A DNA stretch of 64,000 bases from Elusimicrobiota bacterium (lineage in GTDB: Bacteria; Elusimicrobiota; Elusimicrobia; UBA1565; JACRDR01), in NCBI GenBank assembly GCA_041694815.1, contig JBGFSC010000018.1, positions 10,598 through 74,597 of the forward strand, read 5' to 3'. Below, in pieces: positions 1-64,000 of this stretch (positions within the stretch are counted from its first letter, which is position 1; each line of letters opens with the position of its first letter). Below the pieces are notes generated by a model that did no database searches, had not been told where the DNA came from, and worked only from the letters and a program-made list of their open reading frames with translations. The translations under genes were made by a program, and so were the position numbers.

Positions 1-489
1 GACGCCGGCGCCGGGCTGCGCCTTTTCTATTCCCGCATCCGCTGGCTCAAGGAGAAGCTCGGACCGGTTCTATGGCAGCTGCCACCAACGATGAGCAAGG
101 CCGATCCCGGCCGGCTCGACGCGTTCTTAAAGGCCCAGCCCAAGGATATCCGCTGCGCGGTGGAATTCCGCCATCCCGCCTGGTATACGCCCGAAATCTG
201 CGACGTGCTCGAACGCCATGGAGCCGCCTTCTGCGAGCATGACCATATCCGGCTGCGGCCGCCGCGCCTGACCGGGGGTTGGCGCTATATCCGCTTCCAC
301 GGCGCCACCGCCAAGCACGAGGGGCGCTACGGCCGGCGCGCCCTGGCCCCCTACGCCCGGGACCTGCGCCGCTGGGCCGATTCCGGCCGGGAGGCCTTCG
401 TTTATTTCAACAACGACGCCCGGGGCGCGGCGATCTACGATGCCGTGGACCTTTCGTCCATGCTTGGGAAGCCGTTACCGTTTAAATAG
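1..489 (+). CDS. DUF72 family protein, 5'-truncated by window edge
   Basis: Frame open from base 1 (KLGPVLWQLPP); motifs AVEFRHPAW, YIRFHG and FVYFNND typical of DUF72. Confidence 0.85.
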   Translation, partial: DAGAGLRLFYSRIRWLKEKLGPVLWQLPPTMSKADPGRLDAFLKAQPKDIRCAVEFRHPAWYTPEICDVLERHGAAFCEHDHIRLRPPRLTGGWRYIRFHGATAKHEGRYGRRALAPYARDLRRWADSGREAFVYFNNDARGAAIYDAVDLSSMLGKPLPFK

Positions 490-557
490 CGAAAGATTCG
501 GGAACTTTCTGAGCCTTCGATCGTATTTATATTGACGTGCATATGCGAACGCCGGTC

Positions 558-586
558 TTGACAAAGTGTAATCGATAGGATACACT
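558..586 (+). promoter_or_regulatory. sigma70 promoter of TA operon with overlapping inverted-repeat operator
   Basis: TTGACA(558-563)-17 bp-TACACT(581-586); AGTGTA(565-570) is the reverse complement of TACACT. Confidence 0.7.
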
Positions 587-589
587 CTC

Positions 590-883
590 GTGCAGACACC
601 GAAGACGCCTGAATTTGACGAATGGCTCGACGGGTTAAGCGCCTATCGGCAAGGTCTTGTCGAGTCGAGATTAAAACGGATTCAAGACTTTAACCATTTC
701 GGTTGGGTCGGCATGCTCGGCGACGGGCTCTTTGAGCTAAAGTGGAAAAATGGTCTCAGGGTTTATTTTGGATACGTTGAAATGAATGGGCGCGCGGCGT
801 TGGTTCTTTTGGGGGGAGAGAAACATGGGCAAAACCGTGATATCGCGAAGGCGCGGGGTATCTTGGCTCGGGAAACCGCGTAA
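590..883 (+). CDS. Type II TA toxin, RelE/ParE superfamily (addiction module killer-like)
   Basis: 97 aa; TPEFDEWL, LGDGLFELK..GLRVYF and LLGGEK.GQNRDI motifs. Confidence 0.8.
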   Translation: MQTPKTPEFDEWLDGLSAYRQGLVESRLKRIQDFNHFGWVGMLGDGLFELKWKNGLRVYFGYVEMNGRAALVLLGGEKHGQNRDIAKARGILARETA

Positions 884-1178
884 GCTGCGGCCAGGGGCAA
901 CCGTTAAAGATCATGATCCCTCTGTTCGGCTTGGAGATCCTGTCTTTATTAGAAAAGCGATCTTCGAAGCGCTCGCTGAAGGAGACTACGAGGCGGTAAC
1001 GGACATTTATCGGGCGCACCTTCGAGTCCTTAATCGCTCTAGAGGGGCTAAGGTGATGGGGGTATCAAGAGGATATTACCATAAGCTGCTCAAGCCATCC
1101 GCCGAACCGTCGCTGCCGACATTTGTGAAATTCATGCATCTACTTAACGTAGAACAGCGTGGCGTAGCGAGGGTATAA
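825..1178 (+). CDS. Antitoxin with HTH (addiction module antidote-like)
   Basis: ATG 825 after GGAG; C-terminal HTH-like AKVMGVSRGYYHKLL...PSLPTFVK; directly follows and overlaps the toxin; start uncertain. Confidence 0.7.
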   Translation: MGKTVISRRRGVSWLGKPRKLRPGATVKDHDPSVRLGDPVFIRKAIFEALAEGDYEAVTDIYRAHLRVLNRSRGAKVMGVSRGYYHKLLKPSAEPSLPTFVKFMHLLNVEQRGVARV

Positions 1179-1179
1179 G

Positions 1180-2346
1180 TTACGGCGGGGAAAGCGCGGT
1201 TCCCAACAAATCCGACTCGATCGCGGCTTTCTTGAGGAACGGCTTGACGAAATCCGCGAATTCCCAAAGGTCCTTCGCCTTGAGGGCCTGCTTGTAAATG
1301 GAGAGGGCTCCCGCGCGATCGCCCATCACATCCTTGACCTGCGCCAGGCGGATCAGCGAGAACAAGGCCCAGCGATTGGGCACCTTGGGCTGCAGTGCCT
1401 CGGCTCCCCGAGCGAAGGCTTCGGCGGCCTTAGGCCAATCCCGGGTCAGGAAATAGGCGGTGCCCAATCCCACGTAGCCGCGGGGCTCGTAGCGCGCGTC
1501 GTAGAACGGCTTGCGCTCGCGTATGGCCTTAAGATACGCCTGGGCGCTCTGGAGCGCCTCCTGTGCCAGGCGGTTCTCGTAGAGATAGATCATCTCGACG
1601 AAGTGGAACAGGGAATTCTTGGGGAATTTCTGGCGGATCTCCCGGATCAGACGCAACCCTTCCTTCGGGTTGTAGACCTTGGCGTTGCGATCGGCGTAGG
1701 CCTCGACCAAGATCAGCTTCGCGGCGGTGGCGGTGTGCTCTCCCTTTTCCGCCGCGATCTTGAGCCGCGCCATGCCGCGGAAAGTGTCGCCGCGGATGGC
1801 CACGAGCTTCCCTAGGACCTTGATGACCCCGGGCAGCGTATCGGTATAATAATCCCACATGCCCAGGCCCATATTGACGTCGTAGAGTTTGGGATCGAGC
1901 TTCTCCGCCTTCTTAATGAGGCTTAGGGCCTTGGTCCCGTCCCAATAGGCCCTCACCCAGCGATGCATGGTCAGCGCCAGCCGGCTGCGCATGCCGTACA
2001 TCCCGCCCAAGCACAAATACCCCTCCGCGTCCGTCGGGTGATCCTTGATCCAACGATGCCCCTGCGGTATGGCCTCGGCGATCAGCTTCTCGAACTCGTC
2101 GTGGGTTTTGATGTCGGAGCCTTCCTGCTGGTATTCGAAGCGGGCCCAGGAGGCGGTGGCCAGCCCGAAGTAGCCGTAGGGGATGCCCGGGTATTCCTGA
2201 AGCAGGGCGCGAAAGGTCTTTTCGCAATCGTCGAAATCCATCAGGTAGATGTCATCGATGCCGCGCTGGATGCGGCGGCTGATCTCCTCCGGCTTCGCGA
2301 AGGCCGGCAGCGACAAGGAGAAGCTTAAGAGAAGGGCCAGTGTCAC
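1180..2346 (-). CDS. Exported TPR-repeat protein
   Basis: N-terminal signal peptide (LALLLSFSLSLPAFA) and multiple TPR-like helices; 4-nt overlap with serS. Confidence 0.7.
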   Translation of the reverse strand: MTLALLLSFSLSLPAFAKPEEISRRIQRGIDDIYLMDFDDCEKTFRALLQEYPGIPYGYFGLATASWARFEYQQEGSDIKTHDEFEKLIAEAIPQGHRWIKDHPTDAEGYLCLGGMYGMRSRLALTMHRWVRAYWDGTKALSLIKKAEKLDPKLYDVNMGLGMWDYYTDTLPGVIKVLGKLVAIRGDTFRGMARLKIAAEKGEHTATAAKLILVEAYADRNAKVYNPKEGLRLIREIRQKFPKNSLFHFVEMIYLYENRLAQEALQSAQAYLKAIRERKPFYDARYEPRGYVGLGTAYFLTRDWPKAAEAFARGAEALQPKVPNRWALFSLIRLAQVKDVMGDRAGALSIYKQALKAKDLWEFADFVKPFLKKAAIESDLLGTALSPP

Positions 2347-3647
2347 GGAGCGATCGAATCTTGGCCGAAGTATCGCTGGAGCGCCTGGGGGACGGCGACG
2401 GAGCCGTCCGCGCGCTGGAAATTCTCAAGAATGGCGGCCAGGGTGCGGCCCACCGCGACGCCGCTCCCGTTCAAGGTGTGGACGAACTCCGTCGGCGACT
2501 TGGGCCCGCGGCGAAAGCGCGCGTTCATGCGCCGGGCCTGGAAATCCCAGCAATTGGAACATGAGGAAACTTCGCGGTAGCGCTTTTCGCTCGGCATCCA
2601 GACCTCTAAGTCGTAGGTCCGGCAGGAGGCGAACCCCAGGTCCGCCGTGCATAGCTCCACCACGCGGTACGGGAGCTCCAGGGCCTGCAAGACCGCCTCC
2701 GCGTGTCTGGTCAATTCCTCGAGCGCGCTAAGGGAGTCCTCGGGCTTGGTGACCCATACCAATTCCACCTTGTCGAACTGGTGCACGCGGATCATGCCGC
2801 GAGTATCCTTGCCGTAGGAGCCCGATTCCTGCCGGAAGCAGGGGGTGGCGGCGGTCCAGCGCAACGGCAATTGACCTTCTTCGAATATCCTCTCGCGCGC
2901 GAGATTCGTCAAAGGAATCTCGGAAGTGGATATCAGGTACATCTCGCTGGAACCGGACTCGGAGGAGGACTGGGTCGCGTACATGTCCTCCTTGAACTTG
3001 GGGAGCTGCCCGGTCCCTTCCAATATCTCGGGACGCACGAGATAAGGGGGGGAAACCTCCGCGTAGGCGTGCTGGATCGTGTGCAGGTCCAGCATGAAGC
3101 TGGTCAAGGCCCGCGAGAGCTTCGAGCCGGCTCCCTTGAGCATGACGAACCGGGATCCCGAGAGCCTGGCGGCCGCCTCCATGTCGAGTATTCCCAGTTT
3201 CTCGCCGAGGCTCTGATGGTCGAGGGGCTTGAACTGGAAATCGGCCGGGGCCGGCCCCCCGCGCCTGCGCTCGACATTATCGGCCTCGCTGTGTCCGACC
3301 GGCGCATCGGCGTGGGGAAGGTTGGGAATCGAGAGCAGGGCCTGGCGGATGGCGGCTTCGGCTTCGCCCAAGGCCTTCTCTTTTTCCTGCATCAGGGCCT
3401 TGAGATGGGACGTCTCTTCCATTACCGCCGCCGCGGCCGCCTCATCCTTGGCCGCCTTTGCCTTGCCGACCTTCTCGGATAAGGCATTGCGGCGGCCTCG
3501 AAGCTGCTCGACCTCCTTGAGCAGCGAACGGTGGGACTCGTCGCGGCTTAAGAAATCTTCTAAGTACGGCAGGTAGCGTCCCGAACGATCGCTCAAACCT
3601 TGGCGCGCGCGCTGCGGCTCGGCGCGCAGCAGCTTGGGATCATTCAT
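2343..3647 (-). CDS. serS: Seryl-tRNA synthetase
   Basis: N-terminal coiled coil; GTGQLPKF, CFRQESGSYGKDTRGMIRVHQFDKVE, EVSSCSNC and HTLNGSGVA motifs. Confidence 0.98.
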   Translation of the reverse strand: MNDPKLLRAEPQRARQGLSDRSGRYLPYLEDFLSRDESHRSLLKEVEQLRGRRNALSEKVGKAKAAKDEAAAAAVMEETSHLKALMQEKEKALGEAEAAIRQALLSIPNLPHADAPVGHSEADNVERRRGGPAPADFQFKPLDHQSLGEKLGILDMEAAARLSGSRFVMLKGAGSKLSRALTSFMLDLHTIQHAYAEVSPPYLVRPEILEGTGQLPKFKEDMYATQSSSESGSSEMYLISTSEIPLTNLARERIFEEGQLPLRWTAATPCFRQESGSYGKDTRGMIRVHQFDKVELVWVTKPEDSLSALEELTRHAEAVLQALELPYRVVELCTADLGFASCRTYDLEVWMPSEKRYREVSSCSNCWDFQARRMNARFRRGPKSPTEFVHTLNGSGVAVGRTLAAILENFQRADGSVAVPQALQRYFGQDSIAP

Positions 3648-4152
3648 GGCGCGGCGATCTGTAGGGTTCTGTCAAGTATCCGCTCGGAGAGGTCCTCTCC
3701 GGCTCTCGGCTCCACCATGACCTCGACCTTGAGCGCGTCCGGCCAATGCCCGGAATGTAAGGCCCTCTTTAAGAAGACCCCGAGCGCAGGGGTATCGAGC
3801 GGGATATTCCGGACCGAGTTGGCCTTGACCCGTGGGATGCGCCGCTCCTCGGTCCAGAACGGAACAGTCCATATCCCGGCCCTTCCGGCGCCCAACTGGA
3901 CCAGGCGCGCGCTCACCGCGTAGCGCAGGACGATGCCGTCGGCCGGCTTCGGGCCGCGATTGACCAAGGATACCAGCACCCGGGGACGGCTTCGGATCGG
4001 CAACGCCGGGGCCTGGCCCCAACGCTCGGTGGCATGGTAGGCCTTCCCGGGCGGCGCCTGCCGCAATTGCCATTCGACGCGCTTGAGGACCACCTCCGCG
4101 GTCGCCGGGGAGAACTCGGCGGCGGCGAGGAGAAGGGAGCAGACGACGCGCA

Positions 4153-4153
<1 letters not shown>
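3644..4153 (-). CDS. Hypothetical exported protein
   Basis: 169 aa with signal-like N-terminus; abuts gyrA stop and overlaps serS start by 4 nt. Confidence 0.6.
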
Positions 4154-6660
<2,507 letters not shown>

Positions 6661-6669
6661 GTCGCCTCC

Positions 6670-9264
<2,595 letters not shown>

Positions 9265-9555
9265 TCACCGCGCCGTCTTAATCGCCTTGATCCAACCCGT
9301 CTTGAAATACTTATTGAGGCCCCGGAGTATTCCCGGGCTTCTCATCTGCAGCTCCTGCGCCGCCGCTGGGGAGCTCGTCGACACGTACAGGACCCCCCGG
9401 CGGACGCCGCTTAGGCGCCAATGCTTCGAAAAATGACCGACCTCCTTGTCCCAAACGGACGCCAATATCGCCAATCGGTCTGGCTGGGTGCCCGCCTTGA
9501 ACGAAAAACTCCGGAGGATATCCTTGGCGCTTGTCCATGTCACTTGGTTTTTCAT
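9265..9555 (-). CDS. DUF721/DciA-like protein (putative helicase loader)
   Basis: 96 aa between dnaN and gyrB; W...VG and GVLYVSTSSPAAAQEL pattern of DUF721. Confidence 0.75.
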   Translation of the reverse strand: MKNQVTWTSAKDILRSFSFKAGTQPDRLAILASVWDKEVGHFSKHWRLSGVRRGVLYVSTSSPAAAQELQMRSPGILRGLNKYFKTGWIKAIKTAR

Positions 9556-10661
9556 ACCCTCATTGGCATCACGACATAACGGTAGTCCGCGTCCCCCGCC
9601 GATTCTATCAGCGTCGGATTGACCGGAGCGGTGAAGCCTAAAATCACCTTGTCGGCGTCGAAGGCCTTAAGCCCTTCTAGGATGAACTGCGGATTGAAGG
9701 CGATGGCAAACTCCTCTCCCTTATATTCCGCAGGCAACTCGTCGTCAAACTCAAGGTTTTGGCTAGAGGCGTGCACGTGCAAGACACCTGGTCTGAGCGT
9801 GTACTTTACGGAACCGCCGCGATCCGTGGCGCACAAGGAAGCCCGTTTCGTGATCCCCCAAAGAGCCTTGGCGTCCATAGGCACCTGGATGTCCTTTTTT
9901 ACCGGAATAACTTGTTCGTAATTCGGGAAGCTACCCTCAACCAGGCGGGAAAGCAGCGTCGTCGTCTTGAATTGGAAGGTGATTTGGTTCTCGGTCACGG
10001 ATACGGCAACCTTATCTTCTTCGCCCTTCACCTCCTGAGATAGAATGCGCAGTAGTTCCGCCAATATCTTGGTCGGGACGATGACACGGAACTCCTTGTC
10101 CTTCGGGAGGCAGGCCCTGCGTATGACGGCCAGTCGGCGGCCGTCGGTCGCGACAATCTCGAGCACACCACGCGATCCCACCCAAAAGGCGCCATTGAGC
10201 ACATGCCGGGTCTCGTCGGAAGAGGCCGAAAATAAGGTCTTGCGGATCATCTCCTCAAGTGACTTGCCTGGAAGGCTGAACGCATTAGACGGGTTGAGTT
10301 CCGGCAGCACCGGGTATTCGGATTTAGGGGCACCGATGATGCTAAAGCGCGAGCGTCCGCTTTTTAGGTGGACCTTTCCTCCGGGCTCAACGCTTAAGTC
10401 GATGTCGTGGTCGTCCTGGAGGGTATGGATGATGTCGGAGAATTTCTTGGCGGGTATCGTGATGCTGCCGCCCGATTCGATCTCGGCGGGAATATAATGC
10501 TTGACTCCCATCTCCAGGTCGGTGGACACCAATTTCAGCCTTGAATTCTCGGTTTCCACAAGAAAATTCAACAGGATCGGCAAAGTGGTCCGGGAGGAAA
10601 GGGCTGATTGGATCGTTTGAACCCCACGAGAAAGATCCGCCTTACTGCAATGTATTTTCAT
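9552..10661 (-). CDS. dnaN: DNA polymerase III beta sliding clamp
   Basis: STDLE, VATDGRRLA, SRLVEGSFPNYEQVIP and C-terminal YVVMPMR; follows dnaA. Confidence 0.97.
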   Translation of the reverse strand: MKIHCSKADLSRGVQTIQSALSSRTTLPILLNFLVETENSRLKLVSTDLEMGVKHYIPAEIESGGSITIPAKKFSDIIHTLQDDHDIDLSVEPGGKVHLKSGRSRFSIIGAPKSEYPVLPELNPSNAFSLPGKSLEEMIRKTLFSASSDETRHVLNGAFWVGSRGVLEIVATDGRRLAVIRRACLPKDKEFRVIVPTKILAELLRILSQEVKGEEDKVAVSVTENQITFQFKTTTLLSRLVEGSFPNYEQVIPVKKDIQVPMDAKALWGITKRASLCATDRGGSVKYTLRPGVLHVHASSQNLEFDDELPAEYKGEEFAIAFNPQFILEGLKAFDADKVILGFTAPVNPTLIESAGDADYRYVVMPMRV

Positions 10662-10824
10662 AGAGAGTAGTCCTCATCATCAGCCATCAAGTCATGTGGA
10701 TAAGGCGATTTCTTCACGGAAATGTCACAGGGGAACCTGTTCATAACTCCGTTTTATTACCCACAATATCCACAGCGTCAAATTTTTTACACATAATTTC
10801 CTAGAAACCTACATATTATCCACA
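10662..10824. other. oriC part between dnaA and dnaN (DnaA-box cluster)
   Basis: Perfect boxes TGTGGATAA 10695-10703 and TTATCCACA 10816-10824; near-matches at 10738, 10757, 10766 and 10785; AT-rich. Confidence 0.85.
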
Positions 10825-12161
10825 GATTTAATTTTTTCGGTTAAATCCGTCACCAACTGAACGAAGAAAGGATCTTTTTCCAGCATTGCCGCTATTTTTT
10901 CCCGTGCATGAATTACCGTCGTGTGGTCCCGGCCGCCGAAGGCGTGGCCGATATCGGTGGTGGATAAGTCGGTCAGGGTACAGGCTAGATACATCGCGAG
11001 CTGGCGCGGCAGCGCGATTTCATTCGTCCGAGACCGAGATTTCATACTCTTGACATCAATCGAGTATTTCTGAGCGACCACCTTTTGGATGGTCTCCACC
11101 CTTACCGGCGAACCAGAATCCGGGCCGATGGAGTCCTTGAGCACTTCCTTGGCGATGTCGACCGTCAGTTGGCTGGCCGTTAGGGAGGCGAAGGCGCTAA
11201 GGCGGATCAAAGAACCCTCGAGCTCGCGGATATTGGTCTTGATCACCGAGGCAATGTAGAGGATGACATCGTCCGGGACGAAGAGTTGTTCAGCTTCAGC
11301 CTTTTTACGCAGAATAGCGATCCGGGTCTCTAAATCCGGCGGTTTAATATCGACAACCACCCCCCATTCGAAACGGGAAATGAGGCGCTGTTCCGACGGG
11401 GCCATCTCCTTGGGCGCGCGATCGGAGGAGATAATCACCTGCTTATGGGCGTCGAAAAGGGAATTGAACGTATAGAAAAATTCCTCTTCGCTGCGTCCCT
11501 TAGCGATCAGGAATTGGATATCGTCCATGAGTAAGCAATCGAGGTTGCGGTACTTGCCACGGAAGGCATCCGGCTTGTCATAGCGTAGGGAATCAATGAA
11601 CTCGTTAACGAATTGCTCGGAGGTCGTATATAGGACGCGCGCACGCGTGTGCTCCTTGCGGATGGCGTTTCCTATAGCATGCATGAGGTGCGTCTTTCCC
11701 AAACCGACGCCCCCATAGATGAAAAAGGGATTGTACTGCTTGCCGGGATTCTTGCTAATCGCTTCGGCCGTGGCATGCGCGAAGCGGTTGGAGGCTCCGA
11801 CGACGAATGTCGAGAAGGTGTAGCGAGGGTTGAGTTCGCTAAGCGAAAATTCGGATTGGGCCTGGGCGTGCAAGGTCGGATCGGTCCGCGGCAAGACCCC
11901 TTGAAGATCCTTGGCAACGCTGTAATCGAGAGCGATTTCGGTACCGGTCGCGCTCTTGAGCAGACCTTCGATCTTGCGCTGGTAATGGTCCTTGATCCAC
12001 TCGGAGAAAAATTTATTGGGGACGCGAACGCGCATCAAGCGATTCTCCAAAGAGAGCGGTTCGACGGGGCGCAACCAGAGCTCGACGTTGTCATTGCCTA
12101 TTTCCGGTCGAAGCTTATCTACGCACTCCTTCCAGAGCTCCGGCAAACTCCAGTTATTCAC
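10809..12161 (-). CDS. dnaA: Chromosomal replication initiator DnaA
   Basis: YNPFFIYGGVGLGKTHL Walker A, LLMDDIQF, SRFEWG, NIRELEG and FGGRDHTTVIHA. Confidence 0.99.
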   Translation of the reverse strand: MNNWSLPELWKECVDKLRPEIGNDNVELWLRPVEPLSLENRLMRVRVPNKFFSEWIKDHYQRKIEGLLKSATGTEIALDYSVAKDLQGVLPRTDPTLHAQAQSEFSLSELNPRYTFSTFVVGASNRFAHATAEAISKNPGKQYNPFFIYGGVGLGKTHLMHAIGNAIRKEHTRARVLYTTSEQFVNEFIDSLRYDKPDAFRGKYRNLDCLLMDDIQFLIAKGRSEEEFFYTFNSLFDAHKQVIISSDRAPKEMAPSEQRLISRFEWGVVVDIKPPDLETRIAILRKKAEAEQLFVPDDVILYIASVIKTNIRELEGSLIRLSAFASLTASQLTVDIAKEVLKDSIGPDSGSPVRVETIQKVVAQKYSIDVKSMKSRSRTNEIALPRQLAMYLACTLTDLSTTDIGHAFGGRDHTTVIHAREKIAAMLEKDPFFVQLVTDLTEKIKSVDNM

Positions 12162-12230
12162 AGGTTATCCACAGATGTTTATAACTTGGAATCGCAAAAA
12201 ATTAAGTATATTTTATATACGTTTTTATTC
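12154..12230. promoter_or_regulatory. DnaA boxes and AT-rich tract at the 5' end of dnaA
   Basis: TTATTCACA 12154-12162 overlaps the GTG start; TTATCCACA 12165-12173; TGTTTATAA 12176-12184; AT-rich tract follows. Confidence 0.8.
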
Positions 12231-12305
12231 GAAGCGAAGGAGAATAACTGCTTCATTTAGTACCGGATAAAACAAAAAAATCAGCGCCGCCAGCGACGAT
12301 GCGTC

Positions 12306-12334
12306 ATCATATGTAATTTGCTTCGTCAAGTCAA
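12306..12334 (-). promoter_or_regulatory. Putative sigma70 promoter of dnaA
   Basis: Minus strand TTGACT-17 bp-TATGAT. Confidence 0.6.
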
Positions 12335-12360
12335 CTCAATCCGCAGCGGATTAGCTTGAA

Positions 12361-12389
12361 TTGACAGTATTACCGCAAAGTGATTAAAT
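12361..12389 (+). promoter_or_regulatory. Putative sigma70 promoter of hpf-PTS operon
   Basis: TTGACA-17 bp-TTAAAT; -10 is imperfect. Confidence 0.45.
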
Positions 12390-12410
12390 GGAATAGAAGC
12401 CGTTTATTCC

Positions 12411-12932
12411 ATGCAAATTCATATCACCGGAAGGCGCATTCGTCTGAGCCCGCCGCTTCGCGCGTACGTGGAGCAGAAACTCCAAAAAGCGCAAAAATAT
12501 TTTAACCATATCATTTGGGCGCAGGTCATGCTTTCCGTAGAGAAGAAGGCCCAGCAGGCGGAGATCGTCGTCCACGCCGCGAGGCATACCTTCCGCGCCC
12601 TCGCCCGCGGACTTGACCTTTACTCCGCGGTGGACCTGGCCTCCGACAAAATCGACGCCCAGTTGAAAAAATATAAAGAGCGCTTACGCAATCACCATAA
12701 GGGAGCGCACGAGCCGACCCTCGAAACGCCTCCGGCGCCGCCGGTCCGTTTTTCCATCATCAAGCAGCAACTCACGCCTATCACCCGCGAAGAGGCAGCC
12801 AACGACATGGAACGGCTCGGACAGAAATTCCGCATGTTCTGGGACCGAAGCACGGGCCATGTCTGCGTCGTATACCGTCGAGAAGACGAATCCTACGGCC
12901 TGCTACAGGCCGTCAAGAAGAACGGCCGGTGA
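12411..12932 (+). CDS. hpf: Ribosome hibernation promoting factor, long form (HPF/RaiA)
   Basis: MQIHITGR..LSPPLRAYVEQKL, DLYSAVD..DKI..QL.KYKERL, C-terminal EEA..ME.LG..F and VVYRR..YGLL. Confidence 0.92.
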   Translation: MQIHITGRRIRLSPPLRAYVEQKLQKAQKYFNHIIWAQVMLSVEKKAQQAEIVVHAARHTFRALARGLDLYSAVDLASDKIDAQLKKYKERLRNHHKGAHEPTLETPPAPPVRFSIIKQQLTPITREEAANDMERLGQKFRMFWDRSTGHVCVVYRREDESYGLLQAVKKNGR

Positions 12933-13876
12933 ACGCCCTTAGCGTCGGAGAGCTCCTAAAGGAGCAGCGGGCCCGACTCAAGCTCGAGCTCATCACGGGC
13001 GAAAAGTCCTTGGGTCGCCATATCACGATCGCCGACGTGAACCGGCCGGGATTGTCCCTCGCCGGTCATTTGGAGCACTTTCGGGCCGAACGCATACAGA
13101 TCATCGGCCGCGGGGAGCACGCGTATTGCTCGAAAGCTCCGGCCAAGACCTTGGCGGACAACCTGGGCAAGATGCTTTCCCGGCCGGAGCTCCCGTGTCT
13201 GGTCATCACCCGCAACCTGAGCACCCCGGCCGCGCTCGCGCAGGCCTGCAGGAAATACAACGTCCCGCTTTTGCGCAGCAGCCTCGATACGGCCGCCTTC
13301 GTGGGTGAGCTCGCGGCGTTCCTGGAGCACCGCCTCGCGCCCATGACGCGGCTGCACGGCGTACTCGTCGACGTTTACGGGCTGGGGGTCCTTATCCAGG
13401 GAGACAGCGGGATCGGAAAGTCGGAATGCGCCCTCGAGCTGCTCAAGCGGGGGCATATCCTCGTCTCCGACGACGTCGTCGAGATCCATAAGCGGCGGGG
13501 CGGGGTCCTTTTGGGCAGCTGCCCGGAACCGCTCAAGCATTACATGGAAGTGAGGGGCTTGGGTATCATCGACGTCAAATTGCTTTTTGGAATCGGATCC
13601 ATCCTCAACCAATCCCGCGTCGAGCTCGCGATCTACCTCGACCCGTGGGAGTCGACGACCCAGTACGAGCGGGTCGGCATGGAGCTTAAGACCTCCAAGA
13701 TACTGGGGATCGACGTGCCGACCGTACACATCCCGGTAAGCCCGGGACGGAATCTCGCGGTGCTCATCGAAGTGGCCGCCTTGAACCAGAGGCTCCGCTC
13801 GCAAGGATACGTCAGCGCCCTGACGTTCAACCAGAGCTTGATCGAGCGCATGCGCAAAACGAGCGAGCGGACGTAG
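12929..13876 (+). CDS. hprK: HPr kinase/phosphorylase
   Basis: NRPGL, LHGVLVDVYGLGVLIQGDSGIGKSECALEL, EVRGLGII and PGRNLA motifs. Confidence 0.96.
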   Translation: MNALSVGELLKEQRARLKLELITGEKSLGRHITIADVNRPGLSLAGHLEHFRAERIQIIGRGEHAYCSKAPAKTLADNLGKMLSRPELPCLVITRNLSTPAALAQACRKYNVPLLRSSLDTAAFVGELAAFLEHRLAPMTRLHGVLVDVYGLGVLIQGDSGIGKSECALELLKRGHILVSDDVVEIHKRRGGVLLGSCPEPLKHYMEVRGLGIIDVKLLFGIGSILNQSRVELAIYLDPWESTTQYERVGMELKTSKILGIDVPTVHIPVSPGRNLAVLIEVAALNQRLRSQGYVSALTFNQSLIERMRKTSERT

Positions 13877-13882
13877 GCTCCG

Positions 13883-14740
13883 ATGAAGCCGAAGGGCCGC
13901 AAGCTGTTCATTATCACGGGTGTTTCGGGAGCCGGGAAAAGCCAGGCCTTGAAATGCTTCGAGGATTTCGGCTTCTTCTGCGTCGACAACCTGCCGATCG
14001 CCCTGCTGGGACAGTTTTCCCAGCTGCTAGCCAAGCGTCCGGAGCTCTTGCGCGTCGCCCTGGGCATCGACGTGCGCGAGGGCAAATTCTTGAAGGACCT
14101 TGGCTCGTGGCTCAAGGACATCCGTAGCAAGGGCTTGGATTACCGGATTCTCTTTTTGGACGCCTCCGACCGCGTCGTCGTCCAGCGATTCTCGGAGACC
14201 CGGCACCGGCATCCGCTCGGTACCAACGTCGTCGATGCGGTTCGGCGCGAACGGCGCATCCTCATGGACATCAAGGCGATGGCCGACAAGGTCATCGATA
14301 CGACCGGCATGACCTTAGGAGAGCTCAAGGAAACCTTGTCGATGGCGTTGGAATTGAGGGGAACCAAGGAAATGAATCTTTCGCTGGTTTCCTTCGGATA
14401 CAAATTTGGGATCCCGTTGGACGCGGACCTGGTTTTCGACGTCCGCTTTCTCCCCAACCCCAACTACGAGCCCAGGCTGCGCCGCAAGAACGGGTTGGAC
14501 CGCGCGGTGCGCCAGTATCTCCTCGCGCAGCCAGCCGCGAACGAGTTCTTGAGGAAATTTTCGGACTTGATCCAGTCGCTGCTGCCGCATTACATCCACG
14601 AAGGCAAGTCCTATCTGACATTGGCCGTCGGCTGCACGGGCGGCCATCACCGTAGCGTCTTCATCACGCACGACCTGGTTCGTACACTCCAGAAGCAGGG
14701 CTACACGGTGCGCGAATTCCACCGGGATATCCACCGCTGA
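13883..14740 (+). CDS. rapZ: RNase adapter RapZ/YvcJ P-loop protein
   Basis: ITGVSGAGKS, CVDNLP, SFGYKFG, FDVRFLPNP and GCTGGHHRSV. Confidence 0.95.
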   Translation: MKPKGRKLFIITGVSGAGKSQALKCFEDFGFFCVDNLPIALLGQFSQLLAKRPELLRVALGIDVREGKFLKDLGSWLKDIRSKGLDYRILFLDASDRVVVQRFSETRHRHPLGTNVVDAVRRERRILMDIKAMADKVIDTTGMTLGELKETLSMALELRGTKEMNLSLVSFGYKFGIPLDADLVFDVRFLPNPNYEPRLRRKNGLDRAVRQYLLAQPAANEFLRKFSDLIQSLLPHYIHEGKSYLTLAVGCTGGHHRSVFITHDLVRTLQKQGYTVREFHRDIHR

Positions 14741-15153
14741 TGGTCAACTTCGTCATCATTACGCACGGGGAGTTCGGCGCGTATCTCGTGGAGGCGGCGG
14801 AAAACATCGTCGGCAGGCAAAAGGAGGGTGTCGCGGTGGTCTCGATTTCTTCCCGGTTGAGCGTGGAGGAGGCTAGGCACCGCGTCCTGGATGCCGTGAC
14901 CGCGCTGCGCCAACCGGAGGGGCTCATCGTCGCCACCGATATCCCCGGAGGGACCCCAAGCAACATCGTGCTCCCGGTGGTCAAGGATTTCCCGTGGGTT
15001 AGCGTAGTCAGCGGGCTCAACCTCTATATGCTCGTGACTGCCTTCAGCCACCGCGCCGACATGCCTTGCCGGGAATTGACCGCCAAGATGATCGCCGACG
15101 GACAGAAATCGATCCGGGACATCAAAGCGGCCTTGCTGTCGAAGGTGCGCTGA
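14740..15153 (+). CDS. PTS mannose-family EIIA
   Basis: IITHG phospho-His motif, TDIPGGTPSN and GLNLYML. Confidence 0.9.
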   Translation: MVNFVIITHGEFGAYLVEAAENIVGRQKEGVAVVSISSRLSVEEARHRVLDAVTALRQPEGLIVATDIPGGTPSNIVLPVVKDFPWVSVVSGLNLYMLVTAFSHRADMPCRELTAKMIADGQKSIRDIKAALLSKVR

Positions 15154-15636
15154 GTGGCCATCGATTTCGTCCGCATCGACGACCGCCTGGTCCACGGCCA
15201 AGTGGTGGAGGGGTGGATCCCGTACTTGAAGGCGGAGAGGGTCGTCGTGGTCTGCGACCAAGCGGCCCAGGACCCGACCCAACAGGCGCTCATGCGCCTG
15301 GCACTACCGGATTCCGTAGAGCTTGACGTTCTCGCGATATCGGAAGTCGCCCAGTTCCTGCGTTCGGAGCGATGCGCCGACTCGCGCATCCTGGTCCTGG
15401 TGCCGAGCCCGAAGGAGGCGCTCGCCCTAGTGAAGGAGGGGCTCGGGCTCCAGTCGATCAACGTGGGCGGACTGCATTATTCGGCGGGACGGATTCAATT
15501 GGGCAAGGTGATTTTCTTGAGCGAAGAGGACCGACGGACACTCAAGGAGATCGCCGAAAAGGGGGTACTGCTGGAGGGTCGTGCCGTCCCAAGCGACCGA
15601 AAAATGGACGTGGCGGGACTTCTGGCCGGGGCATAG
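15154..15636 (+). CDS. PTS mannose/sorbose-family EIIB
   Basis: RIDDRLVHGQV phospho-His motif and INVGG. Confidence 0.92.
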   Translation: MAIDFVRIDDRLVHGQVVEGWIPYLKAERVVVVCDQAAQDPTQQALMRLALPDSVELDVLAISEVAQFLRSERCADSRILVLVPSPKEALALVKEGLGLQSINVGGLHYSAGRIQLGKVIFLSEEDRRTLKEIAEKGVLLEGRAVPSDRKMDVAGLLAGA

Positions 15637-15639
15637 GCG

Positions 15640-17733
15640 ATGGTCCATCTATTGCTTGGTATCCATAATCATCAACCCGTCGGCAATTTCGACGAGGTGC
15701 TTGAAAAGGCGTTCCAATCGTCCTATCGGCCTTTCCTTGATACCCTGGAACGCCATCCGGGCATCCGCCTTGGCGTTCATTTTTCCGGAGTACTGTACGA
15801 ATGGCTGGCGGCGAGGCATCCGGATTTACTCAACCGCCTCGCGGAGTTCGCGCGGCAGGGCCGGGTGGAGCTGCTGGGGGGAGGCTTTTACGAACCCATC
15901 ATCGCTTCTCTTCCGGAAAAGGACCAACGTGGACAGATCGAAGCGATGCGGCACTACCTCAAGCAGCGTTTCGGCATCGAGGCCACGGGCTTTTGGCTAG
16001 CCGAAAGGGTCTGGGAGCCGCAGCTGCCAAAGGTCCTCGCCCGCTCGGGCGTCGGCTATACGGTGGTCGACGATACGCATTTCCTCTCCGTCGGCTTTTC
16101 CGAGTCGGAGCTCAAGGGCTATTTCTTAACGGAGGCGGAAGGGAAGGAGTTGAGGGTGTTCCCTATTTCCCAAAGGCTGCGGTACATGATCCCCTACTCG
16201 TCACCGGAGGAGGTTATTGAATACTTGAGGGAGGCCGACCGGGCCCAACCGGAAGGGTCTCCCGCCTTGGTGATGGCTGACGACGGGGAAAAGTTCGGCC
16301 TATGGCCGGATACGTTTGAGAGGGTGTATCAGCAGGGATGGTTGGAACGCTTCTTTTCCCTGATCGAGGAAAACGCATCCTGGCTGCGTAGTTCCACGTT
16401 CTCGGAATACCTGCGCCAACACCCGCCGCTTGGATGGGCTTATCTGCCGACGACCTCCTATGCCGAGTTGTCGGAATGGGCCTTGGGTCCGGAATCCAGC
16501 GGGGAATTAAAGAGGGTGCTCCATGACGCTTCGCCCGCCTCGAGGCGATTTTTACGCGGCGGTTATTTCCGTAATTTCTTAACTAAATATCCTGAGGCCA
16601 ACCGGCTCTACCGTAAAATGCTACGGGTCAGCGAAAAGGTGCACGCGCTGGAGTCGCCACGCCTGCGGGGGAAAGTGGCCCCAGAGGCCATCCGCCAAGC
16701 CTTGGGGCATCTCTGGCGAGGGCAGTGCAATTGCGCCTATTGGCACGGTGTTTTCGGAGGTCTCTATTTGCCGCACCTGCGCAACGCCGTCTATGAGAAC
16801 CTTCTCAAGGCCGAGCGCGTGGTTTCCCGCGCGCAGAATGAGGCCGGACGGAAGCCGCAGGCATTTTCCGTATCATTCGAGGATTGGGACGCCGATGGGG
16901 AACCGGAGACGCTCGTGGAGGACGAGAATGCGAACTGGTATTTTGCCCCGAACAAGGGGGCCGGTTTGTGGGAGTGGGATTTGAAGGAGGTAGGGGTTAA
17001 CGCGTGCGGCGTCGTCAGTCGGAGGCGGGAAGCATACCATGAGCGCATCGGCGAGGCGGTTTCGCATTCGTCGGGTGGCGCCCGCACCATTCACGAGGGA
17101 ACGCGGGCCAAGCAGGGCAATTTGGGCGCCGAGCTGTTTTACGACTGGCACGGGCGCATGTCATTGCTCGACCATTTCCTGCATCCCGATACCCGACGCC
17201 AGGACTTCGCCTCGGCGCGCTACGGCGAGCAGGGCGATTTCGTGCTAGGCCGGTACCGGTCCGAAAAGCCGTCGTGCAAAGATGGCCGTTTCCGGCTGGC
17301 TTTCGAGAGGGACGGGACCGTATGGGCGCACAGCCAGGCCCTGGCCATCCGCGTGCGCAAGGAGGTCGAGCTGAATCCCGACGGGTCCTGGCGCTGCCTC
17401 TATACCTTGTATAATCGGGGCTCGAGCGAGGCCCATTTGTGGTTTGGATCGGAATTGGCATTGGCTTTCTCCACGCCGCAGATTTGCCCCGCCGCGGAGG
17501 AATCCGGGGTCGAGCTCAAGAGCTACCGAGACGCGCCTTTAAAGCTTTCGCTGCGCTTGGCGATCGATTCCCCGTCCGATCTCTGGTCTTTTCCTTTGTA
17601 TACGATCTCGCAATCGGAGGAGGGCTTTGAAAGGACGTATCAAGGCAGCGTCGTGCTGCTCCACCGCCGGTGGGTCCTCGGGCCTGGTCAGTCACAGGAC
17701 TGGGGCTTCGGCGTGGAGGCCGGGCCCCTATGA
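15640..17733 (+). CDS. GH57 alpha-amylase/4-alpha-glucanotransferase
   Basis: HNHQP, GFWLAERVWE (nucleophile), DDGEKFG (acid/base), YWHGVFGGLYLPHLR and SQSEEGFE; no signal peptide. Confidence 0.9.
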   Translation: MVHLLLGIHNHQPVGNFDEVLEKAFQSSYRPFLDTLERHPGIRLGVHFSGVLYEWLAARHPDLLNRLAEFARQGRVELLGGGFYEPIIASLPEKDQRGQIEAMRHYLKQRFGIEATGFWLAERVWEPQLPKVLARSGVGYTVVDDTHFLSVGFSESELKGYFLTEAEGKELRVFPISQRLRYMIPYSSPEEVIEYLREADRAQPEGSPALVMADDGEKFGLWPDTFERVYQQGWLERFFSLIEENASWLRSSTFSEYLRQHPPLGWAYLPTTSYAELSEWALGPESSGELKRVLHDASPASRRFLRGGYFRNFLTKYPEANRLYRKMLRVSEKVHALESPRLRGKVAPEAIRQALGHLWRGQCNCAYWHGVFGGLYLPHLRNAVYENLLKAERVVSRAQNEAGRKPQAFSVSFEDWDADGEPETLVEDENANWYFAPNKGAGLWEWDLKEVGVNACGVVSRRREAYHERIGEAVSHSSGGARTIHEGTRAKQGNLGAELFYDWHGRMSLLDHFLHPDTRRQDFASARYGEQGDFVLGRYRSEKPSCKDGRFRLAFERDGTVWAHSQALAIRVRKEVELNPDGSWRCLYTLYNRGSSEAHLWFGSELALAFSTPQICPAAEESGVELKSYRDAPLKLSLRLAIDSPSDLWSFPLYTISQSEEGFERTYQGSVVLLHRRWVLGPGQSQDWGFGVEAGPL

Positions 17734-18332
17734 ATATGCCGGCACTCTGCGCCGCCGCGGCGATCGTCGAGCTCGACGCGGTCCACGTCGGCCAGTGGAT
17801 GGTCTCGCGACCGATCGTGCTTGGTCCGGCCTTCGGGGCTCTCTGCGGAGCGCCGGAGCTTGGGGCGGCGGCCGGGGCCTTATTTGAGCTTTTCTGCGTC
17901 GACGTGTTGCCGGTCGGAGCCGCCCTGCCGATCAACGGCTCCGTCGCGGTAGTCGCCTTCCTTCTGCTGGCGGCCGGTCCCGCCGAGACGCCTCCGGCTG
18001 CGGCGTTTCCGGCTGCCCTGCTCTTGGGTAGCCTGTTCCGCCGCTTGGACGCTCGCGTGCGCAATCGCCGCGCCCGTCTGACCGCGCTGGCCGAGGACTC
18101 CGTAGAGCGGGGAAAGGATCCGCATTTGGGTCGATTGATCTTGAGCGGCCTGGGTTGGCACGCTGTGGCCACCTTCGCCTTTTTGTACCTAGGCGTCCTC
18201 GGCTTGGGTCCGGGATTGCGCTGGGCATGGGCCGCGGCGCCGGAGACCCTCCAGCGCGGGCTCGTGCTGGCGTTTTCGAACGCGCCATGGCTTGGACTAG
18301 CCGCTCTCCTTTATTCCCTAAAACCCAAATGA
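17730..18332 (+). CDS. PTS mannose-family EIIC (short)
   Basis: ATGA overlap with GH57; GQWMVSRPIV and ELF...LPVGAALP; hydrophobic. Confidence 0.8.
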   Translation: MNMPALCAAAAIVELDAVHVGQWMVSRPIVLGPAFGALCGAPELGAAAGALFELFCVDVLPVGAALPINGSVAVVAFLLLAAGPAETPPAAAFPAALLLGSLFRRLDARVRNRRARLTALAEDSVERGKDPHLGRLILSGLGWHAVATFAFLYLGVLGLGPGLRWAWAAAPETLQRGLVLAFSNAPWLGLAALLYSLKPK

Positions 18333-19123
18333 CGGCCACGACCCTAGAAAAACGGATGGATAAGGGCCTGCAGGCCCAGGTAGCGGCGCGGGGCCTGCTG
18401 CTTCAGAGCTGCTGGAATTACGAGCGGATGCAGAACATCGGCTTCGCCTTCGCGATGGAGCCTTGGCTACGGCGCATCGCTGGCGGAGACGATCCGCGGC
18501 TGCGCAAGGCCTTGTCCCGCCACCTAGAATTTTTCAATACGCAGCCGTACATGGCGTCCTTCGTTTGCGGGGTCGTCGGCCGCCTGGAGGAGGAGCTCGC
18601 CGGACAGGAGGAGCCCTCGCGGATTCATCGCGTCGCGTCGCTCAAGGGCGCCTTCGGGGCCGCGCTGGCCGGCATCGGCGACGCGTTGTTCTGGGGGGCG
18701 TTGCGCCCCTGCTGCGCCGCCTTGGCCGTTGGGACGTGGCTTTTTCTGTGGGCGTCAGGGCAATCCCATGCCGCGTTATGGGCCGCCCTCGTCTATCTGG
18801 CCGCCTATAACCTGCCGGCCCTCTGGGTGCGATGGCACGGCGTCTCCTTCGGGTACCGTTGGGGGGAAGCGACCTCCTCCGAGCTCAAACGCTTCCAATG
18901 GCAGGCGCGCATCAAGAATATCCGTTGGATCGGCTTCATTCTGGCGTTGGGACTGACCGCTTATTCCTTGGCGGTTCCCGGTTGGGGTCCCGGTCAGTTC
19001 TGGATCAATGCCTCGATTCTAGCGGCCGCGCTGCTCGCCCGAGCCCTGGGCCTGGCAACGCCGCGCATCTACGCCTATTCGATCGCCGCGTGGACGGTGG
19101 TCGCTTTTATTCTTGGGGAATGA
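18329..19123 (+). CDS. PTS mannose-family EIID
   Basis: WNYERMQNIGF, RHLEFFNTQP and LAGIGDALFWG motifs; ATGA overlap. Confidence 0.9.
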   Translation: MTATTLEKRMDKGLQAQVAARGLLLQSCWNYERMQNIGFAFAMEPWLRRIAGGDDPRLRKALSRHLEFFNTQPYMASFVCGVVGRLEEELAGQEEPSRIHRVASLKGAFGAALAGIGDALFWGALRPCCAALAVGTWLFLWASGQSHAALWAALVYLAAYNLPALWVRWHGVSFGYRWGEATSSELKRFQWQARIKNIRWIGFILALGLTAYSLAVPGWGPGQFWINASILAAALLARALGLATPRIYAYSIAAWTVVAFILGE

Positions 19124-19386
19124 TCGTGCAAAAAACGCTGACGGTTAAGAATAAATTGGGATTGCACGCCCGCCCCGCGGCGCTGTTCGTGCAAACGGTG
19201 GGGAAATACCGCTGCAAGGTGCTAGTGGCCAAGGGAGAGGTCGAGGTGAACGGGAAAAGCCTCATGGGGCTCATGATGCTGGCGGCTGAGCAGGGCTCGC
19301 AGCTGCGCATCACGCTCGACGGAGGGGACGCGCAGGAGGCGATGCAGGACTTGGAGAAGTTGTTTAATAGGAACTTCGATGAGTGA
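19120..19386 (+). CDS. ptsH: Phosphocarrier protein HPr
   Basis: GLHARPAA (His15) and NGKSLMGLMML (Ser46 site); ATG 19120 overlaps EIID stop. Confidence 0.96.
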   Translation: MIVQKTLTVKNKLGLHARPAALFVQTVGKYRCKVLVAKGEVEVNGKSLMGLMMLAAEQGSQLRITLDGGDAQEAMQDLEKLFNRNFDE

Positions 19387-19389
19387 ACG

Positions 19390-19529
19390 AACGGCAATTT
19401 TTACGCGCTTTGAGCGCGTGGCTCGGCGCAAACGACCGCGCCGAGCTCGGAATACTCGCGAGAAACCTCGAACTTCGTCGCGCGAAGCGCGACGAAGTCA
19501 CGCGCCCGAGGCGCGTAAAAGCCGCCGTT
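19390..19529. repeat. REP/REPIN-like palindromic element, family A
   Basis: Two 31-nt hairpin-containing units in inverted orientation (25/31 matching) flank two internal hairpins; third unit at 45961. Confidence 0.75.
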
Positions 19530-19539
19530 TTCCAAAATC

Positions 19540-21258
19540 ATGATCGTTATTAAAGGCGTCGCCGCCAGCCCCGGCATCGCGATGGGAAAGGCCTATGTCC
19601 TCGAGGACGAAGAGATCGTCGTCAACCGTCTGGAGATACCCAAGGAGAAGACCCGCAACGAGACCAAGCGCTTCAAGCAGGCCCTCGAGGCGACCTACCG
19701 CGATCTCGACCAGGCCGAAGCGAAGGTGCTCCGGACGCTGGGCAAGCAGCACGCCAAACTCATCGACACGCACCGGTTGATCCTGTCGGACCCTCTCATC
19801 ACCAAGGAGGTTCCGCGCCGCATCATGGAGGAGCGCGTCAATGCCGAATTCGCGCTATCGGAGGCGCTCGACCGGGTCAACGAGGCCTTCGAGAAGATCG
19901 AGGACGAGTTTTTCCGAGAGAGGCGGCACGATCTCTTCGACGTCGGCAAGCGGCTGCTCTCGCACCTCCTCAAGCAGGAGAGGCGCGCCCTCACCTCCGT
20001 CGACGCGCCCGCGATCCTCGTCGCGCGCAACCTCCTGCCTTCCGACACCGTCAACCTCAAGGAGACCAAGATATTGGGCTTCGCCACGGATTTGGGGGGC
20101 AAGACCAGCCATACCGCCATCCTGGCGCAAGGCATGCAGATCCCGGCCGTTGTGGGACTTTCCGACGGCAGCCATCGGGTCAAGACCGGTGACTTCGTGA
20201 TCTTGGACGGCGAGCATGGGTTGCTCATCATCTCGCCGAGCCCCGAGGCAATCGCGCGCTACCAGAAGGTCCAGATCAAGACCGAGCAGGAGGAAAAGGC
20301 GCTCGAGGCCCTGCGCGGGCAGCCCACGCTGACCGTCGATGGCAAGCGCTTTGAGATGTCGGCCAACCTCGACACGCCCGAGGAGCTCAAGTCGATCCTC
20401 TCGCTCAAGACCGACGGCATCGGACTTTTTCGGACGGAGTACCTCTATCTCAACCGCCTCGACCCCCCGACCGAGGAGGAGCAATTCAAGGCGTATTCGC
20501 ATATCGTCAAGGCGATGGCGGGCCAGCCCGTGATCATCCGCACTGCGGATATCGGCGGCGACCGCCTGGCCCAGCTCGGCATCGACGGCCCCAAGAACGA
20601 GACCAACCCTTTCATGGGCCTGCGGGGAATCCGCCTGTTCCTACGCCACTCGGACCTGTTCAAGACGCAGATGCGTGCCATCCTACGTTCGGCGACGCAC
20701 GGCAAGGTGCGGGTCCTGCTGCCGATGGTCTCCTCGATGGCGGAGCTGCGCAGCGCCCGGCGCATATTCTTCACGGCCCAGCAGGAGCTGCTCGCCGAAG
20801 GGGTCGAGGCCGCCAAAAAGGTCGAGCTGGGGATCATGGTCGAGATCCCCTCGGCGGCCCTGCTGTTGGACCACCTCTTTGGCGAGGCGGATTTCATCTC
20901 GATCGGCACCAACGACCTGATCCAATATGTGCTAGCCGTCGACCGGATCAACGAGCACGTCGCCCATCTCTACGATCCGTTCCACCCGGCCGTGGTGCGC
21001 CTGCTCCATCAAATCGTCGTCACGGCCAAGAGGATGGGTAAGTGGGTGACGGTCTGCGGCGAGATGACCTCCGACCCGAAAGCGGTTCCTCTGCTAGTCG
21101 GCATGGGCGTCGATACCCTCTCCGTCTCCACGCGGATGTTCCTGCGCGTCAAGCAGATCGTCATGTCCCTCAAGCAGGATGTGGCGGCCAAATTGGTGGA
21201 GAAGGCCGTGACCCTCGCCGATTCCGAGGAGATACAACGCCTTCTCAGCGACTTGTAG
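19540..21258 (+). CDS. ptsI: PTS enzyme I
   Basis: GGKTSHTAILA phospho-His, GIGLFRTE, NPFMGLRGIR, SIGTNDLIQY and VCGEM. Confidence 0.97.
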   Translation: MIVIKGVAASPGIAMGKAYVLEDEEIVVNRLEIPKEKTRNETKRFKQALEATYRDLDQAEAKVLRTLGKQHAKLIDTHRLILSDPLITKEVPRRIMEERVNAEFALSEALDRVNEAFEKIEDEFFRERRHDLFDVGKRLLSHLLKQERRALTSVDAPAILVARNLLPSDTVNLKETKILGFATDLGGKTSHTAILAQGMQIPAVVGLSDGSHRVKTGDFVILDGEHGLLIISPSPEAIARYQKVQIKTEQEEKALEALRGQPTLTVDGKRFEMSANLDTPEELKSILSLKTDGIGLFRTEYLYLNRLDPPTEEEQFKAYSHIVKAMAGQPVIIRTADIGGDRLAQLGIDGPKNETNPFMGLRGIRLFLRHSDLFKTQMRAILRSATHGKVRVLLPMVSSMAELRSARRIFFTAQQELLAEGVEAAKKVELGIMVEIPSAALLLDHLFGEADFISIGTNDLIQYVLAVDRINEHVAHLYDPFHPAVVRLLHQIVVTAKRMGKWVTVCGEMTSDPKAVPLLVGMGVDTLSVSTRMFLRVKQIVMSLKQDVAAKLVEKAVTLADSEEIQRLLSDL

Positions 21259-21274
21259 TCCCCGCGCGCTCCTC

Positions 21275-23065
21275 ATGAATATCCGGAATTTCTCGATTAT
21301 CGCCCATATCGACCACGGTAAATCGACCTTGGCCGACCGCCTCTTGGAGGCCACTGGCACCGTTTCCCGGCGCCAAATGCGCGACCAGATCATGGATTCC
21401 ATGGAGCTTGAGCGAGAGCGAGGCATCACGATCAAGGCCAAGGCCGTGCGCATGCTCTATCGGGCTAAGGACGGGCGAGAGTTTATCTTCAACCTCATTG
21501 ATACGCCGGGCCACGTTGATTTCTCCTACGAGGTTTCGCGGGCCCTGGCGGCCTGCGAGGGGGCCCTGCTCGTCGTCGACGCCACACAAGGAGTCGAGGC
21601 CCAGACGCTGGCCAACGCCGAGCTGGCCTCTAGGCTCAACCTCAAACTGATCCCGGTCGTCAACAAGATAGACTTACCCTCCGCGGACGTGGAGAAAACG
21701 GAGGAGCAGATCCTCGAGGCGCTCAAGATATTCGAGGACCCAGTACGGGTGAGCGCGAAGGAGGGCAAGGGCGTTGAGGAGGTGCTCGAGGCCGTGCTCC
21801 GGCTCCCGCCGCCGCCGGACGATTCGGCCGCGCCGCTGGCCGCGCTTATCTTCGATTCCCAATTCGACCCATACCGCGGCGTTATCCTGTTCGTGCGTGT
21901 CGTCCGGGGGACCTTGCGCAAGGGACTCAAGATACGCTTCTTCTCCACCCGACACGGCGCGACGGTCGAGGAGATCGGTCATTTCACGCCTGCGAAATCG
22001 CCGGCTCCGTCCCTGTCGGCGGGTGAGGTGGGCTATCTCGTCTGCGGGATCAAGGATATCCACCAAGTGCGCGTGGGCGACACCGTCATCGAGATGGACC
22101 GCCCCCTGAGCGAGCCCCTGCCCGGCTACCGCGAGGCCAAGCCCGTGGTCTTCGCCGGAATATTCCCGATCAACGCGGCTGATTATCCATCGCTCAAGGG
22201 AGCTCTCGAGAAGCTCAACCTGGAAGACTCCTCCTTCGTCTACCAGGTCGAGACTTCCCAGGCCCTGGGCTTCGGCTACCGCCTCGGCTTCCTCGGACTG
22301 CTGCACATGGACATCATTAAGGAGCGCCTCGAGAGGGAGTTCGATCTCAACTTGATCGTGACGAGCCCTAACGTCGTCTTCCAGGTGAGGAAAAAGGGCG
22401 AGGAACAGCACCGGCAGATGGATAATCCCGCCAAGTTTCCGCATTACGGCGATATCGAGTCGATCCGGGAGCCTTACGTTTCGGTTACGATCGTGCTGCC
22501 CGTGGGCTATCAGGAATCGGTCATGAATCTCCTCAAAGACCGCCGGGGCGAGCATCAGTCGGTCGAATATATCGCCAACGACCGCATGATTATCCGCTAC
22601 GAGCTCCCCCTGGCGGAGATGGTGCTGGATTTCTATGATAAGCTCAAATCGGTGTCCAAGGGTTATGCCTCCTTCGACTACAATCCCTCGGAGTACCGCG
22701 AATCCGACTTGACGAAGCTCGATATACTTATCCACGGGGAGGTCGTCGACGCCCTCTCCCAGATCGTGCACCGTTCGAAGGCGCAGTCCATGGCCAAGGC
22801 GCTTTGCGAAAAGCTCAAGGAGCTCATCCCCCGACAGAATTTCGAGGTCGCCATCCAGGGGCGCGTGGATGGGCGCATCATCTCGCGCGAGACCATTCCG
22901 GCTGCGCGCAAGGACGTGCTCGCCAAATGCTACGGGGGCGACATCACGCGCAAGCGCAAGCTGCTCGAGAAGCAAAAGGAAGGCAAGAAGCGAGCCAAGC
23001 AATTGGGGGCCGTCGAAATCCCGCAAGAGGCTTTTTTGGCCGTGCTGAAAATCAACCAGGGGTGA
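21275..23065 (+). CDS. lepA: Elongation factor 4 (LepA)
   Basis: IRNFSIIAHIDHGKSTLADR and KDVLAKCYGGDITRKRKLLEKQKEGKK. Confidence 0.98.
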   Translation: MNIRNFSIIAHIDHGKSTLADRLLEATGTVSRRQMRDQIMDSMELERERGITIKAKAVRMLYRAKDGREFIFNLIDTPGHVDFSYEVSRALAACEGALLVVDATQGVEAQTLANAELASRLNLKLIPVVNKIDLPSADVEKTEEQILEALKIFEDPVRVSAKEGKGVEEVLEAVLRLPPPPDDSAAPLAALIFDSQFDPYRGVILFVRVVRGTLRKGLKIRFFSTRHGATVEEIGHFTPAKSPAPSLSAGEVGYLVCGIKDIHQVRVGDTVIEMDRPLSEPLPGYREAKPVVFAGIFPINAADYPSLKGALEKLNLEDSSFVYQVETSQALGFGYRLGFLGLLHMDIIKERLEREFDLNLIVTSPNVVFQVRKKGEEQHRQMDNPAKFPHYGDIESIREPYVSVTIVLPVGYQESVMNLLKDRRGEHQSVEYIANDRMIIRYELPLAEMVLDFYDKLKSVSKGYASFDYNPSEYRESDLTKLDILIHGEVVDALSQIVHRSKAQSMAKALCEKLKELIPRQNFEVAIQGRVDGRIISRETIPAARKDVLAKCYGGDITRKRKLLEKQKEGKKRAKQLGAVEIPQEAFLAVLKINQG

Positions 23066-23067
23066 AC

Positions 23068-24063
23068 ATGGAAGAACGCTTATTTTGGATCGGGGCGGCG
23101 ATGGGCCTCTACGCCTGGGGCACGCGCTGGGCGGTCGCCAGGGGGCGGCTGGACACGCGCTGGGGTACGACGCTCTGGCACGCGCTTTTCTGCGCCGCGG
23201 CTGGATTCGCCTCCAGTCTTATCGCCGTGATGTCGATCGAGAGCCGTTCGCGATTTTCCTCGATCGTCGTGGGCGCTCTTTCGGCGCGCGAGCTCGGCTA
23301 TAGCCTGGCGGGGGCGGCCGCCCTTGGGATTTGGGGGTTGGTAAGCGCCTACCGCAACGGGGCGAGTGCGGAGGGCCGGAAGCACTATCATGACGAGGAC
23401 TTGGAATGGGCAGAGACCGTGTTCTCGGCGGTGCTTCTGGCCTCGGTGATGATGTATCTCGTGGTCCAGGCCTTCAAGATCCCCTCCGGTTCGATGCGCA
23501 GCACGCTGCTCGAGGGGGACCACTTGTTCGTCAATAAGTTCATCTACGGCGTTCGGATTCCGTTCACCCGCGCGCGGGTGCTGCGCTTTAAGCCGATTTC
23601 CCGCGGGGACATCGTCGTGTTCCGTTTCCCGACGGAGGACCCGGAGGATATCCATTGCGGCAGCGTCCAGTACGGCAAGGATTTCATCAAGCGCGCCGTC
23701 GGCATACCGGGCGACACGATCGAGGTCCGGGAAGGCCGCCTGTTTGTTAACGGCGCCGCCGCCGGGCCGGAGCCCTACGCGCAATACGTCGACGTGATGC
23801 GGCAGCCGGGACCCGACTTCCGGCTGGCCCCGCAGGAGTACCAGCGGGCGTGGCAGGAGCACCAGCTCGACCGGCGCTTGGATGACAGGGTCCGGGACCA
23901 GTTCGGGCCCGTGGTCGTGCCGCAAGGAAGTTATTTCATGATGGGAGACAATCGCGACCGTTCCTGCGATTCGAGATTCTGGGGACCGGTGGAGGATCAC
24001 TTTGTTAAAGGCAAGGCTTGGGTTATTTATTGGCCTCTCTCTCGCATGGGCCGCGTCCAGTAA
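23068..24063 (+). CDS. lepB: Signal peptidase I with extended N-terminal membrane region
   Basis: IPSGSM (Ser), FIKR (Lys) and GDNRDRSCDSRFWG; follows lepA; ATG 23068. Confidence 0.92.
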   Translation: MEERLFWIGAAMGLYAWGTRWAVARGRLDTRWGTTLWHALFCAAAGFASSLIAVMSIESRSRFSSIVVGALSARELGYSLAGAAALGIWGLVSAYRNGASAEGRKHYHDEDLEWAETVFSAVLLASVMMYLVVQAFKIPSGSMRSTLLEGDHLFVNKFIYGVRIPFTRARVLRFKPISRGDIVVFRFPTEDPEDIHCGSVQYGKDFIKRAVGIPGDTIEVREGRLFVNGAAAGPEPYAQYVDVMRQPGPDFRLAPQEYQRAWQEHQLDRRLDDRVRDQFGPVVVPQGSYFMMGDNRDRSCDSRFWGPVEDHFVKGKAWVIYWPLSRMGRVQ

Positions 24064-25309
24064 GGCGGCCCCGCAGCGGCCAGCGGTGCTGGTGGCCCCG
24101 TTTTCCGGGGTCATCAGCCCGGTGGCCGCGGAGTTTTTGATCGACGCGGTGGCCTCCGCGGCCTCGGGAGGCTACGAGGCGCTCGTCATCGAGCTCGACA
24201 CGCCCGGCGGTTTGGACCCCTCGATGCGGCTCATCGTTAAGTCGATTCTCGGTTCGCCGGTGCCGGTTGTCGTCTACGTCGCTCCCTCGGGCGCGCGGGC
24301 GGCCTCGGCAGGGGCGTTCATCACCTTGGCGGCCCACGTCGCCGCCATGGCGCCCGGCACCAACATCGGCGCCGCGCACCCCGTCGCCCTCCCGAGCAGT
24401 ATCATGGATGCCGGACAGAAAAAGCAGGACTCGGTGATGGAGGGCAAGATGGTCAACGACGCCGCGGCCTACTTGCGCTCCATCGCCAAGCAGCGCGGGC
24501 GCAACGAGGAATGGGCCGCCCAAGCCGTTTCCAAAAGCGTCTCGCTGCCCGCCGAGGAGGCCGTCCGCCAGAACGTGGCGGATCTCGTGTCCCCGTCGCT
24601 GGAGGACCTGCTCAAGGCCTTAGACGGCAGGCGCCTGCCGGGTTGGCAGGACCCGCTGCGCCTGGCTTCGGCGCGCATCGAGCGTTTTCCAATGACGCGT
24701 AGGCAGCGCTGGCTCTCGGCGTTGAGCGATCCCAACGTCGCGATGATACTCATGTCCTTGGGGGCCGCTGGGCTCTTCATCGAGCTCTACAGCCCCGGGC
24801 TGATCTTTCCGGGAGTCGTGGGGGCCGTATCGTTGGTGCTGGCCTTCTACTCGTTCCAGACCCTCTCGGCCAACTACGCGGGAGTGATTCTCATTCTCTT
24901 GGGCATGCTTTTCTTCGCCTTGGAGGTGAAGCTGGCCAGCGCCGGGCTGATGGCCTTGGCCGGAGCGGTGTCGACGCTTTTAGGAGCCCTGCTGCTTTTT
25001 CCCAACCAGATCGGGGGACTGCGGGTGGCGTGGTCGACGCTGGGCGGCCTGGTGGCCGTCATGGCCGCCGGCGCCCTATTTTCCTCCGTGCTCCTCTACC
25101 GGCTCCAGCGGCGCAAGGGCGAGACCGGCGCCGAGGGGATGTTGGGGCAGAAAGGAGTCGCCGTGACGGTTCTGGGCCCTAAAGGTAAGGTTCAGGTGTC
25201 GGGGGAGTTATGGGATGCCGAGGCGGTTTCGGGGACGATACCTGAGGGAGCCGATATCGTCGTCGAAAAAGTTGAGGGACTGTTGCTCAAGGTTGCCTTG
25301 CCTAAATGA
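24002..25309 (+). CDS. NfeD-like membrane-bound serine protease (long form)
   Basis: LDTPGG, ARAASAG, APGTNIGAAHPV, TM block and C-terminal OB fold GELWDA; start uncertain. Confidence 0.88.
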   Translation: MLKARLGLFIGLSLAWAASSKAAPQRPAVLVAPFSGVISPVAAEFLIDAVASAASGGYEALVIELDTPGGLDPSMRLIVKSILGSPVPVVVYVAPSGARAASAGAFITLAAHVAAMAPGTNIGAAHPVALPSSIMDAGQKKQDSVMEGKMVNDAAAYLRSIAKQRGRNEEWAAQAVSKSVSLPAEEAVRQNVADLVSPSLEDLLKALDGRRLPGWQDPLRLASARIERFPMTRRQRWLSALSDPNVAMILMSLGAAGLFIELYSPGLIFPGVVGAVSLVLAFYSFQTLSANYAGVILILLGMLFFALEVKLASAGLMALAGAVSTLLGALLLFPNQIGGLRVAWSTLGGLVAVMAAGALFSSVLLYRLQRRKGETGAEGMLGQKGVAVTVLGPKGKVQVSGELWDAEAVSGTIPEGADIVVEKVEGLLLKVALPK

Positions 25310-26349
25310 CATGGATGCATTCAGAGATATTGGAGCAGCCGCATGTCGTTGCCAAGATATTCGATCGAGAATCTTCCCGCGCGGCGGCCATCGGAGAGAG
25401 GCTTAGGAGCAAATCCTTCCGTTCGTGCGTCTTTGTCGCGCGGGGGAGTTCCGATCATGCCGCGATCTTCGGCCGATACCTTGTTGAATCCTTTTGCGGT
25501 ATCCCAACCGCTTTAGCCGCGCCCTCCATCGCCACGCTTTATCGCCGCGGAGTCGATCTCTCGGGATCCGTCGCGATCGGGGTCAGCCAATCGGGACGCT
25601 CGGCCGACGTCGTCGAATACCTGCGCCGCGCCCGGCGCTGGGGCGCGTGGGCCTTGGCGGTGACCAACGATCCTCATTCGCCCTTGGCGGAAGCGGCGCA
25701 GGACGTCCTGTTGTGTCATGCCGGTGTCGAGCGCAGCGTAGCCGCGACCAAGACCTTCACGGCTCAGCTGGCCTGTCTCTATCTATTGGCCTCCGCCTGG
25801 GCGGGAGGCTCGATCCAAAAGCGCCTGCTTCGAGCATTCGCCGATGTCCCTCGGCTTCTCCGCGCGGCCCTACGCTGCGAGCAGCGGATCGCGGAGGCGG
25901 CGCGGCGCATCGGCGACGCCGACCGTTGCGTGGTGCTGGCTCGGGGTTTTTCCTTCCCTATCGCCTTAGAGACAGCGCTCAAGATGCAGGAGGCCGCCGG
26001 CATGCCGGCGCAGGGAGCCTCCGCAGCGGATTTCCTTCACGGCCCCGTCGCGGGCGTGGGGGAAGGGGATTGCGTGCTCGCATTGGCTCCCGCGGGGCCG
26101 GGACTGCCCTCGCTGCGCCGCGCGGCCGCGCGCATCCGGCGCGCGGGAGCCGAGCTCGTCGCCTTTGGCTCGGATGCGGCGCTGCTTCGCCTCGCGGACA
26201 ACCGTGTGCGCCTGGCCGCTGGCCCGGAGCCCGTTTCGGCCTTGCCGATGGCCGTCTGCGGCCAGTTGGTCGCCTATCATCTGGCGCGCTTTAAGGGTGC
26301 TAACCCCGACCGTCCCCGCGGCCTGCGCAAAGTCACCAAAACCTGGTAG
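25306..26349 (+). CDS. Double-SIS sugar-phosphate isomerase/deaminase (GlmS isomerase-like, no glutaminase domain)
   Basis: EILEQP, SQSG, VAATKTFTAQ, ETALK, HGP and PDRPRGLRKVT. Confidence 0.85.
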   Translation: MTWMHSEILEQPHVVAKIFDRESSRAAAIGERLRSKSFRSCVFVARGSSDHAAIFGRYLVESFCGIPTALAAPSIATLYRRGVDLSGSVAIGVSQSGRSADVVEYLRRARRWGAWALAVTNDPHSPLAEAAQDVLLCHAGVERSVAATKTFTAQLACLYLLASAWAGGSIQKRLLRAFADVPRLLRAALRCEQRIAEAARRIGDADRCVVLARGFSFPIALETALKMQEAAGMPAQGASAADFLHGPVAGVGEGDCVLALAPAGPGLPSLRRAAARIRRAGAELVAFGSDAALLRLADNRVRLAAGPEPVSALPMAVCGQLVAYHLARFKGANPDRPRGLRKVTKTW

Positions 26350-26358
26350 TTTTTCATT

Positions 26359-26394
26359 GGTGCCAGGCATCCACTTTCTATACTTTGTTGACTT
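26359..26394. repeat. Solo arm of palindromic element family B
   Basis: GGTGCCAGGCATCCACTTTCTATACTTT differs by one base from the arm at 52235-52262. Confidence 0.85.
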
Positions 26395-26405
26395 TCTCCA
26401 CATCC

Positions 26406-26496
26406 CAGGCCATTTGACCTAGAAAAATTAGGCCCAAAGACTAGAAAAGCTTGGGCCATTGGCCTCTGTGCAAAGAAGGCTTAAGGTACCTACAAT
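26406..26496 (+). promoter_or_regulatory. Three phased YRGGCC-initiated imperfect palindromes upstream of a TACAAT -10
   Basis: Units start at 26406, 26429 and 26452 (23-bp period); TACAAT at 26491. Confidence 0.6.
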
Positions 26497-26517
26497 AGCC
26501 CTATCAACGGGGGATTT

Positions 26518-27309
26518 ATGAATAGATGGATAGCTATATTCTTCCTGGGAACAGCCATTTCAAGCTACAGCGAATCGCCGTCGAGCGACGAGAGCTTCGC
26601 TCGGTCGGCGCAGGAGCTCAGCGATAAAGCCAAGCGTTCCCGCCGATTAAGCCGCAAGGACATCGAGGAGGTGATCGCCCGGGAGATGCCCGGCGCGCGG
26701 ATCGTCGAGCGCTGCCGTGTCCCGGCGAATCTTCGCGAGCATTCCGTTCCCGCCGGGGATATCCAGACAGTCAGAAAGCGCCTTATGAACGGCATCAACA
26801 AGGGAACCTGCAAGTCTATTATCGAGGCGATGGGTGTTCTTAATGATCTTTCAGATCATGAGCAATTAGTGTTCGGCCGTTGCGATAGTTGTGAATTCAT
26901 CGTTCGCAAGCCTCTCGGTGAAGCGATCGAAATCCTCCTCAAGGGAGAGGAAGACGCCGTGTTCGAGGCCCGCGCTAAGTTAATGCAGGCGCTGGTCAAT
27001 CTTGTCGGTTTTAAAGGCGAGGCCCGGCACGGTCGGTTTAAGGTCGTCGATGGCCGGCTCGTGACGCTGACGCCGGAGCAGGAAAAGGAAGAGTTGGCTC
27101 GGCGCCTGGAAGGCACCGTTCAGTCGCCTCCGATCGAGCACATGCAGGCCAGCTTGCTGATTCGCGAGCGCTATCCGGGCGCGAAAATCTTAGAGTACCA
27201 CGTAGAGGGTTATGCCAAGGAATTGTCGGGGACCGTCGTTATCGACGATAGCGGTGTAAAGAGAACCGTATTCATCGAAAAGCAGCGCATCGTTCGTTCC
27301 GTTCCGTAA
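26518..27309 (+). CDS. Hypothetical exported protein
   Basis: 263 aa; signal peptide; GGGGA SD; own promoter; no family recognised. Confidence 0.7.
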   Translation: MNRWIAIFFLGTAISSYSESPSSDESFARSAQELSDKAKRSRRLSRKDIEEVIAREMPGARIVERCRVPANLREHSVPAGDIQTVRKRLMNGINKGTCKSIIEAMGVLNDLSDHEQLVFGRCDSCEFIVRKPLGEAIEILLKGEEDAVFEARAKLMQALVNLVGFKGEARHGRFKVVDGRLVTLTPEQEKEELARRLEGTVQSPPIEHMQASLLIRERYPGAKILEYHVEGYAKELSGTVVIDDSGVKRTVFIEKQRIVRSVP

Positions 27310-27315
27310 TCGGTG

Positions 27316-27344
27316 ATTGGAGGTCACAGATTGTGACCTCCAAT
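27316..27344. terminator. Perfect palindrome between convergent genes (possible bidirectional terminator)
   Basis: ATTGGAGGTCACA-GAT-TGTGACCTCCAAT, 13-bp arms; no long U tract. Confidence 0.5.
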
Positions 27345-27355
27345 TCCACATCCCG

Positions 27356-27715
27356 CTAAAGGAACTCTTCGATCGTCTCGAGGAGCAGGTCGGTGTCGGT
27401 CTGCTTGTTGAGTATCCTGGCCTTCAGCGAGTCCGGCACGAGCCGGCGGGCCTGGTCCTCGCTGACCGCCGTCAGGAAGATCACGGGAATATTGGCCGTT
27501 TTGGGGTCGGCCTGCAGGGCCTTGCAGGCGGTGGACCCGTAGGCCCCCGGCATCATGAGGTCGGCGACGATGAGGTGGGGCAGCCAGCTTTTAGCCTTCT
27601 CGACCAATTGCACGCCGTCGGAGACCGAGGCGACCTCGTAGCCGCGGGCCTCGAGAATGTCGGTCAAGGCCGAGAGGATGTTGGGCGAGTCGTCAGCCAG
27701 GAGTATCCGGCTCAT
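27356..27715 (-). CDS. Single-domain response regulator receiver
   Basis: ILLADD, ADLMMPG and IPVIFLTA; 119 aa. Confidence 0.9.
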   Translation of the reverse strand: MSRILLADDSPNILSALTDILEARGYEVASVSDGVQLVEKAKSWLPHLIVADLMMPGAYGSTACKALQADPKTANIPVIFLTAVSEDQARRLVPDSLKARILNKQTDTDLLLETIEEFL

Positions 27716-28095
27716 GCCGCTTTGGCGGAGGGCGGGGCGAGGAGATCGGAGACGGCCTTAAGCAGCGCCAGCGGCTCCACCGGCTTAAACAGCAATCGGG
27801 ACCGGGGCGTCTCCGCCACGACCTTGCGCGCCTGGGCCTCCGGAACGGCCGTCAGGAAGATGACGGGGATCGAGGCGGTGACCGGGTCCTCCTGCAGCGC
27901 CTTGTAGGCGGCAGAGCCGTAGGCCCCGGGCATCATGAGGTCGGCGATGATGAGGTGGGGACGCCAGGTCTTTGATTTCTCGATCATCTCGACTCCGTCG
28001 TGCACGGAGACCACCTGATGCCCGCGCGACTCGAGGATATCGGTCAAGAGCAATACGATCTCCGGCACGTCGTCGGCGACCATGATCAAGGCCAT
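27712..28095 (-). CDS. Single-domain response regulator receiver
   Basis: True start ATG 28095 (MALIMVADD) overlapping upstream stop; ADLMMPG, FLTA and FKP. Confidence 0.9.
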   Translation of the reverse strand: MALIMVADDVPEIVLLLTDILESRGHQVVSVHDGVEMIEKSKTWRPHLIIADLMMPGAYGSAAYKALQEDPVTASIPVIFLTAVPEAQARKVVAETPRSRLLFKPVEPLALLKAVSDLLAPPSAKAA

Positions 28096-30581
28096 CAGAG
28101 CGACAGCAGAGCGCTCTGCAGGTGGTAATAGGGGGGGCGGGCGCGGTAGCGCTGGATGGCTTCCTTGAGGATCTCGCCGATGAACTGCTCGTAGCTGAGC
28201 CCGATCATCTCGGCGCACGCGGGAACGCAGTCGCCCCGATTGATGGACGGATTCGGGTTGATCTCGAGCACGTAGGGGTTTCCCGAGCGGTCGACGCGTA
28301 CCTCGATGCGGGCGTAGTCGTGGCAGTCGAAGATGTTGTAGGCGTCGAGGCATATCTCCGAGATGAGCGCCGTAAGCTTCTGCGAATAGCGCGCGGGCCG
28401 CTCGGTGCGGATCTTCTCGTAGACCGGGTCCTCGGACCATTTGGCCTTGAAGGGATAGATGTGCCAGAAGCCCTGCGGCATCTCATCGAAGACGCTTCGC
28501 GACAAGGGGAGGGCCTTGACCCGCTCCTCGTTGCCCATGATGCTGACGTCGACCTCGTCGCCGTCGATGAACTCCTCGATGAGCACGGGGCGGTGGAACT
28601 GGGTCAGGATGAGGTTCACCTGCTCCTTTAAATCCTTGAGGCTCGTGACCACCGATTTGTTGGAGATGCCGATGGAGTTGTCGGTGTTGGCCGGCTTGAC
28701 GATGAGCGGGTAGCGAAGGTCCTCCCGGATCGGCTCCTCCGCCTGGAAGACGTAATCGAACTTGGGGGTCGGGATTTCGTGGTACTCGAGCACCTTCTTG
28801 ACCTTGATCTTGTCGATGCACAGCGCCAGGGTTAGGGGGTTGGAGCCGGTGTAGGGGATGCCGAGGCAGTCGAGCATCGCGGCGGCGTGGGGCTCGAGCA
28901 GCGAGGAGTTGTTGATGCGCTCGCAGACGTTGAAGACGAGGTCCACGTTCGCCTCGGCGATCTTGTCGAAAGGCAGGGGCGTCTCGTTCATGTCGAAGAA
29001 AGTCACCCGGTGGCCCATCGACTCGAGCGCCTTCTGGATATTGAGCCCCACGGAGGTCAGGTCCTGGTGCACCGCCGCCTCGGAGGAGCCGTCCTCGTTC
29101 TCGCCGGCGGTCTCCTCGTAGCGGTTGCAGAGTATGCCGACGTGCAACGATCCCAGGGCCTTGGTGTCGACGCTGCGGATCTTCTCGAGCCTTGCCGATT
29201 GCACGATCCGCCGGCGGGCGACCTGCGCGGCGTTGAACCGGTTGCGGCGCCTCGTCTTGCCGATGGTGGAGGTCGAGTCAAAGCGGGCGATGGTGACGTG
29301 CACCTGCCGCATGGCGTCGTCCAAGTTTTGCTCGGCCTCGGCGTAGGTGTTTCCGCGGCCGACCAGCCAGCCGATGGCCTCGAATCCCTCGGGCGGCACG
29401 AGCACGGGATCGCCGATCTCCTTGAGCAGCGTGATATCGTGGATCGAATCGCTGACCGGGGGGTCCTGCTCGGAGCCGGCCTGCGGCGTCGTCAGGCCGC
29501 TGATGACGCCCGAGGAGGAGGGAATCAGGTAAGCGCCGACGAGATGGGTCAGCGCCTCCTTAGGCCGCTTGGGCTCGCAGGGCATTCCCATCGCGATCTT
29601 GAGCGATTCCTCGATCATGTCCACGCCCCAGACGTTGCGGACCCAGTCGTAGATGTAGTCGCCGCCCATGCGGGCGTTGAGTTCCACGAGCTTGGGACCC
29701 GTGGGCGATATCTTGGCCTCCACGTGCAGCGCCCCGTTCGTGAGGCCCAGGGCCTTCGTGACCTCGCGTCCCATCGTAAGCACGGCCTCCAGGTCCGAAG
29801 CCTCGTGCCGGGAGGGCATCGCGTCGCCCGTCTCGACGAAAAAGGGCTCCTTCGTTGGGAAGTTGTCCGTGAAGGAGTGGAACTTGATCTTGCCGTCCTG
29901 CACGAGAAGGTCAAGGTCTACCTCGGCGCCCTGCAGGTAGCCCTCGCAGAGTATCTCCGTCCCGTAGGTGTAAATGGAGTCGAACTTGGGCGTCATGTTC
30001 GCCCGGATGTATTCGAAGGCGTTGACGGCCTCCTCGAGGTTCTCCAGGCGCACGACGAACTGGCTCTTCTCTCCCCAAGCCGGCTTGAGAACGCAGGGAA
30101 ACCCGATGCGGGAGGTCTCGCGCTTCAAGTCGCGAAGGCTCTTGATCTCGGCGAAGGGAACGGAGTATTTCGAAAGACCGGCGTCTTCCAGGACCCGGCG
30201 GGTGCGCAGCTTGTTGCGCGCGTTGAGGGCCGCCTCCGGCGAGTGCCCGATCCAGCCGAAGCGCTCGCAGAGCACGGCGGCCAAGGGGATGTCCTCCTCG
30301 AAGAAGGTCAGCACGCCGTCGATCGCGGCCGCCTTGAGGTGCTCCTCCGTCTGGCCGATGCACTCGGCCTGATCCAGGGTGTCGGCGGAAAGCAAGGTGT
30401 CGGCGTAGCGTCCCGCCCAATTGTTCTCCTTGTTGAGAAGGACGATCCGTAGCCCGAGGCTCTTTAACTTCTGGAAGATAAAGCGCTTCTTGGGCGGGCC
30501 CGAATTGACGACGAGCAGCGACTTGCCCTTGAAAAGGTCGGCCGTCTCGACGGGGGCGTCGCTGGAAGCGGCAGAGAGCAT
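28095..30581 (-). CDS. Double ATP-grasp protein (L-amino-acid-ligase-like fused to Ddl-like)
   Basis: Domain 1 FPCVLKP...ELNARMGGD; domain 2 PYTGS, YPLIVKP..DNSIGIS and DYARIEVR..LEINPNP; start ATG 30581 inferred from TATAAT. Confidence 0.85.
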   Translation of the reverse strand: MLSAASSDAPVETADLFKGKSLLVVNSGPPKKRFIFQKLKSLGLRIVLLNKENNWAGRYADTLLSADTLDQAECIGQTEEHLKAAAIDGVLTFFEEDIPLAAVLCERFGWIGHSPEAALNARNKLRTRRVLEDAGLSKYSVPFAEIKSLRDLKRETSRIGFPCVLKPAWGEKSQFVVRLENLEEAVNAFEYIRANMTPKFDSIYTYGTEILCEGYLQGAEVDLDLLVQDGKIKFHSFTDNFPTKEPFFVETGDAMPSRHEASDLEAVLTMGREVTKALGLTNGALHVEAKISPTGPKLVELNARMGGDYIYDWVRNVWGVDMIEESLKIAMGMPCEPKRPKEALTHLVGAYLIPSSSGVISGLTTPQAGSEQDPPVSDSIHDITLLKEIGDPVLVPPEGFEAIGWLVGRGNTYAEAEQNLDDAMRQVHVTIARFDSTSTIGKTRRRNRFNAAQVARRRIVQSARLEKIRSVDTKALGSLHVGILCNRYEETAGENEDGSSEAAVHQDLTSVGLNIQKALESMGHRVTFFDMNETPLPFDKIAEANVDLVFNVCERINNSSLLEPHAAAMLDCLGIPYTGSNPLTLALCIDKIKVKKVLEYHEIPTPKFDYVFQAEEPIREDLRYPLIVKPANTDNSIGISNKSVVTSLKDLKEQVNLILTQFHRPVLIEEFIDGDEVDVSIMGNEERVKALPLSRSVFDEMPQGFWHIYPFKAKWSEDPVYEKIRTERPARYSQKLTALISEICLDAYNIFDCHDYARIEVRVDRSGNPYVLEINPNPSINRGDCVPACAEMIGLSYEQFIGEILKEAIQRYRARPPYYHLQSALLSL

Positions 30582-30588
30582 GAACCCA

Positions 30589-32274
30589 TTATATATCAAA
30601 TGCGCCTGAGAACGCCGACTCAAGCTTGGCGAGGAATTCGGAGGCGGAGGAGATGCGCCGGTCGGGATCGGGCTGGAGCGCCCCGTCGATGAGCGCGTCG
30701 ATGGCGCTTGGCAGGCCGCGCCGGCGCCGCGAGGGGCGTGTGAAATCCATCGCGAGCTTCGCCGAGGAGGTGACCGGAGCCGCGAAGGGACGATCTCCGG
30801 TCAGCATCTCGTAAAGGCAGGCTCCCAGGGAATAGAGGTCGGATTCCTTGCGGACGATTCCCAGCTCGGCCTCCGGCGCCATGTAAAAGGGGGTACCGAC
30901 GATGGTCTGCGTGATGCCCGCCTTCTCTGCGGCCTCCTTGGCGCGGCGGGCGATGCCGAAATCCATCACCTTGATCTCCCCGCCCAGTCCCCACATGATA
31001 TTGGAGGGCTTAAGGTCCCTATGGACGATGTGCCGTTGATGGGCGAAATCGAGCGCGTCGCAGACGCCGCGCATAACGTGGAGGGTCTGCGCGGCGCCGA
31101 GAGCCCCGTCCTTGGCCAGGATCTCCTCGAGGGTGCGACCCTCGACGAATTCGAAGACCAGGCAAAGTTCCCGGGCATGTTCGAGCACGGCGTGGATCGA
31201 GACGATGGAGGGGTGGCGTAACGAACCAACCAAGCGGGCCTCCTGCAGGAAACGCTCGCGCTCCTTGGCGTCAAGACGGATTTCGTCGCGCATGCGCTTG
31301 ATGGCGACCCTACGCCCCATGGAGGTGTCGAGAGCCTCGTAGACGATGCCCATTCCACCGCGCCCGATCGTCCGGAGCAATTGAAAGTGGCCTATGGTCT
31401 CGACGCCGGCCGGAGCCCCGCGGCGGGCGCAGTCGAGCACCCATAGGAGCACCGCTCCCAGGGCTAGTAGCGTGGCGGCCGCCAGCTGGACCCAGTCGCG
31501 CCCGCGCGCCGGCGCCGCGGCGGCCGGAGCGGGTTCCATGGAATTCTCCCGAGGAAGGGCGTGCTTTTCGATCGCCCGCCGATAGGCGGCGTCGAAGCGC
31601 GGGTCGAGGGAGACGGCCCGCTGATAATCCGAGAACATGGCCGGTAGATTGCCTAATTTCTCATGCGTGCGCGCGCGCACGGCGTAGGCGGAGCCGTCGG
31701 CGGCCTGCAGCCGAATCGATCGGGTGGAGTCGTTAAGGGCGTCCCGGTATCGCCCCAATTCCAGCATGGCCTCGGCGCGGGCATCCAAGGCGAGGGAGTT
31801 GGTCGGCTCCAGGTCGAGGGCCCTCTCGGCGTCGAGCACCGCCTTTTCCCATTCCCCCGCCGCGCAATAGGCCAACGCGCGCAGGCCATAGGCTTGGGCG
31901 TCCTTATCATTGGCCGCTATGGCCTTGCTCGTCTCGAGTACGGAGCCCCAAGGATCCTCCAGGTCCACGCGGGCCCCCGAGCGCTTGTTGAAGGCGAGTT
32001 GGGCATAATCGGCCGGAGAGAGCTCGGGGGGGGCCTCCGCCGTTTTCTCGGGCGAGGGCTGCGTCTCGAGCCTGCTCTCGGCTAAGCGCAGCGTGGTCCA
32101 GGCGACCGCATCGTTGCGGTCGACGCCCAAGGCGCGCCGCGCGTCGGCGGCCGCGAGCCGGTAGCGGCCGGATCGGTAATGGGCTACGGCGCTGGCGCTG
32201 GGGTCTGCGAACCTCTCTTGGGAGAACGCGGAGGGGGCCAGCAGAAAAAGGGAAAGCAATATCCGTTCGGGCAT
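30589..32274 (-). CDS. Receptor-like Ser/Thr kinase: signal peptide-TPR-TM-kinase
   Basis: GRGGMGIVY, VAIK, HRDLKPSN, DFG and GTPFYMAPE; TPRs and a TM helix precede the kinase. Confidence 0.92.
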   Translation of the reverse strand: MPERILLSLFLLAPSAFSQERFADPSASAVAHYRSGRYRLAAADARRALGVDRNDAVAWTTLRLAESRLETQPSPEKTAEAPPELSPADYAQLAFNKRSGARVDLEDPWGSVLETSKAIAANDKDAQAYGLRALAYCAAGEWEKAVLDAERALDLEPTNSLALDARAEAMLELGRYRDALNDSTRSIRLQAADGSAYAVRARTHEKLGNLPAMFSDYQRAVSLDPRFDAAYRRAIEKHALPRENSMEPAPAAAAPARGRDWVQLAAATLLALGAVLLWVLDCARRGAPAGVETIGHFQLLRTIGRGGMGIVYEALDTSMGRRVAIKRMRDEIRLDAKERERFLQEARLVGSLRHPSIVSIHAVLEHARELCLVFEFVEGRTLEEILAKDGALGAAQTLHVMRGVCDALDFAHQRHIVHRDLKPSNIMWGLGGEIKVMDFGIARRAKEAAEKAGITQTIVGTPFYMAPEAELGIVRKESDLYSLGACLYEMLTGDRPFAAPVTSSAKLAMDFTRPSRRRRGLPSAIDALIDGALQPDPDRRISSASEFLAKLESAFSGAFDI

Positions 32275-32287
32275 GGGGTGTGACACT

Positions 32288-32316
32288 AGTCTAGGGCCCA
32301 TCCTGATTCCTGTCAA
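32288..32316 (-). promoter_or_regulatory. sigma70 promoter of the kinase
   Basis: TTGACA-17 bp-TAGACT on minus strand, 13 nt before ATG 32274. Confidence 0.7.
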
Positions 32317-32413
32317 GGGGTCGGCGCCGCAGCCATTATTTGCTCATCGGCGCCACCCCGCCCTCATGATATTCCTTGTAAAATGATAGAATAACGACGT
32401 TCGTGTTTTAGGC

Positions 32414-32944
32414 ATGCAACAAGACATAGGGATCGAGTTCCTCAAAGCACTCAACCGTTATTTCACTCCCGTCGCCATCGGAGTCGTCCTTTTGGCGGTG
32501 CTTTGCACCCCTGAGTTGCCGAAGCCGATCTTCGCGGCCTCCATGGCCTTAATCGTGGCCTCCGTCGCGTTCAATACAATCTCGGCCGTCTACATCATTG
32601 AGCATCCCTCCACCTGGCGCACGGGCGGGTACGTCCGAGTCGCGGTGAACCTGGCCTTCAGCGCGGCATGCTACCTTCTCTTGAGAAGCTATTGGCCGAT
32701 GATTTGGGTGTTGTTTTCGCTCGGGCCCGTGGCCATGGCCTTCTACGGCGATGTGTCGGAGACCTTCGCCACCCTGTTGGCCGTCGCTCTGGTCATGGGA
32801 GGGCGGTTGTGGTGGGAGCAAAACCAGGATCCGCGCGCCTGGGGCGAGGCGGGGCTACAGCTGTTCTACATCCTATTGCTCAGCCTATTCCTCATCCGGG
32901 TCGCGCAGCTCATCCGCAAGGAAAAATCCGCGCGCCGGGTATGA
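32414..32944 (+). CDS. Hypothetical multi-pass membrane protein
   Basis: About 5-6 hydrophobic segments; ATGA overlap with the next gene. Confidence 0.7.
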   Translation: MQQDIGIEFLKALNRYFTPVAIGVVLLAVLCTPELPKPIFAASMALIVASVAFNTISAVYIIEHPSTWRTGGYVRVAVNLAFSAACYLLLRSYWPMIWVLFSLGPVAMAFYGDVSETFATLLAVALVMGGRLWWEQNQDPRAWGEAGLQLFYILLLSLFLIRVAQLIRKEKSARRV

Positions 32945-34083
32945 GGTCCTTCGATGTCGCGGTGGTTGGTGGAGGCATTTTCGGTGCCTGCGCCGCCTAC
33001 CATCTCGCGCGGCGCGGGCGCAAGGTCGTGCTCATCGACCAGTACGAGATCCCCAATTCCTGGGCGGCCTCCAGCGATCACGCGCTCGTGTTCCGTTGCA
33101 GCTACGGCAAGGACACCTTCTACACCGACCTGGCGATGCGCGCCTTGGGCCTATGGAAGGATTTTCAGAAAGACGCCAAGGAGGAGCTCTACCAGCCCGT
33201 CGGCGCGCTCGACATCGCCGTCAAGGATAAGGGGTACGAAGAAGACTGCTACCAATCGCTTAAGTCCGTCGGATTACCCGTTTTCAAGTGGGATCCGAAA
33301 GAGACGCATGAACGTTACCGTATTTTCAATCCCCGCTCTCTTCGCTTTTCGGTCTACCACCCTGACGGAGGATTGCTCTGGGCCCAGCGAGCGGTGGCGG
33401 CCTACGCGGCCGCGGCCGCCCGGCACGGCGTCCGCCGGGTGGAAAAAACAAAGGTGAACGCCGTCCTCAGGCGCAAGGCCGATGGGATCACGGGCTTGAG
33501 GGATTCCAACGGGAAGGTTTGGGAAGCGGGGGCTTATGTCTTCGCCGCGGGCCCTTGGACTCGTGAGATGCTTTCCGCCTATGGGTTACCGTTGAAGGTG
33601 ACGCGTCAGGAGCTCTTATACCTGCGTCCTCCGAACAACCAGGGACGCTACCGCCCCGCCCATTGTCCCCCGTTCTCGGTGCGTGCCAAGGGCTTCTACG
33701 GCCTACCCGTCCACATCCACGGCTTCATGAAAATCGGGGATGCCCGAGCCGGCAAGCCCGGCAAGCCCGGCCCGGGGTCCCAGGGGCTGAGCCCGTCTTT
33801 CGAACGAGCCTGCCGCGCTTTTCTCAAGAAGACGATCCCTGACCTGGCCTCCTTCAGCGAGACCGAGGGCAAGATCGGCTTCCATGACCGGACGCCGGAC
33901 GGAGATTTCATCGTCGACCGGCTTCCGGACGCCAACGGCTTCGTCGCCGCCGGCTTCTCCGACCACGGCTTCAAGTTCGGACCCCTGATAGGCAAGACCC
34001 TCGCCGAGCTCATCATCGACGGCAAGACGGAGATCAACCTACAGCGCTTCCGCCTCGGCCGTTTCCGCCTTAAAATCCGTTGA
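32941..34083 (+). CDS. FAD-dependent oxidoreductase, sarcosine oxidase/SolA-like (DAO family)
   Basis: VVGGGIFG, TPDGDFIVD and GFSDHGFKFGP; start ATG 32941. Confidence 0.85.
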   Translation: MRSFDVAVVGGGIFGACAAYHLARRGRKVVLIDQYEIPNSWAASSDHALVFRCSYGKDTFYTDLAMRALGLWKDFQKDAKEELYQPVGALDIAVKDKGYEEDCYQSLKSVGLPVFKWDPKETHERYRIFNPRSLRFSVYHPDGGLLWAQRAVAAYAAAAARHGVRRVEKTKVNAVLRRKADGITGLRDSNGKVWEAGAYVFAAGPWTREMLSAYGLPLKVTRQELLYLRPPNNQGRYRPAHCPPFSVRAKGFYGLPVHIHGFMKIGDARAGKPGKPGPGSQGLSPSFERACRAFLKKTIPDLASFSETEGKIGFHDRTPDGDFIVDRLPDANGFVAAGFSDHGFKFGPLIGKTLAELIIDGKTEINLQRFRLGRFRLKIR

Positions 34084-34105
34084 AGGCGGCCGTCGCGCCG
34101 CTTGG

Positions 34106-34570
34106 TTAAGCTCCCTTTAAAAAGGACTGGGCCTGGCGCAGGTAATTCAAAGCGACGGCCAAGTCCTTATAAGGGATACGCACCCCTTTTTTGGACCATC
34201 CCTTATAGCTGCCGTCGTCGATCCACTCACGTAGGTCTATCCCGGTCGCGTCCTTGAAGATCGTGACGCGCACAACGAACTCACAGCCCGCCTTTTTGGG
34301 AAATCGGGCGAGCTCTGTCTCCTCGAGCGCCTGGGGCTCGGGGGGGAGCTTGGCGAGGGCTCCCAGCACCTCCGACAAGAGATTCGCGTTTAGGGTCACC
34401 CCAGCCTTGGTCGGCCCGCTGTAGCCTTCCCGACGGAGGAAGGTGCGTATCGAGGCGTACTTGTAGCCGCGGTATTCGTCCACATAGAACTTGATTTCTG
34501 ATTCCGGCGAGCTGCTGAGCGATCCGAACTCCTTAAGCGGCTTGAACGGCGCGGATTCCATAGCGTTCAT
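34106..34570 (-). CDS. Tandem PC4/YdbC-like putative ssDNA-binding protein
   Basis: Two repeats: EYRGYKYASIRTF..PTKAGVTL and FKDATGIDLREW..SKKGVRI. Confidence 0.7.
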   Translation of the reverse strand: MNAMESAPFKPLKEFGSLSSSPESEIKFYVDEYRGYKYASIRTFLRREGYSGPTKAGVTLNANLLSEVLGALAKLPPEPQALEETELARFPKKAGCEFVVRVTIFKDATGIDLREWIDDGSYKGWSKKGVRIPYKDLAVALNYLRQAQSFLKGA

Positions 34571-34635
34571 GAGTTCCTCCTACCACAAGTACGAACGAGG
34601 GCCGGATTAGTTCCAAGCATACCATAAACATTTGT

Positions 34636-36180
34636 ATGATGGCCCTCCCCGTGGAGTCCTTGGCGCTACAGCTGTCGATCACCGCCGCCCTTATAGCCCT
34701 CAACGCCTGCTTTGTGCTCGCCGAGATATCGATCGTGCGGGTTCGTTCCTCGAGTATCGAGCTTTTGGCGCGAAAGGGAGCCAGGGGCGCGGCGCGCGTC
34801 CAAAACATGCTTGAGAATCTCGACGTTTACCTTTCCGCCGTGCAGATGGGAATCACTATGACGAGCCTGGGGCTAGGATGGGTGGGGGAGCCCGCGGTGG
34901 CGCGACTGCTCGAGGGTTTCTTGCAGGACCTACCCATGCCGGCAGGCAAGGTCTTCACTCACGGCCTTTCGTTGGCATTGGCTTTTGGCGTCATCACCTT
35001 CCTACACATCGTCTTGGGCGAGCTGATGCCTCGCTCGATCGCAATCCAATACGCGGAACTTATCAGCCTCTGGACCTCGTTTCCCTTAAGGGTCTTCTAC
35101 CTCATATTCAAGATCCCTACGAACTTCATGGCCAATGTTTCGATGTGGCTGCTCAGCCTGATGCGCATCAAGCCTGCCTCGGAGGCCGAAACGCGGCTTT
35201 CGGAAGAGGAGATGCGATTTTTGCTCGGGAGCGCGGAGGATAAGGGAGGGGTCTCGCTCGAAAGGTTGATGTTGTTAGAAAACGTTTTCGACTTCGGCGA
35301 GGCCAAGGTTTCGGAAGCGATGACCCCGCAATTCAAGATTGCCTACCTCTCATTGGCTAAATCCTGGAGCGAGAATCTCGCCGTCATACGCGAAAGGCGC
35401 TATTCCCGCTACCCGCTTTGCGAGAAGGATCTCGAGTCCCCGATCGGGCTCCTCCATATCAAGGACCTAGCCTTGAGCGCCATGGATGGCCGGGGAAAGG
35501 AACCGGACCTCAAAAAGCTCAGGCGCGACATCGTGGAGGTCTCGCCCGGGGAATCCCTGCACAAACTGCTTAAGATATTCCCCGATCGCGGCATACAGAT
35601 GGCGCTGGTGCGCAACCCATCCGGAGGCGTCGCGGGGCTCCTTACCCTGGAGGACATACTCGAGGAGATCGTCGGCGAGATCCACGACGAGTTCGACCTG
35701 CCGCACGCATGGTCGCTCATGGACGTCGTCGTCCCCTCGGCGGTGGATGTCTCGCTCGACGCGCACGACCGGGAGGGGGCCATCCGGCGCCTGACTGAAA
35801 AATTAGGAGCCGCCGAGCCCTCGCTCGATGTCGAAGAGGCGGTGCGCCTCGCCTGGGAACGGGAAACGAAATTCTCCAGCGCGGTGGGGCATGGGGTGGC
35901 CGTGCCGCATGCCAGAATCTTTCGCCTTCCGCGGCCCTTGGTGGCGATCGGACGCTCGACCAAGGCCCTGCCCTTCCCCGCGCCGGACAAAGCCCCCGTG
36001 CGCCTCGTGTTCTTGATCCTGACCCCCGCCTCCGCCCCCGTATCGCAGCTCAAGATACTGGCCCGCGTGGCCTCGCTCATGTCGAACGAGAACGTGCGTC
36101 GGCGCCTGCTGCGCGCTAAAACCGAGGAGCACTTGCTCGATATGTTGCGCACGGCCGACACCGTTTTGGCGTCGCCGTAA
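34636..36180 (+). CDS. CNNM/CorB (hemolysin-like) CBS transporter fused to PTS EIIA domain
   Basis: FVLAEIS, QMGIT, HIVLGEL.P, CBS pair (YSRYP, LEDILEEIVGEI.DEFD), then RE...SSAVGHGVAVPHAR. Confidence 0.88.
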   Translation: MMALPVESLALQLSITAALIALNACFVLAEISIVRVRSSSIELLARKGARGAARVQNMLENLDVYLSAVQMGITMTSLGLGWVGEPAVARLLEGFLQDLPMPAGKVFTHGLSLALAFGVITFLHIVLGELMPRSIAIQYAELISLWTSFPLRVFYLIFKIPTNFMANVSMWLLSLMRIKPASEAETRLSEEEMRFLLGSAEDKGGVSLERLMLLENVFDFGEAKVSEAMTPQFKIAYLSLAKSWSENLAVIRERRYSRYPLCEKDLESPIGLLHIKDLALSAMDGRGKEPDLKKLRRDIVEVSPGESLHKLLKIFPDRGIQMALVRNPSGGVAGLLTLEDILEEIVGEIHDEFDLPHAWSLMDVVVPSAVDVSLDAHDREGAIRRLTEKLGAAEPSLDVEEAVRLAWERETKFSSAVGHGVAVPHARIFRLPRPLVAIGRSTKALPFPAPDKAPVRLVFLILTPASAPVSQLKILARVASLMSNENVRRRLLRAKTEEHLLDMLRTADTVLASP

Positions 36181-36194
36181 GGTAAAATAAAATA

Positions 36195-37139
36195 GTGGCC
36201 GGCCAAAAATCCGATGGGACCCACCTGCCTCCCTGCATCCTGGTCGCCGACGACGACCCGGGGATACGCGACGTGCTGCGCGACATGCTAGAGCGCGCCG
36301 GCTTTCGGGTGGCCATGGCCAAGGACGGTGAGGAGGCCCTCAAGGGCGTCGCCGACGAGAAACCGGATTTGATGCTGCTCGACGTGGACATGCCCAGGAA
36401 AAATGGTTGGCAGGTGGTGCAGGAGCTCAAGGGCGATCCCATCCGCCAGCACCTGCCGGTGCTGCTCTTGACCTCCATGGCGCAGACGCAGAACAAGGTC
36501 CACGGCCTGGAACTGGGGGCCAACGATTACATCACCAAGCCGTTTAATCCCCGCGAGCTGTTGGCCCGCGTGCAGGGCGTGCTCAAGCAGACGCGGCTGG
36601 AGCTGGAGGCCAACCCGCTCAGCCGCCTACCGGGGAACCCCTCCATCGACCGCGAGATAGACGCGCGCATACGCTCGGGGGCCAAATTCGCGGTGCTCTA
36701 TTGCGACTTGAACAATTTCAAGGCGTACAACGACTATTATGGCTTCAAGCGCGGCGACGAAATCATCCAGAAAGCGGCCCAGGTGCTGCTGGCCGTCCGT
36801 GCCCCCGGGGATTTCGTGGGCCATGTGGGCGGCGACGATTTCATCCTGGTCACCAAGCCTCAATTGGCCGAATCGATGTGCCGCAGGATCATCGCCGAGT
36901 TCGCCAAGGCCGCCCCGAGCTTTTACGACCCGATCGCGCGCAAGAAGGGCTACATAGAAGTAGCCGATCGGCAGGGCCATATGATGCGTTTTCCTCTGGT
37001 GGGATTTTCGGTCGGCGCCGTCAGCAACGCGACCCGCCCGCTCAAGTCCTTGGGCCAGGTCGCGGCCCTCGGTACCGAGATGAAGAAATACGCCAAGAAA
37101 GCCGCCTCCTCCTACGTGTTCGACCGCCGGACGAATTGA
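36195..37139 (+). CDS. Response regulator with GGDEF-like domain (GGDDF)
   Basis: REC (LLDVDMP, KPF) plus NPLSRLPGN, DLNNFKAYND and HVGGDDF. Confidence 0.88.
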   Translation: MAGQKSDGTHLPPCILVADDDPGIRDVLRDMLERAGFRVAMAKDGEEALKGVADEKPDLMLLDVDMPRKNGWQVVQELKGDPIRQHLPVLLLTSMAQTQNKVHGLELGANDYITKPFNPRELLARVQGVLKQTRLELEANPLSRLPGNPSIDREIDARIRSGAKFAVLYCDLNNFKAYNDYYGFKRGDEIIQKAAQVLLAVRAPGDFVGHVGGDDFILVTKPQLAESMCRRIIAEFAKAAPSFYDPIARKKGYIEVADRQGHMMRFPLVGFSVGAVSNATRPLKSLGQVAALGTEMKKYAKKAASSYVFDRRTN

Positions 37140-38053
37140 TGGGATATATCCTCGTCACCGACGACGACCCACACATACGCTCGCTCCTGCGCGATGTGCT
37201 CGAGGCCGCCGGCTACCGCGTGGAGACCGCCGCCGACGGCGCCGAGGCATTGGAGAGGGTCGCCCGCGAGGCGCCGGAGCTGATGCTGCTCGACGTGGAG
37301 ATGCCGCAGATGAACGGTTGGGAGGTGGTCGGGCGCATGAAGGCCGACACGCTCCTGCAGCACGTGCCGGTGCTGCTGTTGACCTCGCTTTCGCGCGCGC
37401 AGGACAAGGTCCAGGGCTTGGACCTCGGCGCCGATGATTACCTGACCAAACCTTTCAACTCGGCCGAGCTCTTGGCCAGGGTGCGCGGCGCGCTCAAGCG
37501 CCGCACGATTGGTTTAGACGCCAATCCCCTGAGCCATCTTCCGGGCAACGCCGCCATCGAGCGCGAGATCAACGCGCGCATCCAATCGGGCGCCAAGTTC
37601 GCCGTACTCTACTGCGACCTGAACAATTTCAAGGCCTTCAACGATTATTACGGGTTCAAGCGGGGAGACGAGGTGATCCAGAAGACCGCCCGGATGCTTC
37701 TCGCCGCGCGGCTGCCGGGCGATTTCGTGGGGCACGTGGGAGGCGACGACTTCATCTTCGTCACCGAACTCGCGCGTGCCGAACCGGCATGCAGGAAGAT
37801 AGTATCCGATTTCGAGAATGCGGCCCCCGGGCTCTATGACGCGAAGGATCGCGAGAAGGGGTATATCGAGGTAGCGGATCGACAGGGCAATCTAGGGCGC
37901 TTCCCGTTGGTAGGCATCGCGATCGGTGGCGTGAGCAACGAGCATCGGCCGCTCTCCTCGGTCGGCCAGATCAGCGAACTGGGCGCCGAGATGAAAAAAT
38001 TCGTCAAACGCAACCCGCGATCCTCGTACGGCTTCGACCGCCGCGTCGATTAG
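37139..38053 (+). CDS. Response regulator with GGDEF-like domain (GGDDF), tandem paralogue
   Basis: Start ATG 37139 overlapping upstream stop; same motifs as preceding gene. Confidence 0.88.
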   Translation: MGYILVTDDDPHIRSLLRDVLEAAGYRVETAADGAEALERVAREAPELMLLDVEMPQMNGWEVVGRMKADTLLQHVPVLLLTSLSRAQDKVQGLDLGADDYLTKPFNSAELLARVRGALKRRTIGLDANPLSHLPGNAAIEREINARIQSGAKFAVLYCDLNNFKAFNDYYGFKRGDEVIQKTARMLLAARLPGDFVGHVGGDDFIFVTELARAEPACRKIVSDFENAAPGLYDAKDREKGYIEVADRQGNLGRFPLVGIAIGGVSNEHRPLSSVGQISELGAEMKKFVKRNPRSSYGFDRRVD

Positions 38054-38054
38054 C

Positions 38055-39701
38055 TTAGTGGACAAGGTTGACGGCAGGCGCCGTTTTGTAGTCCGGCCGC
38101 AAACGGATCGCCTCGAGCAGATGGCGGCGAGCTTCTTTTTTCTTGCCGCGCGTCATGTGCAAAATGCCGAGATTGAAATGAGCGGGGGCGAAATCCGGGC
38201 GATCGGCCAGCACGGATTCCAGAAGGCTTTGCGCCTCGCGCCAGCGTTTTTGTCTGGCGAAGGCTATCGCCTGATTGGTGAGGGCCTCCGGGTCGCGGGG
38301 ATCCATTCGTAAGATCGCTTGGTACTGCGCGTTCGCGCAGTTAAAATCCCCTTGATGCTCGCAGATCACTCCGAGATTCAGGCGGGCCTGCCTATCCGAT
38401 GGCATCAAGCGCAGCGCCGCCTCATAATGCGGCCGGGCGGCCGATTCGTTCCCGCGATTAAAAAGCTCGGTGGCCAGATTGGACCGGGCCAGATAGCAGT
38501 CCGGATCGAGCGACAAGACATGCTCCCAGAGCGCCGTCGAATCGCGCCAGACGGGAAGCTGCCGGCGCGTGAGAAGCCCGAGTCCCATGAGCAGGGCCGC
38601 GCCGATGACAAAGAATTTCCTCATGGCGATTGCCGCGCCGGCCAAAAGGGCGAATGGCAGACAGGCTAAATACGTATAGCGATCAGCCGCGATCTGAGGG
38701 CCGTTTTGGAAAAGGCCCGATACCGGCACCAGCGTCAGGAGGTAGACGGTCCATAGCAATGGCGGCCAGACGAGACGCCTGAAGCGAAAGCAGAGCGCCC
38801 AAACAGCGCCCGCAAGGGCCGCTAAGAGCATGATGGGGGGAGTCCAGGGATCGGGCGGCAAAGGATAGAGGGGCGACAGGCGAAACGGGAGCAGGGTTTT
38901 GATCGCGTAGAAGGACGCGTCGAAAAGAAAGACGACGATACGTTCCGCTGCGCCGTAGTCGCTGCCCGCGAGTTCCGATCCGAAACCCATCAGGTTCACG
39001 GAGGCGAACGCCGCGGCCAGGCCGGCGAAAGGAATCTTCTCAAGCCATACAGAACGGTATCCCCGGCGCGCCCAGAGCCGCGGGTCCAAAGGGAGGCGCT
39101 TGAGCGGGAATATATCCAGAGCGATGATGAACCAAAGAAGAGCCAGGCTATTTCCCTTGGAGAGCAAAGCCAGCAGGAAAGCAAACAGGGAGAGCCGCAC
39201 TTGCTTGCGGAGATACGCCGATAAGGCCCAAAGGAAGAAGAAGCCGGAGAGCACATCGCGGCGCTCGGTGACCCAGGCCACCGATTCAACCCGCAGCGGG
39301 TGCAGCGAAAAAAACAGGGATGCGAAGAACGCTCCGGCAGCCGTCTGCTTATACCCGAGCGTCAAGAAAAAGGAACGCGCGAAGAAGAACAATAGTGCGG
39401 CGTTGCAGGAATGAAGGATGATGTTGAGCAGATGGTACCCAAAGGGGTCCAACCCGCCGATCGAATAATTGAGGGCGTAGGAAAGCCAGCTCAACGGCTG
39501 ATAAGGCCCTTGGAAATGCGTGGAGAACATCCAGAGGATGTTTTCGAGGCCGAATCCCCGGTAATGGGCGTTGGCGACCAAGGTATCGCGATCGTCCCAG
39601 CCCAGGAAGGGATAGTGGACAGCCGGCAGAAAAATAAGAAGGGTCAGGACGCCCGCCGCGGCGGCGAGCAGTCGCCAATCGGGGATTCGCCGGATTTCGA
39701 T
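38055..39701 (-). CDS. TMTC-like membrane glycosyltransferase (GT-C) with C-terminal TPRs
   Basis: FLGWDD, YQPL, GYHLLN, HPLRVESVAWVTERRD and ADRYTY motifs; frame open upstream of listed TTG 39581 to a stop at 39711-39713. Confidence 0.8.
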   Translation of the reverse strand: MEIRRIPDWRLLAAAAGVLTLLIFLPAVHYPFLGWDDRDTLVANAHYRGFGLENILWMFSTHFQGPYQPLSWLSYALNYSIGGLDPFGYHLLNIILHSCNAALLFFFARSFFLTLGYKQTAAGAFFASLFFSLHPLRVESVAWVTERRDVLSGFFFLWALSAYLRKQVRLSLFAFLLALLSKGNSLALLWFIIALDIFPLKRLPLDPRLWARRGYRSVWLEKIPFAGLAAAFASVNLMGFGSELAGSDYGAAERIVVFLFDASFYAIKTLLPFRLSPLYPLPPDPWTPPIMLLAALAGAVWALCFRFRRLVWPPLLWTVYLLTLVPVSGLFQNGPQIAADRYTYLACLPFALLAGAAIAMRKFFVIGAALLMGLGLLTRRQLPVWRDSTALWEHVLSLDPDCYLARSNLATELFNRGNESAARPHYEAALRLMPSDRQARLNLGVICEHQGDFNCANAQYQAILRMDPRDPEALTNQAIAFARQKRWREAQSLLESVLADRPDFAPAHFNLGILHMTRGKKKEARRHLLEAIRLRPDYKTAPAVNLVH

Positions 39702-39733
39702 GCCGTTACGTTAACAAATAAGCCGGATGCAGC

Positions 39734-39768
39734 GGAACGCGGTGTCGGCGGGTCCGGCACCGCGTTCC
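39734..39768 (-). terminator. GC-rich hairpin after the 39776-40477 gene
   Basis: GGAACGCGGTGTCGG-CGGGT-CCGGCACCGCGTTCC. Confidence 0.5.
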
Positions 39769-39775
39769 ATGGCCG

Positions 39776-40477
39776 TCAGTACCCAGGCGCGTCCGGAAAG
39801 TCCTCGTCGCGGTGCGGGCGCTTGTCCCGCTCGGAGAGGCGCAGCACCCGCTCGTCCGGATCCGCCGTCCTCAGGAACGGGATCCGGAAGCGCAGGCGCT
39901 GGAGGTACTCCGACTGCTTGCCGGCCATCATCGAGGCGATCGTGTCGGCGTAGAAGCGGCGCGCGTCGGCCACGGTGCGCTTGCCGTCGATGATGTCCTT
40001 GGCGAGGTTCAATGCCAGGAAGTTAGCGGCTTCCTTGTCGCATTTAGCGGAGATCTCCCCGCGGGTGCGGTCGGGATAGACGCTGCCGTCGAACTTCGCC
40101 AGGTCGTCGTAAAACTCCAATGGAACGCGCATCTTCACGAACTGCTCGATGGAGTCCTCATGCGGCATGGGGAAGTTGTGCTTGACGCCCTCGCGGAAGG
40201 CGATGGTGCGCCGCCAGGGGCCGTTATCCCTCCAGAGGAGGAAGTCGCGGGTGACGATGTCCGGCTGCCCGTACTTGTTGATGATGAGCTCCGCCGCCCG
40301 GCGCTGCTTCTCGGGCCAGGAGTCGATGACGTCCCTCGCCCGGCGCTGCTCGGTGACCTCGGCGCGCCCGACGGCGTCCCTACGTTCGAGGCCTATCGGC
40401 TCCGCGGCGCGGCCGGGCTGGCTTACGAGCGCTAATGCCGCGGCCAATGCCCCGAAGCCCCAACGCATCGTGTTCAT
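39776..40477 (-). CDS. Hypothetical exported protein
   Basis: GGAGG SD, upstream TACAAT, signal peptide; FDGSVYPDRTRGEISAKCDKEAANFLALNLA looks like a conserved domain. Confidence 0.75.
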   Translation of the reverse strand: MNTMRWGFGALAAALALVSQPGRAAEPIGLERRDAVGRAEVTEQRRARDVIDSWPEKQRRAAELIINKYGQPDIVTRDFLLWRDNGPWRRTIAFREGVKHNFPMPHEDSIEQFVKMRVPLEFYDDLAKFDGSVYPDRTRGEISAKCDKEAANFLALNLAKDIIDGKRTVADARRFYADTIASMMAGKQSEYLQRLRFRIPFLRTADPDERVLRLSERDKRPHRDEDFPDAPGY

Positions 40478-41102
40478 AATCCACCTCCGAATGTCGACTT
40501 ATTGTATCGTCCGTCGATGGATTTCCGATGACGTCGGTGTAAGGACCGATTGAAAGCTGCAGGCAGGTGCGGGCCGCTTCGCCCGGCACCTGGATCGAAA
40601 CGAGCCCGGGGCCGCAGTCGCGCCGGGTAAAGACCCATTGCAGCGAGCCCGCCACGACGAAGCCGAGGAGGCGCGGATCAAGCATGCGCTCGGTGATGGT
40701 CCGATGGGCCTCCAGGGAGGGAAGCTCGTCGGAGACGAAGGCGTCCCAGCCGGAGGGATAGCGGACGCGCTTGTAGGCATCGGCCTTGACCACCGCGCCG
40801 GTCTCCAAGCGCTGCAGCCAATTGCGGCTGGAGGGGTCGAAGGCCGCGTATCGATCGGAGCGATATAGGCCCAGCTCCTGCGTGTGGTAGAGGATGGCTC
40901 GCGGCCGCCCCCCAGGCTCAAAGAGCAAATGCCCATGGTCGAAGTCCTGGGGATCGCCCAGGTACCGGAATCCCTTGCGATGGGCCGTGTCGGTGAAGCG
41001 CTGCAGCAAAAACTGAATCCGGGTGCGGCTTAAGGGGAACTCCCAGGGTGAATCGGCCCCCACGGCGGCCTTGAGGAGCAACAACAGCAGCGCCAGACGC
41101 AC
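40380..41102 (-). CDS. Hypothetical exported protein
   Basis: GTG 41102 followed by hydrophobic signal RLALLLLLLKAAVGA; 3' end runs into the next gene. Confidence 0.5.
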   Translation of the reverse strand: MRLALLLLLLKAAVGADSPWEFPLSRTRIQFLLQRFTDTAHRKGFRYLGDPQDFDHGHLLFEPGGRPRAILYHTQELGLYRSDRYAAFDPSSRNWLQRLETGAVVKADAYKRVRYPSGWDAFVSDELPSLEAHRTITERMLDPRLLGFVVAGSLQWVFTRRDCGPGLVSIQVPGEAARTCLQLSIGPYTDVIGNPSTDDTISRHSEVDYEHDALGLRGIGRGISARKPARPRRGADRPRT

Positions 41103-41142
41103 CTCCCCAATGTATCTAGCTTCTCGGGGAAAATCTAGAGCG

Positions 41143-42360
41143 TTAGGGTTGGGGTAATTCCACGAGCCACGGTGTTCCCAGCCGCCCGGGCGCCAAGCGC
41201 AGCACCAGCTTAGTCGCGGGCTGAACATTGTCATAGACAGTGGCGGATACGGGAACCCACCGCCGCCCCGTTCCGGAAGGATGATAGATGAGCAGTTCCA
41301 TAGAGCGCTGGTCCTGCCTGAGCCGTTTGGATTCGACGACAGCGACCGCGGAAAAGGCGTCATGGGCAGTTCCGATTCCGTTAAGAGTTGTCAGGAGGCC
41401 GACGAAAAACATCGGATACCCAATCAGCGCGAAGAGAAGGTAGCTTCCGAGGGCCCGGTGGGAGCCGCTTTTGCCGCGCAGGGAGAAAAACAGCGCTGCC
41501 CCGTAAGCCGCAAATAGCGAGGCCGCCATTCTCAGGCCAAGGCGGTTTAAGCTCGAGTCGATCGGAGGGTAACGCCCTCCCCAGTAAAACAGGCCGAACC
41601 CCAGCAGCATCGAAACCGCGCTCGCGGCGACCCAGGCTTTGAGGAAAGGATTCGGAATCAGCGCGATAGAGAGATAGACGTCCTGCGCCAGAACGGGACG
41701 CAAGGACGCGGACTCGGGTGGAGGAGGAGGTTCCGATTGCCTGGAGCCTTTTAACGGCGCCAATACGGCGGCCATTCGGCCCAGCAACATCTCCATTTCC
41801 GCCGGCTCGAAGTAACGACTCCAGTCCCGTTGCTCCGGAATACGGAGGGCCAGTCCGTCTGCGTTCACGGTCAGCGACGCGCCGCGGATCTCGAGCAACG
41901 AGAGGATATGCTCGCGCAGCGACGCGTCCGAGAGCAAAAGGCCTATTTTCGCGTCGTCTCCCGACTCGACGTACACCGACTCATCGAAAAGCGGATCGCC
42001 GCTCTGCGCTTCGCGGCTTAAACCAGAGAGCTTGGCCAGGCGATGCAGGGCTCCTTCTTTGGAAAAAGTGGTCTCGGGCAGGTTGGCTCGTAAAGGCTGC
42101 TGGATACCCAGTACGAGCGCATCACTTTCAGCGTCGCCGCCGACATCATAATCTATGGAAATCAAGTGTTCCTTCCAGCGCCCGTTCAAGGCCCAGCGTC
42201 GCGAGTCCCACGCCAGGGCCAGCCGCTCGCCTAAAGCCTTCATCCGTTTTTCTGGAGTCTTGGTCGCGCAGAAGAAATAAACCAGCGCAGCGCCTAATCC
42301 TCCCGTCAAAACGAGGAGGGGGATAAGGAGATCGGGCTCGAGCCAATACGAGGGGATCAT
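41143..42360 (-). CDS. Hypothetical membrane protein
   Basis: 405 aa; one N-terminal TM and three C-terminal TMs. Confidence 0.65.
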   Translation of the reverse strand: MIPSYWLEPDLLIPLLVLTGGLGAALVYFFCATKTPEKRMKALGERLALAWDSRRWALNGRWKEHLISIDYDVGGDAESDALVLGIQQPLRANLPETTFSKEGALHRLAKLSGLSREAQSGDPLFDESVYVESGDDAKIGLLLSDASLREHILSLLEIRGASLTVNADGLALRIPEQRDWSRYFEPAEMEMLLGRMAAVLAPLKGSRQSEPPPPPESASLRPVLAQDVYLSIALIPNPFLKAWVAASAVSMLLGFGLFYWGGRYPPIDSSLNRLGLRMAASLFAAYGAALFFSLRGKSGSHRALGSYLLFALIGYPMFFVGLLTTLNGIGTAHDAFSAVAVVESKRLRQDQRSMELLIYHPSGTGRRWVPVSATVYDNVQPATKLVLRLAPGRLGTPWLVELPQP

Positions 42361-42434
42361 CCGGGAGATATCTCGTTTATAGCAGCCGGGAGGATTTGGC
42401 GCCAGGCGTTTATAAATAATGCATAATCGAGCAG

Positions 42435-43478
42435 GTGAACCAGCATCGTTCAGGCGCGCGGTTTTTGGCGGCCTGCCGGCGCGAACGCGTCGACGCGACG
42501 CCGGTATGGTTCATGCGCCAGGCGGGGCGTTACCTGCCCGAGTACCGCCGCATCCGCGAGAAGAACACGCTGCTCGAGATGTGCGAGCGCCCCGAGCTTG
42601 CCGCCGAGGTGACGTTGCAGCCGCTGAGGCGCTTCGATCTCGACGCGGCGATACTCTTCGCCGACATACTGCTACCCGCTCGGGCGATGGGCGTCAAGCT
42701 GGAGTTCAAGAAGGGCGAGGGCCCCGTGCTTACCCCGCCGGTGCGCGGCGCCGCGGCGATAGGGCGCCTGCGCGAGTTCGAGCCGCGCGAGGAACTCTCC
42801 TTCGTTCTCGAGGCGCTGCGGCTCATCCGCCGCGAATTGGACAAGCCGGGGGCCCCGGCGCTCATCGGCTTCGCCGGAGCACCCTTTACCGTGGCCTCCT
42901 ACCTCGTCGAGGGAGGCCCCTCCGACCATTACCTGCGCACCAAGGGCCTGATGCACGGCGAGCCCAGGCTTTGGGGAAAACTCATGGGAAAGCTCTCGCG
43001 CGTCACGATCGCCTACCTCTCGGCCCAGGTCGAGGCGGGAGCCCAGGCCGTGCAGCTCTTCGACAGTTGGGCTGGGGCGCTTTCCCCCGAGGATTACCGG
43101 CGGTTCGTCCTGCCGCATTCGAGGGCGGTGATATCCGCCTTGAAAAGGAAAGGGATTCCCGTGATCCATTTCGGAACGGGCAACTCCGGGTTCATCGAGG
43201 ATTTCTCCGCCGGCGCGGACGTAGTCGGGATCGATTGGCGCCTGCCGCTGGATGCAGCCTGGAGACGGCTGGGACCTGTCGCCGTACAGGGCAACCTGGA
43301 CCCCGCGCTGCTATTTGCCCCCAAGGACGAGCTCAAGGCGGCGGTGCGGGGCGTTTTGCGCCGCGCGAGAGGAAGGCGAGGCCATATCTTCAACCTCGGG
43401 CATGGGATATTGCCCGGCACTCCTCCGGAAAGCGTCCGCGCCGTGGCGGATTGGGTGCACGGGATGGACGAACGATGA
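42435..43478 (+). CDS. hemE: Uroporphyrinogen decarboxylase
   Basis: PVWFMRQAGRYLPEY, AAILFADIL, QLFDSWAG, QGNLDP and FNLGHGI. Confidence 0.97.
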   Translation: MNQHRSGARFLAACRRERVDATPVWFMRQAGRYLPEYRRIREKNTLLEMCERPELAAEVTLQPLRRFDLDAAILFADILLPARAMGVKLEFKKGEGPVLTPPVRGAAAIGRLREFEPREELSFVLEALRLIRRELDKPGAPALIGFAGAPFTVASYLVEGGPSDHYLRTKGLMHGEPRLWGKLMGKLSRVTIAYLSAQVEAGAQAVQLFDSWAGALSPEDYRRFVLPHSRAVISALKRKGIPVIHFGTGNSGFIEDFSAGADVVGIDWRLPLDAAWRRLGPVAVQGNLDPALLFAPKDELKAAVRGVLRRARGRRGHIFNLGHGILPGTPPESVRAVADWVHGMDER

Positions 43479-44404
43479 ACGCGGACACCGCGGTGCTGCT
43501 CATGGCCTACGGGGCGGCCTCTAGCCTCGAGGACATCCCCGCCTACCTGGAGGATATACGGGGAGGAAGGCCTGCGGACGACAAGCTCGTCGCGGAGGTG
43601 CGCGAGCGCTACCGCAGGATCGGGGGCTCGCCTCTTCTAGACATCACGCGCGCGCAGGCCTCCGCCCTGCAGCGCAAGCTAGGCTGCAGGGTGTACGTCG
43701 GCATGCGGCACTCCCCGCCCACCATACTCGAGGCGGCGCGCAAGATGAAGCAGGAGGGAGTCCGGCAAGTCGTGGCCATGCCGTTGACGCCCTATTTCTC
43801 GGCGTTAAGCTCGGGAGCCTATTTCGCCTCGCTCGATCGCGCCGCGCGCGAGCTCGGCGCGGGGTGGAGGACGGCCAAGGTCGAGTCCTGGCATCTGCAG
43901 CCCTCGCTGATCGAGGCCTTCGGCCTGAAGATCCAGGAGGCGCTTCGCCGCATCCCGCAGTCGGAACGGGCCAACGTGGCGGTGCTATTTACGGCGCACA
44001 GCTTGCCCAGGCGCATACTCAAGGACAACGACCCCTATCCGCGGCAGCTTTCCGAGACGGTTGCCGCCGTCGCCCGTCGCGCGGGGCTTTCCGATTGGAG
44101 ATTCGCCTACCAAAGCCAGGGTCGGACTCCCGAGCCGTGGCTCGGGCCAGAAGCCGGCGAGATCCTCGAACAGATTGCCTCCGAGGGGCGAAAAGGCGTG
44201 GTCTTGGCTCCTATCGGCTTCATCAGCGACCATATGGAAACGCTTTACGACGACGATATCCTCTACCGCGGCAAGGCCGAGGAGCTGGGCCTGCGCTACG
44301 TGCGAGCGGCCTCGCTCAACGACGATCCGGGCCTTGTCGCGGCAATGGCGGCGGCTATTTTGGAGAAGATGAAGGGAACTTTCGCGCGGGCTCGATCGTA
44401 CTAG
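43475..44404 (+). CDS. hemH: Ferrochelatase (probably coproporphyrin ferrochelatase)
   Basis: LLMAYG, RYRRIGGSPL, FTAHSLP, YQSQG..PEPWLGP and GFISDHMETLYD; ATG 43475. Confidence 0.93.
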   Translation: MNADTAVLLMAYGAASSLEDIPAYLEDIRGGRPADDKLVAEVRERYRRIGGSPLLDITRAQASALQRKLGCRVYVGMRHSPPTILEAARKMKQEGVRQVVAMPLTPYFSALSSGAYFASLDRAARELGAGWRTAKVESWHLQPSLIEAFGLKIQEALRRIPQSERANVAVLFTAHSLPRRILKDNDPYPRQLSETVAAVARRAGLSDWRFAYQSQGRTPEPWLGPEAGEILEQIASEGRKGVVLAPIGFISDHMETLYDDDILYRGKAEELGLRYVRAASLNDDPGLVAAMAAAILEKMKGTFARARSY

Positions 44405-44431
44405 TGGCGGCCCCAAGGGCCGGGAGGTACG

Positions 44432-44548
44432 ATGATCACCCGCTGCGATATCTGTAATGAGAGAAGGATCGTTCGAGCTTCGGACCAATACCGTTTCTGC
44501 CTCTACTGCAAGAGGCGTTCCTCGGAGCGGTCCATCCGCTGGCGTTAA
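44432..44548 (+). CDS. 38-aa CxxC...CxxC microprotein (not in ORF track)
   Basis: GGGAGG SD; MITRCDICNERRIVRASDQYRFCLYCKRRSSERSIRWR; stop is 3 nt before hemY ATG. Confidence 0.7.
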   Translation: MITRCDICNERRIVRASDQYRFCLYCKRRSSERSIRWR

Positions 44549-44551
44549 CTC

Positions 44552-45931
44552 ATGAGGCGCGTCGTCGTGGTCGGGGGAGGCGTCGCTGGGCTTTCCGCCG
44601 GCTACCGCCTGCTCCGGCTGCGCGAGGAGAGGCGCCTTGATTTGGAGGTCGTCGTCTTGGAGGCCCTGGGTCGCGCCGGAGGCAAGATACTCAGCGAGCG
44701 CGCCGGCGGCGTCCTATTCGAGGGAGGCCCGGACTCCTTCGTCACAGCGAAGCCCGAGGCCCTGACGCTCATCCGGGAGCTTGGCTTGGGGCCGCGGCTG
44801 CTGACCGCCGACCGTAAGCATCCGGACGTATACGTATTCGCGCGTGGGAAGCTCCGAAGGCTTCCCGAGGGCCTTATGCTGATGGCGCCCAGTCGCTGGC
44901 TGCCGTTTTTGGCGTCGGATATACTGACCTGGCGGGGAAAATTGAGGGTGGCGATCGAGCCATGGATTCCTCGCGGGCAGGCGCGCGACGAGTCTCTGGC
45001 GGATTTCACCCGGCGCCGCCTGGGCGCCGAGGCCCTGGAAATACTGGTCGATCCCGTCATGGCCGGCATCTACGCCGGCGACCCGGAGCGGCTGAGCCTG
45101 CGCAGCAGCTTCCCCCAAATCGCCGAGATGGAGGCAAAATCCGGCAGCGTCACCCTCGCCATGCGCCGAGCCGCCCCCAAGCTTCCGATGCCTAAGGGAC
45201 AGACGATGTTCATGAGCTTGGCCGGCGGGCTCGAGGAGTTGTCTTGCGCCCTCGCGGAAAAGATAGGCCCAGCCCTCCGGCTGAATTCGCCGGTATCGTC
45301 GATCATGATGTCGGGCGGGCGCTACCGCATCGTTTGCGGCCAGCAGCAGCCCGTCGAGGCCGACGCCATGATCCTCGCCTCCCCGGCGGACAAGACGGCC
45401 TCCTTCGTGGAGGGGTTCGACGCGGAGTTGGCCTGCGAGCTCCGGCGGATCCCCTTCGCCTCCTCGGCCACTCTCTCGCTGCTCTACGATGCCGAGGCGG
45501 CGAAAGGCCTGCCTCCGGGGTTCGGCTTCGTCGTCGCGCGCGGCGAGGGCAAGAGCATCAGCGCCGCGACCTTCACCTCATGGAAATTCCCGGCGAGGAC
45601 TCCTCCCGATCGCTTCCTGATCCGTTGCTTTTTGGGAGGAGCCGGGAGAGAGGAGGCGGCGTTGCGCGCGGACGCCGAACTGGTTAAGGCCGCCAAGGCC
45701 GACCTTCGGGAGATCATCGGCCTTCGCGCCGAAGCGCTTTCGCATCGGCTCTACCGCTGGACTCGCGCCAATCCCCAGTACAACGTCGGACACGCCGACT
45801 TGATCGGCCGCATCGAGCGGCGGCTCGAGCGATACCCGCAAGCGGTGCTCGCTGGAGCGTCCTATTACGGCGTGGGCATCCCGGATTGCATCCGCTCCGG
45901 ATTTTCGGCGGCTGAAAAAGTCCTTTCTTAA
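44552..45931 (+). CDS. hemY: Proto/coproporphyrinogen oxidase, HemY type
   Basis: GGGVAGL, EGGPDSF, AGIYAGD, PQYNVGH and GVGIPDCI. Confidence 0.94.
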   Translation: MRRVVVVGGGVAGLSAGYRLLRLREERRLDLEVVVLEALGRAGGKILSERAGGVLFEGGPDSFVTAKPEALTLIRELGLGPRLLTADRKHPDVYVFARGKLRRLPEGLMLMAPSRWLPFLASDILTWRGKLRVAIEPWIPRGQARDESLADFTRRRLGAEALEILVDPVMAGIYAGDPERLSLRSSFPQIAEMEAKSGSVTLAMRRAAPKLPMPKGQTMFMSLAGGLEELSCALAEKIGPALRLNSPVSSIMMSGGRYRIVCGQQQPVEADAMILASPADKTASFVEGFDAELACELRRIPFASSATLSLLYDAEAAKGLPPGFGFVVARGEGKSISAATFTSWKFPARTPPDRFLIRCFLGGAGREEAALRADAELVKAAKADLREIIGLRAEALSHRLYRWTRANPQYNVGHADLIGRIERRLERYPQAVLAGASYYGVGIPDCIRSGFSAAEKVLS

Positions 45932-45958
45932 CGAACAGCGCTAGCTTGGGAATAGACA

Positions 45959-45991
45959 TTTACGCGCCCGAGGCGCGTAAAAACTGTCGTT
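45959..45991. repeat. Solo unit of REP-like family A
   Basis: TTTACGCGCC-CGA-GGCGCGTAAA hairpin plus AACTGTCGTT tail, matching 19499-19529. Confidence 0.75.
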
Positions 45992-46012
45992 TATTCAGAT
46001 TACTACAGAACC

Positions 46013-46081
46013 CAGGTCCAAGGGCCCAGCAATACTTAGGCCCCGCGGGCCTGTTTCTATTTACGACACCCGAATTACAAT
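46013..46081 (+). promoter_or_regulatory. Two phased palindromes upstream of TACAAT -10
   Basis: CAGGTC-CAAG-GGCCCA at 46013, TAGGCC at 46037, TACAAT at 46076. Confidence 0.6.
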
Positions 46082-46088
46082 AACGCCC

Positions 46089-48590
46089 ATGAACAAAAAC
46101 GCTCTCGCCGCTTTGCTTTCCATCGCGCTGGCCACCTCCGCGAGGTCCGGCGAGTGGACCGTCGATCCCTTCGGCCCGCTCGAGGAAGGGATAGAGCAGG
46201 TCAAGAACGATCTCTCCCTCCAATTCAACGAGGAGGAGCTTTTCGCGATCACGAGCAGTAGCGGGAGAAAACCCTTGCTGTGGCTGCGCCCGAACCAGCT
46301 TGAGAAGGCCTATCTATTCAGCGCCACCATGGAGAAGGGCCTTGGAGAAAGGGGATTCTACTCGGCCGGAATGATGGACACCTTCGTCTTCTATTTCCAT
46401 TGGAACGGACAGAGAGTGCAGATGATCCGCAAGGGCACCGCCTTCCGCGCGGAGCCCGGAAGCCCGGAGTCCAGGGCCATCGACAACTCCTTCCCGGATT
46501 CGATACTCGCGAGCCTGCCGGTCGTATCCAGCGACGCCGCGCGCGGAGCCTTCGCGATCCCGGTTGAGCCTCTCTTTATGCAGGACCTGCTCGGCCTCGG
46601 CGCTTATTTGAAGGAAGGCCCGCTGCCCGCCGGCGTTTCCCCGGAGCACAGCTCCGTACGGAGGATCAGGTCCTTCGAGAAGAACACCGAGGTGCAGGTG
46701 CAGCTGGTTTTCGCTAGCGCCCAACCGGCCGGCTCGGCGGTCTTAGAGGACGCGCGCCTATTGCCCGTGACGCTCCATTACAGCATCACCGAGCTCCCGC
46801 AGAACCCGTCCTACGAGCCTCGCGCCGCCGACGCGCGCGTCGGCTATTTCGTTACCTCTTACAAGGACTACAGCAGCAAAAAACTTAGGGAGAAGGTGAA
46901 TCCCGTCGTCCATCTCATCAATCGCTGGCATTTGGAGAAGAAGGACCCTTCGAAGAAAATCTCGGACGTGAAGAATCCGGTGGTGTTCTGGATGGAGGGC
47001 ACCATCCCGAAGCAGTACCGTCCGGCGATACGCAAGGGAATACTCGCCTGGAATGCCGCCTTCCGCGCGCTGGGTTTTCGAAACGCGATCGTGGTCAAGG
47101 AGGTCGACAAGGATATGCCAGCGCAGGAGAGGGCCTCCTTCGACCCCGCCAATGCGGCCTACAATGTCGTGCGCTGGTTCATGGGGACCGATGCGGGGTT
47201 CGCTCAAGGCCCCTCCCGTGCCAATCCCTTCACCGGTGAGATATTCAACGCTACGGTCCGTATCGCCGACGTGATAGGCCGCTTCATGGGCGAGGAGCGG
47301 CTGGCGGCGGTATATCCGCGTTCAAAGTCAAAGCCGCGCTCCGAGGATGAGTATTTGTCGCGGGCCGTTGAGCAGGCCGCCGCGAGCCTGGCCGCCTTAA
47401 AGGCGCAGGGAAGGCTTAACGCGAAAGAGAAGAAGCGTTTTATGGATCAGTTCGTGGCCCATGTGATGGCGCATGAGATCGGTCACAATCTCGGCCTGCG
47501 CCATAATTTCAAGGCCAGCCTCGTCTTCGACCCTAAGGATCCAGACGGGCGCTCGGGCTCGGTGATGGATTATCTGCCGGCCAATATCGCCGCTAAAGGG
47601 GAAAAACAGGGAGCCTATTACCAGACCAAGCTCGGTCCTTACGATTATTGGGCCATCGAGTACGGCTACAAGCCAGCATCACGCCGCCAATTAGAAAGAA
47701 TTGCCCGCAGGTCAGAGAAGGATTCTCGGCTGGCCTATGGGACGGATGAGGATACCGACTTAGATTTGGATCCGGATTCCCAACGCTGGGGCCTCGGATC
47801 GGACCACGTCGACTTCGCTGCCCAAAGGATCGCCTTGGTCAAAGACCTTTGGAAAAACCTCGAGCAGCGCGCTGAGTTGGGTAAGGATAAGCCGGAGGAG
47901 CTGAGGCATAGCTTCCTGGTCGGCTTCAGCAGTTATTACAACGCCGTCGAGCAGCTTTTGCCTCTCATCGGCGGGGTGCGCAATTCGCGCGGCCGTCTGA
48001 CCCCGGAAAAAAAATCGTTTGAGCCCGTTCCGGCTTCCGAACAATACCGTGCCCTCGAACTCATCGACGAACAAGTTTTTTCCGCTCGACCCTTTCAGCT
48101 CTCGCCGGTGCTTTTAAGAAGCATGGGGATCGACAGGACCGGATTTGAATGGAAACCGAACAGGCCGTTGCCGCTGGGTGAAATGGCCCTGGACCTGCGC
48201 CGCATGGTGCTCGCGGAGCTCTACGATCCGGAGCGGCTGGTCCGTCTCTCCGAGAACGCATCTTTGAGCGCGAAGCCTTCCGAGTCCCTGTCGATCGCGG
48301 AACTTTTCTCCAAGGTGCGCGGTTCGATTTGGAAGGAGCTCTCCGGCTCCCGAGCGATCGACCCTTCCCGCCGCGAGCTGCAGCGCGAACATCTCGCCGT
48401 CTTGATCGAGACGCTGGAAGCTCCGGAGCCGGGAGACGCGGGCGCTGCCGCCCGTGCCGATCTGCTCAAGCTTTCTTCCAAGATCGCCCGCCGCCTGGCG
48501 GCCGGTGGGCTGGACGCGGCGAGCCGTTCGCATTTGAAGGACGTCCAGGAGCGCATCCGGAGCGCCCTGAAGCCTTCCGTCGGCGCCTAA
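46089..48590 (+). CDS. Exported zinc metalloprotease (met-zincin, EcxA/DUF4953-like)
   Basis: Signal peptide; DARVGYF, HEIGHNLGLRHNF, SVMDY and YDYWAIEYGY. Confidence 0.88.
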   Translation: MNKNALAALLSIALATSARSGEWTVDPFGPLEEGIEQVKNDLSLQFNEEELFAITSSSGRKPLLWLRPNQLEKAYLFSATMEKGLGERGFYSAGMMDTFVFYFHWNGQRVQMIRKGTAFRAEPGSPESRAIDNSFPDSILASLPVVSSDAARGAFAIPVEPLFMQDLLGLGAYLKEGPLPAGVSPEHSSVRRIRSFEKNTEVQVQLVFASAQPAGSAVLEDARLLPVTLHYSITELPQNPSYEPRAADARVGYFVTSYKDYSSKKLREKVNPVVHLINRWHLEKKDPSKKISDVKNPVVFWMEGTIPKQYRPAIRKGILAWNAAFRALGFRNAIVVKEVDKDMPAQERASFDPANAAYNVVRWFMGTDAGFAQGPSRANPFTGEIFNATVRIADVIGRFMGEERLAAVYPRSKSKPRSEDEYLSRAVEQAAASLAALKAQGRLNAKEKKRFMDQFVAHVMAHEIGHNLGLRHNFKASLVFDPKDPDGRSGSVMDYLPANIAAKGEKQGAYYQTKLGPYDYWAIEYGYKPASRRQLERIARRSEKDSRLAYGTDEDTDLDLDPDSQRWGLGSDHVDFAAQRIALVKDLWKNLEQRAELGKDKPEELRHSFLVGFSSYYNAVEQLLPLIGGVRNSRGRLTPEKKSFEPVPASEQYRALELIDEQVFSARPFQLSPVLLRSMGIDRTGFEWKPNRPLPLGEMALDLRRMVLAELYDPERLVRLSENASLSAKPSESLSIAELFSKVRGSIWKELSGSRAIDPSRRELQREHLAVLIETLEAPEPGDAGAAARADLLKLSSKIARRLAAGGLDAASRSHLKDVQERIRSALKPSVGA

Positions 48591-48617
48591 CTCTCGCAAT
48601 TAGAGTATAATACGCGC

Positions 48618-48884
48618 ATGGCTTCGGCGCGCTGGAGCGTGTACATGCTCTATTGCGGCGACGGCAGCCTCTACACCGGCGTTACGACCGACGTGGAGTC
48701 CAGGCTGCGGGTGCACAACAACGGCAAGGGCGGAGCCTACACCCGCTCCCATCGGCCGGTCCGGCTTTTATACCAGGAGAACGGCTACTCCCGGCGGCAG
48801 GCCCTGCGGCGCGAGGCCGAGATCAAGCGGCTGAGCCGCCCGGAAAAGGAAAAATTTCTTCTCAGCGTCGCGCCGGGCTCATGA
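48618..48884 (+). CDS. GIY-YIG nuclease family protein (YhbQ/YazA-like)
   Basis: VYML.C.DGSLYTGVTTD..RL..HN.GKG..YT. Confidence 0.9.
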   Translation: MASARWSVYMLYCGDGSLYTGVTTDVESRLRVHNNGKGGAYTRSHRPVRLLYQENGYSRRQALRREAEIKRLSRPEKEKFLLSVAPGS

Positions 48885-48891
48885 GCCCATT

Positions 48892-49080
48892 ATGGAACTT
48901 AGAGAAGTCGAGATCGACTGCCCCTATTGCGGTGAGACCATCTGCGTCATGGTGGATCCGATCTCCGGAGAGGAGTCTTATACCGAAGACTGCTCCGTCT
49001 GCTGCCGCCCTATGCTTCTGTCCGTAGAGGCGACCGAGGACGGCGAGCCCGCCGTCTCGGCGCGGCGCGAGGAGGATTGA
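48892..49080 (+). CDS. CPXCG cysteine-rich small protein
   Basis: CPYCGE...YTEDCSVCCRP. Confidence 0.85.
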   Translation: MELREVEIDCPYCGETICVMVDPISGEESYTEDCSVCCRPMLLSVEATEDGEPAVSARREED

Positions 49081-49718
49081 TGGATATCTCCAGTGATTTT
49101 GCCAAGCTCCTCGTCGCCTTCTGCCTGGGCACGGCGATCGGCTTGGAGCGCGAGATCAGCGACAAGCCGGCGGGCCTAAGGACCAACGTGCTCATCTGCC
49201 TCGGCTCGACCTTGTTCACGCTCTTGTCGACCAAATGGGAGGCGATGGGCGGCGTTCGGGACGCGCATGTCGCGGCCCAGATCGTCACCGGCATCGGCTT
49301 CATCGGCGCCGGCTCCATCATGCGCGAGGGCGAGCATGTCACGGGGCTGACCACCGCGGCGACCATTTGGATGGTGGCGGCCATCGGCATGGCGGTGGGA
49401 ATGGGCTACGGCCACCTGGCGGCGGCGGCGACGATCACGGCGCTGGTCGTCCAAGTGGGGCTTACCCGGATGGACATGCTCGTCGACCTCATGCGCCGCC
49501 GGCACACCTTCCGCATCATCTCCGACCCGGACGAGCACGCCATCGACACGATCGCGCGGATACTCAAGACCAACGAGATCCGCGTCATGCACCACAAGGT
49601 GATGAAGAAGAACAACCTCTATCACAGCGAATGGTGGACCAGCGGCACCCAGGCCGGGCAGGCGCACGCGGCCAAGCAGCTGCTCAAGTCCGACAAGGTG
49701 ATGGAGGTCACGTATTAA
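49080..49718 (+). CDS. MgtC/SapB family membrane protein
   Basis: IGLERE..KPAGLRT, AQIVTGIGFIGAG and GLTTAATIW. Confidence 0.92.
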   Translation: MDISSDFAKLLVAFCLGTAIGLEREISDKPAGLRTNVLICLGSTLFTLLSTKWEAMGGVRDAHVAAQIVTGIGFIGAGSIMREGEHVTGLTTAATIWMVAAIGMAVGMGYGHLAAAATITALVVQVGLTRMDMLVDLMRRRHTFRIISDPDEHAIDTIARILKTNEIRVMHHKVMKKNNLYHSEWWTSGTQAGQAHAAKQLLKSDKVMEVTY

Positions 49719-50739
49719 CCCGGGCAAGCTCCGCGAGATCCTCCAAGCCCGGCGAGAGCCTCCCTTCCGCTTCGACCAGATATTAAAGGCCGTCTATCGG
49801 GATGGGGCCTCCTCCTACGAAGAGATCAGCACGCTGCCCGTGTCCCTGCGCCGGGCCCTGGAGCCCGAGGCTCCCATCCTGTCCCTGACGGAGAGGAGGG
49901 TACTGGTTTCTCCGGACGGCCGCGCGCACAAGGCCGCTCTGGAACTCTCCGACTCCCTGGCGATAGAATCCGTGCTGCTCAAGACGAAACCGGGCGAGGT
50001 TTGGACCGCCTGCATCTCCAGCCAGGCCGGATGCGCCATCGGCTGCGGCTTCTGCGCCACGGGGCTCATGGGACTCAAGCGGGACTTGACCCCCGAGGAA
50101 ATCGCCGATCAGGCCGTTTATTGGAGGCAGTACTTGCGCCGCAAGGGCCTGACGGGGACGCTCGGGCGCGTTGTCTACATGGGCATGGGAGAGCCCTTCC
50201 ATTGCTACGAGTCGATGGCCGAGAGCATCCGGATATTGACGGATCCGGCGCGGCTGGGGCTCGCCCAGCGGCATATCTCCGTTTCGACTTCGGGCATCGC
50301 GCCGGCAATCGAGCGCTTCGCGGAGGATTTCCCGCAGGTCAACCTGGCGCTCTCGCTGCACGCCGCCGAAGACGAGCTCCGTAGCCGTCTCGTCCCGGTC
50401 AACAAGGCTTATCCGCTGGTCAAGCTCGCCCGTAGCCTCAAGGCTTATTTCGAGCGGACCCGCCGCAAGGTGTTCTTGGAATACGTGCTGCTTCGCGGCG
50501 AGAACGACGGGCCGGAGCGCGCGCGGCAGCTCAAGGAGTTCGTGCGTTCCGCCGGCGGCCCTAAGCTCCTGCACGTCAATCTGATCGTGTTCAATCCCAC
50601 CCGCACCGCCCACGCCCCGACGAGCCCCGCGGCCGCCCGGGCCTTCTTGGCGGAGTTGCGGCGCGCCGGAGTGCACGCCACTATCCGCAAGAACCTGGGC
50701 CAGGAGATCGAGGGGGCTTGCGGGCAGCTTATCGCATGA
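49714..50739 (+). CDS. rlmN: 23S rRNA/tRNA m2A methyltransferase RlmN (apparent ATT start)
   Basis: CISSQAGCAIGCGFCATG, MGMGEP, SLHA and ACGQL; N-terminal helical part lies upstream of listed GTG 49840. Confidence 0.88.
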   Translation: MNPGKLREILQARREPPFRFDQILKAVYRDGASSYEEISTLPVSLRRALEPEAPILSLTERRVLVSPDGRAHKAALELSDSLAIESVLLKTKPGEVWTACISSQAGCAIGCGFCATGLMGLKRDLTPEEIADQAVYWRQYLRRKGLTGTLGRVVYMGMGEPFHCYESMAESIRILTDPARLGLAQRHISVSTSGIAPAIERFAEDFPQVNLALSLHAAEDELRSRLVPVNKAYPLVKLARSLKAYFERTRRKVFLEYVLLRGENDGPERARQLKEFVRSAGGPKLLHVNLIVFNPTRTAHAPTSPAAARAFLAELRRAGVHATIRKNLGQEIEGACGQLIA

Positions 50740-51239
50740 GCGAAGCGAACGAGCCCGCCAAGCCGCGCCGGCACGGGTATGAAAAGGTGCTTCGAGCGCT
50801 CGAGGGGCGCTGGAAGCGGCGCGAGATTGAGCGCGGCAAGCTCATGCAGCATATCGTCGACAGGCTGTGGGAAGAATTCGCGGGCGTATACTCTTGGTGC
50901 GGCTTCTACCTGCTCGACGCGGAGGGCGGCAAGCTCGAGCTTGGTCCCTGCCGGGACAAGGCGGCCTGCACCCCGATTGGGATGCAAGGAGTCTGCGGCA
51001 AGGCGGTCTCGGTGGCAGCCACGCAGATCGTTGGCGACGTAAAGGCGTTGGGAGAGGCGCATATCGAATGCGATCCCAAGAACCTTTCCGAGATCGCGGT
51101 TCCGGTCTTCGGCCCGGACGGCCGCCCCTTCGCCGTGCTCGACATCGATTCGTACGCGCCGGCCGCTTTCGACGATCAGGACCGTCGCTGGCTGGAACGA
51201 ATCGTCCGCATGCTCGAGCAGGTGCCGGCGCCTCGATAA
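50736..51239 (+). CDS. GAF-domain free methionine-R-sulfoxide reductase-like protein
   Basis: WCGFY, LGP, AC, GVCG, HIECD..SEI and VLDIDS. Confidence 0.8.
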   Translation: MSEANEPAKPRRHGYEKVLRALEGRWKRREIERGKLMQHIVDRLWEEFAGVYSWCGFYLLDAEGGKLELGPCRDKAACTPIGMQGVCGKAVSVAATQIVGDVKALGEAHIECDPKNLSEIAVPVFGPDGRPFAVLDIDSYAPAAFDDQDRRWLERIVRMLEQVPAPR

Positions 51240-51241
51240 GG

Positions 51242-51300
51242 CGGGGCCCGCCCTGTCCAGCACCCCACGCCGAGAGAGATGCTGGGCAGGACGGGCCCCG
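51242..51300. terminator. Long GC-rich stem-loop after the GAF gene
   Basis: 21-nt arms with 2 mismatches, 17-nt loop; no U tract. Confidence 0.45.
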
Positions 51301-51388
51301 AAACGCGCTGTTGCCGTACGCGAACGCCTAAGCCGTTGTCGAACGGTTCCAGTCTAGTTCCGGGCCGTCAACGAATTATTGCGTTCCT

Positions 51389-54300
51389 ATGAAAAGATTG
51401 TTAACGGAACCCAAGAGGATGGCCGATCTCGGCCTGCTTTACTGCGCTTTCGTCTGGGGCTCGACCTTCATCGTGGTCAAGCAAGCGCTGGTCGGGGTGC
51501 ATCCTATAAGCCTCGTGGCGCATCGATTCCTGATCTCGGCCCTACTGCTAGTCCCATGGGTCGGTCCCCGGCTCAGGACGGGGGCGACTTTGCGCGAGGG
51601 AGCCATCCTGTCGATCCCGTTGGCGCTGCTCTATTGGACCCAAACGGCCGGGCTCCGCTGGACCAGCGCGTCGAACTCCGGCTTCATTACGGGCCTTTTC
51701 GTCGTCTTCGTCCCGGTGCTGCTTTGGCTGTTCCGCGGACAGCCACCCAGCCGAGCCCAGGGCGCCGCCGTACTGTTGGCGGCGGCGGGATTATGGCTGC
51801 TCAGCGGGGGCCCGGGCCGTTTCAATCGCGGCGACGCCCTGACGCTCGTCTCCGCGATATGCTACGCGGCGCACCTGCTTTTGACCGATCGTTTCGTGAG
51901 GCGGGATTCGGATCCTATCCTTTTGGCCTTCCATCAATTCTGGATCACCGCGGCCTTGTCCTTGCTTTTGTCGGCGCTAATGGATTATCCTTTGGCCGTA
52001 GCGCCTAGTTCGGCGGCGGCCGTCGCGTTCTTGGCCGCGATCCCGACCCTTTCCGCCTTTTATATCCAGATGATCGCCCAACGCCACGCAGACCCGACGA
52101 GGACCGCGTTGATCTTCACGCTGGAGCCCGTGTTCGCGGCCCTATTCGCCCTGGGGTGGGGCGGGGAATCGCTGGCTCTTTCGGCGGCGGCCGGCGGGGC
52201 GCTGATCCTAGCGGCAATGGTGACCGCCGAAATCGGTGCCAGGCATCCACTTTCTACACTTTCTCAACTTTCCTCTTGGACTAAGTCAATAAAGTGTAGA
52301 AAGTGGATGCCTGGCACCGGTATGGTGGCGTTGGCGTTTCTGTGCTTACCGGCCGGCCGCGCGGCGGAGCTCGTGCTGGCCCCCCAGCCGGGCGATCCGA
52401 TGCAAGCGAGCGTGCATCGCCTGGAGAACGGCTTAACCGTCTACCTGAGCCCGTTCCATCAGCAGCCCCGCGTGTTCGCCGCGATTGCCGTCCGCGCGGG
52501 CGCCAAGCACGATCCCGAGGACAGCACCGGCATGGCGCATTACCTCGAGCACATGCTGTTTAAGGGCTCGCGACGCATGGGGACCTTGGACTACGAGAAG
52601 GAGTCTGCTCACCTGCGCCGAATCGAGGAGCTCTATGAGAAGCTCTTCACGGCCCGGGATCCGGAAGAGCGTCGGGCGATCTACCGAAGCATCGACGAGG
52701 AGAATATCCGGGCCTCCGAGTACGCCGTGCCTAACGAGGTCGACAAGGTCTACCACGCGTTGGGCTTTTCGGGCGTCAACGCGTACACCACGGACGAGGG
52801 GACGGTCTACGTTTGCAATTTCCCCGCCAATCGCGCCGAGGCGTGGGCCATGGTGGAGTCCGACCGGTTCCGTCATCCGGTATTCCGCCTTTTCCAGAGC
52901 GAGATCGAAGCCGTCTACGAGGAAAAGAACAGGTCCCTCGACAATGCCGAGGTCGTGCTCCACGATACGGTCGAGAAGATGCTGCACAAAGGGCACCCGT
53001 ACGGGGAGCGCACCGTGCTCGGTAGCATCGAGCATCTCAAAAACCCCTCGCTCGCCAAAATGCTCGCTTATTACGACGCCCATTACCGGCCATCGAATAT
53101 GGCCATCATCCTGGCGGGCGATTTCGAGCGTGGGCCGATGCTCGAGCTCATTGAGAAATACTTCGGCGCCTGGCAGTCCCGTCCCGCTCCCCCGCAGCCG
53201 AGCTGGAGCCCCGACCGCCCGAAAGGAGAGGAGCGCGCCGAGATCCACTTTGAGGCGGAGGAGCGCGTCGTCATCGCCTGGCCCGCCGTCGCCAACAGCG
53301 ATCCCGACCGCGACGCCCTTTCGGTAATGGACATGATCGTCGACAATGCCGAAGCCGGCCTCATCAACCTTAAGCTCAACCAGGCCCAGCGGGTCAAGGC
53401 CGCGGGCTCCTATCCGGTTTTCTACAACGATGCCGGGTCCTGGCGCGTTTGGGCGACGCCAAAGAAGGGACAGAGCGTGGAGGAGGCCGAGCGGCTGCTG
53501 CTGGAGGTAGTCGAATCGCTCAAGCGCGGGGAATTCAGCGAGCAGGACGTGCGCGCGGTGATCACGGACTTCGAGGTCAACGAAAAAAAGCGCCTGGAGT
53601 CCAATGCAGCACGGGGAGGGGCGCTGGTGGAGTCGTTCGTCGATCTGGAGCCGTGGACCCGCGCCGCCTTTAGGCTCGAGCGCATCCGCAAAGTGACGCG
53701 GGAGGACGTGCTCCGAGTCGCACGACGCATTCTCGGTCCCGGGCGCGTCACGGTGTACCGCTGCGATGGCAAGCCCGTCTTGCCCTCCATCGAAAAACCC
53801 AAATTCACCCAGCTTAAAATAGACCCTTCCCGGCAGTCCGAATTCGCCAAGGCCGTGCTGGCTCTGCCAACCAAGCCTTTGGAGCCTCGCTTTATAAAGG
53901 AAGGGGTGGACTACCGCGTGGTCGACGAACCCTGGGGCAGGCTCTACGCCGCGCCGAACTCGGTCAACGACCTTTTTTCCCTTAGCTTCGTCTTCGATCG
54001 CGGCAGGCGGAAGGAACGCACCCTTTGCGAGGCCGTGAGTTTGCTCGATCTGTCGGGAGGCGGCGGGTTGTCGGCCGAGGAGTACAAGAAGGCCTTGTAC
54101 GCCCTGGGCACGACGGTATCCTTCTCCTGCTCCGAGGATCAAGTGATTGTCGCGGTCAGCGGGCTCGAGGAGAACTTCGAGCGTTCCATGGAGCTTCTGC
54201 GCAGCCGGTTTCAATCGCCCAAGACTTCCTCCGACACGCTCAAGAAGATGGTCGAGATCGCCATCGGCGCCCACCGGGACCGCAAGAAGGATCCGGGCCA

Positions 54301-55177
54301 TATCGAATACGCACTGGCCGAATACGCGCGCCGCGGTTCGGAGAGCGTGGTTCTCGGCGAGCTGCGCGACGATGAATTGGGACGCCTGGAGGAGGCGCCG
54401 CTGCAAGGACTGACTCGTTCGTTGTTTGGCTTCAAGCGCCGCGCCTTGTACGCGGGGACGCGCCGTATGGAGCGGTTACTGCCGTGGCTCGATTGGGGCG
54501 GCCCCTACCGCCCGCTGCCGGCGCCCGAGCCCAAACGCTACCGGCGCCGGGACAAGCCCGCGGTCTATTTCGTGCACCGCGACATGCTGCAGTCGAAGGT
54601 CGGCTTTTTCATCCCGGACGAGAAATATCGCGAGGAGAACAACGCGCATTACCGCTTCTTTAATACGGTGATGGGGGGCATGAGCGGCGTTATATTCCAG
54701 GAGGTCCGGGAAGCCCGCTCCTTGGCGTATTCCTCCTCGGGGGGATACTCTCCAGGCGGGCGCAAGGGGGATGAGAACGCGCTTTGGGGCAGCCTTGGCT
54801 GCCAGGCGGACAAGACGATGGAGGCGGCCGAATTGCTCATGCGGCTAATGCGCGCTCCCCCGGTATCCGAGGAGCGCTTCCGCGAGGCCAAGAAAGCGAT
54901 CGAGGAGCAGTACCGTTCCGATGTTCTGACCTTTCGTTCGATCCCCGGCGCCTTGCTTTCTTGGGAGGAGAAGGGGCTTCGCGGCGATCCCCGGCCGAAG
55001 CGCTTTAAGCGCGTGCTCCGCTACCGGCTGGAGGACCTGGAGGGTTTCATGCGCCGCTTCAAGGAGCGCTCGGGGACGCTGCACGTGCTCGGCAACCGCC
55101 AGCGCGTGGACCTTGGGGCCTTGGGCAGGCTGGGGGCCTTCGAGGAGCTCAAGTTAGAGGACATTTTCCCGTACTGA
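51389..55177 (+). CDS. EamA/DMT transporter and M16 zinc peptidase in one reading frame
   Basis: First ~282 aa are EamA (WGSTF, LEPVFA); from ~aa 307 a signal-like segment, LENGL and HYLEH; linker is encoded by a palindromic element. Confidence 0.8.
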   Translation: MKRLLTEPKRMADLGLLYCAFVWGSTFIVVKQALVGVHPISLVAHRFLISALLLVPWVGPRLRTGATLREGAILSIPLALLYWTQTAGLRWTSASNSGFITGLFVVFVPVLLWLFRGQPPSRAQGAAVLLAAAGLWLLSGGPGRFNRGDALTLVSAICYAAHLLLTDRFVRRDSDPILLAFHQFWITAALSLLLSALMDYPLAVAPSSAAAVAFLAAIPTLSAFYIQMIAQRHADPTRTALIFTLEPVFAALFALGWGGESLALSAAAGGALILAAMVTAEIGARHPLSTLSQLSSWTKSIKCRKWMPGTGMVALAFLCLPAGRAAELVLAPQPGDPMQASVHRLENGLTVYLSPFHQQPRVFAAIAVRAGAKHDPEDSTGMAHYLEHMLFKGSRRMGTLDYEKESAHLRRIEELYEKLFTARDPEERRAIYRSIDEENIRASEYAVPNEVDKVYHALGFSGVNAYTTDEGTVYVCNFPANRAEAWAMVESDRFRHPVFRLFQSEIEAVYEEKNRSLDNAEVVLHDTVEKMLHKGHPYGERTVLGSIEHLKNPSLAKMLAYYDAHYRPSNMAIILAGDFERGPMLELIEKYFGAWQSRPAPPQPSWSPDRPKGEERAEIHFEAEERVVIAWPAVANSDPDRDALSVMDMIVDNAEAGLINLKLNQAQRVKAAGSYPVFYNDAGSWRVWATPKKGQSVEEAERLLLEVVESLKRGEFSEQDVRAVITDFEVNEKKRLESNAARGGALVESFVDLEPWTRAAFRLERIRKVTREDVLRVARRILGPGRVTVYRCDGKPVLPSIEKPKFTQLKIDPSRQSEFAKAVLALPTKPLEPRFIKEGVDYRVVDEPWGRLYAAPNSVNDLFSLSFVFDRGRRKERTLCEAVSLLDLSGGGGLSAEEYKKALYALGTTVSFSCSEDQVIVAVSGLEENFERSMELLRSRFQSPKTSSDTLKKMVEIAIGAHRDRKKDPGHIEYALAEYARRGSESVVLGELRDDELGRLEEAPLQGLTRSLFGFKRRALYAGTRRMERLLPWLDWGGPYRPLPAPEPKRYRRRDKPAVYFVHRDMLQSKVGFFIPDEKYREENNAHYRFFNTVMGGMSGVIFQEVREARSLAYSSSGGYSPGGRKGDENALWGSLGCQADKTMEAAELLMRLMRAPPVSEERFREAKKAIEEQYRSDVLTFRSIPGALLSWEEKGLRGDPRPKRFKRVLRYRLEDLEGFMRRFKERSGTLHVLGNRQRVDLGALGRLGAFEELKLEDIFPY
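52234..52319. repeat. Palindromic element family B (29-bp perfect inverted repeat, 28-bp spacer)
   Basis: CGGTGCCAGGCATCCACTTTCTACACTTT 52234-52262 and its exact reverse complement 52291-52319. Confidence 0.92.
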
Positions 55178-55624
55178 TTCCACGAAACGGATCGCCTCGA
55201 GCGCGGTGATGCGCACCTCCTCCGCGAGGCTCGGATCCGTCCGGAGCTCCTCCTCGGAGCACCAACGAAAGCGCTCGTGCTCCCGATCATCCATGCGCAC
55301 ATTGCTGGAAGTCGTTCGGCAAAAATAGATGAGGTCGATATGCTGCGGGTGGTTGGGGATATGCTCGAGCTGCACGTGGTTGGGGACATGGAGGTAGAGC
55401 ACCTTGCCGTTGGCTGGGTCGTGGGCTCGCTTCGGCGAGGCGATCTCCACCTCCAGGCCCGTCTCCTCGCGGATCTCGCGCCGCACGGCCTCTTCCGGCA
55501 GCTCGCCGTCGTCGATATGCCCGCCGGGCGGCAGCCACATCCCCAGCTTTTTATGCCAGAGCAACAGGGTCTTTCCCTCGCAGACGACGTACCCGGTGGC
55601 GACGAAATGCCTCGGTGAATTCAC
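55154..55624 (-). CDS. Nudix hydrolase
   Basis: WLPPGGHIDDGELPEEAVRREIREETGL Nudix box; likely start GTG 55624. Confidence 0.88.
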   Translation of the reverse strand: MNSPRHFVATGYVVCEGKTLLLWHKKLGMWLPPGGHIDDGELPEEAVRREIREETGLEVEIASPKRAHDPANGKVLYLHVPNHVQLEHIPNHPQHIDLIYFCRTTSSNVRMDDREHERFRWCSEEELRTDPSLAEEVRITALEAIRFVESVRENVL

Positions 55625-55675
55625 GGCGACAGAGAGTAGCAAATTCTGTACAATGCGGTGCCGACACGGCACAAC

Positions 55676-56809
55676 ATGAGAATCGGCGTCGCTAAGGAAA
55701 TAAAGAACCGCGAGCATCGCGTGGGCCTGGTCCCCGGCGGGGTTAAGGCATTGGTCAAGGAAGGCCACTCGGTCTTCGTCGAGAAGGGGGCTGGGCTCGG
55801 CTCGGGTATCACCGACGAAGAATATAAGGCGGCCGGCGCCGCGATCGTCTCCGACAAGCGCAAGCTCTTCGACGACAGCGAGATGATCATCAAGGTCAAG
55901 GAGCCTCTGGAGGAGGAATATGGGCTCTTCCACGAGGACCAGATCCTTTATACCTACCTGCACCTTGCCGCTGCCTCGGGGCTAGTCTCGGCCTTGCGCC
56001 AACGGCGGATCAAGGCGGTCGCCTACGAGACGATCCAGCTGCACGACGGAAGCCTTCCCCTGCTGACCCCGATGAGCGAGGTGGCCGGCAAGATGTCCGT
56101 GCAGATCGGGGCCAATTATCTCGTCAAGCACAACGGCGGCCGCGGCGTGCTCCTGGGCGGTGTGCCGGGGGTCAACCGCGGGATCGTGACCATCATCGGC
56201 GGCGGTGTCGTGGGCATCAACGCGGCCAAAATCGCCGTGGGGCTCGGCGCGCGGGTCAACGTGCTCGACATCTCCGCGGGGCGCCTGGCCTACCTCGACG
56301 ACGTCTTCGGCAACGCGATCACCACCCTGATGAGCCACGACGAGAACATCCAGAACGCCGTGGTGCAGGCCGACCTGCTCATTGGGGCCGTGCTCATCCC
56401 AGGCGCTCGGGCGCCGCATTTGGTCAACGAGGCGATGGTCAAGAAGATGAAGCCGGGTTCGGTCATCGTTGACGTCGCCGTGGACCAGGGAGGCTGCGTG
56501 GAGACCGCCGAGGTGACCAGTCATGACCAGCCCGTCGTCCTCAAGCATGGGGTGCTCCATTACGCGGTACCCAATATCCCAGGGGCCGTTTCCAACACCT
56601 CCACGTACGCGTTGACCAACGTCACTTTGAAATACGCCTTGAACATCGCCCGTTGGGGGCTGGAGGCGGCCGTGCGCAAGGATGGCGCGCTCTATAAGGG
56701 CGTCAATGTGTATAAGGGAGAGATCACTTACAAGGCCGTCGCCGAATCGGTGGGCGCGCAGCCGGCGGAATTGAGCTCCCTTATCGAGGGCCGCGGGATC
56801 CCGGCTTAG
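55676..56809 (+). CDS. ald: Alanine dehydrogenase
   Basis: [44 protein letters not shown] and DVAVDQGGC. Confidence 0.95.
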
Positions 56810-58874
56810 AAACCTCTTCCAGCAGCTCCTCCAATCCATCGGGGTCCTCCACCGGAGCGCGGCAGGCGTAATCGAAGCAGACATAGGCGGTCTCGGCTTT
56901 GGGACGCATCGAGGCCAAGAACGGCATCCAACGTTCCAGCCGTCCCCGTTCTCCTTCCGACAAAAGCACAACGACCGCGTGCGGCAAAAACCGGCGCCGG
57001 ACGCGGCTTAGCAGGGCCTGTGTCTTGGGGGAGCGTGGATCGCCCGCGATAACGATCTCGACCGGCTTCGACAGGAAGAAGTCGGCGGCGGCCAGCATCC
57101 GCGCGCTGGTACGGGGGCTGCGCTTCATTTGACCGGAGAAATGTGCGAGGGTCTTGGCGGCCATCTCCCGGTGAGCCTCGCGGCCCGTGAAACGCGACAG
57201 GCGCAGGAGGTTGGAAACCGCGACCGAGCTGGCCGAGGGCTCCACGTTGTCCTGAGCCTCCTTGACCCGATAAAGCAGATCGGAGCCTTCCGTCCCGGCG
57301 CGGGTCATGAAGAAGCCGCCCTCCGCCGAGTCGTAGAACCCGTCCACCTGTTCCTCGTTGAGAGCGACGGCCCATTCGAGCCAATCGCATTCGAAGCTGG
57401 ACTCATAGAGATCGAGCAGGCCTTGGGTGAGGAAGGCGTAATCATCGCCGGTGGCCTCGAATTTCGCCTCGCCGTCGCGCCAGCGGCGCAGCAGCCGCCG
57501 AGCGCCCGGCTCGTATAAACGCTCTCGGATGAACGCCGCCGCCCTTCGCGCGGCTTGAGTGTAGCGCGATTCGCCTAAGACGGACCCGCCCTTGGCCATG
57601 GCGCTGATCATGAGCCCGTTCCAGGAGACGAGCACCTTGTCGTCGAGGTGTGGGCGTGGCCGCTTGGACCTGATTTCGAATAAGGCGCGCGCCGCTTCGC
57701 GCAGCCGTTCGTCGGAGGGCCCTTCCTCGGCGAGGAAAAGGATGTTCTTTCCCGCAAATTCGCCGTGCGGATCGAAAGCGGCATTGCCGCCAGCTGCCAC
57801 GCCGTAGCGGCGGCAGAAGCGCTCCCCGGCCTCCGCGCCGAGCGCCTCGAGAATCTCGCGCTTCTCCCAAACGTAGAAAGCCCCTTCGGCGCGCTCCCGC
57901 TTCCCCGCGACGGGGCTGTCGGCGTCTTCGGCGGAATAGAAGCCCCCCTCCGGGTGCGTCAGCTCGCGCAGCGCGTATTCGAGGATGCCCCTGGCCGTGG
58001 AGGCGAAGCCCGGCTCGCCAGTGATCTGGAATGCTTCCAGGTAGTTGACCGCCAGCAGGGCGTTGTCATAGAGCATCTTCTCGAAATGGGGCACATGCCA
58101 GCGTTCGTCGGTCGAATAACGGTGGAATCCGCCGCCCAACTGGTCGTAAATTCCTCCCTTCGACATCGCGCGCAAGGTCTTGAGGGCCATCTCCAGGGCC
58201 GGGCCGCCGCCAAGGCGCGCGTGGGCCCGTAACAGGAAGTCCTGGTTCACCGGCATGGGGAACTTGGGCGCCCCGCCGAAGCCTCCCAGCTCCGAGTCGA
58301 AGGAGGATTCGAATTCCTCCACGGCCCGGCTGAAATCGACTGACTCCACGGGTTCCGCCGGCGAGCCGGATTCGAGAAAGCGCCCCAAGGAACGCCCCAA
58401 CTCCTCGCCGGAGCGCTCGATCTCCTCCCGCCGGTTCTTCCAGGCGGCGGCGATCTGCTCGAGCAGCTGGGGCCAACTGGGACGCCCCCAGCGCGGCTCC
58501 GGCGGGAAATAGGTGCCGCCGTAAAAAGGCTTGAGTCTCGGCGTCAGGAATACGTTGAGCGGCCAGCCCCCCTGCCCGGTCATGGCTCCGACGGCGGTCA
58601 TGTATATCTTGTCGATCTCCGGCCTCTCCTCGCGGTCGAGCTTGATGCAGACGAAATCCCGGTTCATCAGCGCGGCGATGGACGCGTTCTCGAAGGATTC
58701 GCGCTCCATGACATGGCACCAATGGCAGGTGGAATAGCCGACGGACAGTAGGATCGGCTTGTCCTCGCGCCGGGCCTTTTCGAAGGCGTCCTCGCCCCAC
58801 GGGTACCAGTCCACCGGGTTGCTGGCGTGCTGCAAGAGGTAGGGGCTTTTCTCGAATCGGAGTCGATTGGCCAT
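56781..58874 (-). CDS. Thioredoxin-domain protein YyaL/DUF255
   Basis: [34 protein letters not shown] and [10 protein letters not shown]. Confidence 0.93.
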
Positions 58875-58955
58875 GGATGGCGCTATTATAGCAGGCGATC
58901 ATGTTGCGTTGGGGAAATGCCGGATGAACTGCTAAAATGCAGGGAGAATCCCGTT

Positions 58956-60389
58956 ATGCCAAGATTATTCCCCTTGGGCGGCAAGGAGAGGCCCTTGCGA
59001 GTGGCGGTGATCGGATCGGGGCCCTCCGGCTTCTACGCCGCCGAATCCCTGTTGGCGCAGAAGGATTTGTCGGTGCAGGTGGATATGTTCGATCGATTGC
59101 CGACGCCTTACGGACTCGTCCGCGGCGGGGTAGCCCCCGATCATCAGAAGATCAAGAGCGTGACGGCGGTCTATGAGAAAATAGCCTTGAAGCCCGGCTT
59201 TCGCTTCTTCGGCAATGTCTGCTTCGGCAGGGATCTCTTCGTCGAGGACATGCTCCGGCACTACGACCAGGCGGTTTACGCGGTGGGAAACGAGTCCGAC
59301 CGCCGCCTGAAGGTGCCCGGCGAGGATTTGCCGGGAAGCCATTCGGCGACGGCTTTCGTGGGCTGGTACAACGGGCATCCGGACTACCGCCGCGAGAGCT
59401 TCGACCTGTCCCAGGAATACGCCGCGGTGATCGGCATCGGCAACGTCGCCATGGACGTCACGCGCATCCTGGCGGAGGACCCCGAGGAACTGGCCAAGAC
59501 CGACATCGCCGGCTACGCGTTGGAGGCGTTGCGCCAAAGCCGCGTGCGGGAGATTTGGCTGCTGGGCCGCCGCGGGCCGGCGCAGGCCGCCTTCTCTCCC
59601 GCCGAGATCAAGGAGATAGGCGAGCTTCATTCCGCCGACCTGGTCGTGTGCCCCGAGGAGCTCGCCTTGGACCCGGTATCCCAGGCCCAGTTGTCCGACA
59701 TCAACACCAAGAAGAACGTCGATTTCCTTATCGAGCAGGCCAAGAAGGGCGAGGGAAACCGGCGCAAGAAGGTGCGCCTGCGATTCTTCGTCTCTCCCGT
59801 GGAGCTGCTCGAGGAAAACGGCAGAGTCGGTAAGCTCAAGATCGAGATCAACGAGCTCGTGCCCGACGGCAAGGGGGGGCTCAAAGCCCGGGGCACCGGC
59901 CGTCAGGAGACACTTCCCGCGGGGCTGGTGTTCCGGTCCGTGGGCTATCACGGCGTTCCCTTGCCGGGAGTTCCCTTCGACCATAAGGCCGGGCATATTC
60001 CAAACCGTGACGGGCGCGTCGTCGACATCGAAGCCGGGGACAAGGTCGTCGAAGGCGCCTACGTGGTCGGTTGGGCCAAGAGGGGGCCTTCCGGGCTCAT
60101 TGGGACCAATCGCGCCGATTCGGTCTTGACCGTCAAGGCAATGCTCGAGGATATAAAGGGAAAAGCCGCCGAGCCCGATCCCGCCAAGACCCCCGAGGCC
60201 GCGCTCGCCTTGATCCAAAAACGCCAGCCCGACATGGTGAGCTTCCAGGATTGGAAGCTGCTCGAGACCCTCGAGATATCGCGTGGCGCGGAGCTCGGCA
60301 AGATCCGCGAGAAATTCACCGACGTTTCCGAGATGCTGGCGGCCATTAAGAAGGCCAAACAGACCGCCTGTCTCGTCCCGAAGAACTAG
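58956..60389 (+). CDS. Ferredoxin-NADP+ reductase, adrenodoxin-reductase/FprA type
   Basis: IGSGPSGFY, PYGLVRGGVAPDH, FVGWYNGHPD, GIGNVAMD and GWAKRGPSGLIGTN. Confidence 0.9.
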   Translation: MPRLFPLGGKERPLRVAVIGSGPSGFYAAESLLAQKDLSVQVDMFDRLPTPYGLVRGGVAPDHQKIKSVTAVYEKIALKPGFRFFGNVCFGRDLFVEDMLRHYDQAVYAVGNESDRRLKVPGEDLPGSHSATAFVGWYNGHPDYRRESFDLSQEYAAVIGIGNVAMDVTRILAEDPEELAKTDIAGYALEALRQSRVREIWLLGRRGPAQAAFSPAEIKEIGELHSADLVVCPEELALDPVSQAQLSDINTKKNVDFLIEQAKKGEGNRRKKVRLRFFVSPVELLEENGRVGKLKIEINELVPDGKGGLKARGTGRQETLPAGLVFRSVGYHGVPLPGVPFDHKAGHIPNRDGRVVDIEAGDKVVEGAYVVGWAKRGPSGLIGTNRADSVLTVKAMLEDIKGKAAEPDPAKTPEAALALIQKRQPDMVSFQDWKLLETLEISRGAELGKIREKFTDVSEMLAAIKKAKQTACLVPKN

Positions 60390-60468
60390 GCCGTCGTTAA
60401 GCCGGAGCGCGAGAAAAGAGCGACACTTGACGAAAATGGATTCGTCTGTTAGTTATTGTGCTGATGTT

Positions 60469-61173
60469 ATGGATCAAGAGCGAAGCGACGCCTGGCTCCT
60501 CGTCGCCTGCATGGCGTTTCGCACGCGCGGCACCTCATTCCACCTCGTCGCCATGGGCATGAACGGGGGACGTGCGCTGATCGCCGACTACCTGCCGCGC
60601 TCCCTGGCGCTGCTGCTTGAAAGCGGCGAGCCGGCCGCCGAGCCCGAGCATTGGCGCGAGGCTCCGTACCCGGTCCTCTCGCGCACGGCCTTGGGAGCCG
60701 AGCGGCCGGGTGAGCCGTTGTTCGCCAGCCTGGAGCGGGAGGCGTCCGGGCCGAGGATCGAGGCCTGTGCGCCCGAGCGAATGCCGGCTCGCGCCGCAGA
60801 GGCGGCCAAGCCCCACCCGGAAGAGGGATTGCTGCTGTTTAGCTGCGGCTTAAGCGGCCGGATGGAGGAGGCGGCGTACCGTCGATTCGCCGAGGGAGTC
60901 GCCGAGACGCTCGCGCCCTGGGAGGATCGGGGATTTTGGGCCGAGGCCGAGCCGACTCGGGAAGCGGTGGGCCTGCCTTGCGAGCTGCGCGTCCACCGCC
61001 TCGTCGGCGGACGCCTGGAATCGAGGGCGCTGGCCGAGCTGCCTCGAGGGGAGATAAGGATCAAGCGCGGATGGGATTTCCTCAAGCCTTTCGGGCTGCC
61101 CCGGCCCGCGCGCATCACACGGGAGGAGGGCCCCCGTAGGCAACAAATCCGTAACCCGGGGCCCCTATCATAG
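60469..61173 (+). CDS. Hypothetical protein
   Basis: Fills the intergenic space; ATG 60469 follows an AT-rich promoter-like tract. Confidence 0.55.
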   Translation: MDQERSDAWLLVACMAFRTRGTSFHLVAMGMNGGRALIADYLPRSLALLLESGEPAAEPEHWREAPYPVLSRTALGAERPGEPLFASLEREASGPRIEACAPERMPARAAEAAKPHPEEGLLLFSCGLSGRMEEAAYRRFAEGVAETLAPWEDRGFWAEAEPTREAVGLPCELRVHRLVGGRLESRALAELPRGEIRIKRGWDFLKPFGLPRPARITREEGPRRQQIRNPGPLS

Positions 61174-61177
61174 GGTC

Positions 61178-61345
61178 ATGATCGCTCTCATGTACGGCAT
61201 CAGCGGCGGCGGGGGCGTGTTGTATACCATCCCCCATCACGATTCCATCGTCCTTTCGATGGCGGTCGTCGGCCTCTGCTGCCTGATCGCCGGTGCCTTC
61301 CTGGCCTGGCAGCGCGGTCCCGTCTCCCAGGATATCGGCGAATAG
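61178..61345 (+). CDS. 55-aa single-TM small protein (not in ORF track)
   Basis: MIALMYGISGGGGVLYTIPHHDSIVLSMAVVGLCCLIAGAFLAWQRGPVSQDIGE; TATCAT 6 nt before ATG. Confidence 0.55.
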   Translation: MIALMYGISGGGGVLYTIPHHDSIVLSMAVVGLCCLIAGAFLAWQRGPVSQDIGE

Positions 61346-61359
61346 GCGCGCCGCTCCTC

Positions 61360-61782
61360 ATGACGACCCGGGAGGCCTACGAGCTGCTGGGCCTTAAGCC
61401 CCCGGTCGACGCCGAGGCGGTACGTTCCGCTTATCGCCGCAAGGCCCTCGAAACCCACCCGGATCGATTCCCAGAATCCCAACGGATATTCCAGGAGAGA
61501 CGTTTCATGGAGGTGCGGGAGGCCTATGCCAGGCTTCGCGCCGACGGCTTCCCGGATCTGGGCGAGGAGCTTCCCGACCTCGTTTTTCCCGCGCAGCCGG
61601 CGGGGCGGCGCTTCGCTTCCCGGCCGCCGGAGCCCGGTCCCTTGGCGGAAAAAATCGGCTGGTCTTGGCCGGCGGAGCCGGGGACGTGGGTCCTATGGGG
61701 AGTGGGCGTTCCGGCGGCGGCCGGTTTGCTGGCGTACCTCGCGCGGCGATGGATCGAACTGCTGCGCGATGGCAATGGATGA
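61360..61782 (+). CDS. J-domain protein with C-terminal TM
   Basis: AYELLGL, AYRRKA..THPD and F.EV.EAY..L. Confidence 0.85.
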   Translation: MTTREAYELLGLKPPVDAEAVRSAYRRKALETHPDRFPESQRIFQERRFMEVREAYARLRADGFPDLGEELPDLVFPAQPAGRRFASRPPEPGPLAEKIGWSWPAEPGTWVLWGVGVPAAAGLLAYLARRWIELLRDGNG

Positions 61783-61795
61783 TCAAGGAGGGCGG

Positions 61796-62164
61796 ATGAA
61801 GAAAGCCGTGTTGTCGTTGGGCGCGTTGCTATTGGTGGCTGGCTCCGCCGTTTGGGCCAAACAGCATGAAGGGGCGGCGAAAACAATCGAGGGCGAGGTG
61901 TTGGACATGACCTGCTACATGGGGCATGAGACCTCGGGGGCCAAGCACGGCAAATGCGCTAAGGCCTGCCTCGTCGGCGGGGCCCCGGCGGGCCTTTTGA
62001 CGGGCAAGGGCGAGGTATACCTGCTAGTCGCCGACCATAAGAACCCCAAGGCTTACGATGCCGTCAAGCAGTTGGGCGGAGAGAAGGCCAAGGTATCGGG
62101 GACGATGGTCAAGCGCGGAGGGATCCAGGCATTGGTGGTGCAGGGCGCCGAGAAGTCCAGATAA
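61796..62164 (+). CDS. Exported Cys/His-containing small protein
   Basis: AAGGAGG SD; signal peptide; GEVLDMTCY...HGKCAKAC..GG.PAGLL. Confidence 0.75.
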   Translation: MKKAVLSLGALLLVAGSAVWAKQHEGAAKTIEGEVLDMTCYMGHETSGAKHGKCAKACLVGGAPAGLLTGKGEVYLLVADHKNPKAYDAVKQLGGEKAKVSGTMVKRGGIQALVVQGAEKSR

Positions 62165-62167
62165 GCG

Positions 62168-62599
62168 GTGGCCTGGCATCTGCTGCACCCGGCGATCGTG
62201 CACTTCCCGATCGCCCTTCTGTCGTTGGGCTTCCTCGGGGCCGCCGGCGCGGCCTCGAGGAAAGGCCCTGTTTGGCTTTCGGAGGCCTCGTCCTGGTTGT
62301 TGTGGATCGGCGTCGCGACGGTTTGGCTGTCCTTCGGGTTGGGACTGCTCGCGGAGAAATTTGCGCCGCATGTCCCGGCCGCGTGGGAAGCCTTCGAACG
62401 GCACGAGGAATCGGCTTATTGGACGGCGGGGCTTTTCACCGCCGTCGCCCTGGGGCGGCTGCGCTTGCGCGGCAACGCTTCTCCGCCGGCCGAGCGCGCC
62501 CTGCTGGCGGCCTGGGCCGTGGCGCTGGCCTCGCTGTTGCGCACCGCCTACCTGGGCGGAGAACTGGTGTTCCGCTTTGGAATGGGCGTGATTCCCTAA
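62168..62599 (+). CDS. DUF2231-like membrane protein
   Basis: LHPAIVHFPIAL and TAYLGGELVF.FG.GV. Confidence 0.82.
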   Translation: MAWHLLHPAIVHFPIALLSLGFLGAAGAASRKGPVWLSEASSWLLWIGVATVWLSFGLGLLAEKFAPHVPAAWEAFERHEESAYWTAGLFTAVALGRLRLRGNASPPAERALLAAWAVALASLLRTAYLGGELVFRFGMGVIP

Positions 62600-62604
62600 A
62601 CTCC

Positions 62605-63798
62605 CTAACCGGCTCCCGCCGTGCGGCGTCGCCTCCGTCGACGGCGGCCGGTGGAAGCCGGCAGCGGCGTAGACAAAAGGTTGAGCAGCTCCGCTCCATA
62701 AAGCTCGCGCTTGCGCGGGCTCAAATGGGACAGCCAGGCGTCGGGGTCCGGCGAGCGGGCCGGGGCCTGGGCAATCTCCCGCAGGTCGTCGGTGGCGAGG
62801 ATCACGACCGTGTCGACGCCGCGCTCCTGCGCCTTCTGTTTGCGCCATTGGCGCAGCTGCTCGTAGCGCCGCATGGTGACGGTATCCCAGCGCCGTTCGG
62901 GCGTTCGGACCGGCTCCCGCTCGATGGGTTCCATCGATAAGCCTTTCTCGATGATTTCCAGCAGTTCCTTGCCGAACCGGTTGAACAGGAACGGGGTCAT
63001 GCCCTTGGTTTTCGCCATCGATTCCAAGTCCCGCGGCAGTTCGTCGGCCAGGCGTACCAGCAGGGGCTCGGGCAGCACTCGGAAAGCGGCTCGATCCATG
63101 AGCGCCGCCGTCTTTTCGCGGTAGAAGTAGAGCTCCTTGAGAACGGCGCGCCCCTGAGGGGGTAGCGCCCGCGCCCCCGGCAGGCGCCAGAAGGAGTCGG
63201 GGTCGAAGACCCTCTCGGCGGGTTGGAGCCTCGTCATGCGCTCGAACTCTTCCTGTGCGTCGTGCTCGAGGCCGCGCTTAAGGAGCTCGGCGTGCAGCTT
63301 GTCGCGCAGCGCCAGCAAGTAATGCGTGTCCATCCTGGCGTATTCCAGCTGTTCGTCGCTCAAAGGCCTCCGGCCCCAGTCGGAGCGCTGCAGTCTCTTC
63401 GACAAGACTACGTCGAAATGCTTATGGATCAGCGGGGCCAGGCCGAGCTCCTTGGAGCCTAGGATGCGCGCGGCGATCATGGTGTCGAAGAGGTTTTGCA
63501 GCTCGAAGCCGTAGTCCCGCTTCAAGCAGACGGTGTCGTATTCGGCGGCGTGGAAGACCTTCTCTACCTCCGGGTTACGGAAGAGGGGGCCCAGGGGCGA
63601 TAGGTCACGGACCATCAGCGGGTCAACGATGAAATCCTGGTCCGGGGAGGAAAGCTGCAAGAGGCATATCTTCTCGTGGTAGGAGTAGAAGCTGTCGGAC
63701 TCGAGGTCGACGGCGACCCGGTCGTAGGCTTGCAGGGCCTCGGCCAGGCGCTCAAGATCGGACAGGGTCTCGATGATCTCTGCCGGCGGAATACTCAA
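62605..63798 (-). CDS. rnd: Ribonuclease D (3'-5' exonuclease plus HRDC domains)
   Basis: AVDLESDS, CLLQL, KVFHAAEYD, LFDT and SDW..RPLS..QL.YA..D. Confidence 0.9.
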   Translation of the reverse strand: MSIPPAEIIETLSDLERLAEALQAYDRVAVDLESDSFYSYHEKICLLQLSSPDQDFIVDPLMVRDLSPLGPLFRNPEVEKVFHAAEYDTVCLKRDYGFELQNLFDTMIAARILGSKELGLAPLIHKHFDVVLSKRLQRSDWGRRPLSDEQLEYARMDTHYLLALRDKLHAELLKRGLEHDAQEEFERMTRLQPAERVFDPDSFWRLPGARALPPQGRAVLKELYFYREKTAALMDRAAFRVLPEPLLVRLADELPRDLESMAKTKGMTPFLFNRFGKELLEIIEKGLSMEPIEREPVRTPERRWDTVTMRRYEQLRQWRKQKAQERGVDTVVILATDDLREIAQAPARSPDPDAWLSHLSPRKRELYGAELLNLLSTPLPASTGRRRRRRRRTAGAG

Positions 63799-63879
63799 AC
63801 GGTGTCTCGCTTCTCGGCGGGGAACGGCCCCATAGTATTCCGGTTTTGGTCCGATTTTGTCAAGGAGTCAGTACACCAA

Positions 63880-64000
63880 TGTCGCGCGAGAATTAATATG
63901 TCCTGTTTAGCGAGAATAGAAATGTCCGGTTTTGGGTTACCCTGTTCCTCTGAAAACGGAGGGACGATCCAGAATGGACGAGGTCATCAAGATGAGCAAT
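63880..64000 (+). mobile_element. Probable left end of IS1202/ISNCY-type element with transposase start at 63974 (truncated)
   Basis: TGT terminus followed by two 18-nt repeats GCGAGAAT...A.ATGTCC (63886, 63910); GGAGG then ATG MDEVIKMSN. Confidence 0.55.

Follow-up and report, generated by a model that had tools for sequence, protein, structure and literature searches.

The window analyzed here (the whole stretch of DNA, 64,000 nucleotides) belongs to the metagenome-assembled genome of an uncultured Elusimicrobiota (54 contigs, 2.77 Mb, GC 0.63), and the gene fusion described below is read from this assembly. On the plus strand, an EamA transporter and an M16 peptidase share one open reading frame (1262 codons and a stop). 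Pfam domains place EamA 5′ of a palindromic element, and Peptidase_M16 plus M16_C 3′ of it. The public gene call starts this frame at Met11 and yields a protein of 1252 aa. The features of the locus, and a related repeat elsewhere in the window, are:

51389-55177, plus strand: the open reading frame (ORF listing, public gene call).
51389-52234, plus strand: EamA/DMT transporter part, aa 1-282 (Pfam PF00892, AlphaFold model, Foldseek, homologue tails).
52235-52318, strand-neutral: REPIN/TIR-type doublet of 84 bp, aa 283-310 (repeat comparison).
52235-52261, plus strand: left arm, made of a GGTGCCAGGCAT head and then 9-nt NNACTTTCT units (arm matches).
52292-52318, minus strand: right arm, the reverse complement of the left arm, carrying the ATG at 52307-52309.
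52322-52363, plus strand: ATG and signal-peptide-like segment MVALAFLCLPAGRA (alignment with the signal peptides of stand-alone orthologues).
52364-55177, plus strand: mature M16 (insulinase-type) peptidase part (Pfam PF00675 and PF05193).
26359-26385, plus strand: solo arm with 1 mismatch (arm search).

The preliminary description had reported an 86-bp, AT-richer element with perfect 29-bp arms, lying exactly between the EamA domain and the signal-like segment of the peptidase, open in the frame used and supplying an ATG at 52307; all of this was borne out. The 29-nt arms (52234-52262 and 52291-52319) are exact reverse complements, and in an inverted-repeat search they grew to 37 nt (92% complementarity), separated by 12 nt. 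Because the outer C/G pair varies among copies, we take the 84 bp delimited by the conserved family ends as the element proper; 86 bp is the length with one flanking C/G pair. The GC content of the element is 0.46, compared with 0.60-0.74 in its flanks. The RNA folds into a hairpin of -75.4 kcal/mol over 131 nt (z -10.4), and none of 200 shuffled sequences folded as well. The frame in use is the only open one of the six in this copy; it is translated as GARHPLSTLSQLSSWTKSIKCRKWMPGT (28 codons), and both other plus-strand frames stop inside the loop. The predicted junction peptide is HPLSTLSQLSSWTK. Two ATG codons are found here, one within the right arm (52307) and one at 52322.

The transporter part matches PF00892 in two stretches (6.8e-32). 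AlphaFold models it with 10 helices, all within residues 2-284, and with pLDDT values by block of 84-98 from residue 11 to 280; the top Foldseek matches are 5i20 (the best) and then other DMT-fold transporters. Segments rich in K/R lie at the N-terminus and in alternate loops; these loop charges come from a hydropathy script with overlapping segments, and the helix count from the AlphaFold model. The 120 EamA homologues listed (best identity 63%) are all stand-alone proteins of 280-344 aa, and every one of them continues past the position equivalent to I282 with a tail of 5-33 residues. The tail is exactly 16 residues long in 94 of them, and 89 of the 120 have the motif [KRQN]E[VI]. This C-terminal tail is absent from the EamA part of the fused frame.

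The peptidase part is intact. It matches PF00675 (4.2e-16) and PF05193 (M16_C, 1.3e-30), carries the zinc motif HYLEH (HxxEH type) at 52538-52552 (aa 384-388), and aligns across residues 1-951 with no stop. M16 orthologues were found in 30 of the 31 genomes searched. Best identity among the M16-part homologues listed is 73%, and an EamA domain was found in none of the 119 other homologues on that list. The segment that follows the element lines up with the stand-alone orthologues' signal peptides, which end in xRA|AE, and this site is kept in the fused frame, so that signal peptidase would likely cut before AELV, a reading that comes from the alignment. In the AlphaFold model, the element-encoded linker and the signal peptide have pLDDT < 70 and no alignment depth. 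The linker contains five K/R and one H, with zero acidic residues.

A solo arm at 26359 had been taken as a sign that the repeat is dispersed, and the genome confirms it. Within the window, the 27-mer arm has 3 matches, compared with 0.00 expected from 100 shuffles; the solo arm lies 9 nt past a TAG stop codon. Allowing ≤4 mismatches, we counted 62 arm matches in the source genome; the 30 relatives had 0-2 each, and the reversed control had 0. The family in the source genome comprises 24 short doublets (66-147 bp) and about 11 solo arms. A count of copies and of in-frame insertions had been proposed in the preliminary description; Pfam-supported genes read through only two of the 24 doublets (the window copy, and one on a different contig, where a GT2 gene reads through it in its 3′ tail) and none of the singlets, where a copy is called extragenic from stop codons, flank composition and Pfam. 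Stop-free frames across the family are more frequent than in shuffled sequences (50 of 144 vs. 30.1 ± 4.7).

Family arms also bound a 1010-bp unit (C15:53761-54770) that encodes a 303-aa protein. These arms are 38 nt long with 92% complementarity and have 936 nt between them. The protein passes NCBIfam NF047646, REP-associated tyrosine transposase (RAYT), with 85.8 bits at a cut-off of 80, and matches Pfam Y1_Tnp (PF01797, 3e-12). Its sole PDB match is 4er8, TnpA-REP, to which NHIHLL aligns at EHMHCI and RYIHLNPV at DYIYINPV. The gene is single-copy: tblastn with the 303-aa protein on the 54 contigs gave one match at E ≤ 0.01, as did the genome search. Inverted arms flank the RAYT gene in five of the six RAYT loci examined, the source genome's own included. 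Among the 24 doublets, the window copy is the closest to the ends of the RAYT unit, which it matches without a difference over 37 nt at its start and 36 nt at its end (73 of 84 nt; the runner-up has 65 identical nt). We conclude that the element is a REPIN/TIR-type doublet and a putative non-autonomous partner of the single RAYT of this genome, where mobilization is suggested circumstantially by the identical ends and the lineage-specific burst. The window copy looks young, and its perfect arms suggest a recent event, maybe still untried by selection.

The family resembles the REPIN-RAYT systems, or REPtrons, described by Bertels and Rainey (2011; PMC3116915; E. coli TnpA-REP is PDB 4er8) in two respects: (i) a single-copy RAYT-type Y1 transposase gene lies between inverted repeat copies; and (ii) hairpin doublets and decayed singlets are scattered almost entirely outside genes. 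It differs in arm structure, since the arm consists of a 12-nt head and a variable number of 9-nt units, whereas a classical REP, in the accounts available, is a palindrome of 20-40 nt. Unlike in the known REPIN-RAYT systems as described there, only 29 of the 62 arms carry GTAG (as CTAC at arm positions 20-23), and the host phylum is Elusimicrobiota; our literature search on RAYT in Elusimicrobia gave only an unrelated paper. The arm is periodic and is not itself a long palindrome. Di Nocera, De Gregorio and Rocco (2013; PMC3733652) describe tyrosine transposase genes with long terminal inverted repeats (TIRYT/TIR), moderately abundant families of such repeats as dimers, and intragenic REP dimers that encode 20-30 amino acids. 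The arm structure seems to fit their TIR class better than a REP palindrome headed by GTAG or CGTC, and the 28 aa encoded here fall in with their intragenic dimers. The inserts they describe lie in single genes or gene ends, whereas the present repeat bridges two formerly separate genes, for which we saw no case in the main-text passages of that study. Our literature search on REP-driven joining of adjacent genes found nothing relevant.

The preliminary description had likened the element to the Rickettsia palindromic elements. The likeness holds for the window copy, a palindromic repeat read in frame as an extra peptide in a conserved protein. It does not hold for the family, which is RAYT-associated. 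Rickettsia elements are reported in ORFs at high frequency (19 reading frames, and nearly half of all copies in certain families; PMC2229807; PMC10969869), whereas here the read-through copies are the two doublets given above; the comparison is by description, not by sequence. A Rickettsia-like "coding repeat" was rejected as a description of the family on the same count. Open-frame fusions of MITEs in enterobacteria and Neisseria are a comparable system (Delihas, 2007, 2008; PMC2229807). As described there, those MITEs are IS-like with TA or other target duplication, whereas the present repeat has a Y1 transposase partner and no direct duplication was seen by inspection in the flanks of the 24 units. 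A classical IS-derived MITE was rejected on this ground.

Comparison of orthologous loci, the check that had been suggested for the fusion, revealed the probable starting point. Two sister-genus genomes (L002 and L003), the only relatives with the same EamA-M16 gene order, have EamA followed by M16 as separate, element-free genes with an ATGA stop/start overlap. In both, GAGGT lies 5-6 nt upstream of the M16 ATG, within the EamA tail codons. At the junction in the window, the conserved ~16-codon tail, the GAGGT ribosome-binding site and the stop are all missing, and the repeat occupies their place. The loss therefore amounts to a deletion of 3n+2 bases, made with the insertion or before it; the order of the two cannot be read because the proteins of the nearest relatives are only 55-60% identical.

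The proposal that the insertion created the fusion or replaced the stop/start junction thus stands in part. The stop and the start overlap have been replaced, but insertion alone did not make the fusion, because exact excision of the 84 bp leaves GAA ATC GGT ATG, with EamA and M16 still in frame and no stop. This result fits equally well a fusion older than the repeat, in which a 3n+2 deletion joined EamA to M16 and the repeat later hit the only permissive spot, the domain junction. Such an order would also suit a family that makes no target duplication and whose other copies bear no sign that insertion removed DNA. We nevertheless regard it as unlikely, given that no element-free fusion was found among the 119 other M16 homologues listed, the 120 EamA homologues listed, or 80 metagenome loci (none of the 80 kept spans both parts; best identity 70%), and that the repeat would have had to strike by chance a junction of 1-2 codons exactly where DNA had vanished. 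Insertion and deletion may rather have been one linked event.

The same comparison bears on an error of assembly or consensus. An indel in the hairpin loop could hide two separate genes, with EamA ending at a TAA inside the element: an error of 1-2 bases in the 30-nt loop would suffice, the genome is in 54 contigs from an uncultured organism, and the cluster of the 1252-aa EamA-M16 protein in the public collection has one member, from one contig. However, the gene order is the same as in the sister genus, which argues against a mis-join; the arms pair perfectly, and, given the identity to the RAYT unit ends, no more than 11 nt lack such a check. Whichever way the loop reads, the junction is still devoid of the conserved tail, the binding site and the stop. 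We consider such an artefact very unlikely.

Peptidase synthesis from a start of its own was also considered. Two proteins could be made by separate starts, with the peptidase beginning at ATG 52322 (or 52307) and the read-through chain being a minor by-product. The ATG at 52322 sits at the native start position with a normal signal peptide next to it, and the repeat adds the further ATG at 52307. No Shine-Dalgarno-like 4-mer was found at -18 to -4 of the ATGs at 52307, 52322, 52325 and 52331. Many genes of the source genome seem to lack such a site: of 916 long ORFs, only 253 have one before the first ATG, and background windows have one in 149 of 916, so that its absence is weak evidence against a separate start. 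Against this route, the start region lies in the right arm or 3 nt past it, within the -75.4 kcal/mol fold, and no stop codon is left for coupling by termination and reinitiation. Scanning turned up no site resembling a promoter or a terminator at the element, and a repeat-borne promoter or intrinsic terminator was dropped as a candidate. Taken together, separate starts appear improbable.

The best explanation overall, to which we assign a probability of roughly 0.55, is that a young REPIN/TIR copy has replaced the EamA/M16 stop-start junction and that read-through makes a fused, harmless and processed chain. In the ancestor, the end of the EamA gene would have overlapped the M16 start by the 4-base ATGA, and the codons of the EamA tail would have contained the ribosome-binding site. 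A loss of about 44-47 bases would then have removed the tail, the binding site and the stop, with the repeat left in their place. Ribosomes on EamA would pass through the stop-free frame of the hairpin into the peptidase, giving one chain that is processed afterwards. Ten membrane helices would put the transporter end in the cytoplasm, where the basic 28-residue linker encoded by the repeat should stay; the peptidase's own signal peptide would then cross the membrane, and signal peptidase, cutting before AELV, would release a normal periplasmic enzyme. A chain of this kind is plausibly tolerated. Read-through is probably now the main route of peptidase synthesis, and this would account for our seeing this configuration rather than another of the six possible.

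A stronger version of this reading is possible, but we hold it only tentatively. The repeat itself would have turned a coupled two-gene operon into one gene; once it had destroyed stop, start overlap and ribosome-binding site, only the read-through frame would have survived. The peptidase would be made solely as a tail of the transporter, to be freed by signal peptidase, and selection would have kept the fusion. A different outcome, in which the repeat made an adaptive architecture with the peptidase permanently tethered to the transporter, e.g., to couple peptide cleavage to export or import, strikes us as highly improbable. In its favor, the sister genus has the same EamA-M16 order with translational coupling, a conservation that hints at some functional link, and the predicted topology would have the peptidase on the transporter's outer face. 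However, the fusion is found in one genome only, the element looks young, and the kept xRA|AE site predicts release, not tethering.

These data suggest that read-through of a young repeat, followed by processing, best accounts for the locus, and the case is a neat instance of an already known type of event. For annotation it carries a warning: the public 1252-aa "EamA-M16" protein comes from one contig only, and repeat-bearing junctions in metagenome-assembled genomes merit a check at the level of reads. REP/REPIN-type repeats are usually treated as intergenic passengers; the window copy landed in an operon without intergenic space, and a repeat in place of the stop/start overlap leaves one frame across two conserved genes. 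Provided that reads bear out the sequence and that translation and processing run as proposed here, the locus would illustrate, in compact and natural form, a gene fusion that selfish DNA has driven. It would, moreover, make clear why certain fusions are tolerated, since a cytoplasmic transporter end and a cleavable signal peptide would make the join topologically harmless. Should the fusion have been made by the repeat itself, a selfish REPIN would have forced, and selection kept, the fusion of a polytopic membrane protein with a secreted enzyme.

The EamA transporter and the M16 peptidase are encoded in one uninterrupted frame, and the palindrome lies between the two parts.

51389-55177, + strand: single ORF, 1262 codons
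52235-52318: palindromic element, 84 bp, 28 codons, with bounds set by the ends conserved across copies
26359: solo arm, an arm match in the window, starting 9 nt past a stop codon

By Pfam, the ORF contains EamA (two stretches, 6.8e-32), then Peptidase_M16 and M16_C. The sequence is as the preliminary description had it: perfect 29-nt arms (52234-52262 and 52291-52319, extendable to 37 nt with 92% complementarity), AT-richer composition (GC 0.46, lower than the 0.60-0.74 of the flanks and the genome's 0.63), and a stop-free frame between EamA and M16, in which the element translates as GARHPLSTLSQLSSWTKSIKCRKWMPGT. Folded as RNA, the element region reached -75.4 kcal/mol, a z of -10.4, and none of 200 shuffled sequences was as stable. 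In the window a 27-nt arm had 3 matches, against 0.00 expected.

An M16 peptidase orthologue was found in 30 of 31 related genomes, and EamA is directly upstream of M16 in 3 of the 15 loci fetched, namely the locus studied here and L002 and L003, from two sister-genus genomes. Among 99 loci, some with short upstream flanks, M16 was matched in 93, EamA in 5 and both in 3. The comparison with orthologous loci, which the preliminary description had proposed, revealed that EamA and M16 are separate genes in different frames in L002 and L003. There the EamA stop TGA and the M16 start overlap as ATGA, and a GAGGT ribosome-binding site is spelled by Glu-Val codons of the EamA tail.

A protein search was carried out over 5.8 billion proteins, and the best 120 matches were examined for the M16 and EamA combination. 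Only the window product itself (a single-member cluster known from one contig) had both; EamA was absent from the other 119 of the best 120 M16 matches (735-1229 aa). The best 120 EamA homologues are all stand-alone (280-344 aa), and every one runs 5-33 residues past the position equivalent to Ile282 of the fused protein. This tail is exactly 16 residues long in 94 of the 120 and at least 8 in 116, and [KRQN]E[VI] is present in 89. The common 16-residue tail of the EamA orthologues (P0121-P0240 in our homologue listing) ends in ...KEVLP[VAI]. Part of its conservation at the protein level may really be a nucleotide signal, because the Glu-Val codons form the GAGGT site in L002 and L003. In the fused protein the whole C-terminal tail is missing, since the repeat begins immediately past Ile282. 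Downstream of the repeat come GGT ATG and then the signal peptide MVALAFLCLPAGRA|AELV. Its counterparts in the nearest orthologues, MKLLLAVLLSAAPVRA|AE and MTSILLAVLVAAGLRA|AE, match it, except that they are two residues longer and it has no charged N-terminus. Nowhere in the homologues and loci searched was a fusion without the element found, in keeping with the preliminary description, which had tied one to the other. Judged from these sequences, the fusion is confined to this genome and coincident with the repeat.

The window corresponds to C18:10598-74597 in a genome of 2.77 Mb and 54 contigs, which the names of homologous proteins assign to uncultured Elusimicrobiota. The solo arm, previously taken as a sign of a dispersed repeat, was confirmed, and the genome holds 62 arm matches at ≤4 mismatches. 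The 21-nt arm core occurs at 62 places, against 0-2 per genome in 30 related genomes, and a control search with the reversed core gave 0 matches. Among the copies there are 24 short inverted doublets (66-147 bp, the length being a multiple of three in 7 of 24) and about 11 solo arms. In each arm a 12-nt head, GGTGCCAGGCAT, which 53 of the 62 arms keep exactly, precedes 9-nt NNACTTTCT units that vary in number. In the group C22:14621-14739, C9:10992-11101 and C36:259-365 (contig:positions), five such units follow one another in one copy, and at some sites a further solo arm adjoins the doublet directly. At C19:20634 the first G of a solo arm completes the TAG stop of the abutting gene (...CTG TA|G). 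Two solo arms 670 bp apart (C44:60728 and C44:61398) each follow ~130 nt of near-identical sequence, and the pair looks like a duplicated gene start plus adjoining repeat. An IS-derived MITE origin of the family was rejected, because inspection by eye of the printed flanks of the copies revealed no target duplication.

Arms of the same family bracket a REP-associated tyrosine transposase (RAYT) gene on another contig.

C15:53761-54770: RAYT unit, 1010 bp, with arms as in the repeat family around a 303-aa gene

The 303-aa protein passed the NCBI REP-associated tyrosine transposase model (85.8 bits, cut-off 80) and also matched Pfam Y1_Tnp; its sole PDB match, in which the HUH and tyrosine regions align, was 4er8, the TnpA-REP of E. 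coli. RAYT homologues were found in 30 of the 31 genomes of the order, bracketed by their own inverted arms (36-64 nt, 856-936 nt apart) at 5 of 6 loci examined. The gene is single-copy here, whereas several related genomes have many paralogues (up to 12 matches in one of them, G015). The homologues at four loci of related genomes (L103, L104, L105 and L106) have their own, different arms, some with heads that look related (GGTGCC..., GGTACCAGG..., GGGGTCAGG...). Over 37 nt at its start and 36 nt at its end, the window element is identical to the ends of the RAYT unit; the second-closest doublet scored 65. No other doublet is as close to the transposase unit, and the window copy therefore looks young.

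The element had been likened to Rickettsia palindromic elements. These are the extreme case of in-frame repeats, but the window element lies outside that family and is a further member of the RAYT-associated kind, which is already known. A single RAYT with inverted-arm doublets is the arrangement set out for REPIN-RAYT systems (PMC3116915); a closer fit is the class of Di Nocera et al. 2013 (PMC3733652), in which a tyrosine transposase has long TIRs and is accompanied by a family of TIR dimers. The latter source also describes REP dimers in frame inside genes of several phyla, encoding 20-30 residues, and excerpts of two others describe MITE open frames fused in frame to chromosomal ORFs, at times forming signal peptides (PMC2229807, PMC10969869). 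A repeat that takes over the point where one conserved gene stops and the next starts is less commonly documented, and no case was found in the passages covered or by a literature search on the subject. A literature search on RAYT together with Elusimicrobia found nothing relevant.

The preliminary description inferred that the repeat created the fusion or took the place of the stop/start junction. The repeat does lie exactly at the junction, but exact in silico removal of the 84 bp leaves GAA ATC GGT ATG GTG, a single frame without a stop, so that the genes stay fused. In the ATGA arrangement the last shared EamA codon and the M16 start are separated by 3n+2 bases (20 in L003, 47 with a 16-residue tail), against 87 here. 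With the frame open without the element and the spacing so altered, a loss of 3n+2 bases must have occurred besides the gain of 84 bp, and with it went the EamA tail together with its ribosome-binding site and stop codon. If the ancestral tail had 16 codons, 44 bases were lost. The repeat may have arrived along with the deletion, or shortly ahead of a deletion beside it. Alternatively, a deletion joined EamA and M16 first and the repeat landed in the junction later. In these proteins, identity to the nearest relatives is only 55-60%, too low to show which event came first. We prefer a linked arrival of repeat and deletion, because the repeat fills the gap exactly and the searches yielded no element-free fusion, and we infer that the repeat had a causal part. 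The hairpin-loop sequence is that of the assembly, and a less probable reading is that a few erroneous bases there give the appearance of a fusion.

An AlphaFold model of residues 1-345 was built on an alignment of 53 EamA homologues. It places ten helices within residues 2-284, with block pLDDT of 84-98 over residues 11-280, and resembles DMT-fold transporters (best structural match 5i20). Lys/Arg-rich segments occupy the N-terminus and alternate loops. By the positive-inside rule such segments face the cytoplasm, and because of this distribution both ends of the modelled transporter are predicted to be cytoplasmic. The repeat-coded linker has five Lys/Arg, one His and zero acidic residues, and its pLDDT drops from 67 to below 50. 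The M16 signal peptide comes next and would pass outward through the membrane, as in the stand-alone enzyme, so that signal peptidase could reach the conserved xRA|AE site. In this way one fused chain could give both an ordinary transporter carrying a new tail and an ordinary periplasmic peptidase. We infer translation as one chain and processing by signal peptidase into two products.

Independent initiation of the peptidase at ATG 52322 (the Met of the signal peptide) or 52307 is possible but disfavoured: both start codons lack an SD-like 4-mer at -18 to -4, the site is within the very stable hairpin or 3 nt past it, a promoter-like site was not found, and reinitiation has no basis with the stop codon gone. 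The missing SD is alone a weak argument, because an SD-like motif precedes the first ATG in only 253 of 916 long ORFs of this genome, against 149 of 916 control windows. Read in either of its other two frames, the repeat would end EamA at a TAA in the loop, and the peptidase would then have neither coupling nor a binding site, a possible reason why read-through is what is seen.

All copies were tested in six frames for open read-through, and the 19 longest such frames were translated; 16 of these, and two across the C19 solo arm, were scanned with Pfam. Support was obtained in 5 of these 18 frames. The remaining 13 had no match, and their translated members are Arg/Pro/Gly-rich, as in wrong frames. 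In three supported frames (response regulator, TPP enzyme and cNMP-binding protein) the element is only nominally inside the gene, because it precedes both the domain and a plausible start. In a GT2 glycosyltransferase on contig C40, the last ~26 codons are written by a 66-bp variant element. This 277-codon frame (C40:7889-8719, L114; GT2 Pfam domain at aa 29-194) reads through the whole element (C40:8643-8708) and stops 4 codons past it. Only the window copy is flanked by real coding sequence both upstream and downstream (open for 301 and 952 codons, respectively), and the one open frame of its six is the one in use. Across the 24 short doublets, 50 of 144 frames are stop-free, against 30.1 ± 4.7 in 500 shuffles (maximum 46), an excess that makes read-through likelier when a copy of this family enters coding sequence.
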